Source: Microcoleus sp. (lineage in GTDB: Bacteria > Cyanobacteriota > Cyanobacteriia > Cyanobacteriales > Microcoleaceae). From it: a stretch of 64,000 nucleotides of DNA. Of this stretch, positions 1 to 64,000 are shown in pieces. Below the pieces are notes generated by a model, which saw only the letters and a list, made by a program, of their open reading frames with translations, was not told where the DNA came from and did no database searches. Position 1 is the first letter of the stretch, and every line of letters begins with the position of its first letter. The translations under genes and the position numbers were made by a program. The stretch is taken from positions 704,001 to 768,000 of the forward strand of contig JAYFMW010000006.1 in NCBI GenBank assembly GCA_042408215.1. The letters run 5' to 3'.

Positions 1-64
1 CCCCCCTTCTCCCCTTCTCCCCTTCTCCCCCTCTCCCCCCATCCCCACCCTTCCCCTTCTGCAA

Positions 65-1035
65 ATGAACTCCAAAAAAATTTTCATAACGGGTGCAAGT
101 GGCTGTATTGGTCACTACATGACCGAAACTTTAATTCAACAGACAAACCACGAACTTTACTTATTAGTTCGCAACCCCGACAAATTAAAATTTAACTGGA
201 AAGCCCGCCCAGGAATCAACATATTGCAAGGCGATATGCGAGATATCGAGCAATATGCCGAACTTCTAAAAACAATAAATGTGGCAATTTTGGCTGCGAC
301 TGCTTGGGGCGGAACTCAAGAAGTTTTTGATGTTAATGTTAACAAAACTCTCCGCCTGATTCAGTTACTTTCACCGCAGACTTGTCAACAAGTAATTTAT
401 TTTTCAACCGCCAGCATTCTCGGCAATGATAATAACTTGCTCAAAGAAGCTGGGGAATTAGGAACAGATTATATTCGCTCGAAATATGAGTGCATGACCA
501 AGCTATCTGAGTTGACAAAATGTGCCTCATATTACAGCACTTTACCCAACTTTAGTGTTAGGAGGAGATACCAAATAAACCAGTTTCTCACCTTTCATCT
601 GGCATTCCACAAGTAGCAAAATGGATTGGTTTGATTCGTTGGTTGAAAGCAGACGGAAGTTTTCACTTCATCCACGGGGCTGATATTGCCACAGTCGTTA
701 ATTATTTTGTCGAACATCCGGCAGATTCCGATGAAACGCGACATTTTGTGCTAGGAAATGCCCCGATTACGGCGAACGAAGCGGTAGAACAAGCTTGCGC
801 TTATCTTAATCAAAAGATATTTTTTAGGATTACTCTGTCACCGGGATTAGCCGATTTCTTTATTTGGCTGTTCCGAATTCAGGTAGCTGCTTGGGATAGA
901 TTTTGTATCAGCTATCGCCATTTTACTTATCAAAATTTTGTTAATCCCAAAATCCTTGGGCTGCCGAGTTATTGTGGCACAATTGCCGATATGTTAAAGA
1001 CTAGCGGGATTCCGGGAAAAGATATTAAAAGTTAA
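65..1035 (+). CDS. NAD-dependent epimerase/dehydratase (extended SDR), split by two apparent +1 indels
   Basis: TGASGCIG Rossmann motif and YIRSK catalytic motif. Removing one A near 516-520 and one near 573 joins ORFs 65-616 and 631-1035 (...ELTNVPHITALYPTLVLGGDTNKPVSHLSSGIPQVAKWIGLIRWLKADGSF). Confidence 0.8.
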
Positions 1036-1178
1036 AGTATTTTTATTTTGTCAAGGAGATTGTCGCCGATCGACAGTCAAATAGGATAAGATGTCAGGAT
1101 TATGCCTTGGGAGTCGATCGCACTTTCAATTCGCCAGCCCGATCGCAAGTCTTATACAGATGTGAGGTTTAACATACA

Positions 1179-2771
1179 ATGCGAGTTCTACTGGTTTATC
1201 CCCTGTTTCCCAAAACATTTTGGTCTTACGAGAAAATTCTCGAATTGGTCGATCGCAAAGTGCTACTACCACCGCTGGGTTTGGTAACGGTAGCAGCTAT
1301 TTTACCACAAGAATGGGAATTTAAGTTAGTCGATCGCAACATCAGACAAATCACAGAAGCAGAATGGGAGTGGGCCGAACTTGTCATTCTCTCAGCAATG
1401 ATTGTCCAAAAAGAAGACTTGCTAGACATCATTCGCGAAGCCAAACGGCGCGGTAAATCAGTTGCTTGCGGCGGCCCCTACCCCACTTCCGTACCCGAAG
1501 AACCTCAAGCAGCGGGCATAGATTATCTGATTCTCGACGAAGGCGAAATCACCTTACCGATGTTTGTCGAAGCAATAGGGCGCGGCGAAAAAAGTGGAAT
1601 GTATCGATCGGACGGCGTAAAACCCGATGTTACCACAACCCCCGTTCCCCGCTTCGATTTACTGGAATTAGACGCCTACGACTCAATGTCAATTCAATTT
1701 TCGCGCGGCTGTCCATTCCAGTGCGAATTCTGCGACATCATCGTCCTCTACGGGCGCAAACCGCGCACCAAAAACCCCCAACAACTAATCGCAGAATTAG
1801 ACTACCTTTACAACTTGGGCTGGCGGCGCGGCGTATTCATGGTAGACGACAACTTTATCGGCAACAAACGCAGCGTCAAACTGTTGCTAAAAGACTTAAA
1901 AGTTTGGCAAGAATCACACAAATTCCCGTTTACTTTCAACACAGAAGCATCCATCGATTTAGCACAAGACCAAGAATTGATGGAAATGATGGTAGCTTGC
2001 AATTTCAATGCAGTGTTTCTAGGGATTGAAACTCCCGACGAAGAAAGCTTGCAAATGACGAAGAAATTCCAAAATACCCGCAATTCCCTGATAGAATCAG
2101 TAGAGTTGATTGCGAAAACTGGTTTGCGAGTAATGGCCGGATTTATCATCGGATTTGACGGCGAAAAACCCGGTGCCGGTCAGCGAATTGTCAAGTTTGC
2201 CGAAGCAGCCGCAATTCCCAGCACAACCTTTGGAATGCTGCAAGCTTTGCCACACACTGCATTGTCCCACAGACTAGCAAAAGAAGGGCGGTTGCGCGAC
2301 AAATCGGGAAACCTCAACCAGACTACTTTGATGAACTTCATTCCGACGCGGCCACTAGAAGATATCGCGAGGGAATATGTCCAAGCATTTTCTGATGTGT
2401 ACGATGCTGAGAAATATTTAGACCGCACTTATCGCCATTTCTTAATGTTAGGTGCACCGACAGCCAAGATACCTGCTCGAGTTCCGAGTTTGATCGATTT
2501 GCGAGCACTGTTAACTGTGGTTTGGCGGCAAGGAGTTAAGCGCAGCACTCGCTGGAAGTTTTGGCATCATTTGTTCAACATTCTCAAGCGGAATCCTGCG
2601 GTTTGGGATCATTATTTGACTGTGTGTGCTCACAACGAGCATTTTCTGGAATACCGTCAGATTGTGCGGGATGAAATTGAAGCTCAATTGGCTGAGTTTT
2701 TGGCTAATGAGTCTCAGACAGTGTATCAAGAACCTGTTTCTGTTGAGGAAAAGGAAGTGCAAGTGGTTTAG
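1179..2771 (+). CDS. B12-binding radical SAM protein (DUF4070-type C-terminus)
   Basis: PPLGL cobalamin-binding N-terminus and CPFQCEFC (CxxxCxxC) motif. Confidence 0.9.
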   Translation: MRVLLVYPLFPKTFWSYEKILELVDRKVLLPPLGLVTVAAILPQEWEFKLVDRNIRQITEAEWEWAELVILSAMIVQKEDLLDIIREAKRRGKSVACGGPYPTSVPEEPQAAGIDYLILDEGEITLPMFVEAIGRGEKSGMYRSDGVKPDVTTTPVPRFDLLELDAYDSMSIQFSRGCPFQCEFCDIIVLYGRKPRTKNPQQLIAELDYLYNLGWRRGVFMVDDNFIGNKRSVKLLLKDLKVWQESHKFPFTFNTEASIDLAQDQELMEMMVACNFNAVFLGIETPDEESLQMTKKFQNTRNSLIESVELIAKTGLRVMAGFIIGFDGEKPGAGQRIVKFAEAAAIPSTTFGMLQALPHTALSHRLAKEGRLRDKSGNLNQTTLMNFIPTRPLEDIAREYVQAFSDVYDAEKYLDRTYRHFLMLGAPTAKIPARVPSLIDLRALLTVVWRQGVKRSTRWKFWHHLFNILKRNPAVWDHYLTVCAHNEHFLEYRQIVRDEIEAQLAEFLANESQTVYQEPVSVEEKEVQVV

Positions 2772-2940
2772 GGTTGGAGAATTCAACCGCAGATGAACGC
2801 AGGTAAACGCAGATGAATGTAAGATTGTCTGCGTTTATTTTTTGTTAGACTTAGTTTACTGACTCAATCTCCGTATGTCTATAATGATAACTGTGGTACG
2901 ATCGACTCGAACAACTAATTTGCGACGCGGGTGTGAGTAA

Positions 2941-3387
2941 GTGATTCCAGAATTCGATGAAAACGGCAATCTACCACCGGGAGTTCATTTTTGTGAATGG
3001 GAGGAGTTTGAGGAGAGATTTGGCACGACTGTTAAAAGAGAGAACATGATACTGGGCTTGAAACTGGCAATGACCCAGTTAAAAGCAGCAGGTGCTAGAA
3101 CTATCTATATTAATGGTAGTTTTGTTACCAGTGAAGAAACCCCTAATGATTTTGATGCTTGTTACGATCGCGAAACTGTAGATAGGGAGTATTTGAGAAT
3201 TAATGCTCCTAGATTGTTTAATCATTACGATCGAAATGCCCAAAAAGCTAAGTATCGAGGGGAAATTTTTCCATCAGACCAACCTGTAGGCAATTACGGC
3301 GACAATTCCTTTGAATTTTTTCAAAAGGATAGAAGACACAGGAAGAAAGGAATTATAGGGATAGATTTAATGAGGTGGGAACCATGA
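2941..3387 (+). CDS. Minimal nucleotidyltransferase-fold protein (DUF6932-like)
   Basis: GNLPPGVH start and NGSFVT...PNDFD, the GS..DxD nucleotidyltransferase motif. Confidence 0.7.
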   Translation: MIPEFDENGNLPPGVHFCEWEEFEERFGTTVKRENMILGLKLAMTQLKAAGARTIYINGSFVTSEETPNDFDACYDRETVDREYLRINAPRLFNHYDRNAQKAKYRGEIFPSDQPVGNYGDNSFEFFQKDRRHRKKGIIGIDLMRWEP

Positions 3388-3903
3388 TTAAAGATGAACT
3401 AGAGTATGAAGTTAGCAAAGAATGGGTAGAGAAAGTTCAACAAAACTATAGCAGCAATGGAGCGAGATGAAGAAGCAAAAAGAAAAGACTTTCTCAAGTG
3501 GGATGCAGGTCGAGGTTCGATCCAGTGTCATTTGGATCAATTGCATGAAGAAATAGCGGAATATGAAAGATTGATGGCGTGGGACAAGAGCAAGCCGATC
3601 GAAATTGTAGTTGAGAATTTTAATAAACTGTCAGAGGCTTTAATTAAAGCTCGGATGGCTGCCAAAATGAGTGAGGAAGAACTAGCGGAAATTTTGGATA
3701 TTGACCCAGAACACATCAAGGAACACGAGAAAAAAAAATATCTAAATGCTAGTTTGAGGGAAATTCTTGATATTAGCTTGGCTTTGGGTTTGGAGTTTAA
3801 AACTGCTGTGATGCAGGTAGATTTTGAGGAAATAGAGGCTATTAAAGAATCAGCAGAAAGATGGCGCAAACGAAAAAGGGAGAAGGCAAGTAAAATGGCC
3901 TAA
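3384..3903 (+). CDS. XRE-type HTH protein, partner of the NTase; apparent +1 frameshift near 3433
   Basis: ATG at 3384 overlaps the upstream stop (ATGA). MIKDELEYEVSKEWVEK joins FNKTIAAMERDEE after removing one A. HTH segment LIKARMAAKMSEEELAEIL. Confidence 0.7.
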
Positions 3904-4116
3904 AGATTTGGATGATTTAGTCAATAAAATTGCTGAATATGTCGGCTTTGTTGGCTGTGGATTAGATAAGGCGATCGATCTTTCATTTTAGGCGGTCATC
4001 AGAAACAAGAAAGGGCGATCGATCCAGGTTGAAAAAATAGTAAGGGCGATCGCACTATCCGTGCAATCATCGCATTAGAATAGTGGAAATAGAATAAGAT
4101 TGTGAGCGGTCAACAA

Positions 4117-4347
4117 ATGGCACAAATTACCACAACAGAATTACCCCAAACCCTCCAGACTCTATTGATAGAGGTCGAACGTACCAAAACCCCTCTAACC
4201 GTCATCCATGAAGGAAAAGCATTAGTAATTATTTATCCTGCGACCACCCAAACTCTACGTCCCAGCTTTGGCGCAATGAAAGGAAGCGGTGAAATATTAG
4301 GAGATTTAATTGCTCCTGTCGCCGAACCGTGGGAGGTTTTAGAATGA
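4117..4347 (+). CDS. Phd/YefM-type antitoxin
   Basis: Small ORF ending RPSFGAMKG...DLIAPVAEPWE, with ATGA overlap into a PIN toxin gene. Confidence 0.75.
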   Translation: MAQITTTELPQTLQTLLIEVERTKTPLTVIHEGKALVIIYPATTQTLRPSFGAMKGSGEILGDLIAPVAEPWEVLE

Positions 4348-4733
4348 AACTTTTACTGGATACCCACATTTGGCTGTGGTATTTACTCGGCGACCCGCGC
4401 CTATCGCGATCGCTTCAAACGGCGATCGCCGATTCTAACACCGAACTTTGGCTGAGTCCAATTAGCATTTGGGAGACACTCATCCTTGCAGAAAAAGGAC
4501 GGATATCTTTACAGCCAGATCCTGTAACATGGGTTAACTTAGCTTTAAAAACTTTGGAAACTCGTGAAGCCCAAATGAATCACTCCATTGCGATTTTAAG
4601 TCGCGAAATTGCACTGCCTCATCAAGACCCCGCAGACCGATTCATTAGTGCCACAGCTATTTACTATGGCTTAACATTAGCTACAGTTGATGCCAACCTT
4701 ACAGGCAATTCGGCACTACAAACACTCGGTTAG
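4344..4733 (+). CDS. vapC: VapC-family PIN toxin
   Basis: LLLDTH, SIWE and HQDPADR PIN motifs. Confidence 0.9.
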   Translation: MKLLLDTHIWLWYLLGDPRLSRSLQTAIADSNTELWLSPISIWETLILAEKGRISLQPDPVTWVNLALKTLETREAQMNHSIAILSREIALPHQDPADRFISATAIYYGLTLATVDANLTGNSALQTLG

Positions 4734-4763
4734 GCAATAGCGTAATCAAGCCATACAACTTTA

Positions 4764-5204
4764 CTATCCTCTAATTGCTTGTTCTGCTGCTCTCTCAAAT
4801 TCATCGCATTTGTTGATCAGGGTTTGAACAATCTTGATGAAGTAATTGATATCCAGTAAACTGATTTCTGCATTGTGCATTATCGAAAAAACCTGCCTTC
4901 CACCAATTTCCTCTAGACACCAAAACCCAGTTTTATACTTACTACTCTCCTTAAGAAGATATGACGAAAGTTGATGAGGAATATAATCAAAACTATCAAA
5001 TTTTAAACCGCTCGGACAAGAAAACTCCAAGGTTGTGTCGTATCTCAAGATAAACACTGTCTGCGTACTTCCCGAAGCCATGTTAAATTTTATGACTGCC
5101 TTGTTAGAGTTGATGTCAGCAATTCTCCAGCCAATTTGATTGCAATATCCTCTGACTGTTGCCTGAAAGTTGTTATACGAAAACAAATCTTTTTCAATTG
5201 CCAT
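4764..5204 (-). CDS. Hypothetical protein, possibly YbjN/T3SS-chaperone-like fold
   Basis: 146-aa ORF with a strong RBS (AGGAGGAG). The beta-rich centre and C-terminal helix (KCDEFE) resemble YbjN proteins. Confidence 0.5.
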   Translation of the reverse strand: MAIEKDLFSYNNFQATVRGYCNQIGWRIADINSNKAVIKFNMASGSTQTVFILRYDTTLEFSCPSGLKFDSFDYIPHQLSSYLLKESSKYKTGFWCLEEIGGRQVFSIMHNAEISLLDINYFIKIVQTLINKCDEFERAAEQAIRG

Positions 5205-5336
5205 CTACTCCTCCTAAAGTTAATGATAGTTATGAATGTAAATTACATGACAGTAGATACCTGATTGGCTGGCAAGGGATAATCTTGCCAGTTGTGCTAG
5301 TTTTGGCTAAAATTTATCAGCATTTAGGTTGACTGT

Positions 5337-5678
5337 CTAAACAAACCATATACTATCAACTGTTTTACCTCCTATACCTATATCAACTCGGTAGGTTTCT
5401 CGAGAATATTGGAATTCTCTCCGTGCAGCAGTTATATCCCCATTACCCTCATAACTTGTTCCTCTATTGTTTCCAAGCCAAGTAACCACTTTATCTACAG
5501 TAGCTTCAAAATCTTCATGAGCTTTTTTAGGCAGTTCAGGTGATGTTACTTTACTTTTTAACCCTTGGACCACAGCGACAGCTTCGCTATAAGTTGGGGG
5601 CTGAGAAAATTGTTGGTCTGATGTGGCTATATTTTCTCTATTCTTTTGCAATTGAGCATAGAATCTATATGTACTCAT
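5337..5678 (-). CDS. Hypothetical protein
   Basis: 113-aa ORF with GGAG RBS; no recognisable motif. Confidence 0.6.
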   Translation of the reverse strand: MSTYRFYAQLQKNRENIATSDQQFSQPPTYSEAVAVVQGLKSKVTSPELPKKAHEDFEATVDKVVTWLGNNRGTSYEGNGDITAARREFQYSRETYRVDIGIGGKTVDSIWFV

Positions 5679-5903
5679 GTCTTACTCCCTTGAATCGAGT
5701 TACTCTCGTAAATATTTCTCTTATTTTCCTTACAAATCAAAGCTTTGTCTACCCCCCAAATGCTCGATTTTGTTAGCAATTTTGTTGGCTACTCCAACTC
5801 CCCCTGTGTGAAAAATGCCAGAAAATGTTGGGAAATGCCAGAAAATGTTGGTAAATGTTCGGTATAATACGCAACCAATCCCAGACATCCACCCGACTGC
5901 TGC

Positions 5904-7283
5904 ATGAATCTTAAGGAAGTGTTAAAAATGGCTGACGAGATGGTGTTTGCTAAGACGGGTGAAGCATCTCGATAACTTACAAGAGGCAATCCTGCGCGGG
6001 ACTCTGGCAAGGTGAGGACATACACCCAGATTGCCAAGGAAGTTAAGCACTCTGACTGAGAGCTAGTGTCAGGGAGGTAGGACTCGAAGTTATGGCAGAT
6101 ACTTTCAGAAGAGTTAGGGGAAAAAGTTAAGAAATCAAATTTTCGAGCAGCAATGGAGAGGTTGCAAATTCAATATTTTCACATTTTGCACAAGAAGACG
6201 CTGCAAATTGGTAGCGTTAACTATCTGTGGAGAGCAGACACCAGAGATCCAAACTCACATCCACCAAATCAAGAAACATCTAACCCAAAACAAACCAAAA
6301 CTCTACATCAAGATTTAAGCGAAATGCCAGAGTTGGGTGATTTCTTCGATCGCACCCCTCAACTCCAAACCCTCACAACCTGGATTCTACAACAAAACAG
6401 CCGCCTCATCACCCTCACAGGCATCAGCGGCATCGGCAAAACAACCCTAGCAGTAAAACTCGTACAACAAATTAAAGACGAGTTTGAGTACGTTATTTGG
6501 TGCAGCATAAACGCATCCCACACCCTAGATGAATTTCAACATAAACTAATACAGTTGTTTTCCCAGTCAGAAAAACAAGATTTATCCCTAACAAACCAGA
6601 AACGCTTACCCCTAATTAAATATTTACAAAACCATCGCTGTTTAGTAGTCTTGGATGACGTTCACAACCTTTTCTGTAGCGGCGAATCGGCAGGAAAGTA
6701 TAAACCAGACTACGAAGAATATCGCTCCCTATTCAAACAGATAGAAAAATTATCCCATCAAAGTTGCTTTCTGCTAATCGGTTGGGAACAACCGAGAGAA
6801 GTGACTCAATTTAAAAACCCAAATACTCCCATTCGTACCTTACAACTCAAAGGTTTAGACATCGCAGCCGGACGGGAAATCCTGAGAGATTGTGGGTTAG
6901 AAGAACTCGACAACAGTGAAGCACTCATTCAGCGCTATGAAGGCAATCCGCTATGGTTAAAAAGTGTGGCGAATCTGATTCAAGAGTTGGGAATCGGCGT
7001 GACAGAATTATTACTAGATGATACCATATTGTTGCCGGAAGATTTGAAAGATGTTTTACAGCAGCAGTGCGATCGCACTTCCGAACTCGAACAACAAGTT
7101 ATGTCATTGTTGGCGACAGCAAACCAGCCAGTCAACCTAGCAAAATTGCTAGAAAAAGGACAAATATCATCATCAGATTTACTCAACGCGCTCCAATCTT
7201 TATCGCGGCGTTGCTTCATCGAAAAACAAGAAAATCTTTACACTTTGTCACCTGTACTGAAGCAGTATATCAAAGGGTTGTAA
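5904..7283 (+). CDS. NB-ARC/STAND ATPase with N-terminal helical domain and C-terminal wHTH; 5' part frameshifted
   Basis: GISGIGKT Walker A, LVVLDDVH Walker B and GNPLWL. The N-terminus MNLKEVLKMADEMVFAKTG(K)HLDNLQEAILRGTL can be read from 5904 across several extra bases. Confidence 0.75.
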
Positions 7284-7299
7284 CTGATATTGGGGGCCA

Positions 7300-7364
7300 G
7301 AAACCGGGTTTTTTACGAAAATATTTCGTTCCCGCCCGCAGATTCGGTAAAAAACCCGGTTTCT
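7300..7364. repeat. REP-like palindromic element GAAACCGGGTTTTT...AAAAACCCGGTTTCT
   Basis: Inverted arms; further copies at 11487-11630. Confidence 0.8.
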
Positions 7365-7484
7365 TTGCGGGCGAGTTCGTAAGCCCTGTATTAAATAGAT
7401 CGAGAGGGCGATCGCACCTCCCAACCGAGGCTTTTTTCCGACTGCTGTCGATCATGTAGGTTAATTAAAACTTCATTAATCTCA

Positions 7485-8906
7485 CTAATTAAGTACCGCG
7501 ATCGCAGTCAAACCCCATCGATTTTTATTTTTATCAAACCTTTTGACAACAGCAAGATTAACTGTTTGATCATTTTGCAACTGAGAAGCTAATTCATGAG
7601 GAACATGAACATCCTCTACAAACCCAAAACCCTTTTGATGCAAGCGAAACCGACCTGTTTTACAAGACATACTATCAAATAGTTTGCCCGATTCGCGTTT
7701 CTCAACAGCAACCACCGTTAGCCGATCGCCATTCTCATCAACAGTCACTATCACCGGCGCGCCCATTAGCAGATTTAAATTCTTCAGCATTCCTCGTTCT
7801 GGACTAACAACTTCTTCAGATACACTATCAGAATGCAATCCAAACTTGAGCATCATCTTGCCAGTTTTTGCTGTAAACGAGCCGAGGTAGTTAGCATTCA
7901 ATTGCGGGCAATTTTGCCAAATCACCTTTTCGGCATCAGCAGCTATATTTTCTAACACTTCCTCTGCGTTAGATATATTTCCAGCACCAGCATACCAACT
8001 AGCAGTCAAGAGATTACGGAGCGATTGGGGGATTTTCCATTTGTTACTGTTACGAACATTAAAAGCTCGATCGGCAGCCCATTTAGCAACTTTCTCTTGG
8101 CCTCTATTTGCTGCGAGTCGGCTGAGATCCTCAAAAACGCTAACACCAAAATTTTCATCCCTGCAAGTCAAACAGGCTTTTGCACAAAGTGCCAACGCTA
8201 GTTGAGGATCGGAAGTTTCCACGACTTTAGCTAATGCGTGCCACGCCCAGTAATCGCTACGCTTCTGCTTCACAAAGGAAACCAGAAGTTTTTGAGCTTC
8301 TGTCGATCGCCCCAAACGATTTAGCAATAAAGCCTTACGATAATTTAGCCATTCCGGTTTTTGAACTTTAGCGCGATCGAGTGCAACATCGATCAATGTA
8401 ATGGCAAAATTTTGTAATTCTCGTGTATCAGGATAATCTTGAACAGTCAATTCACAAGCAATCTTTCCTACTTCCCTTGCTGTTTTCTCAACCAGCGAAT
8501 CAAAAACTTTACCATCATTAGCAGTAGAAACCTGAAAGTCTTCCGCTTGAAAACTATCAACACCAGCCCATTTTAGGAACTTTGGTAAAAACTTGATTTG
8601 CTTTGGAAATCGTAGAATTTGGGATAGCAAACGACTAAATAGCAAATCCGGTCGATTCAGCTTGAGTTTGTAATATTCTCCCAATATTTCCTTGAGTTGG
8701 CTAACAGACGACTCTGCATCTATCGATTGAGATTGATTAGCCGTATCTACCAGCTTTTTTACTTTGTCATAGAGAACCCAACCTACACTGCTAGCCAGGA
8801 ATTTGTCGTTTGGATGCTGTTTCAGCAGTTCGTAACCTCTGGAATAGGCTTCATCTATCCGTCCAGCTTTTCTCAAATTTTTGATTTCTTCTGTTAAATT
8901 CGACAT
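7485..8906 (-). CDS. TPR protein with C-terminal S1/CSD (OB) domain (DUF7017/TOTE-like)
   Basis: LRKAGRIDEAY...GWVLYD N-terminus, TPR helices (YWAWHALA) and a C-terminal KGFGFVEDVHV cold-shock-like motif. Confidence 0.7.
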   Translation of the reverse strand: MSNLTEEIKNLRKAGRIDEAYSRGYELLKQHPNDKFLASSVGWVLYDKVKKLVDTANQSQSIDAESSVSQLKEILGEYYKLKLNRPDLLFSRLLSQILRFPKQIKFLPKFLKWAGVDSFQAEDFQVSTANDGKVFDSLVEKTAREVGKIACELTVQDYPDTRELQNFAITLIDVALDRAKVQKPEWLNYRKALLLNRLGRSTEAQKLLVSFVKQKRSDYWAWHALAKVVETSDPQLALALCAKACLTCRDENFGVSVFEDLSRLAANRGQEKVAKWAADRAFNVRNSNKWKIPQSLRNLLTASWYAGAGNISNAEEVLENIAADAEKVIWQNCPQLNANYLGSFTAKTGKMMLKFGLHSDSVSEEVVSPERGMLKNLNLLMGAPVIVTVDENGDRLTVVAVEKRESGKLFDSMSCKTGRFRLHQKGFGFVEDVHVPHELASQLQNDQTVNLAVVKRFDKNKNRWGLTAIAVLN

Positions 8907-8908
8907 TT

Positions 8909-10942
8909 TTATAACTCCAGTGCGAGGTGAACTAATTCTACAACTTGTACATTTGTGTATCCGATCGGGAAAACTTGCGTCACAAAACCATCTCCATCGT
9001 AGAAAACTTGCATTTTGAGAGCGCCCATGTCTGATTTGAGATAGTAAATTTCGTGATAATCATGGTGTTCAATTCCCTGAATTACTATTTTGTGTGGGTC
9101 GAGTTTGGCTTTAATTAGATCGTGAACTGTTTGCTGAAATTCATTTCCTAATCGCAGTTTTGATGTGATAGCATCCACAACGACAGTGGCAAATTCAATC
9201 GGCTCAGATTTCACAGTTTCAATTCGCGTCACCTGAAATTTTCCATTATAATGCAAGCGAAGAGAACACATTTCTGTATCGTCTTCTGAGCTAAAACCAT
9301 AAACTTCCTGATAACTATTATGCTTGTATGAAATTACCTGAATTCTATGAAATGTAAGACTTTCCGCGATATGCAAGTAAAGATTTTTTAAAGGTTTTTC
9401 CAGGATAGGGAAAGCCGAAATATTTGCATTACCTGATTCTGAATCAGGGTCAAATGCAATGATATCCTTGAAAACAACAGAATCTAGCTTGCCTTGACTG
9501 CCGTTCCAAGTTGCTTTAAAAAATGGTGTAATCGAGGAAAAATTCAGGATAAAAAGTCGATTTTGGACTACAGAAAACAAGGTATAAACCCATCGAAAAT
9601 AAGTGGCATTTGTTTGTCCCTGGCCAGTCTCCATATTCGCGATCGCAGTTTTAAACTTCTGCCCCTGGGCGCGATGCAGAGTCAGCGCGTACCCAAACCT
9701 CAGACGCGCTGCGTTTAAGTACGGATCGTTGCGTAGAAACTTTGCTTCGCTAGAATTGTCCGATTCCTCTGATTCTATTACCTGTTTCTGCTGTTGTTTA
9801 AATCTGGTTGTTGCTGAAACCCGCAGAGCTACAAGTGTGTCCTTGTCAAATTCTGGTTTTTCCGCATATAAATAATCGCTCAAGCAGAGGAACTCGACCT
9901 CTTTACCGTTCTCAAGTAGCCGCACTCTAATCCGCAAAAAATTTATCTGAATTGGCTGTTCGCGTCCTTTCAGCGGTTGGATTAAGGGTGTATTGGGATT
10001 AACTTCTATGACTTCAGCAAAAGAGTTATTTGATATATAAGTTTGCTCTAGCTTTTGTTCATCTACTTCGACAGGACTATTGTGGATATGTACAATATCA
10101 CCTGCAACGATCTCTTTACCTCGACCAAAAAACTCTTGTCTAACCTGATGATTAATGCGGTTAACCAATTCGTTGGTGAAAACTATAAACTTGGTAAATC
10201 TGGAATCTTCCAGGAATACAGCTTTCGATATCTCCTGTTGGCGATCGCGATCGACTATTTGGATGCAATTCGAGTCATCGGCGATCGCTCTGAGCTGATT
10301 AAATCTGCTAAAATGTATGCTTTGAGCGATTTGTTGACAATTTTTGACAAACAAATTTTGCTGTTGGTCTGGAAGTATAAACTCAAGATTGATGCGATCG
10401 ATCTCACCGCATATCGCAGCCTGCAATCGCTCGTAACACAGCGCAGATTCATCTGTTTTACCTCTCGTTAGCTGAAACGGATCGCCCAGAAAAATCACCT
10501 GTCTTTGAGTCTTTTCAATTTCCGTATATTCCAAAAAATCCGTGATAAGTTTTCCGCTACCGTAACGAAAAACATCAGTTTCAAACTGTGAATCGGATAT
10601 CAAGTGGGCATCACCGACGATGTAAACCTGTTGCTCTGTATCCTGATTTTTGTTCAATCCATATACAAGCTGATCCTTCTCTACTTTATAATTTTTTGTG
10701 AAGATATGCGAGTAAATACTCTTTGACTCTACTGGATAAAGAGACGCAATTTTACTATTAGGAGCAAGCACAGAGTAATTTCGGCTTAATGATCTAGATG
10801 TATCGACCATAGCTTTTTGTAGAAGATGCAGGCCAGTTCCAATCATGCCAGTAACGATTAAAATCTTCTTTGAGGAACCTAAAAATTCCTCAACGCGAGC
10901 GACTACAGATTCTAGAGACTCAGGTAACTCAAGTTTAGCCAT
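8909..10942 (-). CDS. Degenerate RecD-like SF1 helicase fused to two TBP-like repeats
   Basis: FLGDPFQL and GYALTLHRAQG SF1 motifs. Walker A reads GMIGTGL with no Lys. Two C-terminal HxxYxE.Y...Y[ND]G repeats. Confidence 0.7.
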   Translation of the reverse strand: MAKLELPESLESVVARVEEFLGSSKKILIVTGMIGTGLHLLQKAMVDTSRSLSRNYSVLAPNSKIASLYPVESKSIYSHIFTKNYKVEKDQLVYGLNKNQDTEQQVYIVGDAHLISDSQFETDVFRYGSGKLITDFLEYTEIEKTQRQVIFLGDPFQLTRGKTDESALCYERLQAAICGEIDRINLEFILPDQQQNLFVKNCQQIAQSIHFSRFNQLRAIADDSNCIQIVDRDRQQEISKAVFLEDSRFTKFIVFTNELVNRINHQVRQEFFGRGKEIVAGDIVHIHNSPVEVDEQKLEQTYISNNSFAEVIEVNPNTPLIQPLKGREQPIQINFLRIRVRLLENGKEVEFLCLSDYLYAEKPEFDKDTLVALRVSATTRFKQQQKQVIESEESDNSSEAKFLRNDPYLNAARLRFGYALTLHRAQGQKFKTAIANMETGQGQTNATYFRWVYTLFSVVQNRLFILNFSSITPFFKATWNGSQGKLDSVVFKDIIAFDPDSESGNANISAFPILEKPLKNLYLHIAESLTFHRIQVISYKHNSYQEVYGFSSEDDTEMCSLRLHYNGKFQVTRIETVKSEPIEFATVVVDAITSKLRLGNEFQQTVHDLIKAKLDPHKIVIQGIEHHDYHEIYYLKSDMGALKMQVFYDGDGFVTQVFPIGYTNVQVVELVHLALEL

Positions 10943-11078
10943 ATAGCAATCCTAAATCATTCATGAGGATTTGTAGGGGTAGTGCCCCGTGCCTACCCCA
11001 GCATAAGCGGGGCAACCACGGGGAGTAGGGGTCGGATTGCCCCTACAAAAATTACACAACTGATTTAGGATTGCCATA
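10942..11078. mobile_element. MITE with terminal inverted repeats and TA ends
   Basis: TATAGCAATCCTAAATCA...TGATTTAGGATTGCCATA enclosing a GTAGGGG...CCCCTAC palindrome. Confidence 0.8.
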
Positions 11079-11486
11079 GCTCAATGACGATTAACTTTAC
11101 TAGCCGAATATTCTCACAGGTTGAGTACCACTAGCAATAGTTTTCAGGGAAAAGCAGTTTTTCTCAGTGATTCAGTAACGATCTCAATTTTTCTGTATCC
11201 TATATTACATGGAACTATCGGATTATTTGTGGCGGGCAAAAGTGCGGAGGTTCCCGCAATCCTAAGAGCTGTAAACCTTGGCTGCGAGAAAAATCCGGCG
11301 TTCCGACTCGCATCGGAACGGCTGGTTGATCGGCATAGGAGTTACCTCGGAGCGCGCGGTGTCCGTTGATACTGGTTGGTCGGGCAAACGGCTGAACTCA
11401 CCCGCATACTAAAAAACGCAGATGATTTAGAATCATCTGCGTTCATATGCGGTTTAATTAAACAGGAATTACGCACTGCGAATAAA

Positions 11487-11630
11487 GAAACCGGGTTTTT
11501 CCGAATTTGTCGGCTACAGCGAACTATTCTCATAAAAACCCGGTTTCTGGGTTACCTCCCAATAAAGAAACCGGGTTTTTTCCGAATTTGTCGGCTACAG
11601 CCAATTATTCTCATAAAAACCCGGTTTCTG
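11487..11630. repeat. Two tandem REP-like palindromic elements
   Basis: GAAACCGGGTTTTT...AAAAACCCGGTTTCTGGG occurs twice. Confidence 0.8.
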
Positions 11631-11666
11631 GGCCTTATGCTTAAGTCCTATTAAATCCTGTTAAAC

Positions 11667-13535
11667 TCAGGCCGCAGCCTTATCTAAAGGTTGCACTTCA
11701 GCCAGTAAATTGTGCAGCGCCTCACCTTCCACAACCTCAGTTTCCAATAGCTTCTGCGTAATTGTTTCCAACAATTCCCGATTAGCTTTCAGAATATCCA
11801 AAGCTTGCTGATGTGCAGTTTCCACAATTTCTTTGACTTCCCGATCGATCGCCTCCGCAGTTTGAGCACTCACCGCACGGCGCGCATTTCCCATACCATC
11901 GCTGAGGAACATCGCCTGCTGACCGCGATCGTAAGCTAGAGGCCCCAAAACCTTACTCATCCCGTAAGTTGTCACCATCCGTTCAGCTAAATCAGTCGCC
12001 CTTTGTAAGTCGTTGGAAGCGCCAGTAGTGATGCTACCAAACACAACTTCCTCAGCCGATCGCCCGCCCAACAAAGTCGCAATTTGACCGCGCAATTCCG
12101 ACTCATCCAACAAGAAACGGTCTTCAGTCGGCAACTGCAAAGTATAACCCAAAGCAGCCATACCGCGAGGGACGATCGAGATTTTCGCCACTTCGCCGCC
12201 ACCAGTCATCAGAGCACCAACTATCGCGTGCCCAACTTCATGATAAGCAACAATAGTTTTCTCCTTTTCATTGAGCACCCGGCTTTTCTTTTCCAAGCCA
12301 GCTACAACGCGCTCAAACGCCTCTAAAAAGTCTTCCTGTGCCACAGCGAGGCGGCGGTTGCGGGCTGCTAGCAAAGCAGCTTCATTGACCAAATTTGCCA
12401 AATCTGCGCCCGAAAAACCGGGGGTACGAGTGGCGATCGCCTTCAAGTCAATATCCGGGCCCAACTTCACCTTTTGAGAGTGAATGTTCAAAATTGCTTC
12501 GCGGCCAGATAAATCCGGGCGATCGACCAAAACTTGGCGATCGAAACGGCCAGGGCGCAACAAAGCAGCATCCAAACTTTCCGGGCGGTTAGTTGCAGCC
12601 AGCACAATTACCGTAGTATTTCCCGCAGCAAAACCATCCATTTCAGTTAATAATTGATTGAGAGTTTGTTCCCGTTCATCATTCCCACCAAATGCAGAAT
12701 TAGTGCTACGAGCTTTGCCGATCGCATCCAATTCATCTATGAAAATAATACAAGGAGCCTGTTTCTTAGCCTGCTCGAATAAATCTCTAACTCTAGCAGA
12801 ACCAACACCTACAAACAATTCCACAAACTCCGAACCAGAGATGCTAAAAAACGGCACTCCCGCTTCACCAGCCACTGCTTTTGCTAACAGCGTTTTGCCA
12901 GTTCCCGGAGGCCCGACTAACAGCACGCCCTTCGGAATTCGCGCGCCAATGGCCGTAAATCTGTCTGGAGTTTTCAGGAACTCAACAACTTCGACCAATT
13001 CAGTTTTAGCCTCTTCTACTCCTGCGACATCAGCAAAAGTAATTTTCGCCGATTCTCCTTCCACGTAGACCTTAGCCTTGCTTTTGCCGATCGAGAGAGC
13101 GCCCTGTGGGCCGCCACCGCCCCGGTTCATGAAAAATTGAAAAATCGCCACAAAAATCAGCGGCGGGATTACCCAGCCCAAAACACTGGTAATCCAGCCA
13201 TTTTTAGCCGGCGGAGCTGCTGCAAATTCAACGCCTTTTTCTTCCAAAAGTTTAGGCAAATCCAGGTCAAAAATCGGCGTAGTTGACAGAACTTGACCGG
13301 GTTTGTCACCTTCGCCTTTTAGTTGATAGCGAATTTCATTTTGACCTACCGAAGCTCTGACTACATCTTGTTCTTGCACTTGATGAACGAACAAGCTGTA
13401 GGGCACTTGGGGAATTTGAGGGCCGAACAAATTAGGCAAAAAGATGTTAGCCAGTAGAAACAGACTTGATAGCAATAACAAGATATTGCTGATTTGGCGA
13501 AAACGAGGGGGTTGGGGCTGGTCTTTAATTGCCAT
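11667..13535 (-). CDS. ftsH: ATP-dependent zinc metalloprotease FtsH
   Basis: Two TM helices, [22 protein letters not shown] and HEVGH. Confidence 0.97.
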
Positions 13536-13747
13536 TGATAATCGTCACCCTTTTAGTTAAATTTGTTTTATTCATCTATTTTGCCATCAAATAGGCACGC
13601 ACTGTCAAGCGGATTTCCTCACTTGATTAGTCGGTTAACCAGCCAGTGCCGTTTTGCTGAGATTAAAAGATGACTGTTAATGCTATATTTGTTGTTAATA
13701 TTTAAGATTTATTTGTTATTTATTAAGAGTTATTTATTCTTTGTTGG

Positions 13748-13843
13748 TTCCAATTCCCAATTCCCAATTCCCAATTCCCAATTCCCAATTCCCAATTCCC
13801 AATTCCCAATTCCCCATTCCCCATTCCCCATTCCCCATTCCCA
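13748..13843. repeat. STRR heptamer tract (CCCAATT/CCCCATT)n
   Basis: Directly visible tandem 7-mers. Confidence 0.9.
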
Positions 13844-13851
13844 AATCTCCA

Positions 13852-15327
13852 ATGTTTCAAACCACCCGCCGCCGCCTCGCTATTTGGTACACAGCCGTTA
13901 CTGCTGTACTATTACTTGTATTCGCTACTGGCTTCTATTTCTACGTCCGCAATACTTTAATCGAACGCATAGATGACACCCTCAATCACGTTGTCGAAAT
14001 AGTAGAACGAACCCTCGTTATCGAACCGCTAACTTCCCCTACTACCGAAGCTAAAAATAAATTGCAAGTGAATATTCAAAGCAGTTTTCGAGACAGCACA
14101 GATGCTGTAGAAGATGACCACATTGATTTAGAGTGGTTCAGTTCTACAGGCGAATTGCTGTGGTCTACTTTGTCGGAACCGCTGAATATTCCGATTCACG
14201 CTAACCGCACTGGCGAAACGGTTTGGGTTAATCATAAGTTGCTGTTTGATGGAGGAGAGAAGAGGGATTTAACCGCAGAGGCGCAGAGGGCGCAGAGGGG
14301 AGAAAGTAGAGATTTAGATAGTCCCAATCGCGTCTCGACACAACCGGTTAGTATTCGTACAACTCAAAACTATTCTCTCAGACAAGTAACGCAGCGAGTG
14401 GAAATCGGTCGCCAAGTTTTGGGATATTTGCGTGTTAGTCATCCTTGGTTTGAAGTGACAAAACCGATTCGCCAATTAATTCTCGATTTGATTTTGGGCG
14501 CGGGTTTAACGCTAATTTGTGTAGCAGCTATTGGCTGGCTGCTGTCGGGATTGGCGATGGAACCAGTGCGAGCATCTTATCAGCGTCTTAAACAGTTTAC
14601 TGCGGATGCTTCCCATGAGCTCAGAAATCCGATCGCCACTATTCAAACTAATGTTCAAGTAGCTTTAGCGGAACCGGATATCGAACCTCAGCAATATCAA
14701 CAGCTACAAGTTATCGAACGCCTAACGCGCCGTTTGGGACGTTTAGTTGACGATTTGTTATTTTTAGCCAGACAAGACAGTGGCATCGTACAGCAGCAGT
14801 GGATTGATGTTCCCCTCGATGCTTTGCTGATTGAGGTGATTGAAGAACAACTGGCGATCGCCAAAACCCAAAATCTCTCTTTATCCTTAGAAATAGTCGA
14901 TTCACCCAACACAGAAGACAATTTTACAGTCTTAGGCGACTGGGATCAACTAGCCCGACTTTTTACCAATCTCCTTAGCAACTGCGTACAGTACACGCCC
15001 TCTGGCGGTGAAATTCAAGTAGAATTGCAACTTGCAGTCAAAAGCAAAATAACTGCGTCGATGTTAAATCCAGCACTGCAAGTAAAAGTAACAGACACCG
15101 GTATCGGCATTTCCCCAGAATCACTGCCGCACATATTCGATCGATTCTACCGCGCCGATCCCGCCCGCACCCACCGCAGCGCCGCCGGTTCCGGTTTAGG
15201 ATTAGCCATCGCCAAAGCCATTATCGAAAATCACCGCGGCCAAATCCACATAGACAGCCAAGTCTCTGAAGGTACCGCCGTTACCGTCACCCTCCCAGCC
15301 CACAAATCAGAAACATCACGCCCCTAA
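13852..15327 (+). CDS. Membrane sensor histidine kinase (ManS-like)
   Basis: [13 protein letters not shown] start, two TM helices, [10 protein letters not shown]-box, DTGIG and GSGLGL. Confidence 0.9.
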
Positions 15328-15507
15328 AACTTCCCCTCTTCCCCTCTTCCTCTGCGCCCTCTGCGCCCTCTGCGGTTAATAAAAAAAAATCTACCCCTCA
15401 AACCCTGATTCTTCCTACCTCGCGCCCAAACCCAACTATTAAAATTCAATTCCGCCATAGATTAACATTAGTTGGAAAACCTCGATCGAACTCGTGAGGA
15501 GTTATTT

Positions 15508-16065
15508 ATGTTTCACCACAATCAACCGTTCAAAAAATTCAGCTTGTTAGCAGCAGCCAGCACAGGTTTGCTAGTCTGTCTCGCCACCATTTCCCTTGCC
15601 GGCGGCCCACCACCCCAAGGAAAACCAGTTTCCCAACCCACTCCCTCAACAAATGGAAAGCCCGTCAGCGAACCAACTCCCGCTGAGACTCCGAGCACCA
15701 ATGGGAAGCCTACCACGCCCCAAGATGCCCCGCCCCGATTTCCGCTTCCCGCGGCCAGAGTCACGCCCACAGAAGGTATGGTGACAATCAAACTGGTCAA
15801 TAGCACCAATGCAGTCATCAATTATCAAGTGCTTGGTATTACCCAGCCCCGAACTCTGGGCGAACAATCAGAAATTTTGCTCACAAACTTGAAAACGCCA
15901 ATTACCCTGACTTATCAGCGCCCAGACGGCGGATTGCTGTTGGTGCGCCCCCAAGCAACCGCTACGCCGGGAATGTTGCAAGTCAGTTTTGGCGCCACAA
16001 CTGACTTGGGTGCTGATACAAAATCAATGGATATTCAGGAAGACGGGAGAGTATTTTTGAATTAG
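15508..16065 (+). CDS. Secreted hypothetical protein with Pro/Thr-rich linker
   Basis: GAGGAG RBS, signal-peptide-like N-terminus, PTPSTNGKP repeats. Confidence 0.7.
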   Translation: MFHHNQPFKKFSLLAAASTGLLVCLATISLAGGPPPQGKPVSQPTPSTNGKPVSEPTPAETPSTNGKPTTPQDAPPRFPLPAARVTPTEGMVTIKLVNSTNAVINYQVLGITQPRTLGEQSEILLTNLKTPITLTYQRPDGGLLLVRPQATATPGMLQVSFGATTDLGADTKSMDIQEDGRVFLN

Positions 16066-16400
16066 TCATTAGTCATTAGTCATTAGTCATTAGTTATTAG
16101 TTATTAGTTATTTGTTATTTGTTAGCTGCTAACAATAACTAATAACTAATATCAGAGCCTCCTTATTTCTTTATGAGGACAAGGCAATGCCGTTTCCCTA
16201 CCCCAAAATCATCGATCGCCCTCGATGATATCTGTAACCATCGCCCGATGAATTGTAGGGACACGGCACTGCCGTGTCCTGATGTCGGGGAACGGGTAAA
16301 ATCAACCGGATTGGATGATGAAATTGCCGATCGTGCGCTCGGATCTAACCATCAATAACACGGCCAACTCGGACAATGCCATGCCGTTTCCCTACCCCAA
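16062..16400. repeat. Heptamer tract followed by a REP cluster (GTAGGGACACGGCA.TGCCGTGTCC family)
   Basis: (TAGTCAT/TTAGTTA)n, then three palindromes at about 16175, 16255 and 16375. Confidence 0.75.
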
Positions 16401-16425
16401 AATAATCGATTGTGTAACAGCGATT

Positions 16426-17622
16426 TCAATCGCCGAGAGACAAAGGGGGTAACTGAGTAAAAGGTAAATCCTCGTTGACTGCATCAATTTCTGCCTGTTC
16501 TCTTTCATTGATTTGACCAATATAAGACTTGAGAATTTGCGCCAGACGATTGTTATAAAATCGGTGCAAACTATAATTTGGCGTAGCTGGAAAGCCTCGC
16601 CGTTTTTTGTGCCTCCCGCCAGCACCTGGATCGAAGGTTTGGATGCCCCGATCGATCGCCCATTCGATCGGTGTATAGTAACAAGCATCGAAGTGCAAGC
16701 AGTCAATTTCCTGCAAACTGCCCCAATAGCGCCCGTAAAGTCGATCGCCCTTATACAGACAAAAAGACATTCCCATCGGCTGTCTGTCATCTTCCTTGTC
16801 GTAGGCGGCGACAAACAAAACCCGATCGCGATAATTGTCATGCAACTGTTCAAAAAATCGCTTAGTCAAATACTTGCTTCCCCACCAGCCAAACTTGTCG
16901 CAAGTATTCTCATAAAAAGCATACATTTGGGCAAACATCGCTTGGGGAATTTCATCACCAGTCAAAGTTTTAATAGACAAACCTGCTGTTTCAACAGCTT
17001 TGCGTTCGCGCTTGATATTGCGGCGCTGGTTGGCATTAAATGCGCCTAGATAGTTATCAAAACTTTGATAGCTTTGATTTTGCCAAATATAACTGTGGTG
17101 CAGCCAAGCGCTAAAACCGTGGCGTTCCATGCGTTCGCGCCATGCGGGATCGACGTACAGGAAATTGCAACCAGAGATATTGTGGCGATCGCAAAAATGG
17201 TCGATCGCGCTTACCATTATTCCCGTTAACTCATCCTCATCTTCCCCATCAGCAATCAAAAACCGATAGCCTTCAGCCGGAGTAAACGGTGTCATTCCCA
17301 TCAATTTCGGATAATATTCAATACCCAAACGTTGAGCTAAATCAGCCCACTGATTATCGAATACAAATTCGCCGTAGCTGTGACTTTTGACATAAAGCGG
17401 CGCACAAGCAATCAACTGTTTCTCTCGCCAGACTGTCAAGTGATGTGGTAGCCAACCGTTTTTACCTGTCGCACTACCGGAAGTTTCGAGATTATTCAGC
17501 CAATCCCATTCGAGAAATGGCGTTTTTAGCGGCATCGCCAAGGTATCCCACGATGCTTGCGGGATGTCTGCTAATTTGCTAATCCAGGCTACAGAATATT
17601 GAGGTTTTGGCTGTTTCAGCAT
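16426..17622 (-). CDS. GNAT-family/FemAB-related protein (DUF482)
   Basis: HSYGEFVFD, LYGRYWG, CYYTPIEWAI and GAGGRHKKRRGF. Confidence 0.9.
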   Translation of the reverse strand: MLKQPKPQYSVAWISKLADIPQASWDTLAMPLKTPFLEWDWLNNLETSGSATGKNGWLPHHLTVWREKQLIACAPLYVKSHSYGEFVFDNQWADLAQRLGIEYYPKLMGMTPFTPAEGYRFLIADGEDEDELTGIMVSAIDHFCDRHNISGCNFLYVDPAWRERMERHGFSAWLHHSYIWQNQSYQSFDNYLGAFNANQRRNIKRERKAVETAGLSIKTLTGDEIPQAMFAQMYAFYENTCDKFGWWGSKYLTKRFFEQLHDNYRDRVLFVAAYDKEDDRQPMGMSFCLYKGDRLYGRYWGSLQEIDCLHFDACYYTPIEWAIDRGIQTFDPGAGGRHKKRRGFPATPNYSLHRFYNNRLAQILKSYIGQINEREQAEIDAVNEDLPFTQLPPLSLGD

Positions 17623-17655
17623 AGGGAGATTTGAGCGTAGAGCGAACTTCATCGA

Positions 17656-18140
17656 GACTTACGCAGAGATCCCCCTAAATCTCCCTTAAGAAGGGGGACT
17701 TTGATAATACTCTTGTCCCCCCCTCAAGAAGGGGGGCTTTGAATACTCTTGTCCCCCCCTCAAGAAGGGGGGCTTTGAATACTCTTGTCCCACCCCCTAC
17801 TCCCCTTCTTAAGGGGGGCTAGGGGGGATCGAGCTTTGAGACTCTCAATGCGTAAGTCCTGTTCATTTAACTTAATACAACTCCCTTATTTATGGGTATT
17901 TTGACTCTGCGATCGATCCCAGTTAACTCTTGTCCCCCCCTTCTTAAGGGGGAGTAGGGGGCAAGCTAAGGGGGGATCGAGCTTTGAGACTCTCAATGCG
18001 TAAGTCTTGTTCATTTAACTTAATACAACTCCCCTACTTATGGGTATTTTGACTATGTGCTCGATCCCAGTTAACTCTTGTCCCCCCCTTCTTAAGGGGG
18101 AGTAGGGGGCAAGCTAAGGGGGGATCGAGCTTTGAGACTC
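17656..18140. repeat. CCCCCTTAAGAAGGGGG-family element plus a ~148-bp tandem duplication
   Basis: Unit starts (CTA(A)GGGGGGATCGAGCTTTGAGACTC) at about 17819, 17966 and 18114. Confidence 0.85.
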
Positions 18141-18833
18141 CACCCGATAATGCAAAAACACCTCACCTCCCACCTGTTTTACCGCCAAAAGCTCCAATTT
18201 CGGCGCTAAATCCGCTAAAAAACCCTTTCCCTCCACAGGTGTCGGCGCATCCACGCCGCCCAAAATTAGCGGGCACACCGTCAGCCAGAGCTCATCTATC
18301 AAGCCCGCAGCGAGCACTGACGCGACAAGTTTTCCGCCTCCCAAAATTGCCAAACGTTTGATTCCGAGGGCTTCTAGCTGTTGAAACGCATCAATCCAAT
18401 CAATTTCTCCTGCTGTGGTTTTGGCTATTAATGTGCGATCGAACATACCGTCTTTCATCGGGTAGGGAAACGGCATTGCCGTCTCCTCTTCTGCCGTTTC
18501 CTCGTCTTTTCCAGTTAACAACCAGCGGGGAACCGGTTGCTGGAAAAATCGCCAGTTGGGGTCAAATTCGCGCGATCGCGAACAGACAATTTGCACCGGT
18601 TGTGGGGGCTTCCCTTGCCGTTCCCTCTGTTTGACCAAATCCGGCGAAATGACTCTCAGAGTGGTTCCATAGGCGCGTAAAGTGCCGTTTCCGAAGAGAA
18701 TTGCGTCACTGGCGGCGACTTGTTCTTCTAGGTGAGATTTGTCGTTAGCTGAACCGAATCTGGCGGCGGTGAGGGCGACATCTGTAATTTTGCCATCGGC
18801 ACTCATGGCGAGTATTACTGTTGTGTGGGGCAT
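18114..18833 (-). CDS. RibD C-terminal (pyrimidine reductase-like) family protein
   Basis: AMSADGKI, ILGGGKL and DELWLTVCPLILGG. Confidence 0.9.
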   Translation of the reverse strand: MPHTTVILAMSADGKITDVALTAARFGSANDKSHLEEQVAASDAILFGNGTLRAYGTTLRVISPDLVKQRERQGKPPQPVQIVCSRSREFDPNWRFFQQPVPRWLLTGKDEETAEEETAMPFPYPMKDGMFDRTLIAKTTAGEIDWIDAFQQLEALGIKRLAILGGGKLVASVLAAGLIDELWLTVCPLILGGVDAPTPVEGKGFLADLAPKLELLAVKQVGGEVFLHYRVESQSSIPP

Positions 18834-18974
18834 TTCATTTTAGAGTTGGGATTTTAGATTTTAGAATACAAAAAACCCGGCGGTTAGAAACCGCGTCTAC
18901 ACAGACAAAACCCGCCTGCGCGGGTTGAAGAGGCGATCGCGTGATTTAATGATACTTGTATGCTTAGTAATTAA

Positions 18975-19316
18975 TTGATGAGTGGAATTAATCGCCAAAT
19001 CACTCTTGACAGCAAGCACATTGCTAAACACTTGCCAGACACGCCACAAATGAGAAGATTGCTTAATAAAGGACGTGCTGCTCATGTTTTTAACAATGAG
19101 GCTACTATGAATCAGGTAGCTCAAGCTATCATAGAAGATGGAGAATTTACAGGTAGAATTCGCGGCTACGATTGTTATCGTATGTTCTTTGTTGAATCAA
19201 TTGGTTATAGAGTTGACCCGGATGGTAGCCATCTTTCACTTTATTATGGAGAGATAAAAGTTGATGCTGAAAACCGATACCACGCTACCCCTCGAAGCCG
19301 ATTTAGTCAAGAATAA
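18975..19316 (+). CDS. Hypothetical protein (DUF6972-like; possible RNase toxin)
   Basis: Small ORF with KH...HVF and a terminal YHATPR. Confidence 0.55.
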   Translation: MMSGINRQITLDSKHIAKHLPDTPQMRRLLNKGRAAHVFNNEATMNQVAQAIIEDGEFTGRIRGYDCYRMFFVESIGYRVDPDGSHLSLYYGEIKVDAENRYHATPRSRFSQE

Positions 19317-19533
19317 CTGGGAGTTTACAGAGGTATGGATCGATCCAAATCTTTCGCCTCCTTATCTGCTTTTGCTACTCAGTGATGCTGAGGGAAATTG
19401 TCGGATCTACGATCCGGCTGAGGGTTATAAAGTTGTGTTTTCTAGTCAGAGTTATGATGAGGCACAGTATTGGCTTTTGGAGGATGAGTATGAACCTATG
19501 GAAGGGCGGCTGAGAGTGTCAGAGTTAGTTTGA
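19264..19533 (+). CDS. Small acidic hypothetical protein (possible immunity/antitoxin)
   Basis: Overlaps the preceding ORF; YDEAQYWLLEDEYE motif. Confidence 0.55.
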   Translation: MLKTDTTLPLEADLVKNNWEFTEVWIDPNLSPPYLLLLLSDAEGNCRIYDPAEGYKVVFSSQSYDEAQYWLLEDEYEPMEGRLRVSELV

Positions 19534-19545
19534 ATAATTGATGGT

Positions 19546-19915
19546 GAAAATGCGATCGCCCCTCAATCCAAAAATGCGATCGCCCATCAACCCAAAAATG
19601 CGATCGCCCATCCACAAAAAACCCGGCGGTTGAAACCCAAAAAACCCGGCGGTTGAAACCGCGTCTACACAGACAAAACCCGCCTTCGCGGGTTGAAGAT
19701 TTCACCCGATGATTTTCAATCTCCAAATACCCTCTTCGTCCGCGTAGGCGGACATCGTTTGTGTAGACGCGGTTTCCAACCGCCGGGATTTCTTCGCGGG
19801 TTGAAGATTTCACCCGATGATTTTCAATCTCCAAATACCCTCTTCGTCCGCGTAGGCGGACATCGTTTGTGTAGACGCGGTTTCCAACCGCCGGGATTTC
19901 AACCGCCGAGGATTT
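19546..19915. repeat. Repeat cluster: three HIP1-containing units, REP arms and a 108-bp tandem duplication
   Basis: AAAATGCGATCGCCC x3; CTTCGCGGGTTGAAGATTTCACC unit at 19684 and 19792. Confidence 0.85.
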
Positions 19916-19950
19916 CAAATTAGATCGCCCGAATCGACCCAAAAATCAGA

Positions 19951-22281
19951 TCATCGCCCGCCGCTAACTCCCTCCAATCGCAGGAAATGCACCCGGCCCG
20001 ATCGATCGCCCGCTACAACTGTCACTCCATCAGGGGCGATCGCACAGCAATTAAACTCAGCATCTCCCCTGAAACTAGCAACCTCTTTGTAGCGAAGCAA
20101 ATCCCAGACTTTGAGGGTGTTATCCGATGAACCGGAAACCGCTATGACACCGTTAGGGGCGATCGCGACTGCATTTGCGTTGTCAGTATGACCGATGAGA
20201 GTGATCAGTTCCTTGCCACTATTGATGTCCCATATTTTCAGATTGTGATCCCATGAGGCCGAAATTACTCGCTGACCGTCGGGTGTGATCGCGATTGAAT
20301 ATACCCAGGCAGTATGACCAATTAGAGTTCTCAATTCACTACCACTATCAATATCCCAAATTTTTAGGGTGTGATCCAACGAAGGTGACATTAGTCCCGA
20401 TGAACTTGAAACTGCTAGTTTGCCGTCTGGTGTAATCGTGACGGCACCTACAATGTCAGCAGTATCGATCAGGGTTCTCAATTCGCTACCACTATCGATA
20501 TCCCAGATTTTCAGGATTTTATCATGTGAAGCCGAAATTGCCCGTTTCCCATCTGGTGCGATCGCGACTGCACTTACCATCTCATTATGACCCGTCAGAG
20601 TTCTGAGTTCATTACCACTGTCGATGTCCCAGATTTTCAAGGTTTTATCATGCGAAGCCGAAATTGCCGATTTGCCGTCTGGTGCTATCGCTACAGCATT
20701 TACCCTGTCATTATGACCCGTGAGAGTTCTGAGTTCGCTACCACTGTCGATGTCCCAGATTTTTAGGGTTTTATCACCTGAAGCCAAAATTGCCCGTTTG
20801 CCATCTGGTACGATTGCGACTGCACTTATCCAGTTAGTATGACCCGTCAGAGTTGTAGTCTCTTTGCCACGATCAATGTCCCAGACTTTCAGGGTTTTAT
20901 CATGTGAAGCTGAAATTGCTGTTTTACCATCGGGTGCGATCGCAACTGCACTTACCCGGTTAGTATGACCCGTCAGAGTTCTCAGTTCCCTGCCACTCTC
21001 AATGTCCCAGATTTTTAAGGCTTGATATGAAGCGGAAATCGCTCGTTTGCCATCTGGTGCGATCGCTACTGCTGATACAACCTCACAACCTGTGAGAGTT
21101 TTCAATTCCCTGCCACTTTTGATGTCCCAGATTTTCAAGGTTTTATCATTTGAAGCGGAAATTGCTCGCTTACCATCTGGTGAAATCGCTACTCTTATTA
21201 CCGAGCTAGTATGACCGATGAGAGTTCTGAATTCGATACCACTTTTGATATCCCAGATTTTTAGGGTATTATCACCTGAAGCGGAAATTGCTCGCTCGCC
21301 ATCTGGTGAGAACGCTACTCCTATTACCGAGCTAGTGTGACCGATTAAAGTTTTTAGTTCCTTGCCACTTTCGATGTCCCAGATTTTTATGGTTCGATCG
21401 TCAGAACCTGAAATCGCTGTTTTGCCATCGGGTGCTATCGCTACTGCACACACTCGCGGACTGATAAGATTTCCCATTTCCATCCCACTGTCTGTATCGC
21501 AGATTTTCGGGGTTTTATCCCCTGAAGCCGAAACCGTTATAAAAGACTGGGGTAAAATCGCAACATGACTGGTAAGAGTTTTCACTTCTGTACCATTATT
21601 TATGTCCCAAACTTTTAAGGTTCCATCCGCTGAAGCCGAAATCGCCGTTTTGCCGTCCGGTGCGATCGCCACTGCATATACCGAGTTAGTATGACCAGTA
21701 AGAGTTTTCAGTTCCCGACCTGTCTCGGTGTCCCAGATTTTCAGGGTATGATCGCATGAAGCCGAAATCGCGGTTTTGCCGTTGGGTGCGATCGCCACTG
21801 CTGTTACCGACGAAGTATGACCGCTCAGGGTTCGCCAACATCCTTCTCCCGGCCGCTCTAAATTAGCCCTCAAAGGTCGCAGCCAAAGACAATCTTTCGA
21901 TTGCTTTGCCTGTTCTAGCATGGCTTGGATCTCAGGTATTTCAAAATCCAACAATCTCCCTAACAATTGCCCTGCCAGTTGCGTTTTATCCCTTTCCAAA
22001 ACGTGCGCCGACTTGCGAATCGCCCCTTGAATCAACCCCAAAGTTTCAGTTTGCCCCTCCGACAACAAAACATCAGAAACTCTCGCCAAATCGTAATCCT
22101 CAATTAACCCTTGAACCCCCAACAATTCCAACTTCGCCTCAATGAAACCAAAATCAGTCACCCAACGATAATAACGGTTGAAATCCCGCAACTCCTCAAC
22201 GAAATCCCTGGGTTGATATTTCAACAAATATTCTCGCTCTGATTTATTTTGCTGCGCCAACCACACACTTAAATCGCTCAT
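19951..22281 (-). CDS. WD40-repeat protein with N-terminal APAF1-like helical domain
   Basis: About 14-15 GH...WD repeats of 42 aa; N-terminal TDFGFIEAKL...LIEDY. Confidence 0.93.
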   Translation of the reverse strand: MSDLSVWLAQQNKSEREYLLKYQPRDFVEELRDFNRYYRWVTDFGFIEAKLELLGVQGLIEDYDLARVSDVLLSEGQTETLGLIQGAIRKSAHVLERDKTQLAGQLLGRLLDFEIPEIQAMLEQAKQSKDCLWLRPLRANLERPGEGCWRTLSGHTSSVTAVAIAPNGKTAISASCDHTLKIWDTETGRELKTLTGHTNSVYAVAIAPDGKTAISASADGTLKVWDINNGTEVKTLTSHVAILPQSFITVSASGDKTPKICDTDSGMEMGNLISPRVCAVAIAPDGKTAISGSDDRTIKIWDIESGKELKTLIGHTSSVIGVAFSPDGERAISASGDNTLKIWDIKSGIEFRTLIGHTSSVIRVAISPDGKRAISASNDKTLKIWDIKSGRELKTLTGCEVVSAVAIAPDGKRAISASYQALKIWDIESGRELRTLTGHTNRVSAVAIAPDGKTAISASHDKTLKVWDIDRGKETTTLTGHTNWISAVAIVPDGKRAILASGDKTLKIWDIDSGSELRTLTGHNDRVNAVAIAPDGKSAISASHDKTLKIWDIDSGNELRTLTGHNEMVSAVAIAPDGKRAISASHDKILKIWDIDSGSELRTLIDTADIVGAVTITPDGKLAVSSSSGLMSPSLDHTLKIWDIDSGSELRTLIGHTAWVYSIAITPDGQRVISASWDHNLKIWDINSGKELITLIGHTDNANAVAIAPNGVIAVSGSSDNTLKVWDLLRYKEVASFRGDAEFNCCAIAPDGVTVVAGDRSGRVHFLRLEGVSGGR

Positions 22282-24332
22282 AGCGGCGCTCCTTCTATCC
22301 TGTTATTAATACTGTTGCGGTTAAGTTCTTCAACATTAATCCCAGCCGATTGCACAGTTTCATCTTTTTCCATAAACTCGCGAAAACTGTTGTGATAAAT
22401 GTTGTAACGAATTTCCCCATCGACTTGCTGCTGCCGCAAAAACGAATCCCATTTTCTGAGTACCTGCTGTACTTTAAAATTCGTCTCACCCACCGATTTA
22501 GCAATCCACCCGCGAGAAACAGCCTCACGCGCTTTTGAGAGCACATAAATAATCTTAACCTTCATCTCCAACAGCGGATCGTCATCGCTGCCCATCATCT
22601 GTCCCCAGTGTTTCTTATAATATTCCTCCAAACCCGCTGGCAAATCATTTAAATTCACATCATTGTACGTGCCGTCTTCAATCTCATCAAGTACGTGGCG
22701 GAGATAGATAAATTTCTTTTCGCTTTTTTGGGCTACCGCCGTCACAAACTGTTCCCGCTGCAAATTTCGACCCTTAATCCAATCCTGAATCAACTCGCTT
22801 CTCTCCGTGCGTTTTCCCAGATAAGCCTTGACATCTTCGAGACTTTCTGCATCGTACTGCATCAAATCAAAAACTGTCTTGTTAGCTGCCGGCATTGGCA
22901 GAAATTCCGGTCGCTTCGAGACAATAAAATAAACGTTGTCCGGCAAATCATTAGGCAAATACGAAACATTGCTACCGCTAGTTTGAGCCTTCCAATCAAC
23001 TTCATCCAGCGCATCCACCACAAAAATTATTTTTTTCTCCCTGCTAGACTTAGCGCTAATTTCCTTCAGCAAATCGCCTAGAAAGGTGTTGTTTTTTATG
23101 GCATTTGCCGGCAGTCGCGGATACTTATTTTTAAGGCCAAAACCTTCAATCAACTGAGTGCAAGCATTTTCCAAAAAAGTTTCAGCGCTGACAATCCCGT
23201 CCGGTTGCGAGTTGAAATGAGTAATGCAGCGGCGCTTCAGTATCACCACACAGGCAGCCATAATCGCGCTTTTCCCAACACCCGGTTCCGCCTCCAAAAC
23301 AAAATAGCCTTTTTGCTTTGTCCTCAGAAACTCATTAATTGCTTTAAACACAAATTTCCGACCGGTAAAGTCTTTAATTCTGTCCTGAATAATCGTCTCT
23401 GACTTAACAGGAATCGGCAAACTCGGCGCAGCAGGATCGATATATCTTTCCAGCAATGCCCGAATCTGCGCCAAATCGTCCCGGATCCCAATTTCGATCG
23501 CCTCCAATTTCACCATCACTTGACAAATCTGCTGCTGCGTCGCCACCGCCTCCAATTTTTGCAGAATCTCCCCATTTTGCAGCCCCAAATCTTTGAGTGC
23601 GCCCAAAGCAATTTGGTGCAGATTCAACAGCATCGCCGCAAACTTTTCGCCTCCCTTCGCCGCATCGAGTTTCAGCACTTCGCGGTACGCTTTCGGGAAT
23701 GTTGTATAAAGCTTATTCGCGACAAATTCGACAATTTCTGCATCGAAGGATTTGCGATCGCTGGCGGCGAATTTGTTGACAAAATTTGCCCAATCTTCCG
23801 GTGTCAATCCGGTAACTCGATCGAACTCTTCGGCATCCGCAGAAAAAATCTTGCTTAGCTGGTCTTCTGAAATCTGTAAACCCCTTGACAAGTCGGCTGT
23901 ATCTGTGTTAATATCTAGCCAGTATTGAGGAGTTTGATCGGCTAATTCGTCTAAATGCTGTTCTGGATAAGGCAATTTTTTGGTTTCGGCGATCGCAATT
24001 AATTTATCCGACTTCGCAACCTCTTTCAAAATATAGCCGATCGCCTCACCCGCCGCCTTACTCAAATCGTGATTGTCGAGAATATTCGGATTTTTTGCCA
24101 ACTTTTCCGTCATCCTATTTCCGAGGTCATTCGCCGCCATATTCCCCGCGACACCACCCGCAATTGCTGCTAAGATCGAAATTCCTCCAATTGCGATCGG
24201 ACCACCCATCATCCCCGCTGCTGCTTGTGCTCCCGGATTGGCGATCGCATTTGAAATAAGCTGTCCAACAGCCATTACCGCGCTGCATCCTAAAACCCTA
24301 ATTTTTGTATTAGCTAAATCTACTAACGACAT
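22278..24332 (-). CDS. NACHT/STAND NTPase with uncharacterised N-terminal domain
   Basis: AEPGVGKS Walker A, FVVDALDE Walker B, LPAGL and YHNSFREF wHTH end. 4-bp overlap with the WD40 gene. Confidence 0.85.
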   Translation of the reverse strand: MSLVDLANTKIRVLGCSAVMAVGQLISNAIANPGAQAAAGMMGGPIAIGGISILAAIAGGVAGNMAANDLGNRMTEKLAKNPNILDNHDLSKAAGEAIGYILKEVAKSDKLIAIAETKKLPYPEQHLDELADQTPQYWLDINTDTADLSRGLQISEDQLSKIFSADAEEFDRVTGLTPEDWANFVNKFAASDRKSFDAEIVEFVANKLYTTFPKAYREVLKLDAAKGGEKFAAMLLNLHQIALGALKDLGLQNGEILQKLEAVATQQQICQVMVKLEAIEIGIRDDLAQIRALLERYIDPAAPSLPIPVKSETIIQDRIKDFTGRKFVFKAINEFLRTKQKGYFVLEAEPGVGKSAIMAACVVILKRRCITHFNSQPDGIVSAETFLENACTQLIEGFGLKNKYPRLPANAIKNNTFLGDLLKEISAKSSREKKIIFVVDALDEVDWKAQTSGSNVSYLPNDLPDNVYFIVSKRPEFLPMPAANKTVFDLMQYDAESLEDVKAYLGKRTERSELIQDWIKGRNLQREQFVTAVAQKSEKKFIYLRHVLDEIEDGTYNDVNLNDLPAGLEEYYKKHWGQMMGSDDDPLLEMKVKIIYVLSKAREAVSRGWIAKSVGETNFKVQQVLRKWDSFLRQQQVDGEIRYNIYHNSFREFMEKDETVQSAGINVEELNRNSINNRIEGAPL

Positions 24333-24430
24333 AATTTAAATACTTTCCATACTTTGCCACAGTTTAGCGCGGTAGAATAATTAAATACAAGGTTAATTAA
24401 TCTCACTTTTTGCAGTATTATTATCGGTTA

Positions 24431-25025
24431 ACAGGCAAGATGCCTGTTCCACAAACACTCACAGGCAAGATGCCTGTTCCACAAACACTCACAGGCAAGA
24501 TGCCTGTTCCACAAACACTCACAGGCAAGATGCCTGTTCCACAAACACTCACAGGCAAGATGCCTGTTCCACAAACACTCACAGGCAAGATGCCTGTTCC
24601 ACAAACACTCACAGGCAAGATGCCTGTTCCACAAACACTCACAGGCAAGATGCCTGTTCCACAAACACTCACAGGCAAGATGCCTGTTCCACAAACACTC
24701 ACAGGCAAGATGCCTGTTCCACAAACACTCACAGGCAAGATGCCTGTTCCACAAACACTCACAGGCAAGATGCCTGTTCCACAAACACTCACAGGCAAGA
24801 TGCCTGTTCCACAAACACTCACAGGCAAGATGCCTGTTCCACAAACACTCACAGGCAAGATGCCTGTTCCACAAACACTCACAGGCAAGATGCCTGTTCC
24901 ACAAACACTCACAGGCAAGATGCCTGTTCCACAAACACTCACAGGCAAGATGCCTGTTCCACAAACACTCACAGGCAAGATGCCTGTTCCACAAACACTC
25001 ACAGGCAAGATGCCTGTTCCACAAA
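24431..25025. repeat. Perfect 30-bp tandem array, 20 units (last one partial)
   Basis: ACAGGCAAGATGCCTGTTCCACAAACACTC starts every 30 bp from 24431 to 25001. Confidence 0.98.
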
Positions 25026-25359
25026 AATTCAATCTGCTTGTGGGGTGTCCCGCCCGCCCAAAAAACACAATCCCGCCCGCCCCAAAAAACACAATCCGCC
25101 CGCCACCCCACAAAATCCGATTTGTAAAGTTTTTTTTCAACCCGATCGCACAGCTTTTATTTGATAGATAATATGAGGTTATTTATTTTTCGCTCCCCAC
25201 AGCTCGCACTACAAAAAAGTTTACTTTTCTTTACAAAACGTAGATAAAAAACGGCGAGTCAAAGAAAAATTCCCTTGCAGACTTTAAAAGCGCCGCACGA
25301 TCGACTAAAGTGAAAAAAATGGCTTGATCCGTTTATTCATCGCAAAGGAAAAAAAGCTC

Positions 25360-25645
25360 ATGGTTCAACGCGGTTCTAAAGTTCGGATTCTCCGCAAAGA
25401 ATCCTATTGGTATCAAGAATTGGGCACCGTTGCCACGGTAGACCAAAGCGGTATTAAATACGCAGTTATCGTTCGCTTTGACAAAGTAAATTATGCCGGC
25501 GTCAATACCAACAACTTTGCCCTCAGCGAAGTAGTGGAAGTCGAAGCACCCAAAGCTAAAGCCAAAGCACCAGCAGCAGCGCGCAGCACCAGGAGCAAAG
25601 GCCGCCGCCAAGCCAGCAGCATCCAAGCCAGCAGCTAAGCCATAA
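25360..25645 (+). CDS. psaE: Photosystem I subunit IV with Ala/Lys/Pro-rich tail (apparent +1 indel in the tail)
   Basis: [17 protein letters not shown]...TNNFAL. As written the stop is at 25638; after removing one base near 25582 it is at 25645. Confidence 0.93.
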
Positions 25646-25699
25646 GGTGACAGCGCTCCTAAATGCTAACCAAATAAGTAAACCCCAAGAGCGCTAATT

Positions 25700-26618
25700 G
25701 TGCCAGAACTGCCAGAAGTTGAAACTATTTGCCTGGGTTTAAATCAAGTGACGCTCGATCGAGAAATTTTGGGCGGAGATGTGCTGTTGGCCAGCTCGAT
25801 CGCCCGCTCAATCTCTGCTACCGATTTTTTGACAAAACTCAAAGGAAAGTCGATCGAACGCTGGTACAGACGCGGCAAATACCTCCTGGCAGAACTATCT
25901 CAATGTAGGGGCGGTGCCCCCGTGGCCCGCCCTTCTCCCCCGGCCCGCCCTTCTCCCCCGGCCCGCCCTCTCCCTTCCGCCTTCAAAAGTTGGCTGGTTG
26001 GCCGTCCACCTGCGGATGACAGGACAACTACTCTGGGTGCATCGCGACGAACCTCTGCAAAAACACGCGCGAGTCAGATTGTTCCTTGAGGGAAACCAAG
26101 AATTGCGCTTTGTAGACCAGCGCACCTTCGGGCAAATGTGGTACGTGCCCCCGGAAACCGAGGTTTCCAGCGTTGTCACTGGCCTCAAAGTATTGGGCCC
26201 AGAACCTTTTTCACCAGATTTTTCAGTCGCATATTTAACCCAAAAGCTCCACCGACGGGCGCGACCAATTAAAACCGCATTGTTAGACCAGTCTCTGGTG
26301 GCGGGTTTGGGCAATATTTACGCTGACGAAACTTTGTTTGTGGCGGGAGTCTTACCCACAACTCTGTGCGCGGATTTGACAGCAGACCAAATTGACCGCA
26401 TCCATTCAGCTATTGTTCAAGTCTTGTCTAAGGCGATCGATTCTGGTGGCACCACTTTTAGCAATTTTCTCAACGTCCAAGGCGTCAACGGCAACTACGG
26501 CGGCGTCGCTTGGGTGTACAATCGCAAAGCCCAACCTTGCCGCACTTGCTCAATCCCGATCGAACGGATCAAATTAGCAGGGCGATCGACTCATTTTTGC
26601 CCCGTTTGTCAGATATAG
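25700..26618 (+). CDS. mutM: Formamidopyrimidine-DNA glycosylase, frameshifted inside an inserted repeat
   Basis: MPELPEVE and RGKYL in one frame; HLRMTGQL, GLGNIY and the C-terminal zinc finger in the +1 frame. Confidence 0.9.
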
Positions 26619-26743
26619 GAAGAAGTCAACTGTCAACTGTCAACAGTCAACAGTCAGCAGTCAACAGTCAGAAGTCAGAAGTACCGTTAAAGGCAAATCT
26701 AGATTAAAATTTGTATAGTTTTATAAACAAAACCGAGCAAGTC

Positions 26744-26959
26744 ATGGCAATCAAAAAAGGTAGCATAGTCCGCGCTCTACGCGAAAAATTGGAAAATAGT
26801 TTGGAAGCCAAAGCTAGCGACCAGCGCTTTTCGTCCTATATATTTGACACTAAAGGCGAAGTGCTGGATGTTCGCGGCGACTATGCTTTCGTCAAATTTG
26901 GCAAAGTCCCTACCCCGAATATTTGGCTGCGGGTAGATCAACTCCAAGATTTTAATTAA
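26744..26959 (+). CDS. ndhO: NDH-1 subunit O
   Basis: [11 protein letters not shown]...SLEAKASD...VPTPNIWLR. Confidence 0.92.
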
Positions 26960-27122
26960 CTTTAATTGGTTTTTAACTGGTTTTAACTGGTTTTAACTGG
27001 GAACCGATGTGCAGAGGAAGAGCCTCCCTTGGGAAATTGGAGGCTCTTCCGACCGATCTGCGTTACCAGTCCGAGCCTGGTAACGATTAATCCAAAATCC
27101 AAAATCTCAAATCTAAAATTGC

Positions 27123-28100
27123 ATGACTTCTCCCCATTTCCCATCCCTAAATTCTCCTTCAACCCGCGTTTCAATTATTGGTGCCGGCAAAGTTGGCAGT
27201 ACCTTAGCTCAGCGGATAGCTGAGAAAAATCTGGCCGATGTGGTATTGCTAGATATTCTCGAAGGTTGGCCGCAGGGAATTGCTTTGGATTTGATGCAAG
27301 CAAGAGGATTGGAATGCCACGAACGCCAAATTATCGGTACAAACAACTATGCAGATACGGCTAACTCAAACATCATAGTAATTACTGCCGGCATACCACG
27401 CAAACCAGGTATCAATCGGGAAGATTTAATTAAAATTAATGCTCGAATTGTTACCGAAGCGGCTAAAAAGGCGATCGAACATTCCCCCGAAGCAATCTTA
27501 ATCGTAGTCACAAATCCCCTCGATGTCATGACCTATTTAGCCTGGGAAGCTACCGGCTTACCGAAACACCGAGTTATGGGTATGGCAGGAATTCTCGACT
27601 CATCCCGCTTTCAAACTTTTATTGCAATGGAGTTGGGCGTTTCTTTTGCTCAAGTTAATGCAACTGTCCTCGGTTCTCACGGAGATTTGATGGTTCCTTT
27701 GCCCCGCTATTCCACTGTCAACGGTGTTCCCATCAGTCAACTTATGGATGCTGGGGCGATCGCTCGTTTGGTGCAGCGGACTCGCCACGGCGGCGCAGAA
27801 ATTGTCCAATTGATGAAGACTTCTAGTGCTTATTTTGCACCGGCATCTTCTGTTTGTTTGATGGTAGAATCTATTTTGTTTAACCTGTCGCGGTTGTTAC
27901 CTTGCTGCGTTTATTTGCAAGGCGAATACGGTTTGCAAGATCTCTTTTTTGGAGTTCCCTGCCGCTTGGGATATCAGGGAGTTGAACAGATTTTAGAACT
28001 CGAACTGACTGAGCCGGAACGGACTGATTTTATGGAATCAGGTCAATTAGTGTGGCAAAATATTGAGGAAGCGAGAGCGACACTGAACACTATTTATTAA
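27123..28100 (+). CDS. mdh: Malate dehydrogenase (LDH-like)
   Basis: GAGKVG, AGIPRKPG, NPLD, LDSSRF and GSHGD. Confidence 0.93.
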   Translation: MTSPHFPSLNSPSTRVSIIGAGKVGSTLAQRIAEKNLADVVLLDILEGWPQGIALDLMQARGLECHERQIIGTNNYADTANSNIIVITAGIPRKPGINREDLIKINARIVTEAAKKAIEHSPEAILIVVTNPLDVMTYLAWEATGLPKHRVMGMAGILDSSRFQTFIAMELGVSFAQVNATVLGSHGDLMVPLPRYSTVNGVPISQLMDAGAIARLVQRTRHGGAEIVQLMKTSSAYFAPASSVCLMVESILFNLSRLLPCCVYLQGEYGLQDLFFGVPCRLGYQGVEQILELELTEPERTDFMESGQLVWQNIEEARATLNTIY

Positions 28101-28432
28101 GCAATATCATGTGGCATAAAAAGGCGGTCTGCTATCCTTGTCTTTCCACAAGCTGGGGTAGGTTTTAATGTCTTGTATTGACCAATAATTTCAAAGGTGG
28201 TACAAGCCCCCGGATTTATCCGTGGAATCAATCCAAAATCCCAAATCTAAAATCCTCAAGCCCCCGCATTTATACGTGGGGTAAATCTAAAATCTAAAAT
28301 CTAAAATCTAAAATCGATTGACGGATTGATTGATTGTAGCCATCCATCAATTGAGTTTCACTGCGACTCTCATTCGCAGCGCCTATCCCGACCCCGGTCG
28401 GGCGATGCTCGCGGCGCGGTAAAAACTCTGTC

Positions 28433-28537
28433 ATATCAAATCCGGTAGCATCGGAATTATTCATCTTTCTCTTCTCTCCCTCTGCGCCCTCTGCGCCCTC
28501 TGCGGTTAAATCATTCCGATGCAACCGGAAACGATAT
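28433..28537. mobile_element. MITE with ATATCAAATCCGGT[T/A]GCATCGG terminal repeats (family targeted by the group II intron)
   Basis: ATATCAAATCCGGTAGCATCGGAAT ... ATTCCGATGCAACCGGAAACGATAT around a CTCTGCGCC repeat. Confidence 0.75.
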
Positions 28538-29124
28538 CAGTCACAGCCAGGGCTGTTATACAACTCAGAACAATGTTAGTCCCAGGCCAGATTTTAGTTA
28601 TACAAAAGATAAATTGGCTGGTGCGGTTGGCACTTATAGCCCGCTGCTGAAAGGCCGATGAATCGAGAATCAGGGAACATTTTCAAACAGGCTGCTCAAT
28701 GTTCATAACTTTTGCTAGGACACTGCAAACAGCAGATGCGATCGCCTCTTCTTCCTCACCACTGCTCGACGGGAGTGGCAATCATAACAGTGTGATAATT
28801 GAAAGAAATGTCGATCGCCAAAAAATGCCAATTTTTAGTAAAATCCCCAAAATATTGACAATTTATACCACACCAAGTCACCGATCGCACAATAAATCAG
28901 TAAATGTACTGAGTTAAAATGAGCGATCGAGGTAGGGACACGGCAATGCCGTGTCCCTACTTAAAAAAATACGGAAATAGAATCTGAGTAGCTGCTAAGT
29001 GCTAGGAGAAGGAACAGAATTTGCCATTTGTGATTCCCATCCAACAGACTCAACTTGCAGCTCTCTCTTGGGATGCCCTCTACTTCCTCATTACCCAACC
29101 ACAAATTAACTAAAAAAATAGCAT

Positions 29125-32100
29125 ATGTTTGATGAATTACTGTATCTAGAAATAACCAACCTGCGCCAGAAGCTAGCTCACCTAGAAAGAGAAATGCAGT
29201 CTCAAACCTGGTTCAAAAAGCTGCAAGCCCTGATGGGAGTTATTGGCAAAATTCGCGAATCCCTAGACTTAGAAACAATATTCAAAACTACAGCAACCGA
29301 AGTTCGGCAACTCCTAAATGCCGATCGCGTCGCTGTTTACCGCTTCCTCCCCTCATCCGAATGGAACGAAGGCGAAGTTGTATCAGAAGATGTACTGCCC
29401 CTATACAGCCCATCCCTAGGAACAAGAGTTCATGACCACTGCTTCGGCGAACAATTTGCAGCCAACTACCAAAAAGGCTACGTTCAAGCTGTCACCGATA
29501 TCTATAAAGCCCGGTTGAGCCCTTGTCACCTCAAAATCCTCAAACGATTTCAAATCCGAGCTAACTTAGTCCTACCCCTGCTGCAAGGACAACACCTGTG
29601 GGGATTGCTTTGCATTCACTCCTGCGGCCAACCCCGCGAATGGCAACCAGACGAAATCGAATTTGCCAAGCAAATATCACAACACCTAGCAATCGCCATC
29701 ACCCAAGCCGAATTGCACTCGCAAACTCAAAAACACCTACAAGAAATCGATCGCACGCAACAACAACTGCGGGAAAGCGAAAAAAGATATCACCAAATTC
29801 TCGACTCGATCGCCGATATGGTATTAGTCAAAGGCCCTGAATCAAAAATCCTCTGGGCTAATCAAGCATTTCGCGACTATTACGGCATGAGTGAAGAGGA
29901 ACTTCAAGGCATTATAGACGCACCTTTCAACATTCCTGACTACACTCTCCAATACATTAAAGATGACACCTTCGTATTTGAAACCGGACAAACTCTGGCA
30001 ATTCCCGAAGAACCGATCGTGCGCCACGATGGAGAAGTGCGACTGTTTAGTACCGTCAAAACACCCATCCGCAACGAAGAAGGAGACATCACAATGACTG
30101 TCGGTGTCTCCCGCGACATGACGGAACGCAAATTAGCAGAAGAATCACTGCAAGCCAGCGAAACCAAATACCGCCGCCTAGTAGAAACCTCCCAAGACAT
30201 GATTTGGTCAGTCGATGCCCAAGGTTGCTATACTTTCGTCAACCCAGCAGTTGAATACATCTACGGTTACGACGCAGCAGAAATGCTCGGTAGGCCCTTT
30301 TCCGACTTTGTGACACCAGAACAACTTCAGAAAGATTTAAAGGTTTTCGCCCGCCTGCTTGCCGGAGAATCAATTTTTCAGCATGAGAGCGCACAAATCG
30401 CTAAAGACGGTAGCATCAAATATCTGATGTTCAATGCGATCGCCCTGTACGACGACACAGGCAATGTCCTCGGCATCACAGGCACGGCTACCGACATTAC
30501 CGATCGCAAACGCGCAGAGTCCGCATTGCAACACGCCAACGCAGAACTAGAGCGCAGAGTAGAAGCACGCACAGCCGAACTGCACGCGACTTTTGCAGCC
30601 CTGGGTGCCAGCGAAAGCCGGTTTAGAACCATTGCGGCTACCATCCCCGGAGCTTTGTTCCAGTTTTGCAACCGTGACGGAGTTTGGCGCATTGACTACA
30701 TGAGCGATCGCATCTTCGAGATCAGCGGTGTCACAGCAGCAGCAATGACGCAAGACATCCATACATTCATTTCCCGCCTCCACCCTGATGACTTCCAAAG
30801 CTACATCGCTTCTGTCACCGAAGCCGTAGACAACCTTTCCCTCTGGCACTACGAAGGGCGATTAGTCAAGCCCGACGGCGCAATTCGCTGGTGGCAGGGC
30901 GACTCAATGCCCACCCGCAGCCAGAACGGCGAAATCGTATTTTGCGGCGTTTTGCTCGACATTACCGATCGCCAAGTCGCCGAAACCGCCATTCGCGAAA
31001 GCCAACGACAGCTACAAGAAGCCCAGAGACTCGCCCACGTCGGCAATTGGGAACTCGATGTCACAACGGGAACCGTCACTTGGTCAGAGGAACTCTTCCG
31101 CATCCACGGACTCGAACCAGCGGCCACAGCACCCACCAGAGAAGAGAATGTCGCTCTGATCCATCCAGAAGATTTGGAATTGTGGGGAACCCAAGTACAG
31201 CGGGGACTCCAAGCAGGCATCCCCTTTGATTTTGACCTCCGCATCCTCCGTCCCGACGGCACGCTGCGACACCTGAACGCCCTGGGCAGAGCTGAAACTG
31301 ATGCCAACGGCAAGGTGGTAAAATTGTTCGGTACTGCGATCGACATTACCGAGCGCAAAAACGCTGAAGCAGCCCTGCGACAAGCAGCAGCCGAGTTGGA
31401 AGGCAGAGTGAGCGATCGCACGGCAGAGTTGTCCCAAGCCGTCGCCCAGTTAGAACAAGAAATCGGCGAGCGCAAAAACGCTGAAGCAGCCGTGCAAATT
31501 TCCGCACAAAACCTGCGAACTATATTTAACAATGTCTACGATGCTATCTTCATTCACGATTTAGAAGGCAACATTCTTGATGTCAATAATCGAATGTTGG
31601 AAATGTACGGAGTTAGCGCCTCCCAAGCAACAAAATTATCAGTTAAAAACGACTATTCCACGGCGGAAAATCCCGTAGAAGAATTCGGAGAAATTTGGCA
31701 AAGGGTAATAGCAGGAGAAACAGCCCGCATTGAATGGAAAGCTAGGCGCCCCCATGACGGTTCAACTTTTGATGCAGAAATTGCCTTGTCTAAAATTAAT
31801 CTCAATGGCAATGTTAGCATCATTGCCAACGTGCGAGATATTAGCGATCGCAAACTTGCAGAAACAGAACTCCAACACGCCCAAAAGTTTATGGAATCCG
31901 TACTCCAAACCATACCCGTAGCAGTAGTTGCCAAAGAAGCAGCAGAATTGCGATTTGTACTGTGGAATCCAGCCGCCGAACAGTTACTCGGTTTCCCCGC
32001 AGCGGAAGTTATGGGCAAAAACGACCATGACTTTTTCCCCAGAGAACAAGCCGACTTTTTCACCGCCAAAGACCGGGAAGTGCTCGCCAGCGGCCAGATT

Positions 32101-33684
32101 TTAGACATTCCCGAAGAACTAATTCAAACCAGAGAAGGCGAGACTCGCATATTTCATACCAAAAAAACCGCAATTCTCGATCGATTTGGCACTCCCGAAT
32201 ATTTATTAGCAATTATTCAAGACATTACCGATCGCAAGTTGGGAGAACTGGCTTTGAGGGAATCGTCAGCCCGACTCAAGCAGCAGGCCGATCGAGAAAA
32301 ATTGCTCAACAGCCTCACAACTCAAATCCGCAATTCCCTCGACTTCGACAGCATCATTAGTGTCGCTGTCCAAGAAATGCGCGCTTTCATGCAGATCGAT
32401 CGTTGCTATTTTTCCCAGTACCGGATCCAACAAGAAGAGGCATTTTGGGAAATTATTAAAGAATCTCGCACCAGAGAACTTCCCGATTTAATCGGTTCCT
32501 ATAAAGCTTCTGACTTCGGCACTATAGGAGAACACCTCTTGCGTCTAGAAACGCTGCAAGTCGATGATGTCGGAGCAACCGCAGACCCTGTTTGGAAACA
32601 GTCTCTTAGCTCTCTGGGCTACCAATCTGTCTTGGCAATTCCGATGCAGGCACTTTCGGGAGTCGTGAGCGTTGTTACCTGCGCCCACTCCGCTTCTGTG
32701 CGGCCCTGGAGTCACAGCGAAGTCGAATTGTTGCAAGCGATTACAGTTCAATTGGCGATCGCCCTCAATCAAGCCGATCTTTACACCCAAACTCTCAATA
32801 AAGCTCGCGAATTAGAGCAAACTTTACAGAAATTAAGAAGCGCTCAATCGCAGTTAGTTCAAAGCGAAAAAATGTCATCTCTCGGTCAGTTAGTTGCAGG
32901 AGTCGCCCACGAAATTAACAACCCAGTTAACTTTATTTACGGCAACCTCACCCACGCTAACGAGTATACCCAAGACTTGCTCCACCTGATCGAACTTTAC
33001 CAAAACCACTATCTCGATCCAGTCCCGGAGATTCAAGACGAAATAGAAAATATTGACCTTGATTTTCTCATGGAAGATTTGCCTAAATTGCTGACGTCCA
33101 TGAAAGTCGGTGCAGACAGAATTCAACAAATAGTTGCTTCTCTCCGCACTTTCTCCCGCATGGACGAAGCGGAAATGAAAGCAGTTAACATTCATGACGG
33201 CATAGATAGCACCTTAATGATTTTGCAGCACCGCATCAAAGCTAAACACAATCATCCAGAGATTCAAGTGATTAAAGAATACAGCAAATTGCCCTTAGTA
33301 GAATGTTATGCCGGCCAGTTAAATCAAGTATTCATGAATATCTTGAGCAATGCTTTGGATGCTTTGGAAGACAGGGACTCGCGGCTTTCTGCTGACGAAA
33401 TGCGTCAAAATCCCAGCCAGCTCCGCATCTGCACTGAAATGCCTTCATCCTCGCGGGTAATCATTCGGATTGCTGACAACGGGCCGGGAATGACAGAGAG
33501 TGTCTGTCATCGACTTTTTGACCCGTTTTTTACCACTAAACCTGTGGGTAAAGGCACTGGAATGGGCTTGTCCATTAGCTACCAAATTGTTACAGAACGG
33601 CACGGCGGCTCCCTGCATTGCACTTCTTCCCCCGGATTTGGTGCAGAATTTGCGATCGAGATTCCCCTGAAAGCTAATTGCTAA
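29125..33684 (+). CDS. Cyanobacteriochrome GAF-PAS(n)-GAF histidine kinase
   Basis: GAF1 carries DHCF and PCH cysteines; multiple PAS/PAC domains; HEINNP and GKGTGMGL. Confidence 0.92.
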   Translation: MFDELLYLEITNLRQKLAHLEREMQSQTWFKKLQALMGVIGKIRESLDLETIFKTTATEVRQLLNADRVAVYRFLPSSEWNEGEVVSEDVLPLYSPSLGTRVHDHCFGEQFAANYQKGYVQAVTDIYKARLSPCHLKILKRFQIRANLVLPLLQGQHLWGLLCIHSCGQPREWQPDEIEFAKQISQHLAIAITQAELHSQTQKHLQEIDRTQQQLRESEKRYHQILDSIADMVLVKGPESKILWANQAFRDYYGMSEEELQGIIDAPFNIPDYTLQYIKDDTFVFETGQTLAIPEEPIVRHDGEVRLFSTVKTPIRNEEGDITMTVGVSRDMTERKLAEESLQASETKYRRLVETSQDMIWSVDAQGCYTFVNPAVEYIYGYDAAEMLGRPFSDFVTPEQLQKDLKVFARLLAGESIFQHESAQIAKDGSIKYLMFNAIALYDDTGNVLGITGTATDITDRKRAESALQHANAELERRVEARTAELHATFAALGASESRFRTIAATIPGALFQFCNRDGVWRIDYMSDRIFEISGVTAAAMTQDIHTFISRLHPDDFQSYIASVTEAVDNLSLWHYEGRLVKPDGAIRWWQGDSMPTRSQNGEIVFCGVLLDITDRQVAETAIRESQRQLQEAQRLAHVGNWELDVTTGTVTWSEELFRIHGLEPAATAPTREENVALIHPEDLELWGTQVQRGLQAGIPFDFDLRILRPDGTLRHLNALGRAETDANGKVVKLFGTAIDITERKNAEAALRQAAAELEGRVSDRTAELSQAVAQLEQEIGERKNAEAAVQISAQNLRTIFNNVYDAIFIHDLEGNILDVNNRMLEMYGVSASQATKLSVKNDYSTAENPVEEFGEIWQRVIAGETARIEWKARRPHDGSTFDAEIALSKINLNGNVSIIANVRDISDRKLAETELQHAQKFMESVLQTIPVAVVAKEAAELRFVLWNPAAEQLLGFPAAEVMGKNDHDFFPREQADFFTAKDREVLASGQILDIPEELIQTREGETRIFHTKKTAILDRFGTPEYLLAIIQDITDRKLGELALRESSARLKQQADREKLLNSLTTQIRNSLDFDSIISVAVQEMRAFMQIDRCYFSQYRIQQEEAFWEIIKESRTRELPDLIGSYKASDFGTIGEHLLRLETLQVDDVGATADPVWKQSLSSLGYQSVLAIPMQALSGVVSVVTCAHSASVRPWSHSEVELLQAITVQLAIALNQADLYTQTLNKARELEQTLQKLRSAQSQLVQSEKMSSLGQLVAGVAHEINNPVNFIYGNLTHANEYTQDLLHLIELYQNHYLDPVPEIQDEIENIDLDFLMEDLPKLLTSMKVGADRIQQIVASLRTFSRMDEAEMKAVNIHDGIDSTLMILQHRIKAKHNHPEIQVIKEYSKLPLVECYAGQLNQVFMNILSNALDALEDRDSRLSADEMRQNPSQLRICTEMPSSSRVIIRIADNGPGMTESVCHRLFDPFFTTKPVGKGTGMGLSISYQIVTERHGGSLHCTSSPGFGAEFAIEIPLKANC

Positions 33685-33783
33685 TTTATTAGTTGTTAGT
33701 TGTTATTTGTGACGATCGCTGAGTGGAAATATTTTTTTGTGATTGAAATAAAAAAAATCGCCCCTTTTTTGAAGGTTAAAGGC

Positions 33784-33898
33784 TTGACTTTCAGCATTTA
33801 ATTAAGTATAATCTTATAATGGGAGTGGTGGCAAAATTTTTAGTGCTGCCACCACTCCCATTATCTAAAATATACCACCAATAGTCCAGCAAAGTCAA
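33784..33898. promoter_or_regulatory. Face-to-face sigma70-type promoters flanking an 18-bp perfect hairpin (copy 1)
   Basis: Plus strand: TTGACT(33784)-17-TATAAT(33807). Minus strand: TTGACT(33898)-18-TATATT with TG extension. Hairpin arms 33816-33833 and 33847-33864. Confidence 0.65.
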
Positions 33899-34196
33899 TA
33901 GGCAATCCTTCTTTTTTAGGGCCGAGCAGTTATACCAAATCCGGTTGCATCGGAATGATTAAACCGCGAATCCGCCACAAGCGCTTTCGTCAGAACTGCA
34001 TCTTCTTCTCGATCTGACGAAAACGGTTGATTTAATCTGACTCCATCAGCGTTCATCCCTGTTCATCCGCTGAGATCTGCGGTAAAAAACTGCCAATCTA
34101 ACAATCGATTTTTAAAAGCATTTCTTCGCCCGGAGTTGGTGCAGAATTTGCGATCGAGATTCCCCTGAAAGCTAATTCTTAATTTGTTCGTTGTTA

Positions 34197-35082
34197 GATC
34201 AAATCCTCTCTTCATCGGAATAGTAAATTCGAGTTAACAGTTAACAGTTAACTGTTAACTGTTAACTGTTAACTGTTAACTGACGGTGCAGTTAGAGAGT
34301 CGATGGCAGAGTGTCCCCCACCATCTCTCCTACAAAACCGTGCTTGCGACTTTCACCGCACACGGCTCCTGAGTGATGTAATCCTGGTTATGGATACAGT
34401 ACGATCGCATCACGAGATGATTTATACCGCTTGATAGTTTTCCTTTTACCCCTACATCCCACCATCAGATTTTTCTGTGGCATTAGGCTTTTAAAGGGTT
34501 ACTCAGTCTCAATCTTTTACACCACCGGGCGCTGTCAGCAGATCTCTGCTATTACAGCAGAGCTTTAGCTTCTGCAACCATCCCTCACACTCACAGCTTA
34601 CGGCTAGCAACCTACTTATTTTTAAGGGCTGTGAGAGCTTTACTTCGTTCCGATTACACATTGGTTGAACATGACAGCGTAATGCTTTCCACCGGGTTTT
34701 TTGGGCAGTGCTGATAAGTCAATCCGATAATTGCTTATGCCCTATCCTTGCCTTTTGGCTTGGTCTATCAGCCATTTGACCATCTATCATAACGGTGGTT
34801 CAGACACATTTTTGCTTTCGCTACGCATATGTTCTGGCTCGACAGCTACTCCATTTGGCTAAGAGTCTTTCTGCCTTTTATCCCCGCTTTATCCTGTTAG
34901 TTGCTACCTAACAAAATAGGGGATATGCTTTTACCGCTGCACCTGCGGACTGGGACTTGACTTAACGTCTCACCCAGAAGTGTAATCAGTTATCACTAAC
35001 TCGCAGCGGAGTCAGGCTAACCGTCCCTGGATAGGAGAACCTATCCATTTAGGCTAAACGAATCGCACACCGGAATTGATAT
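34197..35082. mobile_element. MITE flanked by TA and interrupted by the group II intron
   Basis: Absent from the paralogous duplicated unit (GTTGTTAGTTGTT). Worn left end GATCAAATCC...CATCGGAAT; the right end is restored by removing the intron. Confidence 0.7.
34291..35068 (-). ncRNA. ORF-less group II intron ribozyme (probably class IIB), 778 nt
   Basis: 5' end GTGCGATTCG; domain V GAGCCGTGTGCGGTGAAAGTCGCAAGCACGGTTT (34368-34335); domain VI-like hairpin ending AAC; EBS1 AUCGGA (34728-34723) pairs with IBS1 UCCGGU; domain IV only ~140 nt. Confidence 0.92.
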
Positions 35083-35169
35083 TAGTTGTTATTTGTTACG
35101 ATCGCTGAGTGGGGATATTTTTTTGTGATTGAAATAAAAAAAATCGCCTGTTTTTTGAAGGTTAAAGGC

Positions 35170-35284
35170 TTGACTTTCAGCATTTAATTAAGTATAATCT
35201 TATAATGGGAGTGGTGGCAAAATTTTTAGTGCTGCCACCACTCCCATTATCTAAAATATACCACCAATAGTCCAGCAAAGTCAA
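35170..35284. promoter_or_regulatory. Face-to-face promoters plus hairpin (copy 2)
   Basis: Identical to 33784-33898. Confidence 0.65.
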
Positions 35285-35501
35285 TAGGCAATCCTTCTTT
35301 TTTAGGGCCGAGCAGTTATACCAAATCCGGTTGCATCGGAATGATTAAACCGCGAATCCGCCACAAGCGCTTTCGTCAGAACTGCATCTTCTTCTCGATC
35401 TGACGAAAGCGTCAGATGCGACGAAAGCGGTTGATTTAATCTGACTCCATCAGCGTTCATCCCTGTTCATCCGCTGAGATCTGCGGTAAAAAACTGCCAA
35501 T

Positions 35502-38500
35502 CTAACAATCGATTTTTAAAAGCATTTCAGCGATCGCGTTACTGTCCAAAGGTTTAAAAAACAAATATCCCTGAGCAAGTTCGCATTCGAGTTCTCTCAA
35601 TTGTGCTAACTGTTCTACTGTCTCAACACCTTCTGCGATCGCATTCAATCCCAAATTGTGAGCCAAAGTCACGATCGCCCGCACAATTTGTAAAGGTTGT
35701 TCCCCGCCGTCACCGTTTTCCCTCGCCCCCAAGCGGCTCACAAAAGAGCGATCGATCTTCAGCGTATCCAGCGGAAAACGGTGCAAATAACTCAAAGACG
35801 AATAGCCCGTACCAAAATCGTCGATCGACAACCGAATCTTTCTAGATTTCAATTGGGCGAGTACCGTACTGGCTTTGTTCACATTTTCGACGATCGCACT
35901 TTCAGTAATCTCCAATTTTAAACAGCTCGGATCGCAGCCTGTTTCTGCTAAAATTTCATCGATTTGTTCAATCAAATTCGGTTGACCTAACTGTTTAGCA
36001 GAAAGATTGACGCTCATTGTTAATTGCTCATTGATAATTGGGAATTGGGAATTGGGCATAGGGCATAGGGCCTTGGGCACGATCAGTTGCCGAACTTCCT
36101 TCTGACTTCCCGGCGTTACATCCGTTAAATCCGTTACAGAATCCGTTGCCGAACTTCCTTCTCCCTGGATTAAAAGTTCTTGCCAAACGCGCAATTGGCG
36201 GCAAGCTTCCCGCAGCACCCAAGTTCCCAGAGGCACAATCAGACCCGTTTCTTCAGCCACAGGAATAAAACTAGATGGCGACACTAAACCCCGCACCGGA
36301 TGATACCAGCGCACCAAAGCCTCAAAACCCTCGATCGCACCGCTGGCGATCGAAACAATTGGTTGATAGTGCAGAATAAAGTGCGAAATTTCATCCAGGC
36401 TCTTCCCTAATTCCTGCTTTCCCAAAATAGCCAACCGCAAGTCAGTTTCTAACTGCAACAGCGACATAGTTTGGTCGTGCATCGCCAAATTAAACACCTC
36501 GTGGCGGGCCTTGCCTAAAGCTTTAGCACGATACATAGCAATGTCAGCATCCCGCAGGAATTCTTCCGGGTGAGCCTGCACAGAGCACTGCTGACTATTC
36601 GACAAGCCACTCTCGGCTGCTGTGAGCTCCTCTCTGCTGAAAACAATGCCAATGCTAGCGCTGGTGAATACTTCATGACCTTCGAGATTAAAGGGTACTG
36701 TCAATTCTTTTTGTATTCTGTTAGCGGCCTGGGTAGCGTCGCCGAGGTTCTGAATGCTGTCTAGCAGGATGGTAAACTCGTCTCCACCGAGTCGCGCTAC
36801 CGTATCAGAAGCACGCACGCAATCCTGAAGCCGCTGCGCGAGGGTAATTAGCAGTTTGTCGCCGAGAATATGTCCTAAAGAATCATTAACTACTTTGAAG
36901 CGGTCTAAATCTAGGAAGAGGACGGCAAATTTGTAATCTGGGGAATTTTGAGAACGGTGTATAGCTTGTCCTAGCCGATCGATAAACAAGAGGCGGTTTG
37001 GCAAACCCGTAAGCGCATCGTGACAGGCATCGTGCAGCAGTTGCTGTTCTACTCGTCGGCTCGCGGTAACATCTCTAATCATAATCTGCGCGGCTGCTAA
37101 GCCCTGATAAATAGCGGGTATGCCGACAACTTCTACGTCTATTATTTGTCCGTCGAGCCGGATCATTTTTTCTTCAGCGAGGTCGAACGGCCTGTTTTCT
37201 TCCTCTACTTGCCGGATTCGCTCTTTGGCTATTTCCACATAGTTTTGATGGACGAAATTCAATACAGGAAAGCCGATTAGCTCCCTCGGAGAGCAGGCAC
37301 CGAGAAGTTTAGCACCGGCTGCATTGATATATGCGATTTTCCCTTGACTGTAAACCGCGATCGCTTCGGGAGACTGTTCTACCAAACGGCGGTAGCGTTC
37401 TTCACTTTCTTGCAGAGATACTATCAACTCCGAACGCTCTTGTTCTGCTTGCTGGCGTTCCACTTCCCTTTGGTGATCGGCGAGAAATCTACCTATGCTT
37501 TGAGCCATCAATTCTATTATTTCTATGGTCTGGGATTCAAAGGTTTTTCTCCTGACCTCTCGCGCCGAAAAACTCAAGGTGCCGTAGATTTTATTATCTA
37601 TAAATATCGGCGTTCCAATGTAAGATTCGATCTGCCATTTTTGATAAGCTGGATGTTCGCACATTTCTAAGGTTCCTCCTATGTGGGAACAGGCCATTGT
37701 TTGCTTGAATTTAATCACTGCGGCACAGTAAGTATCGCTAAGCTTTAATTCTAAACCTCGTGTAAAATATTCTAAATCTGTTCTCACCGAGCGAATCATA
37801 AAAGATGACTCCTCAACTTGAGCAATCATGCCAATAGAAAGTCCGAAAATCAAACAGCCTGCTTTTAGATAATCATCCACAAGTTCTTCAAAATTTTGAT
37901 AGTGATAAGTTGTAATCCGGTGCAGGTGTTTGAGGTTGGCACTAAAAGTTGCTAAATCTTGAGATTTTAAAAATAATTCTTCTTCCGCTCGCTGGCGGTC
38001 GGTGATGTCGGTCTGAACTCCAATAAAGTGAGTTAAGTGCCGGCGCGAGTTGTAAACCGGAGCAATAGAAAGTTCGTTCCAAAAAAGCGAGCCATCTTTC
38101 CGAAAATTCTGCAATATAACTTGAGAAGTCCTGCCTTCTTCAATAGCATTTCGCAGCTCTTGTACAGCCTCCCGACTCGTGTCTGGGCCCTGCAATAATC
38201 GGCAATTTTTACCAATTAATTCGGATCTGCCATAACCCGTGATCCGCTCAAAACTGGGATTGAGATAAATAATTGGATTGTCGGCAAGCGTCGCATCGGT
38301 AATCACAATGCCGTTGGTGCTGCTTTCGATCGCCCTTTCCATCATTTGCAACCGTTCCGACGATCGAATCCGCTCGATCGTGGCGGCTAACAAATTGGCG
38401 ATCGCCTCCAGAAAATAAACGTCATCTTGGTTAAAAACTCGCTCGTCCTTGGTGTGAACCCCCAAAACCCCCCAGACAGGAGCTTCAACAGTGTTCGTTG

Positions 38501-39404
38501 ATTCTACTTGTCCCCACGGACTTTTCCCCTGTCCCCTATAGCCAGGAACGATCACGGTCACACCACTCACGGCTCGGTGGTTGTGCAGCAGCGGCGACTC
38601 ACTAAACCGCGTTTCCACCGGCAAATCTGTGACGATCACCGGTTCGTTAACTAACAATGTATAACCAGCTTGAGAGCGGGCCGAAGCGGTGACACTGGCG
38701 CTACCGACCAGCCCAGGCCCCCAGCCGACACCCGATCGCAACAGAAAAGCATGACCCGATGGCAACAGTTCCAACAACTGACAATAATCGACATCCAGGG
38801 TTTGGGCAATTAACACCGCTGCTTTGTCCATCAGTGCCGACAAATCTGTTTCAGCGATCGCCTCATGTCCCAAGTAAGCGACGGCTGCTTGCTGACGGGC
38901 CCGCAAGTGGATTGACCCGAGCAATTCCTGCTCTAGCGCTGCGACTCTCTTGCGCTCGGTAATGTCGCAGAACACCGACAGAACAACTTTTTCCGACTGC
39001 AATGTCAGATACCGCATTGATACAGTTGCCCAAAACAGCGTGCCGTCCGCCTTTTTCAGGCGGACTTCGGTCTCGCGCACCAGTCCCTCAACAGCGAGGA
39101 TATCCAGCAATTCCTGGCGCTCTGCTGGATTGTTGTAGAGTGTTTCGGCTTTTTGGCGGTGGAGGGACTCGGATGCTGTCAGTCCGAAGGCCATACGGCA
39201 TAAATCGTTACAATACAGAATTGTGCCATCAGCTAGACTGCCGATCGCCAGTGGCACCGGCATCGAGTCGGCGATCGTCAGAAATAATTCTTGAGTGTCT
39301 TGCACCGCTTCCTGCATTCCTGTCTGGAAGGCACAGCCCTCACAGTCTTGGGAGATAAAACTTGCGAGTTTTTGATTGATCCATTGCGATAATTTATTTT
39401 GCAC
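35502..39404 (-). CDS. PAS-GAF-LOV-GAF-PAS-GGDEF-EAL c-di-GMP enzyme
   Basis: [12 protein letters not shown] motif, RLGGDEF, FEALVRW and [10 protein letters not shown]. Confidence 0.93.
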
Positions 39405-39919
39405 AGAAACCGGACTCCTGTAGCTCCGCAGCCGAGAACTATAAATTGATGATAACTGGCGATTCCAGATGCAGAGGACGATCGACTGTCAAATCCCCGC
39501 ACAATATTCATCTTAACCAGAAGAATGCAACAGGAAGGCGCAAAACTGCGAGGCAGGAGTTGGATTGGCCTGGCTGTACAGAGCGCATCTGTCTTTGGTA
39601 TGAAAATTAACTGTTTCTGAAGTTGCGTTAAGTTTTGATAAGAGCGGTAACTTTGCCAGATGTCGGCGCCTGCTCCTAATCTGAAAGGTTGATTAACAGT
39701 CAGACTTTTTCTGACATTTGCTAACAATCACTTACATTCGCCCGAGGTCTTTATGGCACTGTAGAATGAATTTAGCCGCTCGGATTTAGGTGAAAAACCT
39801 TGGTAGTAAGCAACCTCTATTTAAATAAGTTGCCTCTACAGTATCAAAGCAAATAAAATCAAGATTGGCTAAATGCGGTCACGCGAAAACCAAGCTGAAC
39901 GCTCATAGTACAAGTGCTT

Positions 39920-39933
39920 GTAGAGATTTCTAC
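39920..39933. promoter_or_regulatory. Possible NtcA box
   Basis: GTA-GAGATTTC-TAC (GTA-N8-TAC) about 130 bp upstream of acnB; no -10 element at the class II spacing. Confidence 0.3.
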
Positions 39934-40063
39934 GGGCATTGGTTGATACGCCTTAGTTGAGAACTGAGCTCAACTTATGTATTTGTTAGCAAACGTTAGC
40001 AAAAAAGTATCGGTAAACTAATCTGCAAACAATTAACGAATGCCATCCGAGGAGAGAGGACAA

Positions 40064-42679
40064 ATGCTTGAGTCTTACCGCCAACAGGCTGCTGAAAGAG
40101 CCACCTTGGGAATTCCACCACTGCCCCTAGATGCTCAGCAAACGTCTGAACTTTGCGAACTGCTGAAAAATCCGCCACCGGGAGAAGAGGAAACCTTAGT
40201 AGAATTATTGCGCGATCGCGTACCACCAGGAGTAGACCAAGCAGCCTACGTCAAAGCAGGATTTTTGACCAGCATCGCCAAAGGAGAAATCCACAGTCCC
40301 CTCATCACCCCCACATGGGCCGTCTACCTGCTAGGGACAATGATGGGGGGCTACAACGTCCACTCCCTAATCGATTTGCTCAATCCCACCGCCGAAACCG
40401 CCATTCCCGCCGCCGCCGCCCGCGCCCTGAGCAAAACTCTGTTAGTATTTGACGCTTTCCACGATGTTTTGGCATTGTCCGATGTCAATCCCTATGCTAA
40501 GCAGGTAGTGGATTCTTGGGCAGATGCGGAATGGTTTACCGGCCGTCCTTTGTTACCAGAAGCCATTACGGTAACGGTGTTTAAAGTGCCGGGAGAGACG
40601 AATACCGACGATTTGTCGCCGGCACCTCACGCTACCACGCGGCCAGACATTCCCCTGCACGCTTTGGCGATGCTGGAAAGTAAAATGCCCGGTGCTCTGC
40701 AAACCATTGCCGAATTGAAGCAAAAAGGCCATCCCGTAGCCTACGTTGGCGATGTTGTCGGTACCGGTTCATCCCGGAAATCGGCGATTAATTCCGTGCT
40801 GTGGCACATTGGCAATGATATTCCGTTTGTGCCGAACAAGCGCAGCGGCGGTTATATTCTAGGAAGTGCGATCGCCCCGATTTTCTTCAATACCGCTGAA
40901 GATTCCGGTGCTTTGCCGATCGAATGCGACGTCGCCAAAATGGAAACCGGAATGGTAATTACCATCCATCCCTACAAAGGCGAAATTACCAACGAAGCCG
41001 GAGAAATCATCTCCACATTCACCCTCAAACCTGACACAATATTAGACGAAGTTCGCGCCGGTGGCCGAATTCCCCTATTAATTGGACGCACCTTAACCGA
41101 CAAAACCCGCACCGCTTTAGGACTAGAAATCAGCCCTATTTTCACCCGCCCCACCATCCCAGTAGATACGGGCAAAGGCTTTACCTTAGCGCAGAAAATG
41201 GTAGGCAAAGCTTGCGGTTTGTCCGGCGTTCGTCCCGGTACATCCTGCGAACCAGTGATGACTACAGTCGGTTCTCAAGATACCACCGGCCCGATGACGC
41301 GGGACGAATTAAAAGAACTTGCTTGTTTGGGATTTAGCGCCGATTTGGTAATCCAAAGTTTTTGCCACACCGCCGCTTATCCAAAACCAGTTGATGTCAA
41401 AACTCACCATGAATTACCCGACTTCATGGCTCAGCGAGGCGGGGTAGCTTTGCGTCCCGGAGACGGCATTATTCACTCCTGGTTAAACCGGATGTTATTG
41501 CCAGATACAGTGGGAACCGGCGGCGATTCTCACACTCGTTTTCCCTTGGGAATTTCTTTCCCTGCGGGTTCGGGATTGGTGGCATTTGCTGCTGCTTTGG
41601 GTGTCATGCCTTTGGATATGCCGGAATCGATTTTAGTGCGGTTTAAAGGCGAATTGCAGCCGGGAGTGACACTGCGGGATGTTGTGAATGCAATTCCCTA
41701 TGTGGCAATTCAAAAAGGTATGCTGACTGTCTCGAAACAGAACAAGAAAAATATCTTTTCTGGGCGGATTATGGAGATTGAAGGTTTGCCCGATTTGAAG
41801 GTCGAGCAGGCTTTTGAATTGACTGATGCCACGGCCGAGCGTTCTTGTGCTGGATGCACGATTAAACTGAGCGTGGAGACTGTTTCTGAGTACATTCGTT
41901 CCAATGTCGCGCTGTTGAAAAATATGATGGCGCGGGGCTATGCAGATGGGCGGACTATGATGCGCCGGGTGGCGAAGATGGAGGCATGGCTGGCAAATCC
42001 GGTGTTGCTGGAGGCTGATGCTGATGCGGAGTATGTCGAAATCATTGAGATTGATTTGAACGAGATTAAAGAGCCGATTGTGGCTGCTCCCAATGACCCG
42101 GATAATGTTAAGTTGTTGAGTGAGGTTGCGGGCGATCGCGTTGACGAAGTATTTGTCGGTTCTTGCATGACAAATATCGGTCACTACCGCGCCACTGCGA
42201 AGGTGTTGGAAGGTGCTGGGGAAGTGAAAACTCGCCTGTGGATTTGTCCGCCAACTCGGATGGATGAACAGCAACTTAAAGAAGAAGGTTATTACAGCAT
42301 TTTTGGAGCTGCTGGAGCTCGTACAGAAATGCCGGGGTGCAGTCTTTGTATGGGAAATCAAGCACGGGTTAAAGATGCCACAACGGTGTTTTCAACTTCT
42401 ACTCGCAACTTCAATAACCGCATGGGGAAAGACGCGCAAGTTTATCTCGGTTCTGCTGAATTAGCGGCAGTTTGTTCCCTGTTGGGTCGCATTCCTACAG
42501 TGCAAGAATACATGGAGATTGTGGCGAAGAAGATTAATCCTTTTGCTGATGATTTGTATCGGTATTTGAATTTCGATCGAATTGCTGGTTTTGAGGATGA
42601 AGGGCGAGTGATTGCTTTGGAAGATATGCCTCGGATTGAGGATCTTTTGGGGATTCCCGAAGGCGTGTTGAGTAAGTAA
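40064..42679 (+). CDS. acnB: Aconitate hydratase B
   Basis: [29 protein letters not shown] and GCSLCMGNQ. Confidence 0.97.
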
Positions 42680-42932
42680 TTTCATCGAAACTCAGCGAAC
42701 TGCTTATTTTGAACCGCAGATGAACGCAGGTGTACGCAGATGAATTTTATCTGCGTTCATCTGTGTTAATCCGCTGACATCTGCGGTTACAACAAATCCC
42801 AGAATCTCCATGAATCATCCCCCGTTTTTTGTTTAAAATATAAGTAGAGGCGAGTTCGATCGCCAATCTCTAATTCCGATCCAGGATATCGACCTGCCAA
42901 TTCCTATAAATCCGATTGAGGAGAAAAAAAGT

Positions 42933-43394
42933 ATGTCTGAACGAGCTTTAATCACTGAAAACCCAGAGACACCAACTTCAGTGCCAGAAATTCGCATTGG
43001 TAATGAAATGGTAGAGTTTCTCAGTGTAATTCAGCAAACTCCGAGAGAATATTGGCCTAATTTGCTTAAAATGATGAGGTTATTTCTGGAAACTGTGACA
43101 GTTAAGCCAGGATTGTCGGAACCCGCCGAGACACCTGAAAATGTAGATTTTACTAAACTGTCGAAGGAGGAAAGTATCAAAAGAAATCAAAAAAATATGA
43201 GGATTGCAATACTAGCGGGGCAAAGGAAAGGAAATGAGGATAACGAAAAACCAGAAATTATCGATTCTTTACAGCAACACGAAGCTCTGAGCAAGCTGTT
43301 ACAATCTTGGATAGACGATGGAGATGAACAGGAACAAACAGAAACCGCTGAAGTTCTCCGCAAGGCACTAGAAGAAAACCCGGTGCATATATAG
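42933..43394 (+). CDS. Hypothetical protein, probable antitoxin of the downstream PIN protein
   Basis: GAGGAG RBS; C-terminal LLQSWIDDGDEQEQTET..L.KAL; 3 bp from the PIN gene. Confidence 0.6.
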   Translation: MSERALITENPETPTSVPEIRIGNEMVEFLSVIQQTPREYWPNLLKMMRLFLETVTVKPGLSEPAETPENVDFTKLSKEESIKRNQKNMRIAILAGQRKGNEDNEKPEIIDSLQQHEALSKLLQSWIDDGDEQEQTETAEVLRKALEENPVHI

Positions 43395-43397
43395 TCC

Positions 43398-43853
43398 ATG
43401 AGCAGAATAGTTTTGTTAGATTCTGGGCCTTTAGGAATTGTTACAAATCCCAAAGCCGCCTCTCCTTTATCTCAAGAGGGTAAAGTCTGGCTGCAATCTT
43501 TGCCGCTAAAAGGTTACATTGTCATGCTTCCTGAAATTGCTGACTATGAGGTGAGGCGCGAATTAATTCGTGCAGGTAAAACGGCAGGTATTAAACGACT
43601 CGATCAACTTAAATCGCAAATCCCCTACCGTCCTTTGACTACCGAGGTAATGCTTCTAGCGGCTCAGTTGTGGGCGGATGCACGAAACAGAGGAAAGACA
43701 ACAGCAGAACCCAATGCACTTGACGGGGATGTGATTTTGGCAGCTCAAGCAATGTTGGAGGCAAGTGAAGGCAATGAAGTGGTAATTGCTACCACAAATG
43801 TGGGCCATTTGTCTCAATTTATTGATGCTCGTGAATGGCGGCTAATTCAGTAA
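43398..43853 (+). CDS. PIN-domain protein
   Basis: LLDSGPLG, DYEVRREL, DGDVILAAQA and TTNVGHL. Confidence 0.85.
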   Translation: MSRIVLLDSGPLGIVTNPKAASPLSQEGKVWLQSLPLKGYIVMLPEIADYEVRRELIRAGKTAGIKRLDQLKSQIPYRPLTTEVMLLAAQLWADARNRGKTTAEPNALDGDVILAAQAMLEASEGNEVVIATTNVGHLSQFIDAREWRLIQ

Positions 43854-43950
43854 TGTTTAATGCGATCGCATTTGCCCTATTCCTGCTATACTTCCAACTA
43901 CAGATATTCTGGCAAGCACCGTTGGCGACACCAACAGCAGGGCGAAAATA

Positions 43951-44328
43951 ATGGAAAAATTCGAAACAGTCGAAACAATGGACGATCGCACGCGAACTCG
44001 GTACTGGGGTACAGTTACAGTTATAGACGAAGGCGATCGTTACAGGATCAATCGCATTGAACTCAAACCGGGCCACCACATCAGCACCCAAATGCACTAT
44101 CACCGCAGCGAACATTGGGTTGTTGTCTCCGGTACCGCGAAAGTGATCTGCGATAACAAAGAAACTATTTTGATGCAAAAACAGTCAACCTACGTTCCCA
44201 TGAATACGCCTCACCGTGTGGAAAACCCAGGCGTTATTCCCTTGGTGATGATTGAAATTCAAAATGGCGAATATCTCGGCGAGGATGACATCATCCGTTT
44301 CCCGCAGGATGCTCACGAAGAAGATTAA
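43951..44328 (+). CDS. Cupin of the mannose-6-phosphate isomerase type II C-terminal family
   Basis: QMHYHRSEHWVVVSG and EIQNGEYLGEDDIIR. Confidence 0.9.
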   Translation: MEKFETVETMDDRTRTRYWGTVTVIDEGDRYRINRIELKPGHHISTQMHYHRSEHWVVVSGTAKVICDNKETILMQKQSTYVPMNTPHRVENPGVIPLVMIEIQNGEYLGEDDIIRFPQDAHEED

Positions 44329-44486
44329 TCACTCACAAGGCGTAAGGTGCGCCATCAGCACCCTACAGTTAAATTTTTTGCGTAAATCCTACAATTAAAA
44401 ATATAGGGGCAATTCCTCAATTGCCCCTATATTTTTATATTAAGCTTGTTAAACACGAGCCTCTGAGATCGCAACAGGCGATCGTC

Positions 44487-45146
44487 CTAGGGCAAAGCAG
44501 CATTTTTCAACTCTACATTCGCCATATTTGCATTGCTGAGGTTAGCACCAGTCAAGTCCGAAGCCACCAAATTTGCACCGGTCAAATTTGCACCGGTCAA
44601 ATTTGCATCCCGCAGGTTTACCCCCAGCATATCCATTCCCAACAAAGTGCCACCTTTGAGACTGACATTTCCTAGATTCAATAATGACTGACGGACATTT
44701 TTGAGGTTTGCACCAGTCAAATTAGCACTTTCCAAATTAGCTCCGATTAGATTCGATCTGCTGAGGTTGGCATCCTTCAAATTGGCAATAACCAAACCAG
44801 CCAAACTCAGATTAGCACGGCTCAAGTCAGCACCCTCTAAATTCGCACCGTGCATCCTAGCAGCGATTAAGCTCGCACCTGGTAATTTTGCATTGTTGAG
44901 ATTGGCTTGATTGAGCTTGGCTTCATTGAGATTAGTACCGCTCAAATTCGCACCGCTCAAATTCGCCCCGCTCAAATCGGCACCGCTGAGGTTCATACCA
45001 GCAAGCTGCGCTCCTGTCAAGTCGCATCCGCTACATTTTTTAGTTTCTAATAGTTGCTTGACTTGTGATACGTTTTCAGCCTTAACTGGAGAGGCGAAAC
45101 CGATCGCAATTAGTAGCCCTGTAGTTGTTAAAATTCCCAATTTCAT
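44487..45146 (-). CDS. Pentapeptide-repeat protein with signal peptide
   Basis: A(N/D)LxG repeats; CSGCDL. Confidence 0.93.
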   Translation of the reverse strand: MKLGILTTTGLLIAIGFASPVKAENVSQVKQLLETKKCSGCDLTGAQLAGMNLSGADLSGANLSGANLSGTNLNEAKLNQANLNNAKLPGASLIAARMHGANLEGADLSRANLSLAGLVIANLKDANLSRSNLIGANLESANLTGANLKNVRQSLLNLGNVSLKGGTLLGMDMLGVNLRDANLTGANLTGANLVASDLTGANLSNANMANVELKNAALP

Positions 45147-45307
45147 ATACTCACCCTCAGCGATGTCTCTATTTAATAATATCGAACATTTTTTGAGAGT
45201 ATTCAGCGATCGACATCTTTAATAAACTGTGACAATCATCACCCTGTTATGCACCAAAATATGCAATAATTACAGAGATTCCTACACCTACAAGTTCTGG
45301 TAAACAA

Positions 45308-46984
45308 TTATTGCTTTTTCAGGAACCAAAAGGGAAAGGCTTGCGTCGGTTCAAGATGCACGCCGGCGATATTTTTTTGAGCAAAGGTATAGTCTTTATC
45401 CAGCCAAAGGGGGATGAAAGGTACATCTCGACCTAGTATATCTTGAATTTCGGCAAAAATGGCTTTGCGGGTTTGCGGGTTTGGTTCTTTTCGCTGCTGG
45501 TCGATCAGTTGATTTACCCGATCGCTATAATAAAACGAACCCTGGCCTTGACTAGCACCCTTTTCACAGCCCCCGGCGGCCGAACCCGTGGCACAATCTA
45601 AAAACGGCTGAATATAATTGTCGGCATCGAAAAAGTCGGCGTACCAATCTACTAAAACCGCAGGATAAATCCCCTTCTCTATGTTTTGAAATAAGGTTGG
45701 AGATTCCACACTATTAATTTCTACTTGCATTATCCCATCCATTTTAAGTTTAGCTGATGCCTTGATGATACTGGCGACTAAAGCTCTTTTTGTGGAACCG
45801 GAAGGATGCCAGATTTGCAAGATCAAAGGATTGGTGGCGGAATAGCCCGCTTTAGTCAATAATTCCTTAGCTTTTGCCATGTTGGCGTCGCCGTACAGTT
45901 CCTTAAAAACCGGTTTGTGGACATCAAAGGTTGTGGGAATCAGACTGTACAGTGGTTGTGCTTGTCCCCGCAGTACGCGATCGTTGATCAGCGGGCGATC
46001 GATCGTGGCTGCGATCGCCTGTCTCACATCTATATTGTCCAGCGGTTTAGACTTAATGTTGAGCGTCATATAACTGACGGTACTGCTTTCAGCCGCAATT
46101 TCCTGCCATTTCCCCTTTTTTGCTCCCTCGTCCAAACTGCGAACTTGATCGGCATCCAGAGACAAATAAGCCACATCGATCGCACCCGTGCGAAAAGTAT
46201 TGAACAAATTTGCTGAACTAGAAAGCAGCAAAATATCAATTCCTTGATTAGCAGATTTTTCACCCCAATATTTATCAAAAGCGTCAATTTTTAGAGAATC
46301 GCTGCCATATTTTGCCAGCTTGTAGCGTCCAGTTCCGACAAAAGTATCTGGTTTAAATTTGCCTTCTCCAATTTCATAAGCTTGCGGAGAAACTGCACAA
46401 GCACCGGCAAATGTTAGCAGGGAAGGAAAAGCAGCAAAAGGCTTTTTGAGTTGAAAAGTTAACTCATATTCGCCCGTTGCTTTCACCGATTCTACTGCAT
46501 CGCCTAATAAAAAAGCTGGACGGCCCCCATTTTTGATAAACCGTTGCAAGGAAAATTCCATTGCTGCGGCGTTAAACGGTGTGTCGTCGTGGAAAATAAC
46601 GCCTTGACGCAGGGGGATTGTATATGTTAATCCATCGGTGCTAATTTTCGGCATTGCTGTTGCTAAATGGGGGATTAACTTTGTAGTTCCCGACTCGTAG
46701 CTGTAGAGAGTATCGCCCAAATTGTACAGCAACTGCGCTGATATAACTTCGTAAGCATCCGCAGGGTCGATCGTCCGTAATTTCAAGGTTGTGCCAATAG
46801 TAACGCGATCGTTATTACCACTGTCACCGACAGCATTAATTGATTGATTTGCCCTCTGTCCGCAGCTGACAATTAAGAAGCAACAAAGACTGAAAAGCGC
46901 TAGAACTTTAATTACCGAAGGTCTTATAGATATTTTAGGCTGTCGGTTGTAGTTTCCCATTGTCATTTTGCGAAATAATCCCAA
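45308..46984 (-). CDS. ABC transporter substrate-binding lipoprotein, family 5 (peptide)
   Basis: LIVSC lipobox, YTIPLRQGVIFHD and VGTGRY; start codon uncertain. Confidence 0.9.
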   Translation of the reverse strand: MGLFRKMTMGNYNRQPKISIRPSVIKVLALFSLCCFLIVSCGQRANQSINAVGDSGNNDRVTIGTTLKLRTIDPADAYEVISAQLLYNLGDTLYSYESGTTKLIPHLATAMPKISTDGLTYTIPLRQGVIFHDDTPFNAAAMEFSLQRFIKNGGRPAFLLGDAVESVKATGEYELTFQLKKPFAAFPSLLTFAGACAVSPQAYEIGEGKFKPDTFVGTGRYKLAKYGSDSLKIDAFDKYWGEKSANQGIDILLLSSSANLFNTFRTGAIDVAYLSLDADQVRSLDEGAKKGKWQEIAAESSTVSYMTLNIKSKPLDNIDVRQAIAATIDRPLINDRVLRGQAQPLYSLIPTTFDVHKPVFKELYGDANMAKAKELLTKAGYSATNPLILQIWHPSGSTKRALVASIIKASAKLKMDGIMQVEINSVESPTLFQNIEKGIYPAVLVDWYADFFDADNYIQPFLDCATGSAAGGCEKGASQGQGSFYYSDRVNQLIDQQRKEPNPQTRKAIFAEIQDILGRDVPFIPLWLDKDYTFAQKNIAGVHLEPTQAFPFWFLKKQ

Positions 46985-47081
46985 ATATAGTTATATCATT
47001 TTGCTGGAACTTTACGGCAGGCAAGTTAAAATGGAGGCAGAGCCTTACGCAATTGTAGGGTGTGCACTGCACACCTTACAA

Positions 47082-47477
47082 CTAAATGAACAAGCTAGGT
47101 GAGACTTTAAAATAATCGCCAAGTGCCTTAGCCTGTGCCTTGCTAATCGCTCTTTTCCCATTCACAACCTCAGACACCACGCCACTCGATCCAATGATAC
47201 CTACCAAGTCGGCTTGACGGGTGCCACTGGATTCCATGATGTGTTGCAAAATCTCATGGGGTTCGGATTCTATCGGATAGTTTTCGGCCTCATAAACTTC
47301 AATGAGCGTTACCAACAACTTGTATAAAATTCTCTCCTCTGGAGTGCTGTTTTTAGCGAATGTTAGCCGTTCTGCAATTACCAGGAGCCGATCGTATTCA
47401 TCTTCGGTTTCGATTACCTTGGGAGCGACTTCTGCTAGCAAGCTGCTATAGGTGGCTCGATCAAAAGTAAGCATCAT
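47082..47477 (-). CDS. higA: HigA-type antitoxin
   Basis: LIEVYE and HTH RQADLVGIIGSSGVVSEVVNGKRAIS. Confidence 0.85.
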   Translation of the reverse strand: MMLTFDRATYSSLLAEVAPKVIETEDEYDRLLVIAERLTFAKNSTPEERILYKLLVTLIEVYEAENYPIESEPHEILQHIMESSGTRQADLVGIIGSSGVVSEVVNGKRAISKAQAKALGDYFKVSPSLFI

Positions 47478-47760
47478 TTTTCCATTTGTCTTTGTCGTAT
47501 TCAGCATGGGTTAGAAAATTTTTGTAGAAAATAGTTTGATCCTCATAGTTGATGCCGAGAATCAGGCGATATTTGTTGCCTTTGATATTAAAGACGGTGA
47601 AGTTTCCTACTGCTTCGGCATCCCGGAACTCTTTGCGAACATCCTCTAAATTATGCCATTTTGCGTTCTTGAATTTTTTCTTCAAGGTATCAATTTCACT
47701 TTTGACATCGGGATACTGGGAAGCATCGTCACGGAGGTTGCGTATTGAAATTAGGTGCAT
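47461..47760 (-). CDS. higB: HigB-type toxin
   Basis: TVFNIKGNKYRLI and LTHAEYDKDKW; toxin-first gene order. Confidence 0.88.
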   Translation of the reverse strand: MHLISIRNLRDDASQYPDVKSEIDTLKKKFKNAKWHNLEDVRKEFRDAEAVGNFTVFNIKGNKYRLILGINYEDQTIFYKNFLTHAEYDKDKWKNDAYF

Positions 47761-47993
47761 TGATTTTTTCTTGGAATTTTTTCATTTTTTCCACACATCG
47801 ATTGTTTGCTTCATAGAGCCTACTACTCTTATACTCTCATTTAGAGAGGAGAATGTCAATAGCTAATTACCATGATTCACAACATGGAAGTCACGGATAC
47901 CCGTCTCGCTGTTTCTAACGTGTTATCTACGAATTACCAATGCCCGATGCCCAATGCCCCATGCCCCGATGCCCAATGTCCCATGCCCAAATA

Positions 47994-49562
47994 TTAAATT
48001 CCTTTGAGTAGCAATCGCCAATCCTGACACCGTTTCTTGTAAATGCGAGCCACCCGATCGTTCGGATTTGTCCGCAAACACTGTTCAAACAATTTTCCCG
48101 CTTCTCGAAACTCCTTGCGCTCGCACAATAACATAGCTTCATTATATATGTGCAAATTTTCTAGCTTGGCCGCTCGAATTTCCGGCGCATCGGCATCAAA
48201 TACTTCATAGACTGTGACAAATTGAGATTTCCCTTTTACCTGTACCTTATCCACGATGCGAATAGCATAATCAGCAGCATTTCGCAACCTCTCAAAAGTG
48301 GCGTGAGAAATTAACAGCGGTACGCCATAATTTTTCGTCAATCCTTCAATCCGAGAAGCCAGATTAACAGCATCGCTAATTACAGTGCTATCCATGCGGC
48401 TTTTACCACCAACAGTCCCCAGCATCAAAGAACCTGTATTAATGCCAATGCCAATTTGCATCGGGACGTAGCCGACAGTTTCACGGTGTTGGTTGTATTT
48501 ATTCAGGATATGCAGCATCGCAATACCAGCTTTTACTGCATCATCTGCACAGTCGCTAAACAGAGCCATAATTGCATCGCCAATGTATTTGTCAATAAAT
48601 CCGTGATGGCTAGTAATCGCCGGCTCCATCCGCGAAAGGTAAGCATTGATAAAATTAAAGTTTTCTTGCGGTGTCATAGTTTCTGAGAGAGTCGTGAAGT
48701 CACGGATATCGGCAAACAGCACCGACATTTCCTGCTGCACCTGGTCGCCTAAATTGACATCAGTAATACTTTCATATCCCAGCAAGTTGAGAAATTGATG
48801 GGGAACAAATCGCCCGTAGGCATCAGTCAAGTCTTCTTCTGCCACCAGGGACTTTTCCAATTTTTGATTCAGTTCATGGAGTTCATTAATAAAGTTATGG
48901 CGGTCGGTTTCTGCTTGTTTGCGTTTCGTGATATCCTGAAAAACCGCGATCGCAAAAGCAACTTTGCCGTCTTCGTCAAAAATTGGCGTTCCCCAACCCT
49001 CGATCGGGACTTTCTGATCTAGTTGGTGAATTTCTATATCCTCAGCCGTCGAAGTTTCGCCCTTCAAAGCTCGGACGATCGGCAAATTCTCGCTAGGATA
49101 AATAGTATCAGTTCCCGCGATATAAATTTGATAAAGTTCTGACAAATTCTCAACTGCATTTAACGGCACAACCCCTTGGCCCAGTAACAACTGTCCAGCG
49201 TGATTGACGTAGTAAGGTTGGCCGAGAGCATCGATCACAGCCACCCCGATCGGAATAGCTTCGAGAAACTGAACCAGCTTGATGTCGCCTTCCCGCACCG
49301 CCTCCAATGCCCGATCGCGTAACTCGCTGGTAAGATTGTCAGAATGTTCAGCAGTAGTTTCCAGCAAAATTTCCAGATCCGCTTTTTCCTCCTTCAAGTC
49401 TTCGACTTGCTGGCGCAATCTTTCTATCTCCAAAAGTAGCTGTTCCCTCGATGGTTGTTCTTCCAACATGACCCCAGAACTTGCGCCTCTACCAACAGAA
49501 AATTGCGTAACAGTCCTCATCCTAAAAGCGATCGCAGCTTTTATACTAACTCCAACTCTCAA
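47994..49562 (-). CDS. PAS-containing class III adenylate cyclase (probable start 49469)
   Basis: FADIRDFT, DKYIGDAIMA, DAVNLASRIE and VKGK; N-terminal DLEILLETTAEHSD coiled coil. Confidence 0.92.
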   Translation of the reverse strand: MRVGVSIKAAIAFRMRTVTQFSVGRGASSGVMLEEQPSREQLLLEIERLRQQVEDLKEEKADLEILLETTAEHSDNLTSELRDRALEAVREGDIKLVQFLEAIPIGVAVIDALGQPYYVNHAGQLLLGQGVVPLNAVENLSELYQIYIAGTDTIYPSENLPIVRALKGETSTAEDIEIHQLDQKVPIEGWGTPIFDEDGKVAFAIAVFQDITKRKQAETDRHNFINELHELNQKLEKSLVAEEDLTDAYGRFVPHQFLNLLGYESITDVNLGDQVQQEMSVLFADIRDFTTLSETMTPQENFNFINAYLSRMEPAITSHHGFIDKYIGDAIMALFSDCADDAVKAGIAMLHILNKYNQHRETVGYVPMQIGIGINTGSLMLGTVGGKSRMDSTVISDAVNLASRIEGLTKNYGVPLLISHATFERLRNAADYAIRIVDKVQVKGKSQFVTVYEVFDADAPEIRAAKLENLHIYNEAMLLCERKEFREAGKLFEQCLRTNPNDRVARIYKKRCQDWRLLLKGI

Positions 49563-49881
49563 GCAAGCATCAGCCGCTGCAAATTCTTCAAAGATTTACC
49601 TGGCCTAGCTATGGGTTGAGAGCCTTCGCCATCAGCACCCGCCCTTGTTTACGCACCCCGATGCTCAACTTCGATAGCATACTAATGCCCGAACTGTTCA
49701 AAAATTCTAACTGCTGCAAATTTAAAAGAATTTTCCGAGGCGACCTATAGACTACCGAGCCTCGCAACTGCGCTATCGGCACGTACTCCGTAGACCCGGT
49801 TAGTCGAAGGGAGCCTGCAAAACTCACCGTTGCGGTTGCTCGATCGTAACATATCGGGTAATCTTCTATCTTAATTTGCAT
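49541..49881 (-). pseudogene. Degenerate slr1659/SiaC-like STAS protein
   Basis: GSLRL and LEFLNSSGISMLSK. The C-terminus (GKSLKNLQRLM) is out of frame and contains a TGA. Confidence 0.7.
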
Positions 49882-49924
49882 TCGGGTAAAAAGTTCCTTA
49901 AATATGATCGATCGCCAGCTCAGC

Positions 49925-50503
49925 TTATACTGTTAGTTGCACCATTGTTGTCACCGCAATGACTTCCGGGTCTTTTTGCACAGTCTCGAACTTCCAGCCC
50001 ATCTTGGCGCTATAGTCGTTGAGCATAGTCAGCAAGCCTAACCCAGAATCGGTTGAGCTTTCGTCAGCGGCGTTTTTTTCCAACTTCTCAATGTACATCT
50101 CGCTGGGGTCAGAAACCAGCAACTTCTGAATGTACCTCTGAAACTTGTCAACAGAAGGCGGGGAAATGCTGTTAGCAACCGAGAAGATCAGTCCGTCCTG
50201 ATGCAATTGCAGTTTAATATCGATCGGGTACTGCGAATTTTCATCGTTAAACTTCATCGCATTCTCCAATAACTCATTAGCAATATAGCTAACCGCACTT
50301 TTAATCTCGGCTTGTCTTGTCAGTGACGAGGAGTCGTCTTGATTCCCCGGAAAAAAAGTCGTCAAGTAGTCCGCGAGGAAATCAGCCGACAAACCGTTAT
50401 TCCGCCACCGCTGCTTGAGGGGAATAGAACTAGGGGAAAATCCAATGATCAAGTATTCCTGGCTGGGAGTCGGTTCAATCAAATCACCAAAGGTCTGAAT
50501 CAT
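49925..50503 (-). CDS. slr1658/SiaB-like HATPase kinase
   Basis: RWRNNGLSADF, NELLENAMKF and SGLGLLTM. Confidence 0.85.
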   Translation of the reverse strand: MIQTFGDLIEPTPSQEYLIIGFSPSSIPLKQRWRNNGLSADFLADYLTTFFPGNQDDSSSLTRQAEIKSAVSYIANELLENAMKFNDENSQYPIDIKLQLHQDGLIFSVANSISPPSVDKFQRYIQKLLVSDPSEMYIEKLEKNAADESSTDSGLGLLTMLNDYSAKMGWKFETVQKDPEVIAVTTMVQLTV

Positions 50504-50589
50504 GTTAGTTGTGAGTTGTTATTTGTGAGTTGTTATTTGTGAGTTGTTATTTGTTATTTGTTATTTGTTATTTGTTATTTTTTGGTTGT

Positions 50590-50749
50590 TATACCAATTT
50601 AATAGGTCGTTGCACATATCCCGATCCCCCTCGCATCCCCCTTAAAAAGGGAGTAGGGTGTGAGTAGGGGTTGACTTTGAATTCTTGCTCCCCTTTTTAA
50701 GGGGGCTGGGGGGATCGGATTCTATGCAGCCTCATAAAAAATTGGTATT
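50590..50749. mobile_element. MITE TATACCAATT...AATTGGTAT
   Basis: Related copies at about 52373-52539 and 56471-56638, each with an internal CCCCCTT..AAGGGGG palindrome. Confidence 0.75.
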
Positions 50750-50837
50750 AGTTGTTGGTTATAATGCCCCATGCCCCATGCTATAAAGGCCCCATGCCCC
50801 ATCCCTCCGCTTCGCTTCGCCCAATTCCCAATTACCG

Positions 50838-52058
50838 TTACTTTTGTTTGAGTAGCAGCAATGTGATATCATCAAAAACCTTTTGTTCGCCAATGTGCGA
50901 TCGCACGTCGTCAATTACAGCGTACCTGATTTCTGATGCCGTTCGCTGCCAATTGATTTGTATCACCTCAATTAACCGCTCTAAACCGTAAAGCACTTGA
51001 TCCATATTTTCAGCTTCCGTAATCCCATCAGTGTAAAGCACCACCACATCTCCTTTATATAACTGCACCAGTTTTTCAGCAACAAATTCAGTAATATCTA
51101 CATCCAGCCCGATCGGGAAACCCAAATCGATCGTATCAAACCGCTCTACAGAACCATTACACCGCACTACAATCATTTCTTCGTGCTGGCCGCTCAACTT
51201 CAGCATTCCTTCCTGATAGTCCAACAAAGCAAGGCTAGCATTCTTGTCAGATCTCATGGGTTGCACATTCTCGTAAATTACCAGGTTTATAGCGCTTAAA
51301 AAAATTACTGGATCGGGTTCATTGTAAGCAAGCAAAGTCCGCACCGCCCTTTGAACCAGAATCATTAAAACGCCACTTTCTCATCCATCTCCTGTGACAT
51401 CGCCGATGCCAATTTTTACTCTACCATCTTGACGCAGGCTAATTTTTTGAGATATTAGCCTAATTTCCGACAAGATTTTTGGGAGTTCTGGAAGCTTCAG
51501 CAAAGTAGCATCCATCAAATAATAGGTATCCAAATCAGGGTCTAATATCAGATTAGAACTCTCGCCGAAGCGAGCGCTTAATCTATTAATATCTGCTGCT
51601 AAACCTGGATACAAAAAATCATAAGTTTCTCAACTCCACTGGCTGCGGCGAAGTTTAAAAAGTTGCCTGTTTTGATAAATTTTATTAAGATTTACGCTGG
51701 AGCTTAAGATGTGTGATATCTGGCGATCGGTGTTTTCCAGTATTTGAAAATTTGCATCTATTTTTGCTTCTAAATCTGCCATCGGATCGGGAGTGCTTAA
51801 ATTCCGATTTAAACCCCGATCATTTAATAGTTGAAGTTTGGGGATGTATTCTCTCAACTGTCGCAGCGGGCGCAGGTATTGATTGCCGTAAATTTCTTTT
51901 TGTGCAAAATCAACCCGGCTGTTAATTTCCGAAATCAGAAAGTACATAACCAATGTTAATGGCATGGCAAATATAAAACCGATCGGGGTGAATTTTTGAG
52001 GATAGTTCAGCCGATTCATTACATGGATTCCCAAGGATGTTTTTTTCATATCGGACAC
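50838..52058 (-). pseudogene. Decayed membrane SpoIIE/PP2C phosphatase (SiaA-like)
   Basis: GDVTGDG*ESGVLM (expected GDVTGHGLESG) with an in-frame TGA at 51381-51383. YTDGITEA and DDITL are retained; the sensor part is fragmented with apparent large internal deletions. Confidence 0.8.
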
Positions 52059-52149
52059 AATTCATAAATATTTTACTAAAAAAGTAGCGATCGCTACTAA
52101 CAGGTTTTCTGGGACGATCGCCATTGCCGAGCTAAGCTGCTACGCAGAT

Positions 52150-52252
52150 ATAGCGGTTTTCAACCGCATGAGGTACCAGCCGATCGATGCCCTATGCCCT
52201 ATGCCCTAGGCCCAATCCCCAAGCGTACCTCATTGAACAGAGAAGGGCTATA
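52150..52252. mobile_element. MITE TATAGCGGTTTTC...AAGGGCTATA
   Basis: Inverted ATGAGGTAC/GTACCTCAT arms. Confidence 0.6.
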
Positions 52253-52762
52253 AACAGTGTAAAACACCTGCTTCAGTTTTGGGCACTCAATAGTTATTTA
52301 TACTGCGATTATCGGGCGACCTCAGATTTGTTCTAAGAATATTTACTTAAGCATAAATTTTTCTAAATACCTCATACCAATTTTTTATGAAGCTGCATAG
52401 AATTCGATCCCCCCTAACCCCCCTTCCCAAGGGGGGGACAAGAGTCCAATCAAAGTCAACCCCTACTCACACCCTACTCCCTTCTTAAGGGGGATTTAGG
52501 GGGATCGGAATATGTGCAACTTCACATTAAATTGGTATCAGACTATAACTAAAAATTAGGTAATAACTATAAGTATAAGTTTTAAGTATAAGTTTTCCTG
52601 AAATACTTATGCAGGCAGCGAAGAAAAAACACTTGGATCGCTCCTAGTGATGTCGGTTCTGTACAAAGGAACTAACAGCACCAGCATTGGTGTCTAAATA
52701 ACTATCAGTAGTTTAGCGCCCAGGCGATCGCGCATAGTGTGAAGTGAGGCAGAGGGCTGATT

Positions 52763-53335
52763 ATGAAACGAATTTCCGAACATAACTCTCAAAACAGTCA
52801 AAACCAAGCCCAAAAGCAGCCCAGGCCTTTAGTCTTGGCTTTGGTACTGACAGGAATTCTGACCTGGGAAATGTATCCGGCGCTAATAGACAACGCAGCA
52901 GCCAACACCGGCGTCCTCAAACATTCCCTCGCCAAGGAAAGCCAAGAATTGCTAACCGTAAACCAATTTCCCGGCGCGCGGGTACTTGAAAAAATCAGCT
53001 ATTCCAGATTTGGACTCAACAGTTTAAATTCCGAACCGGCCAATTTGGCTCAAAGCGCGGGCAAAAATTCCCCCAACGAATTACCCCCCGCTGTAGAAGC
53101 AGCGCTTTTCGATGAATTGTCACGGCTAACAGGGATTCCACCAGCACGGTTGAAAGTGACTGCATCGAGTCGCCAAAGTTGGCCGAATACTTGTTTGGGA
53201 CTGGCGACAACTGATGAGTTGTGCGGTCAAATGATTGTGGAAGGTTGGCGAGTTGTGGTTTCTGATGGCCGCCGCACTTGGGTTTATCGCACCGATGCTA
53301 GGGGAAAGGTGTTCCGTTTGGAAAAGAAAGATTGA
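52763..53335 (+). CDS. Conserved hypothetical exported protein
   Basis: Hydrophobic N-terminus; WPNTCLGL...CGQMIVEGWRV...YRTD motif. Confidence 0.75.
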   Translation: MKRISEHNSQNSQNQAQKQPRPLVLALVLTGILTWEMYPALIDNAAANTGVLKHSLAKESQELLTVNQFPGARVLEKISYSRFGLNSLNSEPANLAQSAGKNSPNELPPAVEAALFDELSRLTGIPPARLKVTASSRQSWPNTCLGLATTDELCGQMIVEGWRVVVSDGRRTWVYRTDARGKVFRLEKKD

Positions 53336-53522
53336 ATTTGCTTTTGATCTCGTTTACGGTTGTTTCGGAATTATTTAACCGCAGAGACCGCAGAGACCGC
53401 AGAGGAAGAGAAGAGAGAGATGAATACAGGACGATACCACGGATTTGATATGACTCTATCAGGGAACAGGCAAGATGCCTGTTCTACACAAATTTTATTG
53501 AATTTGTTTGTGGGGCGGGCTT

Positions 53523-54620
53523 CTAGCTTGTCTTTTCTGTCGCCTGTCTTTCGATGATGCCGCCGCCGAGGAGTATATCCCCGTCATACCAAACAGCGGC
53601 TTGTCCGGGGGTGATGCTCAACTGTGGTTCGTCAAAAATCAATTTAACTCTTGTACCGCTGGCATTTTCTGCTTCTTGGGATGATTCTAGAGGAATTACT
53701 GTCGCGGGGACTGGGTGCGATCGATATCGAATCTGCACGCCCGCTCGAATTGGAGCCGTTGGCTGTGCTACAGAAACCCAATTCACTTTCTGGACATGAC
53801 ATTCTGAATTTGCGGCTAAAAGTCGATCGCCCACAATTACCCGATTCCGGGCAGCATCGAGTTCAATCACGTACAGGGGTTCAGGTGCTGCAATGCCGAG
53901 CCCCTTCCGTTGGCCGATCGTGTAGTGGTGTACGCCGTCGTGTTGTCCGAGCACCCGCCCATCCTTGTCAACAATCTCACCCTTTTGGGGAGCAATGTAC
54001 TTATCCAGAAAAGCCCGCATCGAACCGTTACTTTCCACCAAGCACAAATCCTGACTTTCCGGCTTTTCAGCAGTTGTCAAGCCAAACTCCGCCGCTATTC
54101 TGCGAGTTTCTGTCTTAGTAATTTCACCTAGAGGAAACTCCGTACCAGCCAGTAAATCTTGTGTTAAATCGTACAAGAAATAAGATTGGTCTTTGTCCGG
54201 GTCTACAGCCCGCCACAACTGCGTGCGACCCGTTTCGGCATCGTAAGTAACGCGAGCGTAGTGGCCTGTAGCAATTTTTTCAATTCCGAGTTCTTCGCGA
54301 GCGTACTTGAGCATCGGGCCGAATTTCACGGTTTTATTGCACTGCGAACAAGGTAAAGGCGTAATTCCTGCACTGTAGCCGCCCACCAAATAATCTACAA
54401 TACTTGCTTGAAAGACATCGCGGCTGTCAACGATGTGGTGGGGAACGCCCAATTGTTCGCAAATTTTAGCTGCATCGACCATGCCTTCAGAGCAGCACTG
54501 ACCTTTGCCTTTCATCAGCCACAGGGTTAAACCCACCACTTCATATCCCTGATGGTGTAAAATTGCGGCTGCTGCGGAACTATCGACCCCGCCGGAGAGG
54601 CCTACAACTATCTTGTTCAT
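53523..54620 (-). CDS. mnmA: tRNA 2-thiouridine(34) synthase
   Basis: SGGVDS, ATGHYA, KDQSYFL, ESQDLC, TIGQRKG and TPGQAAV. Confidence 0.97.
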
Positions 54621-54744
54621 GGTTCGGAGAGAAATTGCTATTTTACTGTTACTTTGTTCGATCGAGCTAATTTAGTATAGTACAAAAATACTACAAATTG
54701 GTCTGCTGCTGTTAGCTGAAATTTTAACACTACTGTGAATCGTA

Positions 54745-56382
54745 ATGACTATTGAAAAGTTTGTTGTCACCGCCGACCAAATGCGGCAAATAGAAACCAG
54801 AATATTTGCCGCTGGAATGCCTGTAGCAGCTTTAATGGAAAAAGTAGCGGGACTGCTTGCCAGACGCATTCAGGCGCTTCTGAAGGCTGAAGGAAGTTCG
54901 GCAACGGATTGTATAACGGATTTAACGGATGTAACGGATTTAACGGATAGAAGGAAAAGGGGAGAAGGGAAAAAGATTGTTAATTTCCAATTCCCAGTTA
55001 TCGGCGTATTGGTCGGGCCGGGACATAACGGGGGCGACGCTTTGGTTGTGGCCCGCGAATTGCACTTTCAAGGATTCAAAGTAGTTGTCTACTGCCCCTT
55101 TTCTCAACTGAAAGAGTTAACAGGCTCTCACGCTCAGTATGTACGTTCTTTAAATATTCCATTTTTTGACCAAATTGAACCGCTGAAAAACTGCGATTTG
55201 TTCATAGATGGTTTATTTGGATTTGGCTTAGAACGAGAAATTGCTAATCCCATCGCCGACGCTATTGAGCAAATAAATAAGTTAAATAAACCTGTTTTTA
55301 GTATTGACATTCCGTCGGGAATTCATACTGATACGGGAGAAGTTTTGGGGACGGCTATCCGGGCTAGTCATACATTATGTTTGGGTTTGTGGAAAAGGGC
55401 ATTTCTGCAAGACAGAGCATTAGAATATATCGGCAGATCTGAGTTAATTGATTTTGATATTCCTGTCGCAGATATTCAAGCAATATTGGGCGATTTGCCC
55501 GCAGTACAACGCATTACCAAACAATCTGCGATCGAGCATTTGCCATTGCCCCGATCGCCAATTTCTCATAAATACACCAACGGTCATCTACTAATTATCG
55601 CAGGTTCGGAGCGCTACAGCGGAGCAGCCATTTTGTCAGCACTGGGAGCAAGGGCTAGCGGCGTGGGAATGCTGTCAATTGCTGTCCCAGAATCGATTAA
55701 ACCGCTGTTGAGCAGTCGGTTACCAGAGGCTTTAGTTATAGGATGTCCAGAAACGCGCAGCGGTGCAATTAGTGAATTACCAGTAGGAATTGATCTGAGT
55801 ACCTATGATGCGATCGCGGTAGGGCCTGGTCTGACATTGGAGGCGGCTATTGCTGTAGAATCTGTACTGGAGAGCGATCGACCTCTCGTGCTAGATGCCG
55901 ATGGTTTAAATATCCTCGCTCAACTTGGAACAGTCCCCATTTTGTCGGAACGCTCAGCCCTGACAATTATTACGCCTCATCCAGGGGAATTCAAGCGTTT
56001 ATTTCCCGAATTAGCTGACAAAATGGGCGATCGAATTTACGCAACTCAAGCCGCAGCCCAGCTTAGCGGTGCAGTCGTATTGTTGAAAGGAGCCAGAGTT
56101 TGCATTTGTTGTCACGCCCAGGGCGATCGTACCATCACTTACCTCAATCCCGAAAGCACCCCAGCCCTCGCTAGAGGCGGCAGCGGCGACGTTCTCACAG
56201 GCCTATTGGGGGGCCTCTTAGCAACAGCGATCGCCCGCAAATCCCCCCCACAATTAGTGGTACCCACAGCAGTTTGGTGGCACGCTCAAGCCGGAATTAT
56301 GGCTGCTCAAGAACGCACGGAGTTAGGAGTAGATGCCTTTACTTTGACAGAGTATTTAATTCCTGCTTTGCGAGAATTTTAA
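54745..56382 (+). CDS. nnr: Bifunctional NAD(P)H-hydrate epimerase/dehydratase
   Basis: GPGHNGGD, DIPSG, GPGL, DADGLN, TPHPGEF and GGSGDVL. Confidence 0.93.
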   Translation: MTIEKFVVTADQMRQIETRIFAAGMPVAALMEKVAGLLARRIQALLKAEGSSATDCITDLTDVTDLTDRRKRGEGKKIVNFQFPVIGVLVGPGHNGGDALVVARELHFQGFKVVVYCPFSQLKELTGSHAQYVRSLNIPFFDQIEPLKNCDLFIDGLFGFGLEREIANPIADAIEQINKLNKPVFSIDIPSGIHTDTGEVLGTAIRASHTLCLGLWKRAFLQDRALEYIGRSELIDFDIPVADIQAILGDLPAVQRITKQSAIEHLPLPRSPISHKYTNGHLLIIAGSERYSGAAILSALGARASGVGMLSIAVPESIKPLLSSRLPEALVIGCPETRSGAISELPVGIDLSTYDAIAVGPGLTLEAAIAVESVLESDRPLVLDADGLNILAQLGTVPILSERSALTIITPHPGEFKRLFPELADKMGDRIYATQAAAQLSGAVVLLKGARVCICCHAQGDRTITYLNPESTPALARGGSGDVLTGLLGGLLATAIARKSPPQLVVPTAVWWHAQAGIMAAQERTELGVDAFTLTEYLIPALREF

Positions 56383-56857
56383 CCCTGTATATTTAGCGAT
56401 CGTAGGTTGGGTTGAGGCGCAACGGCCCACAACAAGATTTATTGCTTGTGGAACAGGTCAGAAAGCCTGTTATACCAATTTAATGGGTCGTTGCATATAT
56501 CTCGATCCCCCTAAATCCCCCTTAATAAGGGAGTAGGGTGTGAGTAGGGGGTGACGAAAGAGCAGAATCTTGTTCCCCCCTTATTAAGGGGGGTTAGGGG
56601 GGATCAGATTCTACGGGGCCTCATAAAAAACTGGTATTACCGGAACACCACAGAAACAGGGTTTTTGTAGGTGTTTTTAAGCAGATTGACTTAACTCATT
56701 TGAGTGACACTCAAATGAGTGACACTCAAATGAGTGACACTCAAATGTGGTAGCACATAAAAGTGTCACTATAAAAAGCGACTGTGCAACCACAAAACCT
56801 ATTAGTTATACCTGAAATATCAAATGCAAACACTCGAATACAGAGAGGATTTCGATC

Positions 56858-57391
56858 ATGTATACAGAAGAAAAAACCCTAAATAATGAAACTAAGGCTC
56901 TGGTCGCCGATACTACTTCTCAGTCAAATCTAGCATTTGCTGAAGAGTCTGGACTGCTGAAACCCACTTTACGGCGCGGTTCCACCGGTCAAGCTGTCAA
57001 GGAATTAGAACAGCTTCTATTTCATTGGAAATATTATTTCGGTATGATTGATGGTATTTTCGGCGTTGAAGTTGAAAAAGCCGTCAAAGGCTATCAACAC
57101 CGCGTCTTTTTAGCTGAAGATGGGGTTGTCGGTCCTCTCACCTGGCAAGCACTATACTCTGGTGCACCTGTGAATATGCCGATTCTGATGAAGGGTAGTT
57201 CAGGTAATGCTGTCAAAATTGTCCAGAATGTCTTGAAATTGAATGGATACTATATGGGTTTTGTTGACGGATTCTTCGGGCCAATGACAAAAGTAGCAGT
57301 GATACAATTCCAAACGGCTAAGGGTTTATTACCAGCCGATGGAATTGTCGGGCCTAGAACTTGGCACGCTCTGAGCAAGTTACCGCATTAA
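56858..57391 (+). CDS. Peptidoglycan-binding domain protein (two PG_binding_1 domains)
   Basis: LRRGSTG..V..L, DGIFG and DG(V/I)VGP.TW.AL twice. Confidence 0.9.
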   Translation: MYTEEKTLNNETKALVADTTSQSNLAFAEESGLLKPTLRRGSTGQAVKELEQLLFHWKYYFGMIDGIFGVEVEKAVKGYQHRVFLAEDGVVGPLTWQALYSGAPVNMPILMKGSSGNAVKIVQNVLKLNGYYMGFVDGFFGPMTKVAVIQFQTAKGLLPADGIVGPRTWHALSKLPH

Positions 57392-57509
57392 TAACACTTA
57401 AAATCGCGCTCGGTAGGTAGGGACATAGCATTGCTATGTCCTATTTCGCTTTGATGGGAAGGGCGAGGGCAAATTCTGTTCCCCTTCCCGGCGATGAAAA
57501 ACATTAGAT

Positions 57510-57717
57510 CGACGTTCTCACAGGCCTATTGGGGGGTTTCTTAGCAACAGCGATCGCCCGCAAATCCCCCCCACAATTAGTGGTACCCACAGCAGTTTGG
57601 TGGCACGCTCAAGCCGGAATTATGGCTGCTCAAGAACACACGAAGTTAAAAATAAATGCCTTTACTTTGACAGAGTATTTAATTCCAGCTTTGCGAGAAT
57701 TTGACCCCTGTATTTAA
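57510..57717 (+). pseudogene. Duplicated 3' fragment of nnr
   Basis: Near-identical to 56187-56393. Confidence 0.88.
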
Positions 57718-57879
57718 GTAGTTATACTTAAGTTAAATGAGTGACAAGCAAATGAGTGACACTCAAATGTGGTAGCACACAAAAGTGTCACTATAAAAAG
57801 CGACTGTGCAACCACAAAACCTATTAGTTATACCTGAAATATCAAATGCAAAAACTCGAATACAGAGAGGATTTCGATC

Positions 57880-58410
57880 ATGTATACAGAAGAAAAAAAC
57901 CCAAACAATGAAGCTATGGATCTCGTCGCCGATACTAATTCTCAGTCAAATCTAGCATTTGCTGAAGCGTCTGGACTGAACAAACCCACTTTACGGCGCG
58001 GTTCCACCGGTCCAACTGTCAAGGAACTACAACAGCTTCTGTCTCATTGGGAGTATTATTTTGGCCCGTGCGATGGTATCTTCGACGTCGAAGTTGAAAA
58101 CGCCGTCAAACGCTATCAACACCGCGTCTTTTTACCTGAAGATGGCATTGTGGGTCCTCGAACCTGGCAAGCACTATACTCTGGTGCACCTAATAAGCAG
58201 ACTGTCAAGATTGGTAGTTCAGGTGATGATGTCAAAATTGTTCAGAATGTCTTGAAATTGAATGGATTCTATAAGGGTTTGGTTGACGGATACTTCGGGC
58301 CAATCACAGAAGCAGCAGTGAAAAAATTCCAAACGGCTAAGGGTTTATTACCAGCCGATGGAATTGTCGGGCCGAAAACTTGGCACGCTCTGAGCAAGTT
58401 ACCCCATTAA
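57880..58410 (+). CDS. Peptidoglycan-binding domain protein, paralog of 56858-57391
   Basis: Same start, same end (HALSKLPH) and same domains. Confidence 0.9.
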   Translation: MYTEEKNPNNEAMDLVADTNSQSNLAFAEASGLNKPTLRRGSTGPTVKELQQLLSHWEYYFGPCDGIFDVEVENAVKRYQHRVFLPEDGIVGPRTWQALYSGAPNKQTVKIGSSGDDVKIVQNVLKLNGFYKGLVDGYFGPITEAAVKKFQTAKGLLPADGIVGPKTWHALSKLPH

Positions 58411-58515
58411 TAACACTTAAAATCGCGCTCGGTAGGTAGGGACATAGCAATGCTATGTCCTATTTCGCTTTGATGGGAATACTTGTCTGGGCGGTACTTT
58501 TATGCAAGTCCTAAA

Positions 58516-58992
58516 TTAACCTTTGATGAACTGTTCTAATTTGTGAGCCATCTTCTCTACAATTCCCACCGCAGTAGGTGCGGTGGATGCTTGAGCTTCA
58601 ATACGCTTGACAGCATCCTCTGGAAGGTTCAGCAACTGCACTAATTTTTGATAAGCTGCGGCTTCCTCAGCATTAATTTTTGGTTCCTGGGGAGTGCGAG
58701 CACTAGATGAAATTACCTCATAGCCGAGTTGCAGCACTAATTCCCGTTCTTCTGGAGTTTCTAGTTGCTCAATTAATTCGTCAAGGGGAATATTTTGCAT
58801 GATATAGTCGCGCAGTTCTTGTTGCAGATATTCCTGTTCGATATCTGTAGCAAACAAACGGCAAAAGCGATCGAGCATTAAATTAACTTCTTCTGTCGCC
58901 AGTTCGCCATCTGACCAGGCCATAGAAGCAACAACTCTCAGCAGGTTCATCTGACGGGGTGTAATTGATGGAGGTGGTGGGGGCTGCATCAT
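58516..58992 (-). CDS. TerB-family protein
   Basis: SMAWSDGELATEE motif. Confidence 0.8.
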   Translation of the reverse strand: MMQPPPPPSITPRQMNLLRVVASMAWSDGELATEEVNLMLDRFCRLFATDIEQEYLQQELRDYIMQNIPLDELIEQLETPEERELVLQLGYEVISSSARTPQEPKINAEEAAAYQKLVQLLNLPEDAVKRIEAQASTAPTAVGIVEKMAHKLEQFIKG

Positions 58993-59142
58993 AAAATTTG
59001 TTATTGGTTATTTGTTACTGGTTATTGGTTATTTGTTACTGGTTATTTGTTACCAACACATAACAAATAACAACGCAACAAGTAACAAATAACTACTAAC
59101 TACTGACTACTGACTACTGACTACTAACTACTAACAATGATG

Positions 59143-61050
59143 TCACAATTTCGACAAAGGAACTCCCAACCATCCAGTAAAGTTTTGTTTCTGAATAGAG
59201 GTTGGGTGTTCCACCGGCACAATATGGTAGCGCGTCGGTCGCGGGGGGGCGAGAATAACATCGCAAGTTCGGAGTTCGTCTTGGTGAAAAACTGTTATTT
59301 GCACCATATCCCCAGGCTGATGATCTTTAAGCCGATCGCCCGCTTGTTCCGCATTTATCACCCGAAAACCGTTGATGGCTAGCAACTCGTCTCCTGCGTC
59401 AATTCCGGCCGATTGTGCCGGCGAGCCTGCTTCAACAAACTTAATCATTTCCCGCCCGTTTTCTACTCCCAACGTCCAACCGATGCGAGGGATTTCATTA
59501 GTTTGATCCGATGCGATTTGCAGCCCGAAAGGTTCGAGATATTCGTTATAAGGCAACTCCTCGGTGCCATCAATATAACGGGCAAAAAAGTCGCTCAAAT
59601 CCATGTCAGCGACCGATTCGATCGCACCTTGTAACTGTTCGGGAGTAAAACCTATTTCTGCTGGCAACGAGTGAGAATTTAATAGTCCGTTTGATTGCTC
59701 ACGCACTGGTGTTGCCTCTCTTTCCGAGTAGAGGCTAAATTCGCCATTTTGAGCCGCAGAATTAGCCTGGCCAAATTGCTGCCACATCACACGCATCACA
59801 TCATCAAACGATCGCTCATTTCGGTGTTTTGCTCGAATCAACAAATCCAGCAAAAACGAAACTACTTCCCCTTTTAAATAATAAGAGATTTGGCAATTGT
59901 CGCTGTTAGCATCCCTGCGGTAAAGCTTAATCCAAGCATCCCAACTCGACTCGCTCACGGGCTGCACGTTTCGCCCCGGAGTCGTTTGCAAACGAGTGAT
60001 TTCCTTAGCCAGATTTTGAAATAAACCCTTCACGCCGTAGATCCCAGCTCGAAAAGGAATCACCAAATCGTAATAACTGGTCGTGCCTTCGGAGAACCAC
60101 AAAGAAGGAGTATAATTTTCTTGTTCGTAGTCAAATACTTCTAGAGCTTTCGGTCGGATGCGCTTGACATTCCAGAGGTGAAAAAACTCGTGAGCCACCA
60201 ATTGAATGAAGCGATCGTACTTGTCTGACACCCGAAAACCAAAACGCGGATAATTGAGAGTGCAACTATCCTTGTGTTCCAAACCCCCGTAACCAGAGCC
60301 GGACAAATGCAGCAAAAATACATAGCGTTCGTAAGGTAAACCGCCAAATATTTCTGCCTCAACCTCAATCACTTTTTGGATGTCTCGAATCGCCCGCTGT
60401 GGTTCTAAATTACCTTTTCCCCAAATAACTAGCTGGTGGGGTTTTCCCATCACCTCAAAATCGTAGGAATCGTGACAGCCAATCTCAAAAGGACTGTCTA
60501 CCAAAGTGTCAAAATCCGCAGCAGCGAAAGTACAATCTTGCCCGGAGACGGGAGGCAAAGTAGTAACGGTGCGCCATTGGGGCCGTGGCGGCACAATGGT
60601 TATGGTGTAACAGTTGCGATCGAATCCAGACAAGAAAAAGCACAAAGCTGCTGGATTGAAATAACCGTGAGTCGAGTCTAAATGATTGGTTCGCACTGTT
60701 AGTTCGTTAGCAAAAATGCGGTAGTTTACCGTCACATCCGAAACCGAATCAGTCTCGATTTGCCAGTGATTTTTGCTTTTTTTGCGCCAAGCCAAAGGTC
60801 GATCGCCCGACTGCGATCGAAAATCTTGTAGGTGTTTGGCGTATTCTCGAACCAAGTACGAACCGGGTGTCCAAACGGGCATTTTTAAATCCATCACCGA
60901 TTCTGACCAACCTTGCACGCGCAAAGTCACTTCAAACAGGTGGGATTCAGGATTGGGCATCGCCACCGAATATTCAATTGTCGGTGCTGTTAGTTGGAGT
61001 GTCGGGTTAACGGCCACTTCGGAAGTCTCAAAACGGGTGACATCAGTCAT
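59143..61050 (-). CDS. M61-family metallopeptidase with C-terminal PDZ domain
   Basis: WTPGSY, GGLEH, HEFFHLWN, EGTTSYY, YYLKG and AGIDAGD. Confidence 0.93.
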   Translation of the reverse strand: MTDVTRFETSEVAVNPTLQLTAPTIEYSVAMPNPESHLFEVTLRVQGWSESVMDLKMPVWTPGSYLVREYAKHLQDFRSQSGDRPLAWRKKSKNHWQIETDSVSDVTVNYRIFANELTVRTNHLDSTHGYFNPAALCFFLSGFDRNCYTITIVPPRPQWRTVTTLPPVSGQDCTFAAADFDTLVDSPFEIGCHDSYDFEVMGKPHQLVIWGKGNLEPQRAIRDIQKVIEVEAEIFGGLPYERYVFLLHLSGSGYGGLEHKDSCTLNYPRFGFRVSDKYDRFIQLVAHEFFHLWNVKRIRPKALEVFDYEQENYTPSLWFSEGTTSYYDLVIPFRAGIYGVKGLFQNLAKEITRLQTTPGRNVQPVSESSWDAWIKLYRRDANSDNCQISYYLKGEVVSFLLDLLIRAKHRNERSFDDVMRVMWQQFGQANSAAQNGEFSLYSEREATPVREQSNGLLNSHSLPAEIGFTPEQLQGAIESVADMDLSDFFARYIDGTEELPYNEYLEPFGLQIASDQTNEIPRIGWTLGVENGREMIKFVEAGSPAQSAGIDAGDELLAINGFRVINAEQAGDRLKDHQPGDMVQITVFHQDELRTCDVILAPPRPTRYHIVPVEHPTSIQKQNFTGWLGVPLSKL

Positions 61051-61727
61051 TGACTTGCCAAATTCATCAAGTGCTTGAGGTTGATCAAATGGATAGTTTG
61101 GCGATCGGGATCGATACTGATCCAGCCTTTACTCTCCAGTTTTTCCATAATTTTGCTGGTTTCATCTAGGGCGATATCTGTCACGTCGGCTAAGTCTTGA
61201 TAAGGGATATTAAATATCTCTTTGCCTCGTTCCGTTTTCTGACCGTAGTTTTCTGCCAGCTCGACTAAGGTATTTGCTAGTTTAACCGCTGGCTGGCGGT
61301 TCCGCAGTTGATACCGGAGATTTGTTTGGCGGAGTCGCCGCACCATCAGTTGCAGCATCCGGTGGTGCAAATGCGGATCTTTGAACAGGGTTTGAATAAA
61401 TCGCTGAGCCGTAACACTGATCAGCCTCACGGGCGATAGAGCCAGTACGTCATTCGATCGGGGAGATTCGTCAAGAATCGCCATTTCGCCAAAGAATGCA
61501 CCCCGTCCCAAAATCGCCATCGATATGGCTCGATCGTTTGACAGGCGCCGGACTTTGACCCAGCCGGACACTACAAAGTAAATCGCGTTTCCCCAGGAAT
61601 CCTCCATCACGACAGCTCTGCCTGGAGGATACTCGTGCTTGACGGCATTTGATAGTAGCCCTGCCAAGGTTTCTGGGTTAGCACCCTTAAACAGGGGGAA
61701 AAGCTCACTGAAAGCTTCTGTCTTCAT
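61047..61727 (-). CDS. Crp/Fnr-family transcriptional regulator
   Basis: FFGEMAILDESPRS cNMP-binding motif and C-terminal HTH. Confidence 0.9.
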   Translation of the reverse strand: MKTEAFSELFPLFKGANPETLAGLLSNAVKHEYPPGRAVVMEDSWGNAIYFVVSGWVKVRRLSNDRAISMAILGRGAFFGEMAILDESPRSNDVLALSPVRLISVTAQRFIQTLFKDPHLHHRMLQLMVRRLRQTNLRYQLRNRQPAVKLANTLVELAENYGQKTERGKEIFNIPYQDLADVTDIALDETSKIMEKLESKGWISIDPDRQTIHLINLKHLMNLASQ

Positions 61728-62047
61728 CTTTCTTCCCCTTTGGATACCCCTAGTATGCTTCCGCTAAGTGGTCCCTGAGCGAAGCCGAAGGGCTCAGCAC
61801 AAGTAGCTGTACTCAGCACGGGGTAGGCCCGATCGCAGTTGCTAGACTTGAGGAGACTTGGGGGCCTCACTGACTCAGGAAAAAGGGGGCGGGGTAAGAG
61901 CCACATATCAGTTAAGTCTATATCGAGTTAAAAAAACCCGTTTCGCCTCAAGGTGAGCATTCCTTTCGCACCATTTACTTGCACAGAAAATGAGAGGCTT
62001 CCGATACTGTAACCCGACGAGTGCGAGGGTAGCGCGACAAAGGGGCG

Positions 62048-63437
62048 GTGAACTACCCGACGCTCATCGCTAGGCGATAGAGCACGGGCTTCCAGTCTCA
62101 ACGGCAACAGCATTAGATACGGAAGATTTCCTTCCAACCTTTTGTCTTACATTGCCTCCACTGGCAGTAGCGCTGGTTCCCAACGCTAATATCCGTAAGC
62201 CTTGATCTCGAATGTTGATAGCTGCATTGACATCTCTATCATGTTTAGTGTCGCAGTTGGAGCAAGTCCAGCTACGCACGTCTAGAGGCAAGCTACCCAC
62301 TTGATTTAGGCATACATGGCAAGTCTTACTTGATGGAAAAAACCTGCCAATTTCTAGGTAGGTCTTTCCATCTTTTTGGGCCTTGTATTTTAGTTGTCTG
62401 GTAAATTCTGACCAACCTGCATCGCTAATTGATTTAGCCAGATTGTGATTTTTTACCAGGTTCTTGACTGCTAGATCTTCGACAATGATGACTTGGTTTT
62501 CGTTCACCAGTTTGCGAGATAGTTTGTGCTGGAAGTCTTTGCGAGTGTTGGCAATCCGCTCATGCACTCGCGCTAGGATGCGCTTAGCCTTTTCACGACG
62601 CTTTGAACCCTGCTCTTTTCGGGAAAGCTTTTGTTGCTTGCGCTTCAGGTTTTTCTCACGCTTCCTCAGAGGTTTGGGACTATCAAACTTAGAGCCGTTA
62701 GAAGTGATAGCGAAGTGGGTTAGACCGACATCAATCCCAACTGCTTTACCTTCTGAGCTAATTTCTAATTCGGGTAGTCCATCATCGAACAAGAGAGAAG
62801 CATAATACTTCCGTGTCCTGTTCATGCTGATAGTGACAGTTTTCAATTTCCCTTCAAACGTCCGGTGCAGCTTAGCCTTGACTTCCCCAATTTTGGGAAT
62901 CTTCAAGGCATTGTCAAGTAGCTTGACGTTCTGAGGATATTGGATGGACTGTTTGTCGTGCTTACTCTTGAAGTTCGGGAAGGATGCCCGACCTTCAAAG
63001 AAGTTGATGAATGCCCTAGAGAGGTTGAGGCTGACCGACTGCAATACCTGGGAGTAGCAGTCGGTCAGCCAAGGAAACTCCTCTTTGAGTCCAGGCAAAC
63101 GGCTATTCATCCCAATCTGGGATAGCCCTTTGCCAGTCTCTTTGTAGAGTTCATTTGTTGCATTCAGTGAATTATTCCAGAACCATCTGGCACAGCCGAA
63201 AGCTTGTGATAGTGCTTCCTTCTGCTCATCGGTTGGATAAATTCGTACCTTTGCAACGTTTTTCATTGTTTGAGTTTAACACGAATTACGTTCACCGTAA
63301 ATTTCTTCTGACGCATAATTAATTGGCTGTTTTTGGGGCATCGAACCCCTCAACAGCCTCATCGCTGTCCCTGTATCCCGACGCTGAACGGAGTACCGCT
63401 ACAGCGCGGGACTTATAGCCCCTCAAACTCCCCATTA
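62048..63437 (-). mobile_element. IS200/IS605-family element lacking tnpA (left boundary uncertain)
   Basis: Right-end hairpin CCCGTGCTC..GAGCGTCGGG followed by TAGTTCAC; related left-end hairpin TCCCGCGCTG..CAGCGTCGGGA at 63376-63411. Confidence 0.75.
62070..63266 (-). CDS. tnpB: RNA-guided endonuclease TnpB
   Basis: RIYPT..Q HTH; RuvC residues in GIDVG, VEDL and DRDVNAA; CHVC..CSNC zinc finger. Confidence 0.95.
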   Translation of the reverse strand: MKNVAKVRIYPTDEQKEALSQAFGCARWFWNNSLNATNELYKETGKGLSQIGMNSRLPGLKEEFPWLTDCYSQVLQSVSLNLSRAFINFFEGRASFPNFKSKHDKQSIQYPQNVKLLDNALKIPKIGEVKAKLHRTFEGKLKTVTISMNRTRKYYASLLFDDGLPELEISSEGKAVGIDVGLTHFAITSNGSKFDSPKPLRKREKNLKRKQQKLSRKEQGSKRREKAKRILARVHERIANTRKDFQHKLSRKLVNENQVIIVEDLAVKNLVKNHNLAKSISDAGWSEFTRQLKYKAQKDGKTYLEIGRFFPSSKTCHVCLNQVGSLPLDVRSWTCSNCDTKHDRDVNAAINIRDQGLRILALGTSATASGGNVRQKVGRKSSVSNAVAVETGSPCSIA

Positions 63438-63438
63438 G

Positions 63439-64000
63439 TTAAATGCTGGAAACCGCCTGTTGAACTTTGTCCAATAGAGGTTCTATGTAGTTGGGCCAGC
63501 CGATCGCGATCGCCTGAGTGTGAGCGAGAGAATCCGGTTCGACGGCATCAGGCGTCCACAGGAGGGGCCTCCCTTGCAAATCGCAGCAGACTAAACCTGC
63601 CGCTTTGGCTAGGGCTAGAGGGCCTGCGGTATCCCACACTTTGACTCTACCATTGAGATAGATGTACAAACCGGCGCGACCGAGCATGACTTCGAGAACT
63701 TTTAACCCGAAGCTACCGAGGGAATAAAACTCAGCACCAGGTATGATTTGGGCGATCGCCTCACCGTAGTTTTTCTGGTCTTTGTCTCCGAGGACAATTT
63801 TACAATTTTCTGCTGTCGGAGCAGGAGGTTGGTGCAGAGCGATCGCAGAAGGCTCTTCTTCTCCAACCGTTTGGAACAATCCCCAATCTTTACCACCGAA
63901 GTACATTTTCCCGAAAGCTGGGGCGTAGATCCAACCGGCCACCGGTTCGCTATCTTGTAGCAGCCCCACCATCAGGGCATAGTGGAGTTTGCCCTTAATA
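63439..64000 (-). CDS. Inositol monophosphatase/CysQ-family protein (5' end outside the window)
   Basis: GSFGLKV and KVWDTAGPLAL..AAG. Confidence 0.85.
   Translation of the reverse strand, partial: IKGKLHYALMVGLLQDSEPVAGWIYAPAFGKMYFGGKDWGLFQTVGEEEPSAIALHQPPAPTAENCKIVLGDKDQKNYGEAIAQIIPGAEFYSLGSFGLKVLEVMLGRAGLYIYLNGRVKVWDTAGPLALAKAAGLVCCDLQGRPLLWTPDAVEPDSLAHTQAIAIGWPNYIEPLLDKVQQAVSSI

What the first reader, a model, noticed from the sequence alone, without database searches (positions are those of the whole stretch)
34291..35068. ORF-less group II intron whose exon-binding sites match the terminal repeat of an abundant MITE
Seen: a complete minus-strand ribozyme (GUGCG...domain V...AAC) with no room for a reverse transcriptase. 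Removing it restores ATATCAATTCCGGT|TGCACCG, the terminal repeat of a MITE family. EBS1 (AUCGGA in a hairpin loop, 34728-34723) pairs 6/6 with IBS1 UCCGGU (one G-U), and a candidate EBS2 UGAUA (34789-34785) pairs with UAUCA at -13 to -9. Unoccupied matching sites occur at 28516-28537(-) and 28433-28446, and with an IBS2 mismatch at 33940 and 35326. Known: ORF-less introns can be mobilised in trans by a related intron-encoded protein. Inference: a nested parasite that uses a self-spreading non-coding repeat as a renewable safe target and disables that MITE end. The candidate branch A lies at -10 rather than -7/-8, so lariat formation may be impaired.
Basis: partly seen in the sequence, partly recalled or inferred. 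Interest (0 to 1): 0.85.

Follow-up and report, generated by a model that had tools for sequence, protein, structure and literature searches.

The report
ORF-less group II intron in MITE ends
A small self-splicing intron that has lost its own copying enzyme has recently spread to five places in this Microcoleus genome, each time into the end hairpin of an abundant short mobile repeat, a clear new example of a habit already described for cyanobacterial introns.

Summary
Window 35068->34291 (minus strand) is a complete 778-nt group II intron with no reverse-transcriptase ORF. Rfam RF00029 matches domains V/VI at 59.4 bits.

The genome (a Microcoleus) holds 5 copies that differ at one base at most. 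All five lie after an ATATCA..TC.GGT repeat end. Four lie in ATATCAATTC[C/T]GGT|TGCA[C/T]CG, inside four different MITE bodies, so these are separate insertions.

The consensus fold puts EBS1 in a terminal loop. In relatives with other insertion sites, both loops change to match their own exons.

A local tandem duplication gives an empty and a filled copy of the MITE site, with the 3-bp duplication CTA.

The same intron lineage (>=93% identical) sits in the same repeat end in 13 other Microcoleus assemblies. ORF-less introns form one group on a DI-DIII tree.

Two steps are inferred, not shown: mobilisation in trans by a resident RT-maturase-HNH protein, and splicing.

The closest known case is the Thermosynechococcus ORF-less introns (Mohr 2010). 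I rate this a new variant of a known kind, of moderate interest.

The parts
34291..35068 (-). ORF-less group II intron, 778 nt, domains I-VI
   Evidence: GUGCG...CUAAC. Consensus fold has 217 pairs, 36 with compensatory changes against 14.1+-2.6 in shuffles.
35077..35081 (-). IBS2 (UAUCA, positions -13 to -9 of the 5' exon)
   Evidence: Pairs 5/5 with EBS2. Relatives pair in the same register.
35069..35074 (-). IBS1 (UCCGGU, positions -6 to -1)
   Evidence: Pairs 6/6 with EBS1, one of them G-U.
34290..34290 (-). First base of the 3' exon (T), candidate IBS3
34785..34789 (-). EBS2 (UGAUA), unpaired in an internal loop of domain I
   Evidence: In L027 it is UCUAA against exon UUAGA, in L078 UCUUA against UAAGA, and in the C17 intron UUUGCAA against UUGCAAA.
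34723..34728 (-). EBS1 (AUCGGA) in the 8-nt terminal loop 34730-34723
   Evidence: The closing stem has 2 pairs with compensatory changes. The loop co-varies with the exon in the C30, C17, L027 and L078 introns.
34687..34687 (-). Candidate EBS3 (A in GGAAAG)
   Evidence. A faces exon T, and U faces exon A in L027, L078, C17 and C6. L079 and L023 do not fit, so this stays a candidate.
34461..34481 (-). Domain IVa-like hairpin with a bulged A, a possible binding site for the intron protein
   Evidence: Helix 31. One search shows a like hairpin plus GGUGGRAUG in 17 RT-bearing relatives. The binding role is inferred.
34336..34367 (-). Domain V
34294..34330 (-). Domain VI; bulge CGA at 34302-34300, candidate branch A34300 at -10
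   Evidence: The 6-bp basal helix is invariant in 12 of 12 ORF-less sequences. RT-bearing relatives lack a CU dinucleotide here, which puts their A at -8.
34198..35082 (-). Host MITE (107 nt without the intron): ATATCAATTCCGGT [intron] TGCACCGTCAG, heptamer repeats, then ...GGATTTGAT
   Evidence: Many intron-free sibling copies at 92-96% identity in the same genome.
35083..35085 (-). Target-site duplication CTA, left
34195..34197 (-). Target-site duplication CTA, right
33697..33699 (-). Single CTA at the paralogous empty site in the other copy of the tandem duplication

Best explanation
This is a non-autonomous (ORF-less) group II intron of the chloroplast-like IIB kind. It copies itself by retrohoming: the excised intron RNA reverse-splices into DNA wherever its EBS2 and EBS1 loops pair with UAUCA-NN-UCCGGU. 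That sequence is the outer arm of the terminal hairpin of an abundant family of short mobile repeats (MITEs). The reverse transcriptase, maturase and endonuclease it needs are supplied in trans, most likely by the intact protein of a resident related intron (the C30 copy, 571 aa). Those related introns themselves sit in tnpB genes of insertion sequences. Shown here: the ribozyme anatomy, the multi-copy near-identity, the exact insertion points, the pairing and its covariation, the mobile nature of the repeat, and the same association in other species. Inferred: splicing, the identity of the helper protein, and any effect on the MITE.
For: There are 5 copies. Three are identical and two share one C>T change. 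They lie in four different MITE bodies plus one variant repeat end, so they are separate insertions and not copies of one MITE. In relatives with other targets, the EBS1 and EBS2 loops change to match their own exons: C30, C17, L027, L078. The fold is supported: 97.2% of cells paired, and 36 compensatory pairs against 2-6 in the slid controls. Across the 31 junctions (5 own plus 26 in 13 other Microcoleus assemblies), IBS1 pairs 6/6 in 23 and IBS2 5/5 in 28. There are 123 TATCA..TCCGGT sites against 3.7 expected, and only 3 are occupied. The MITE is shown to be an insertion with TSD CTA. Two intact proteins carry RVT_N, RVT_1, GIIM and HNH domains. A IVa-like hairpin is kept in the ORF-less lineage.
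Against: Resident RT-bearing introns are only 67-71% identical over domains I-III, and their domain V differs, so helper compatibility is unproven. The C17 protein has YPDD where YADD is usual. The bulged A is at -10, not -7/-8, and a ~40-nt domain I hairpin present in relatives is missing. One sub-lineage copy (L028) matches its exon poorly at EBS1. Eight of the 31 junctions pair less than 6/6 at IBS1, and for truncated copies the EBS1 could not be read.
Confidence: 0.75

Rival explanations
1. The copies are fossils. The burst happened when a cognate intron protein was present, and that protein has since been lost; the resident proteins cannot act on this ribozyme, so the intron is now immobile.
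For: No RT-bearing intron closer than 71% is in this genome, and none closer than 76-78% was found among the relatives searched. Domain V resembles that of an RT-bearing intron in another species (L087) more than any resident one.
Against: Three copies are identical and two differ by one base. A strain whose copy is 99.6% identical carries it at a site not seen here (L075). The lineage is multi-copy in several assemblies, with 7, 5 and 4 junctions in three of them.
Confidence: 0.13
2. The intron spreads at the DNA level, either as a passenger of MITE transposition or by recombination or gene conversion between MITE ends, and not by reverse splicing.
For: The flanks are repeated DNA, so short homology exists on both sides.
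Against: The host MITE bodies differ in four ways, and the repeat ends themselves differ (TTCCGGT or TTCTGGT; TGCACCG or TGCATCG), while the intron is identical. The C20 copy has an unrelated 3' flank. Sub-lineages with changed EBS loops sit in matching non-MITE sites, which only RNA-guided targeting explains.
Confidence: 0.07
3. The element has been taken over by the host, for example as a structured RNA or a regulatory insert between the two convergent sensor genes, and its position in a MITE is incidental.
For: It lies between a PAS/GAF histidine kinase gene and a PAS/GAF-GGDEF-EAL gene, with promoter-like matches upstream on its strand.
Against: The five copies have unrelated neighbourhoods. 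The promoter matches are consensus hits only, and they lie in a duplicated segment.
Confidence: 0.03

Closest known systems
Thermosynechococcus elongatus TeI3 ORF-less introns (Mohr, Ghanem & Lambowitz 2010, PMC2882425; I read the abstract and sections 7 and 10)
   Same: Cyanobacterial CL/IIB1-type introns without an ORF. [quoted passage not shown] Families have diverged EBS sequences. They insert preferentially in other mobile elements, which the authors say 'provide new unoccupied sites'. The resident intron protein here is closest to the solved TeI4h protein (6ME0, E 3e-106).
   Different: There the targets are an intron ORF and an IS200-family element, ISEL1, and all introns are 85-100% identical. 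Here the target is the non-coding terminal hairpin of a MITE family, with over 100 free sites per genome. The ORF-less group is only 67-78% identical to any RT-bearing intron found. It is spread over many species of a mesophilic genus.
Bacterial group II introns resident in insertion sequences, such as RmInt1 in ISRm2011-2 (recalled; only a search listing of PMC4615759 was seen), and the general retroelement pattern of Dai & Zimmerly 2002 (seen only in reference lists)
   Same: The intron homes into a site carried by another mobile element, away from host genes. The RT-bearing relatives in this genome do exactly this, in tnpB of an IS607-type element.
   Different: Those introns carry their own protein, and their target lies inside a transposase-bearing IS, not in a 107-nt non-coding repeat.
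Class IIC introns that insert after terminator stem-loops or in integron attC sites (recalled, not read here)
   Same: The target is a DNA sequence able to form a hairpin.
   Different: IIC introns insert downstream of the stem, use a short IBS1 and have no EBS2. Here the insertion is inside the hairpin, between its 5' arm and the loop, with full EBS1 and EBS2 pairing and a IIB-type relative set. I did not test whether the hairpin structure itself matters.
Insertion sequences and a group II intron associated with REP elements (Tobes & Pareja 2006, PMC1525189; one table row seen)
   Same: Mobile elements use abundant extragenic palindromes as targets. The table lists the Pseudomonas putida KT2440 group II intron as REP-associated in 2 of 9 copies.
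   Different: That association is partial and no pairing rule is shown. Here 5 of 5 copies are associated and the pairing rule is explicit.
Group I intron carrying a MITE in Thiomargarita ('MITEtron', PMC4853749; passages seen)
   Same: An intron and a MITE are nested.
   Different: The nesting is the other way round (the MITE is inside the intron), and that intron is group I.

Membership tests
Group II intron ribozyme | Domain V with the catalytic AGC triad and domain VI, matching the curated model | tested here: met
   RF00029, 59.4 bits against a cut-off of 40, full model 1-77.
Group II intron ribozyme | Conserved termini: 5' GUGYG and 3' AY | tested here: met
   GUGCG...AAC. The boundaries are fixed by comparison with 21 exact empty sites.
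Group II intron ribozyme | Six-domain secondary structure supported by covariation | tested here: met
   217 pairs, 97.2% of cells paired, 36 compensatory pairs against 14.1+-2.6 in shuffles and 2-6 in slid controls. The structure was derived from the same alignment.
Group II intron ribozyme | EBS1-IBS1 and EBS2-IBS2 pairing with the 5' exon | tested here: met
   6/6 and 5/5. Both loops co-vary with the exons in relatives.
Group II intron ribozyme | Bulged branch-point A in domain VI, 7-8 nt from the 3' splice site | tested here: inconclusive
   A bulged A exists but lies at -10 above a 6-bp helix. This is invariant in 12 of 12 ORF-less sequences; RT-bearing relatives have it at -8.
Group II intron ribozyme | Self-splicing or protein-assisted splicing | not testable with these tools
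Subclass IIB / chloroplast-like (CL) lineage | EBS3-IBS3 pair, and an intron protein of the CL type | tested here: inconclusive
   Candidate EBS3 A34687 co-varies in 4 relatives but fails in 2. Proteins of the related introns are closest to TeI4h (6ME0), and Mohr 2010 calls those introns CL/IIB1. No Rfam D1-D4 family matched at E<=1.
ORF-less (non-autonomous) group II intron | No intron-encoded protein, with related protein-coding introns in the same genome | tested here: met
   The longest internal ORF is 50 aa, and tblastn found no RT hit. Of 3 related RT-bearing introns, 2 have intact ORFs.
ORF-less (non-autonomous) group II intron | Mobilisation or splicing by a protein acting in trans | not testable with these tools
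   Inferred from near-identical copies at separate sites.
MITE | Short, non-coding, multi-copy | tested here: met
   107 nt without the intron. About 420 ends within 2 mismatches of the 14-mer. Paired ends cluster at <40 bp (19 pairs) and 100-150 bp (37 pairs).
MITE | Terminal inverted repeats | tested here: met
   Example at 28433-28537: ATATCAAATCCGGTAGCATCGG...CCGATGCAACCGGAAACGATAT. In the host copy the right end is diverged.
MITE | Target-site duplication, with an empty site available for comparison | tested here: met
   CTA is single at the empty paralogue and flanks the filled copy on both sides. This is one case only.
MITE | A partner transposase with matching ends | tested here: inconclusive
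   Eight of the 11 end pairs 0.6-5 kb apart were examined, leaving out the three that are spaced by an intron copy. None encloses a transposase-like ORF (judged by eye from the first residues; no family search was run).

The most novel reading that the evidence does not exclude
The ORF-less introns of Microcoleus are one old lineage that lost its protein gene once. It has since persisted and diversified across the genus as a SINE-like dependant of protein-coding introns. Sub-lineages have re-tuned EBS1 and EBS2 to new targets, and the main branch tracks the terminal hairpins of MITE subfamilies, a target that renews itself. This would run against the published view that ORF-less derivatives are rare and short-lived in bacteria (PMC4424553, passages).
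Probability: 0.5. Interest if true: 0.6.

Novelty: new variant of a known kind. Interest (0 to 1): 0.45.

Why it matters
The case shows a three-tier dependency. A ribozyme without its own enzyme depends on protein-coding introns, and it lives in a repeat that in turn depends on someone else's transposase. The targeting rule can be read directly from the sequence.

It extends the Thermosynechococcus model of intron proliferation in three ways. The host is a mesophilic, soil- and mat-forming genus. The target is non-coding and far more abundant. The ORF-less lineage appears much older than in Thermosynechococcus.

It also offers a natural test of how far the branch-point distance in domain VI can vary without loss of mobility. 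In practice, assemblies of this genus break at these copies, and annotation pipelines that look for the RT gene will miss them.

Tried and rejected
Those shares are not evidence.

Rfam at E<=1 on the intron gave no D1-D4 group II family. Besides RF00029 it gave one sub-threshold plastid domain-V family match over domain V, plus chance microRNA and snoRNA hits on the heptamer array.

Partner transposase. I looked at 8 of the 11 end pairs 0.6-5 kb apart, leaving out the three that are spaced by an intron copy. They enclose ordinary-looking genes.

A closer RT-bearing parent. The best found are 75-78% identical over domains I-III (L029, L030, L031). L087 shares the domain V type but is 66% identical in domain I.

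Orthologous presence/absence of the intron. The best orthologue of the flank (G005, 95%) lacks the whole MITE, so it says nothing about the intron.

Literature searches:
- 'group II intron' + 'ORF-less' + 'MITE': 0 papers.
- 'group II intron' + 'Microcoleus': 2 papers, both irrelevant.
- 'group II intron' + 'miniature inverted-repeat': 18 papers, none describing this by title or abstract.

Earlier scan notes by sequence: none.

In one search the regular expression also hit 5 unrelated places, which I ignored.

Full report
WHAT IS THERE

On the minus strand, window 35068 to 34291 reads GUGCG...CUAAC and is 778 nt long. Rfam at gathering threshold found one family in the whole 64-kb window: RF00029 (group II domains V/VI) at 34370-34294(-), 59.4 bits against a cut-off of 40, covering the full model. 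The longest ORF inside the element is 50 aa. A tblastn with a resident intron protein finds nothing in it. So it is a group II intron without a protein gene.

The window is G000:C6:704001-768000 of a 7.36-Mb genome in 30 contigs. Record titles of matching loci from other genomes name the genus as Microcoleus.

COPIES AND THEIR SITES

The genome holds five full-length copies. Three are identical and two share a single C>T at position 542. Their flanks are:
- ...TAATATCAATTCCGGT|TGCACCGTCAG+heptamers (window)
- ...TAATATCAATTCCGGT|TGCACCGTCAGG+heptamers (C30)
- ...TAATATCAATTCCGGT|TGCACCGGAATGATAT (C6:102205)
- ...TTATATCAATTCTGGT|TGCATCGGAATGATTTAACCGCAGAG (C6:417046)
- ...TTATATCAAGTCGGGT|TAAATAGTC (C20)

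The first four are four different bodies of one repeat family. The intron is the same while the repeat differs, so these are separate insertions and not copies of one carrier. The fifth site has one IBS1 mismatch. It resembles another repeat-end type found elsewhere in the genome, ATATCA.GTC.GGT|TAAAT.

The joined word ATATCAATTCCGGTTGCACCG occurs 21 times exactly and 75 times at up to 2 mismatches. TATCA..TCCGGT occurs 123 times against 3.7 expected from base composition, and 3 of those sites are occupied. The looser wobble pattern is less enriched: 595 observed against 299 expected.

THE REPEAT IS A MOBILE INSERTION

About 420 ends lie within 2 mismatches of ATATCAATTCCGGT. Paired ends cluster below 40 bp (19 pairs, a bare ~30-nt hairpin ATATCAATTCCGGT-TGC-ACCGGAATGATAT) and at 100-150 bp (37 pairs). 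An example with both ends is at 28433-28537.

The intron's surroundings happen to be a tandem duplication: 33620-34124 and 34118-35528, at 91-98% identity. One copy is empty (...AACAA CTA ACAAC...). The other carries the 107-nt repeat with the intron, flanked by CTA on both sides. That is a target-site duplication, so the repeat meets the usual marks of a MITE. No partner transposase was found.

The exact free 20-mer is present in 40 of 41 sampled genomes of the genus, and a reversed control pattern in none.

EXON-BINDING SITES

A consensus fold was made of 12 ORF-less sequences. They were chosen from 19 full-length ones by dropping 4 own near-identical copies and 3 duplicates of the same records. 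The fold has 217 pairs. 97.2% of cells are paired. 36 pairs show compensatory changes, against 14.1+-2.6 in shuffles (0 of 500 reach it) and 2-6 in slid controls. One caution: the structure was derived from this same alignment.

AUCGGA (34728-34723) lies in an 8-nt terminal loop whose stem has two compensatory pairs. UGAUA (34789-34785) is unpaired in an internal loop.

The stronger test is comparative. At the same alignment columns, introns with other insertion sites carry other loop sequences, and these pair with their own exons:
- C30: GUCCAU against exon AUGGAU, and UGAUAAA against UUUAUAA (6 of 7).
- C17: UUUCCU against GGGAAA, and UUUGCAA against UUGCAAA.
- L027: GUUUAC against GUAAGU, and UCUAA against UUAGA.
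- L078: CGUUAC against GUCACG (5 of 6), and UCUUA against UAAGA.
- L028 fits EBS2 with a one-base shift and fits EBS1 poorly.

A candidate EBS3 (A34687) co-varies with the first 3'-exon base in four relatives but not in L079 or L023.

OTHER GENOMES

Full-length copies at 93-95% identity were found in four other genomes of the genus among 36 searched. Contig-end fragments at 97-100% were found in two more. The exact 30-nt 5' end occurs at 26 loci of 13 named Microcoleus or Microcoleaceae assemblies, with 7, 5 and 4 loci in three of them.

Over these 26 junctions plus the 5 own, IBS1 pairs 6/6 in 23, 5/6 in 6, and less in 2. IBS2 pairs 5/5 in 28, 4/5 in 2 and 1/5 in 1. For copies cut by contig ends, the EBS1 could not be read. 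Where the 3' exon is visible it is again the hairpin (TGCA[CT]CGG..., TGTATCGG..., GGCATCGG..., TACATCGG...).

Some fragments in G003 and G031, and the 82% relative L079, lie in other hairpin-like repeat ends.

LINEAGE

On a maximum-likelihood tree of domains I-III (34 distinct rows), the 17 ORF-less rows fall on one side of a branch. Support is UFboot 94 and SH-aLRT 100, and 93% of 200 bootstrap trees agree. All 17 other rows have an RT ORF just downstream, and none of the 14 ORF-less loci checked has one.

The tree is unrooted, so a single ORF loss is consistent with the data but not proven. ORF-less sub-lineages are 76-86% identical to the main one, and they share the layout of domain IV.

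HELPER PROTEINS

The genome has nine domain V matches: the five ORF-less copies, three related RT-bearing introns, and one other. It has four RT matches.
- The C30 intron encodes an intact 571-aa protein with RVT_N, RVT_1, GIIM and HNH domains and a YADD motif.
- The C17 intron encodes 579 aa with YPDD.
- The C6 copy is 5'-truncated and has an in-frame TGA.
- The fourth RT ORF is 328 aa and has no maturase or HNH domain.

The closest solved structure is 6ME0 (E 3e-106). From memory, that is the Thermosynechococcus TeI4h intron particle.

These RT-bearing introns are 67-71% identical to the ORF-less intron over domains I-III. They sit in or next to tnpB genes. For C30 the exon is OrfB_IS605 plus Cas12f1-like TNB, with a serine recombinase upstream. 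This agrees with two earlier notes of this scan.

The ORF-less lineage keeps a hairpin with a bulged A followed by GGUGGGAUG. It corresponds in position and layout to a hairpin around the start of the ORF in 17 RT-bearing relatives, where the stem shows compensatory variants (helix 31). I read this as a retained protein-binding site. That is inference.

ODDITIES

- The bulged A of domain VI is at -10 above a 6-bp helix. RT-bearing relatives lack a CU dinucleotide there and have the A at -8. The -10 layout is invariant in all 12 ORF-less sequences, so it has not stopped the lineage from spreading.
- The main lineage also lacks a ~40-nt domain I hairpin that is present in relatives.
- No RNA data could be laid.

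COMPARISON WITH WHAT IS KNOWN

Mohr et al. 2010 (PMC2882425; abstract and sections 7 and 10 read) describe 17 ORF-less CL/IIB1 introns in Thermosynechococcus. These are mobilised by proteins of related introns. They are split into families by EBS sequence and are inserted preferentially in other introns and in an IS200-family element. The authors say such elements provide new unoccupied sites. That is the same logic as here.

Zimmerly & Semper 2015 (PMC4424553; passages) call bacterial ORF-less introns rare and their derivatives short-lived.

What is different here:
- the target is a non-coding MITE terminal hairpin with over a hundred free sites;
- the similarity to any protein-coding intron is low;
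- the spread is genus-wide with apparent single ancestry;
- the domain VI geometry is unusual.

I found no paper on group II introns in MITE ends or in Microcoleus in the library searched.

VERDICT

Mobilisation in trans, splicing, and any harm to the MITE remain inferences. It is a new variant of a known kind, of moderate interest.

Noticed in passing
window 33620-34124 and 34118-35528: Tandem duplication of a ~500-bp unit between two convergent sensor genes, at 91-98% identity. The second copy carries the MITE and intron, so the first serves as an empty site. The duplication overlaps the 3' ends of both genes.
   Followed up: partly
window 33816-33864 and 35202-35250: An 18-bp perfect inverted repeat with a 13-nt loop (ATAATGGGAGTGGTGGCA...TGCCACCACTCCCATTAT), present in both copies of the duplication. 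Promoter-like matches overlap it on both strands.
   Followed up: no
window 34232-34282: The heptamer array inside the MITE switches from (TTAACAG)n to (TTAACTG)n and so forms a near-perfect palindrome.
   Followed up: no
G000:C30:354040-356487(-), C17:622668-625078(+), C6:777316-779673(-), C6:785186-785208(-): The RT-bearing relatives, and a 23-nt 5' fragment, all lie in or beside tnpB genes. The C30 host is an IS607-type element with a serine recombinase upstream.
   Followed up: partly
L021:1174-2913 (G000:C17): The intron protein has YPDD where the RT active-site motif is usually YADD. The ORF is otherwise intact at 579 aa.
   Followed up: no
G000:C30:82317-83584(+): A fourth group II domain V (51.7 bits) with an RT ORF of only 328 aa that lacks maturase and HNH domains. 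It may be a decayed intron of another lineage.
   Followed up: no
L027, L028, L078 (G019, G008, G005): ORF-less sub-lineages, 77-82% identical to the window's intron, with different EBS loops, inserted in non-MITE sequence. L028 fits its exon only after a one-base shift.
   Followed up: partly
L081-L086 (G003, G031) and L079 (G021): Copies or fragments with 97-100% identical ends lie next to other repeat ends of the type ...CCA.AAT.TCTGTAGGG. This suggests variants of the intron aimed at other hairpin repeat families.
   Followed up: partly
window 29125-33684(+) and 35502-39404(-): The flanking genes are a 1519-aa PAS/GAF histidine kinase and a 1300-aa PAS/GAF-GGDEF-EAL protein, arranged convergently.
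   Followed up: yes
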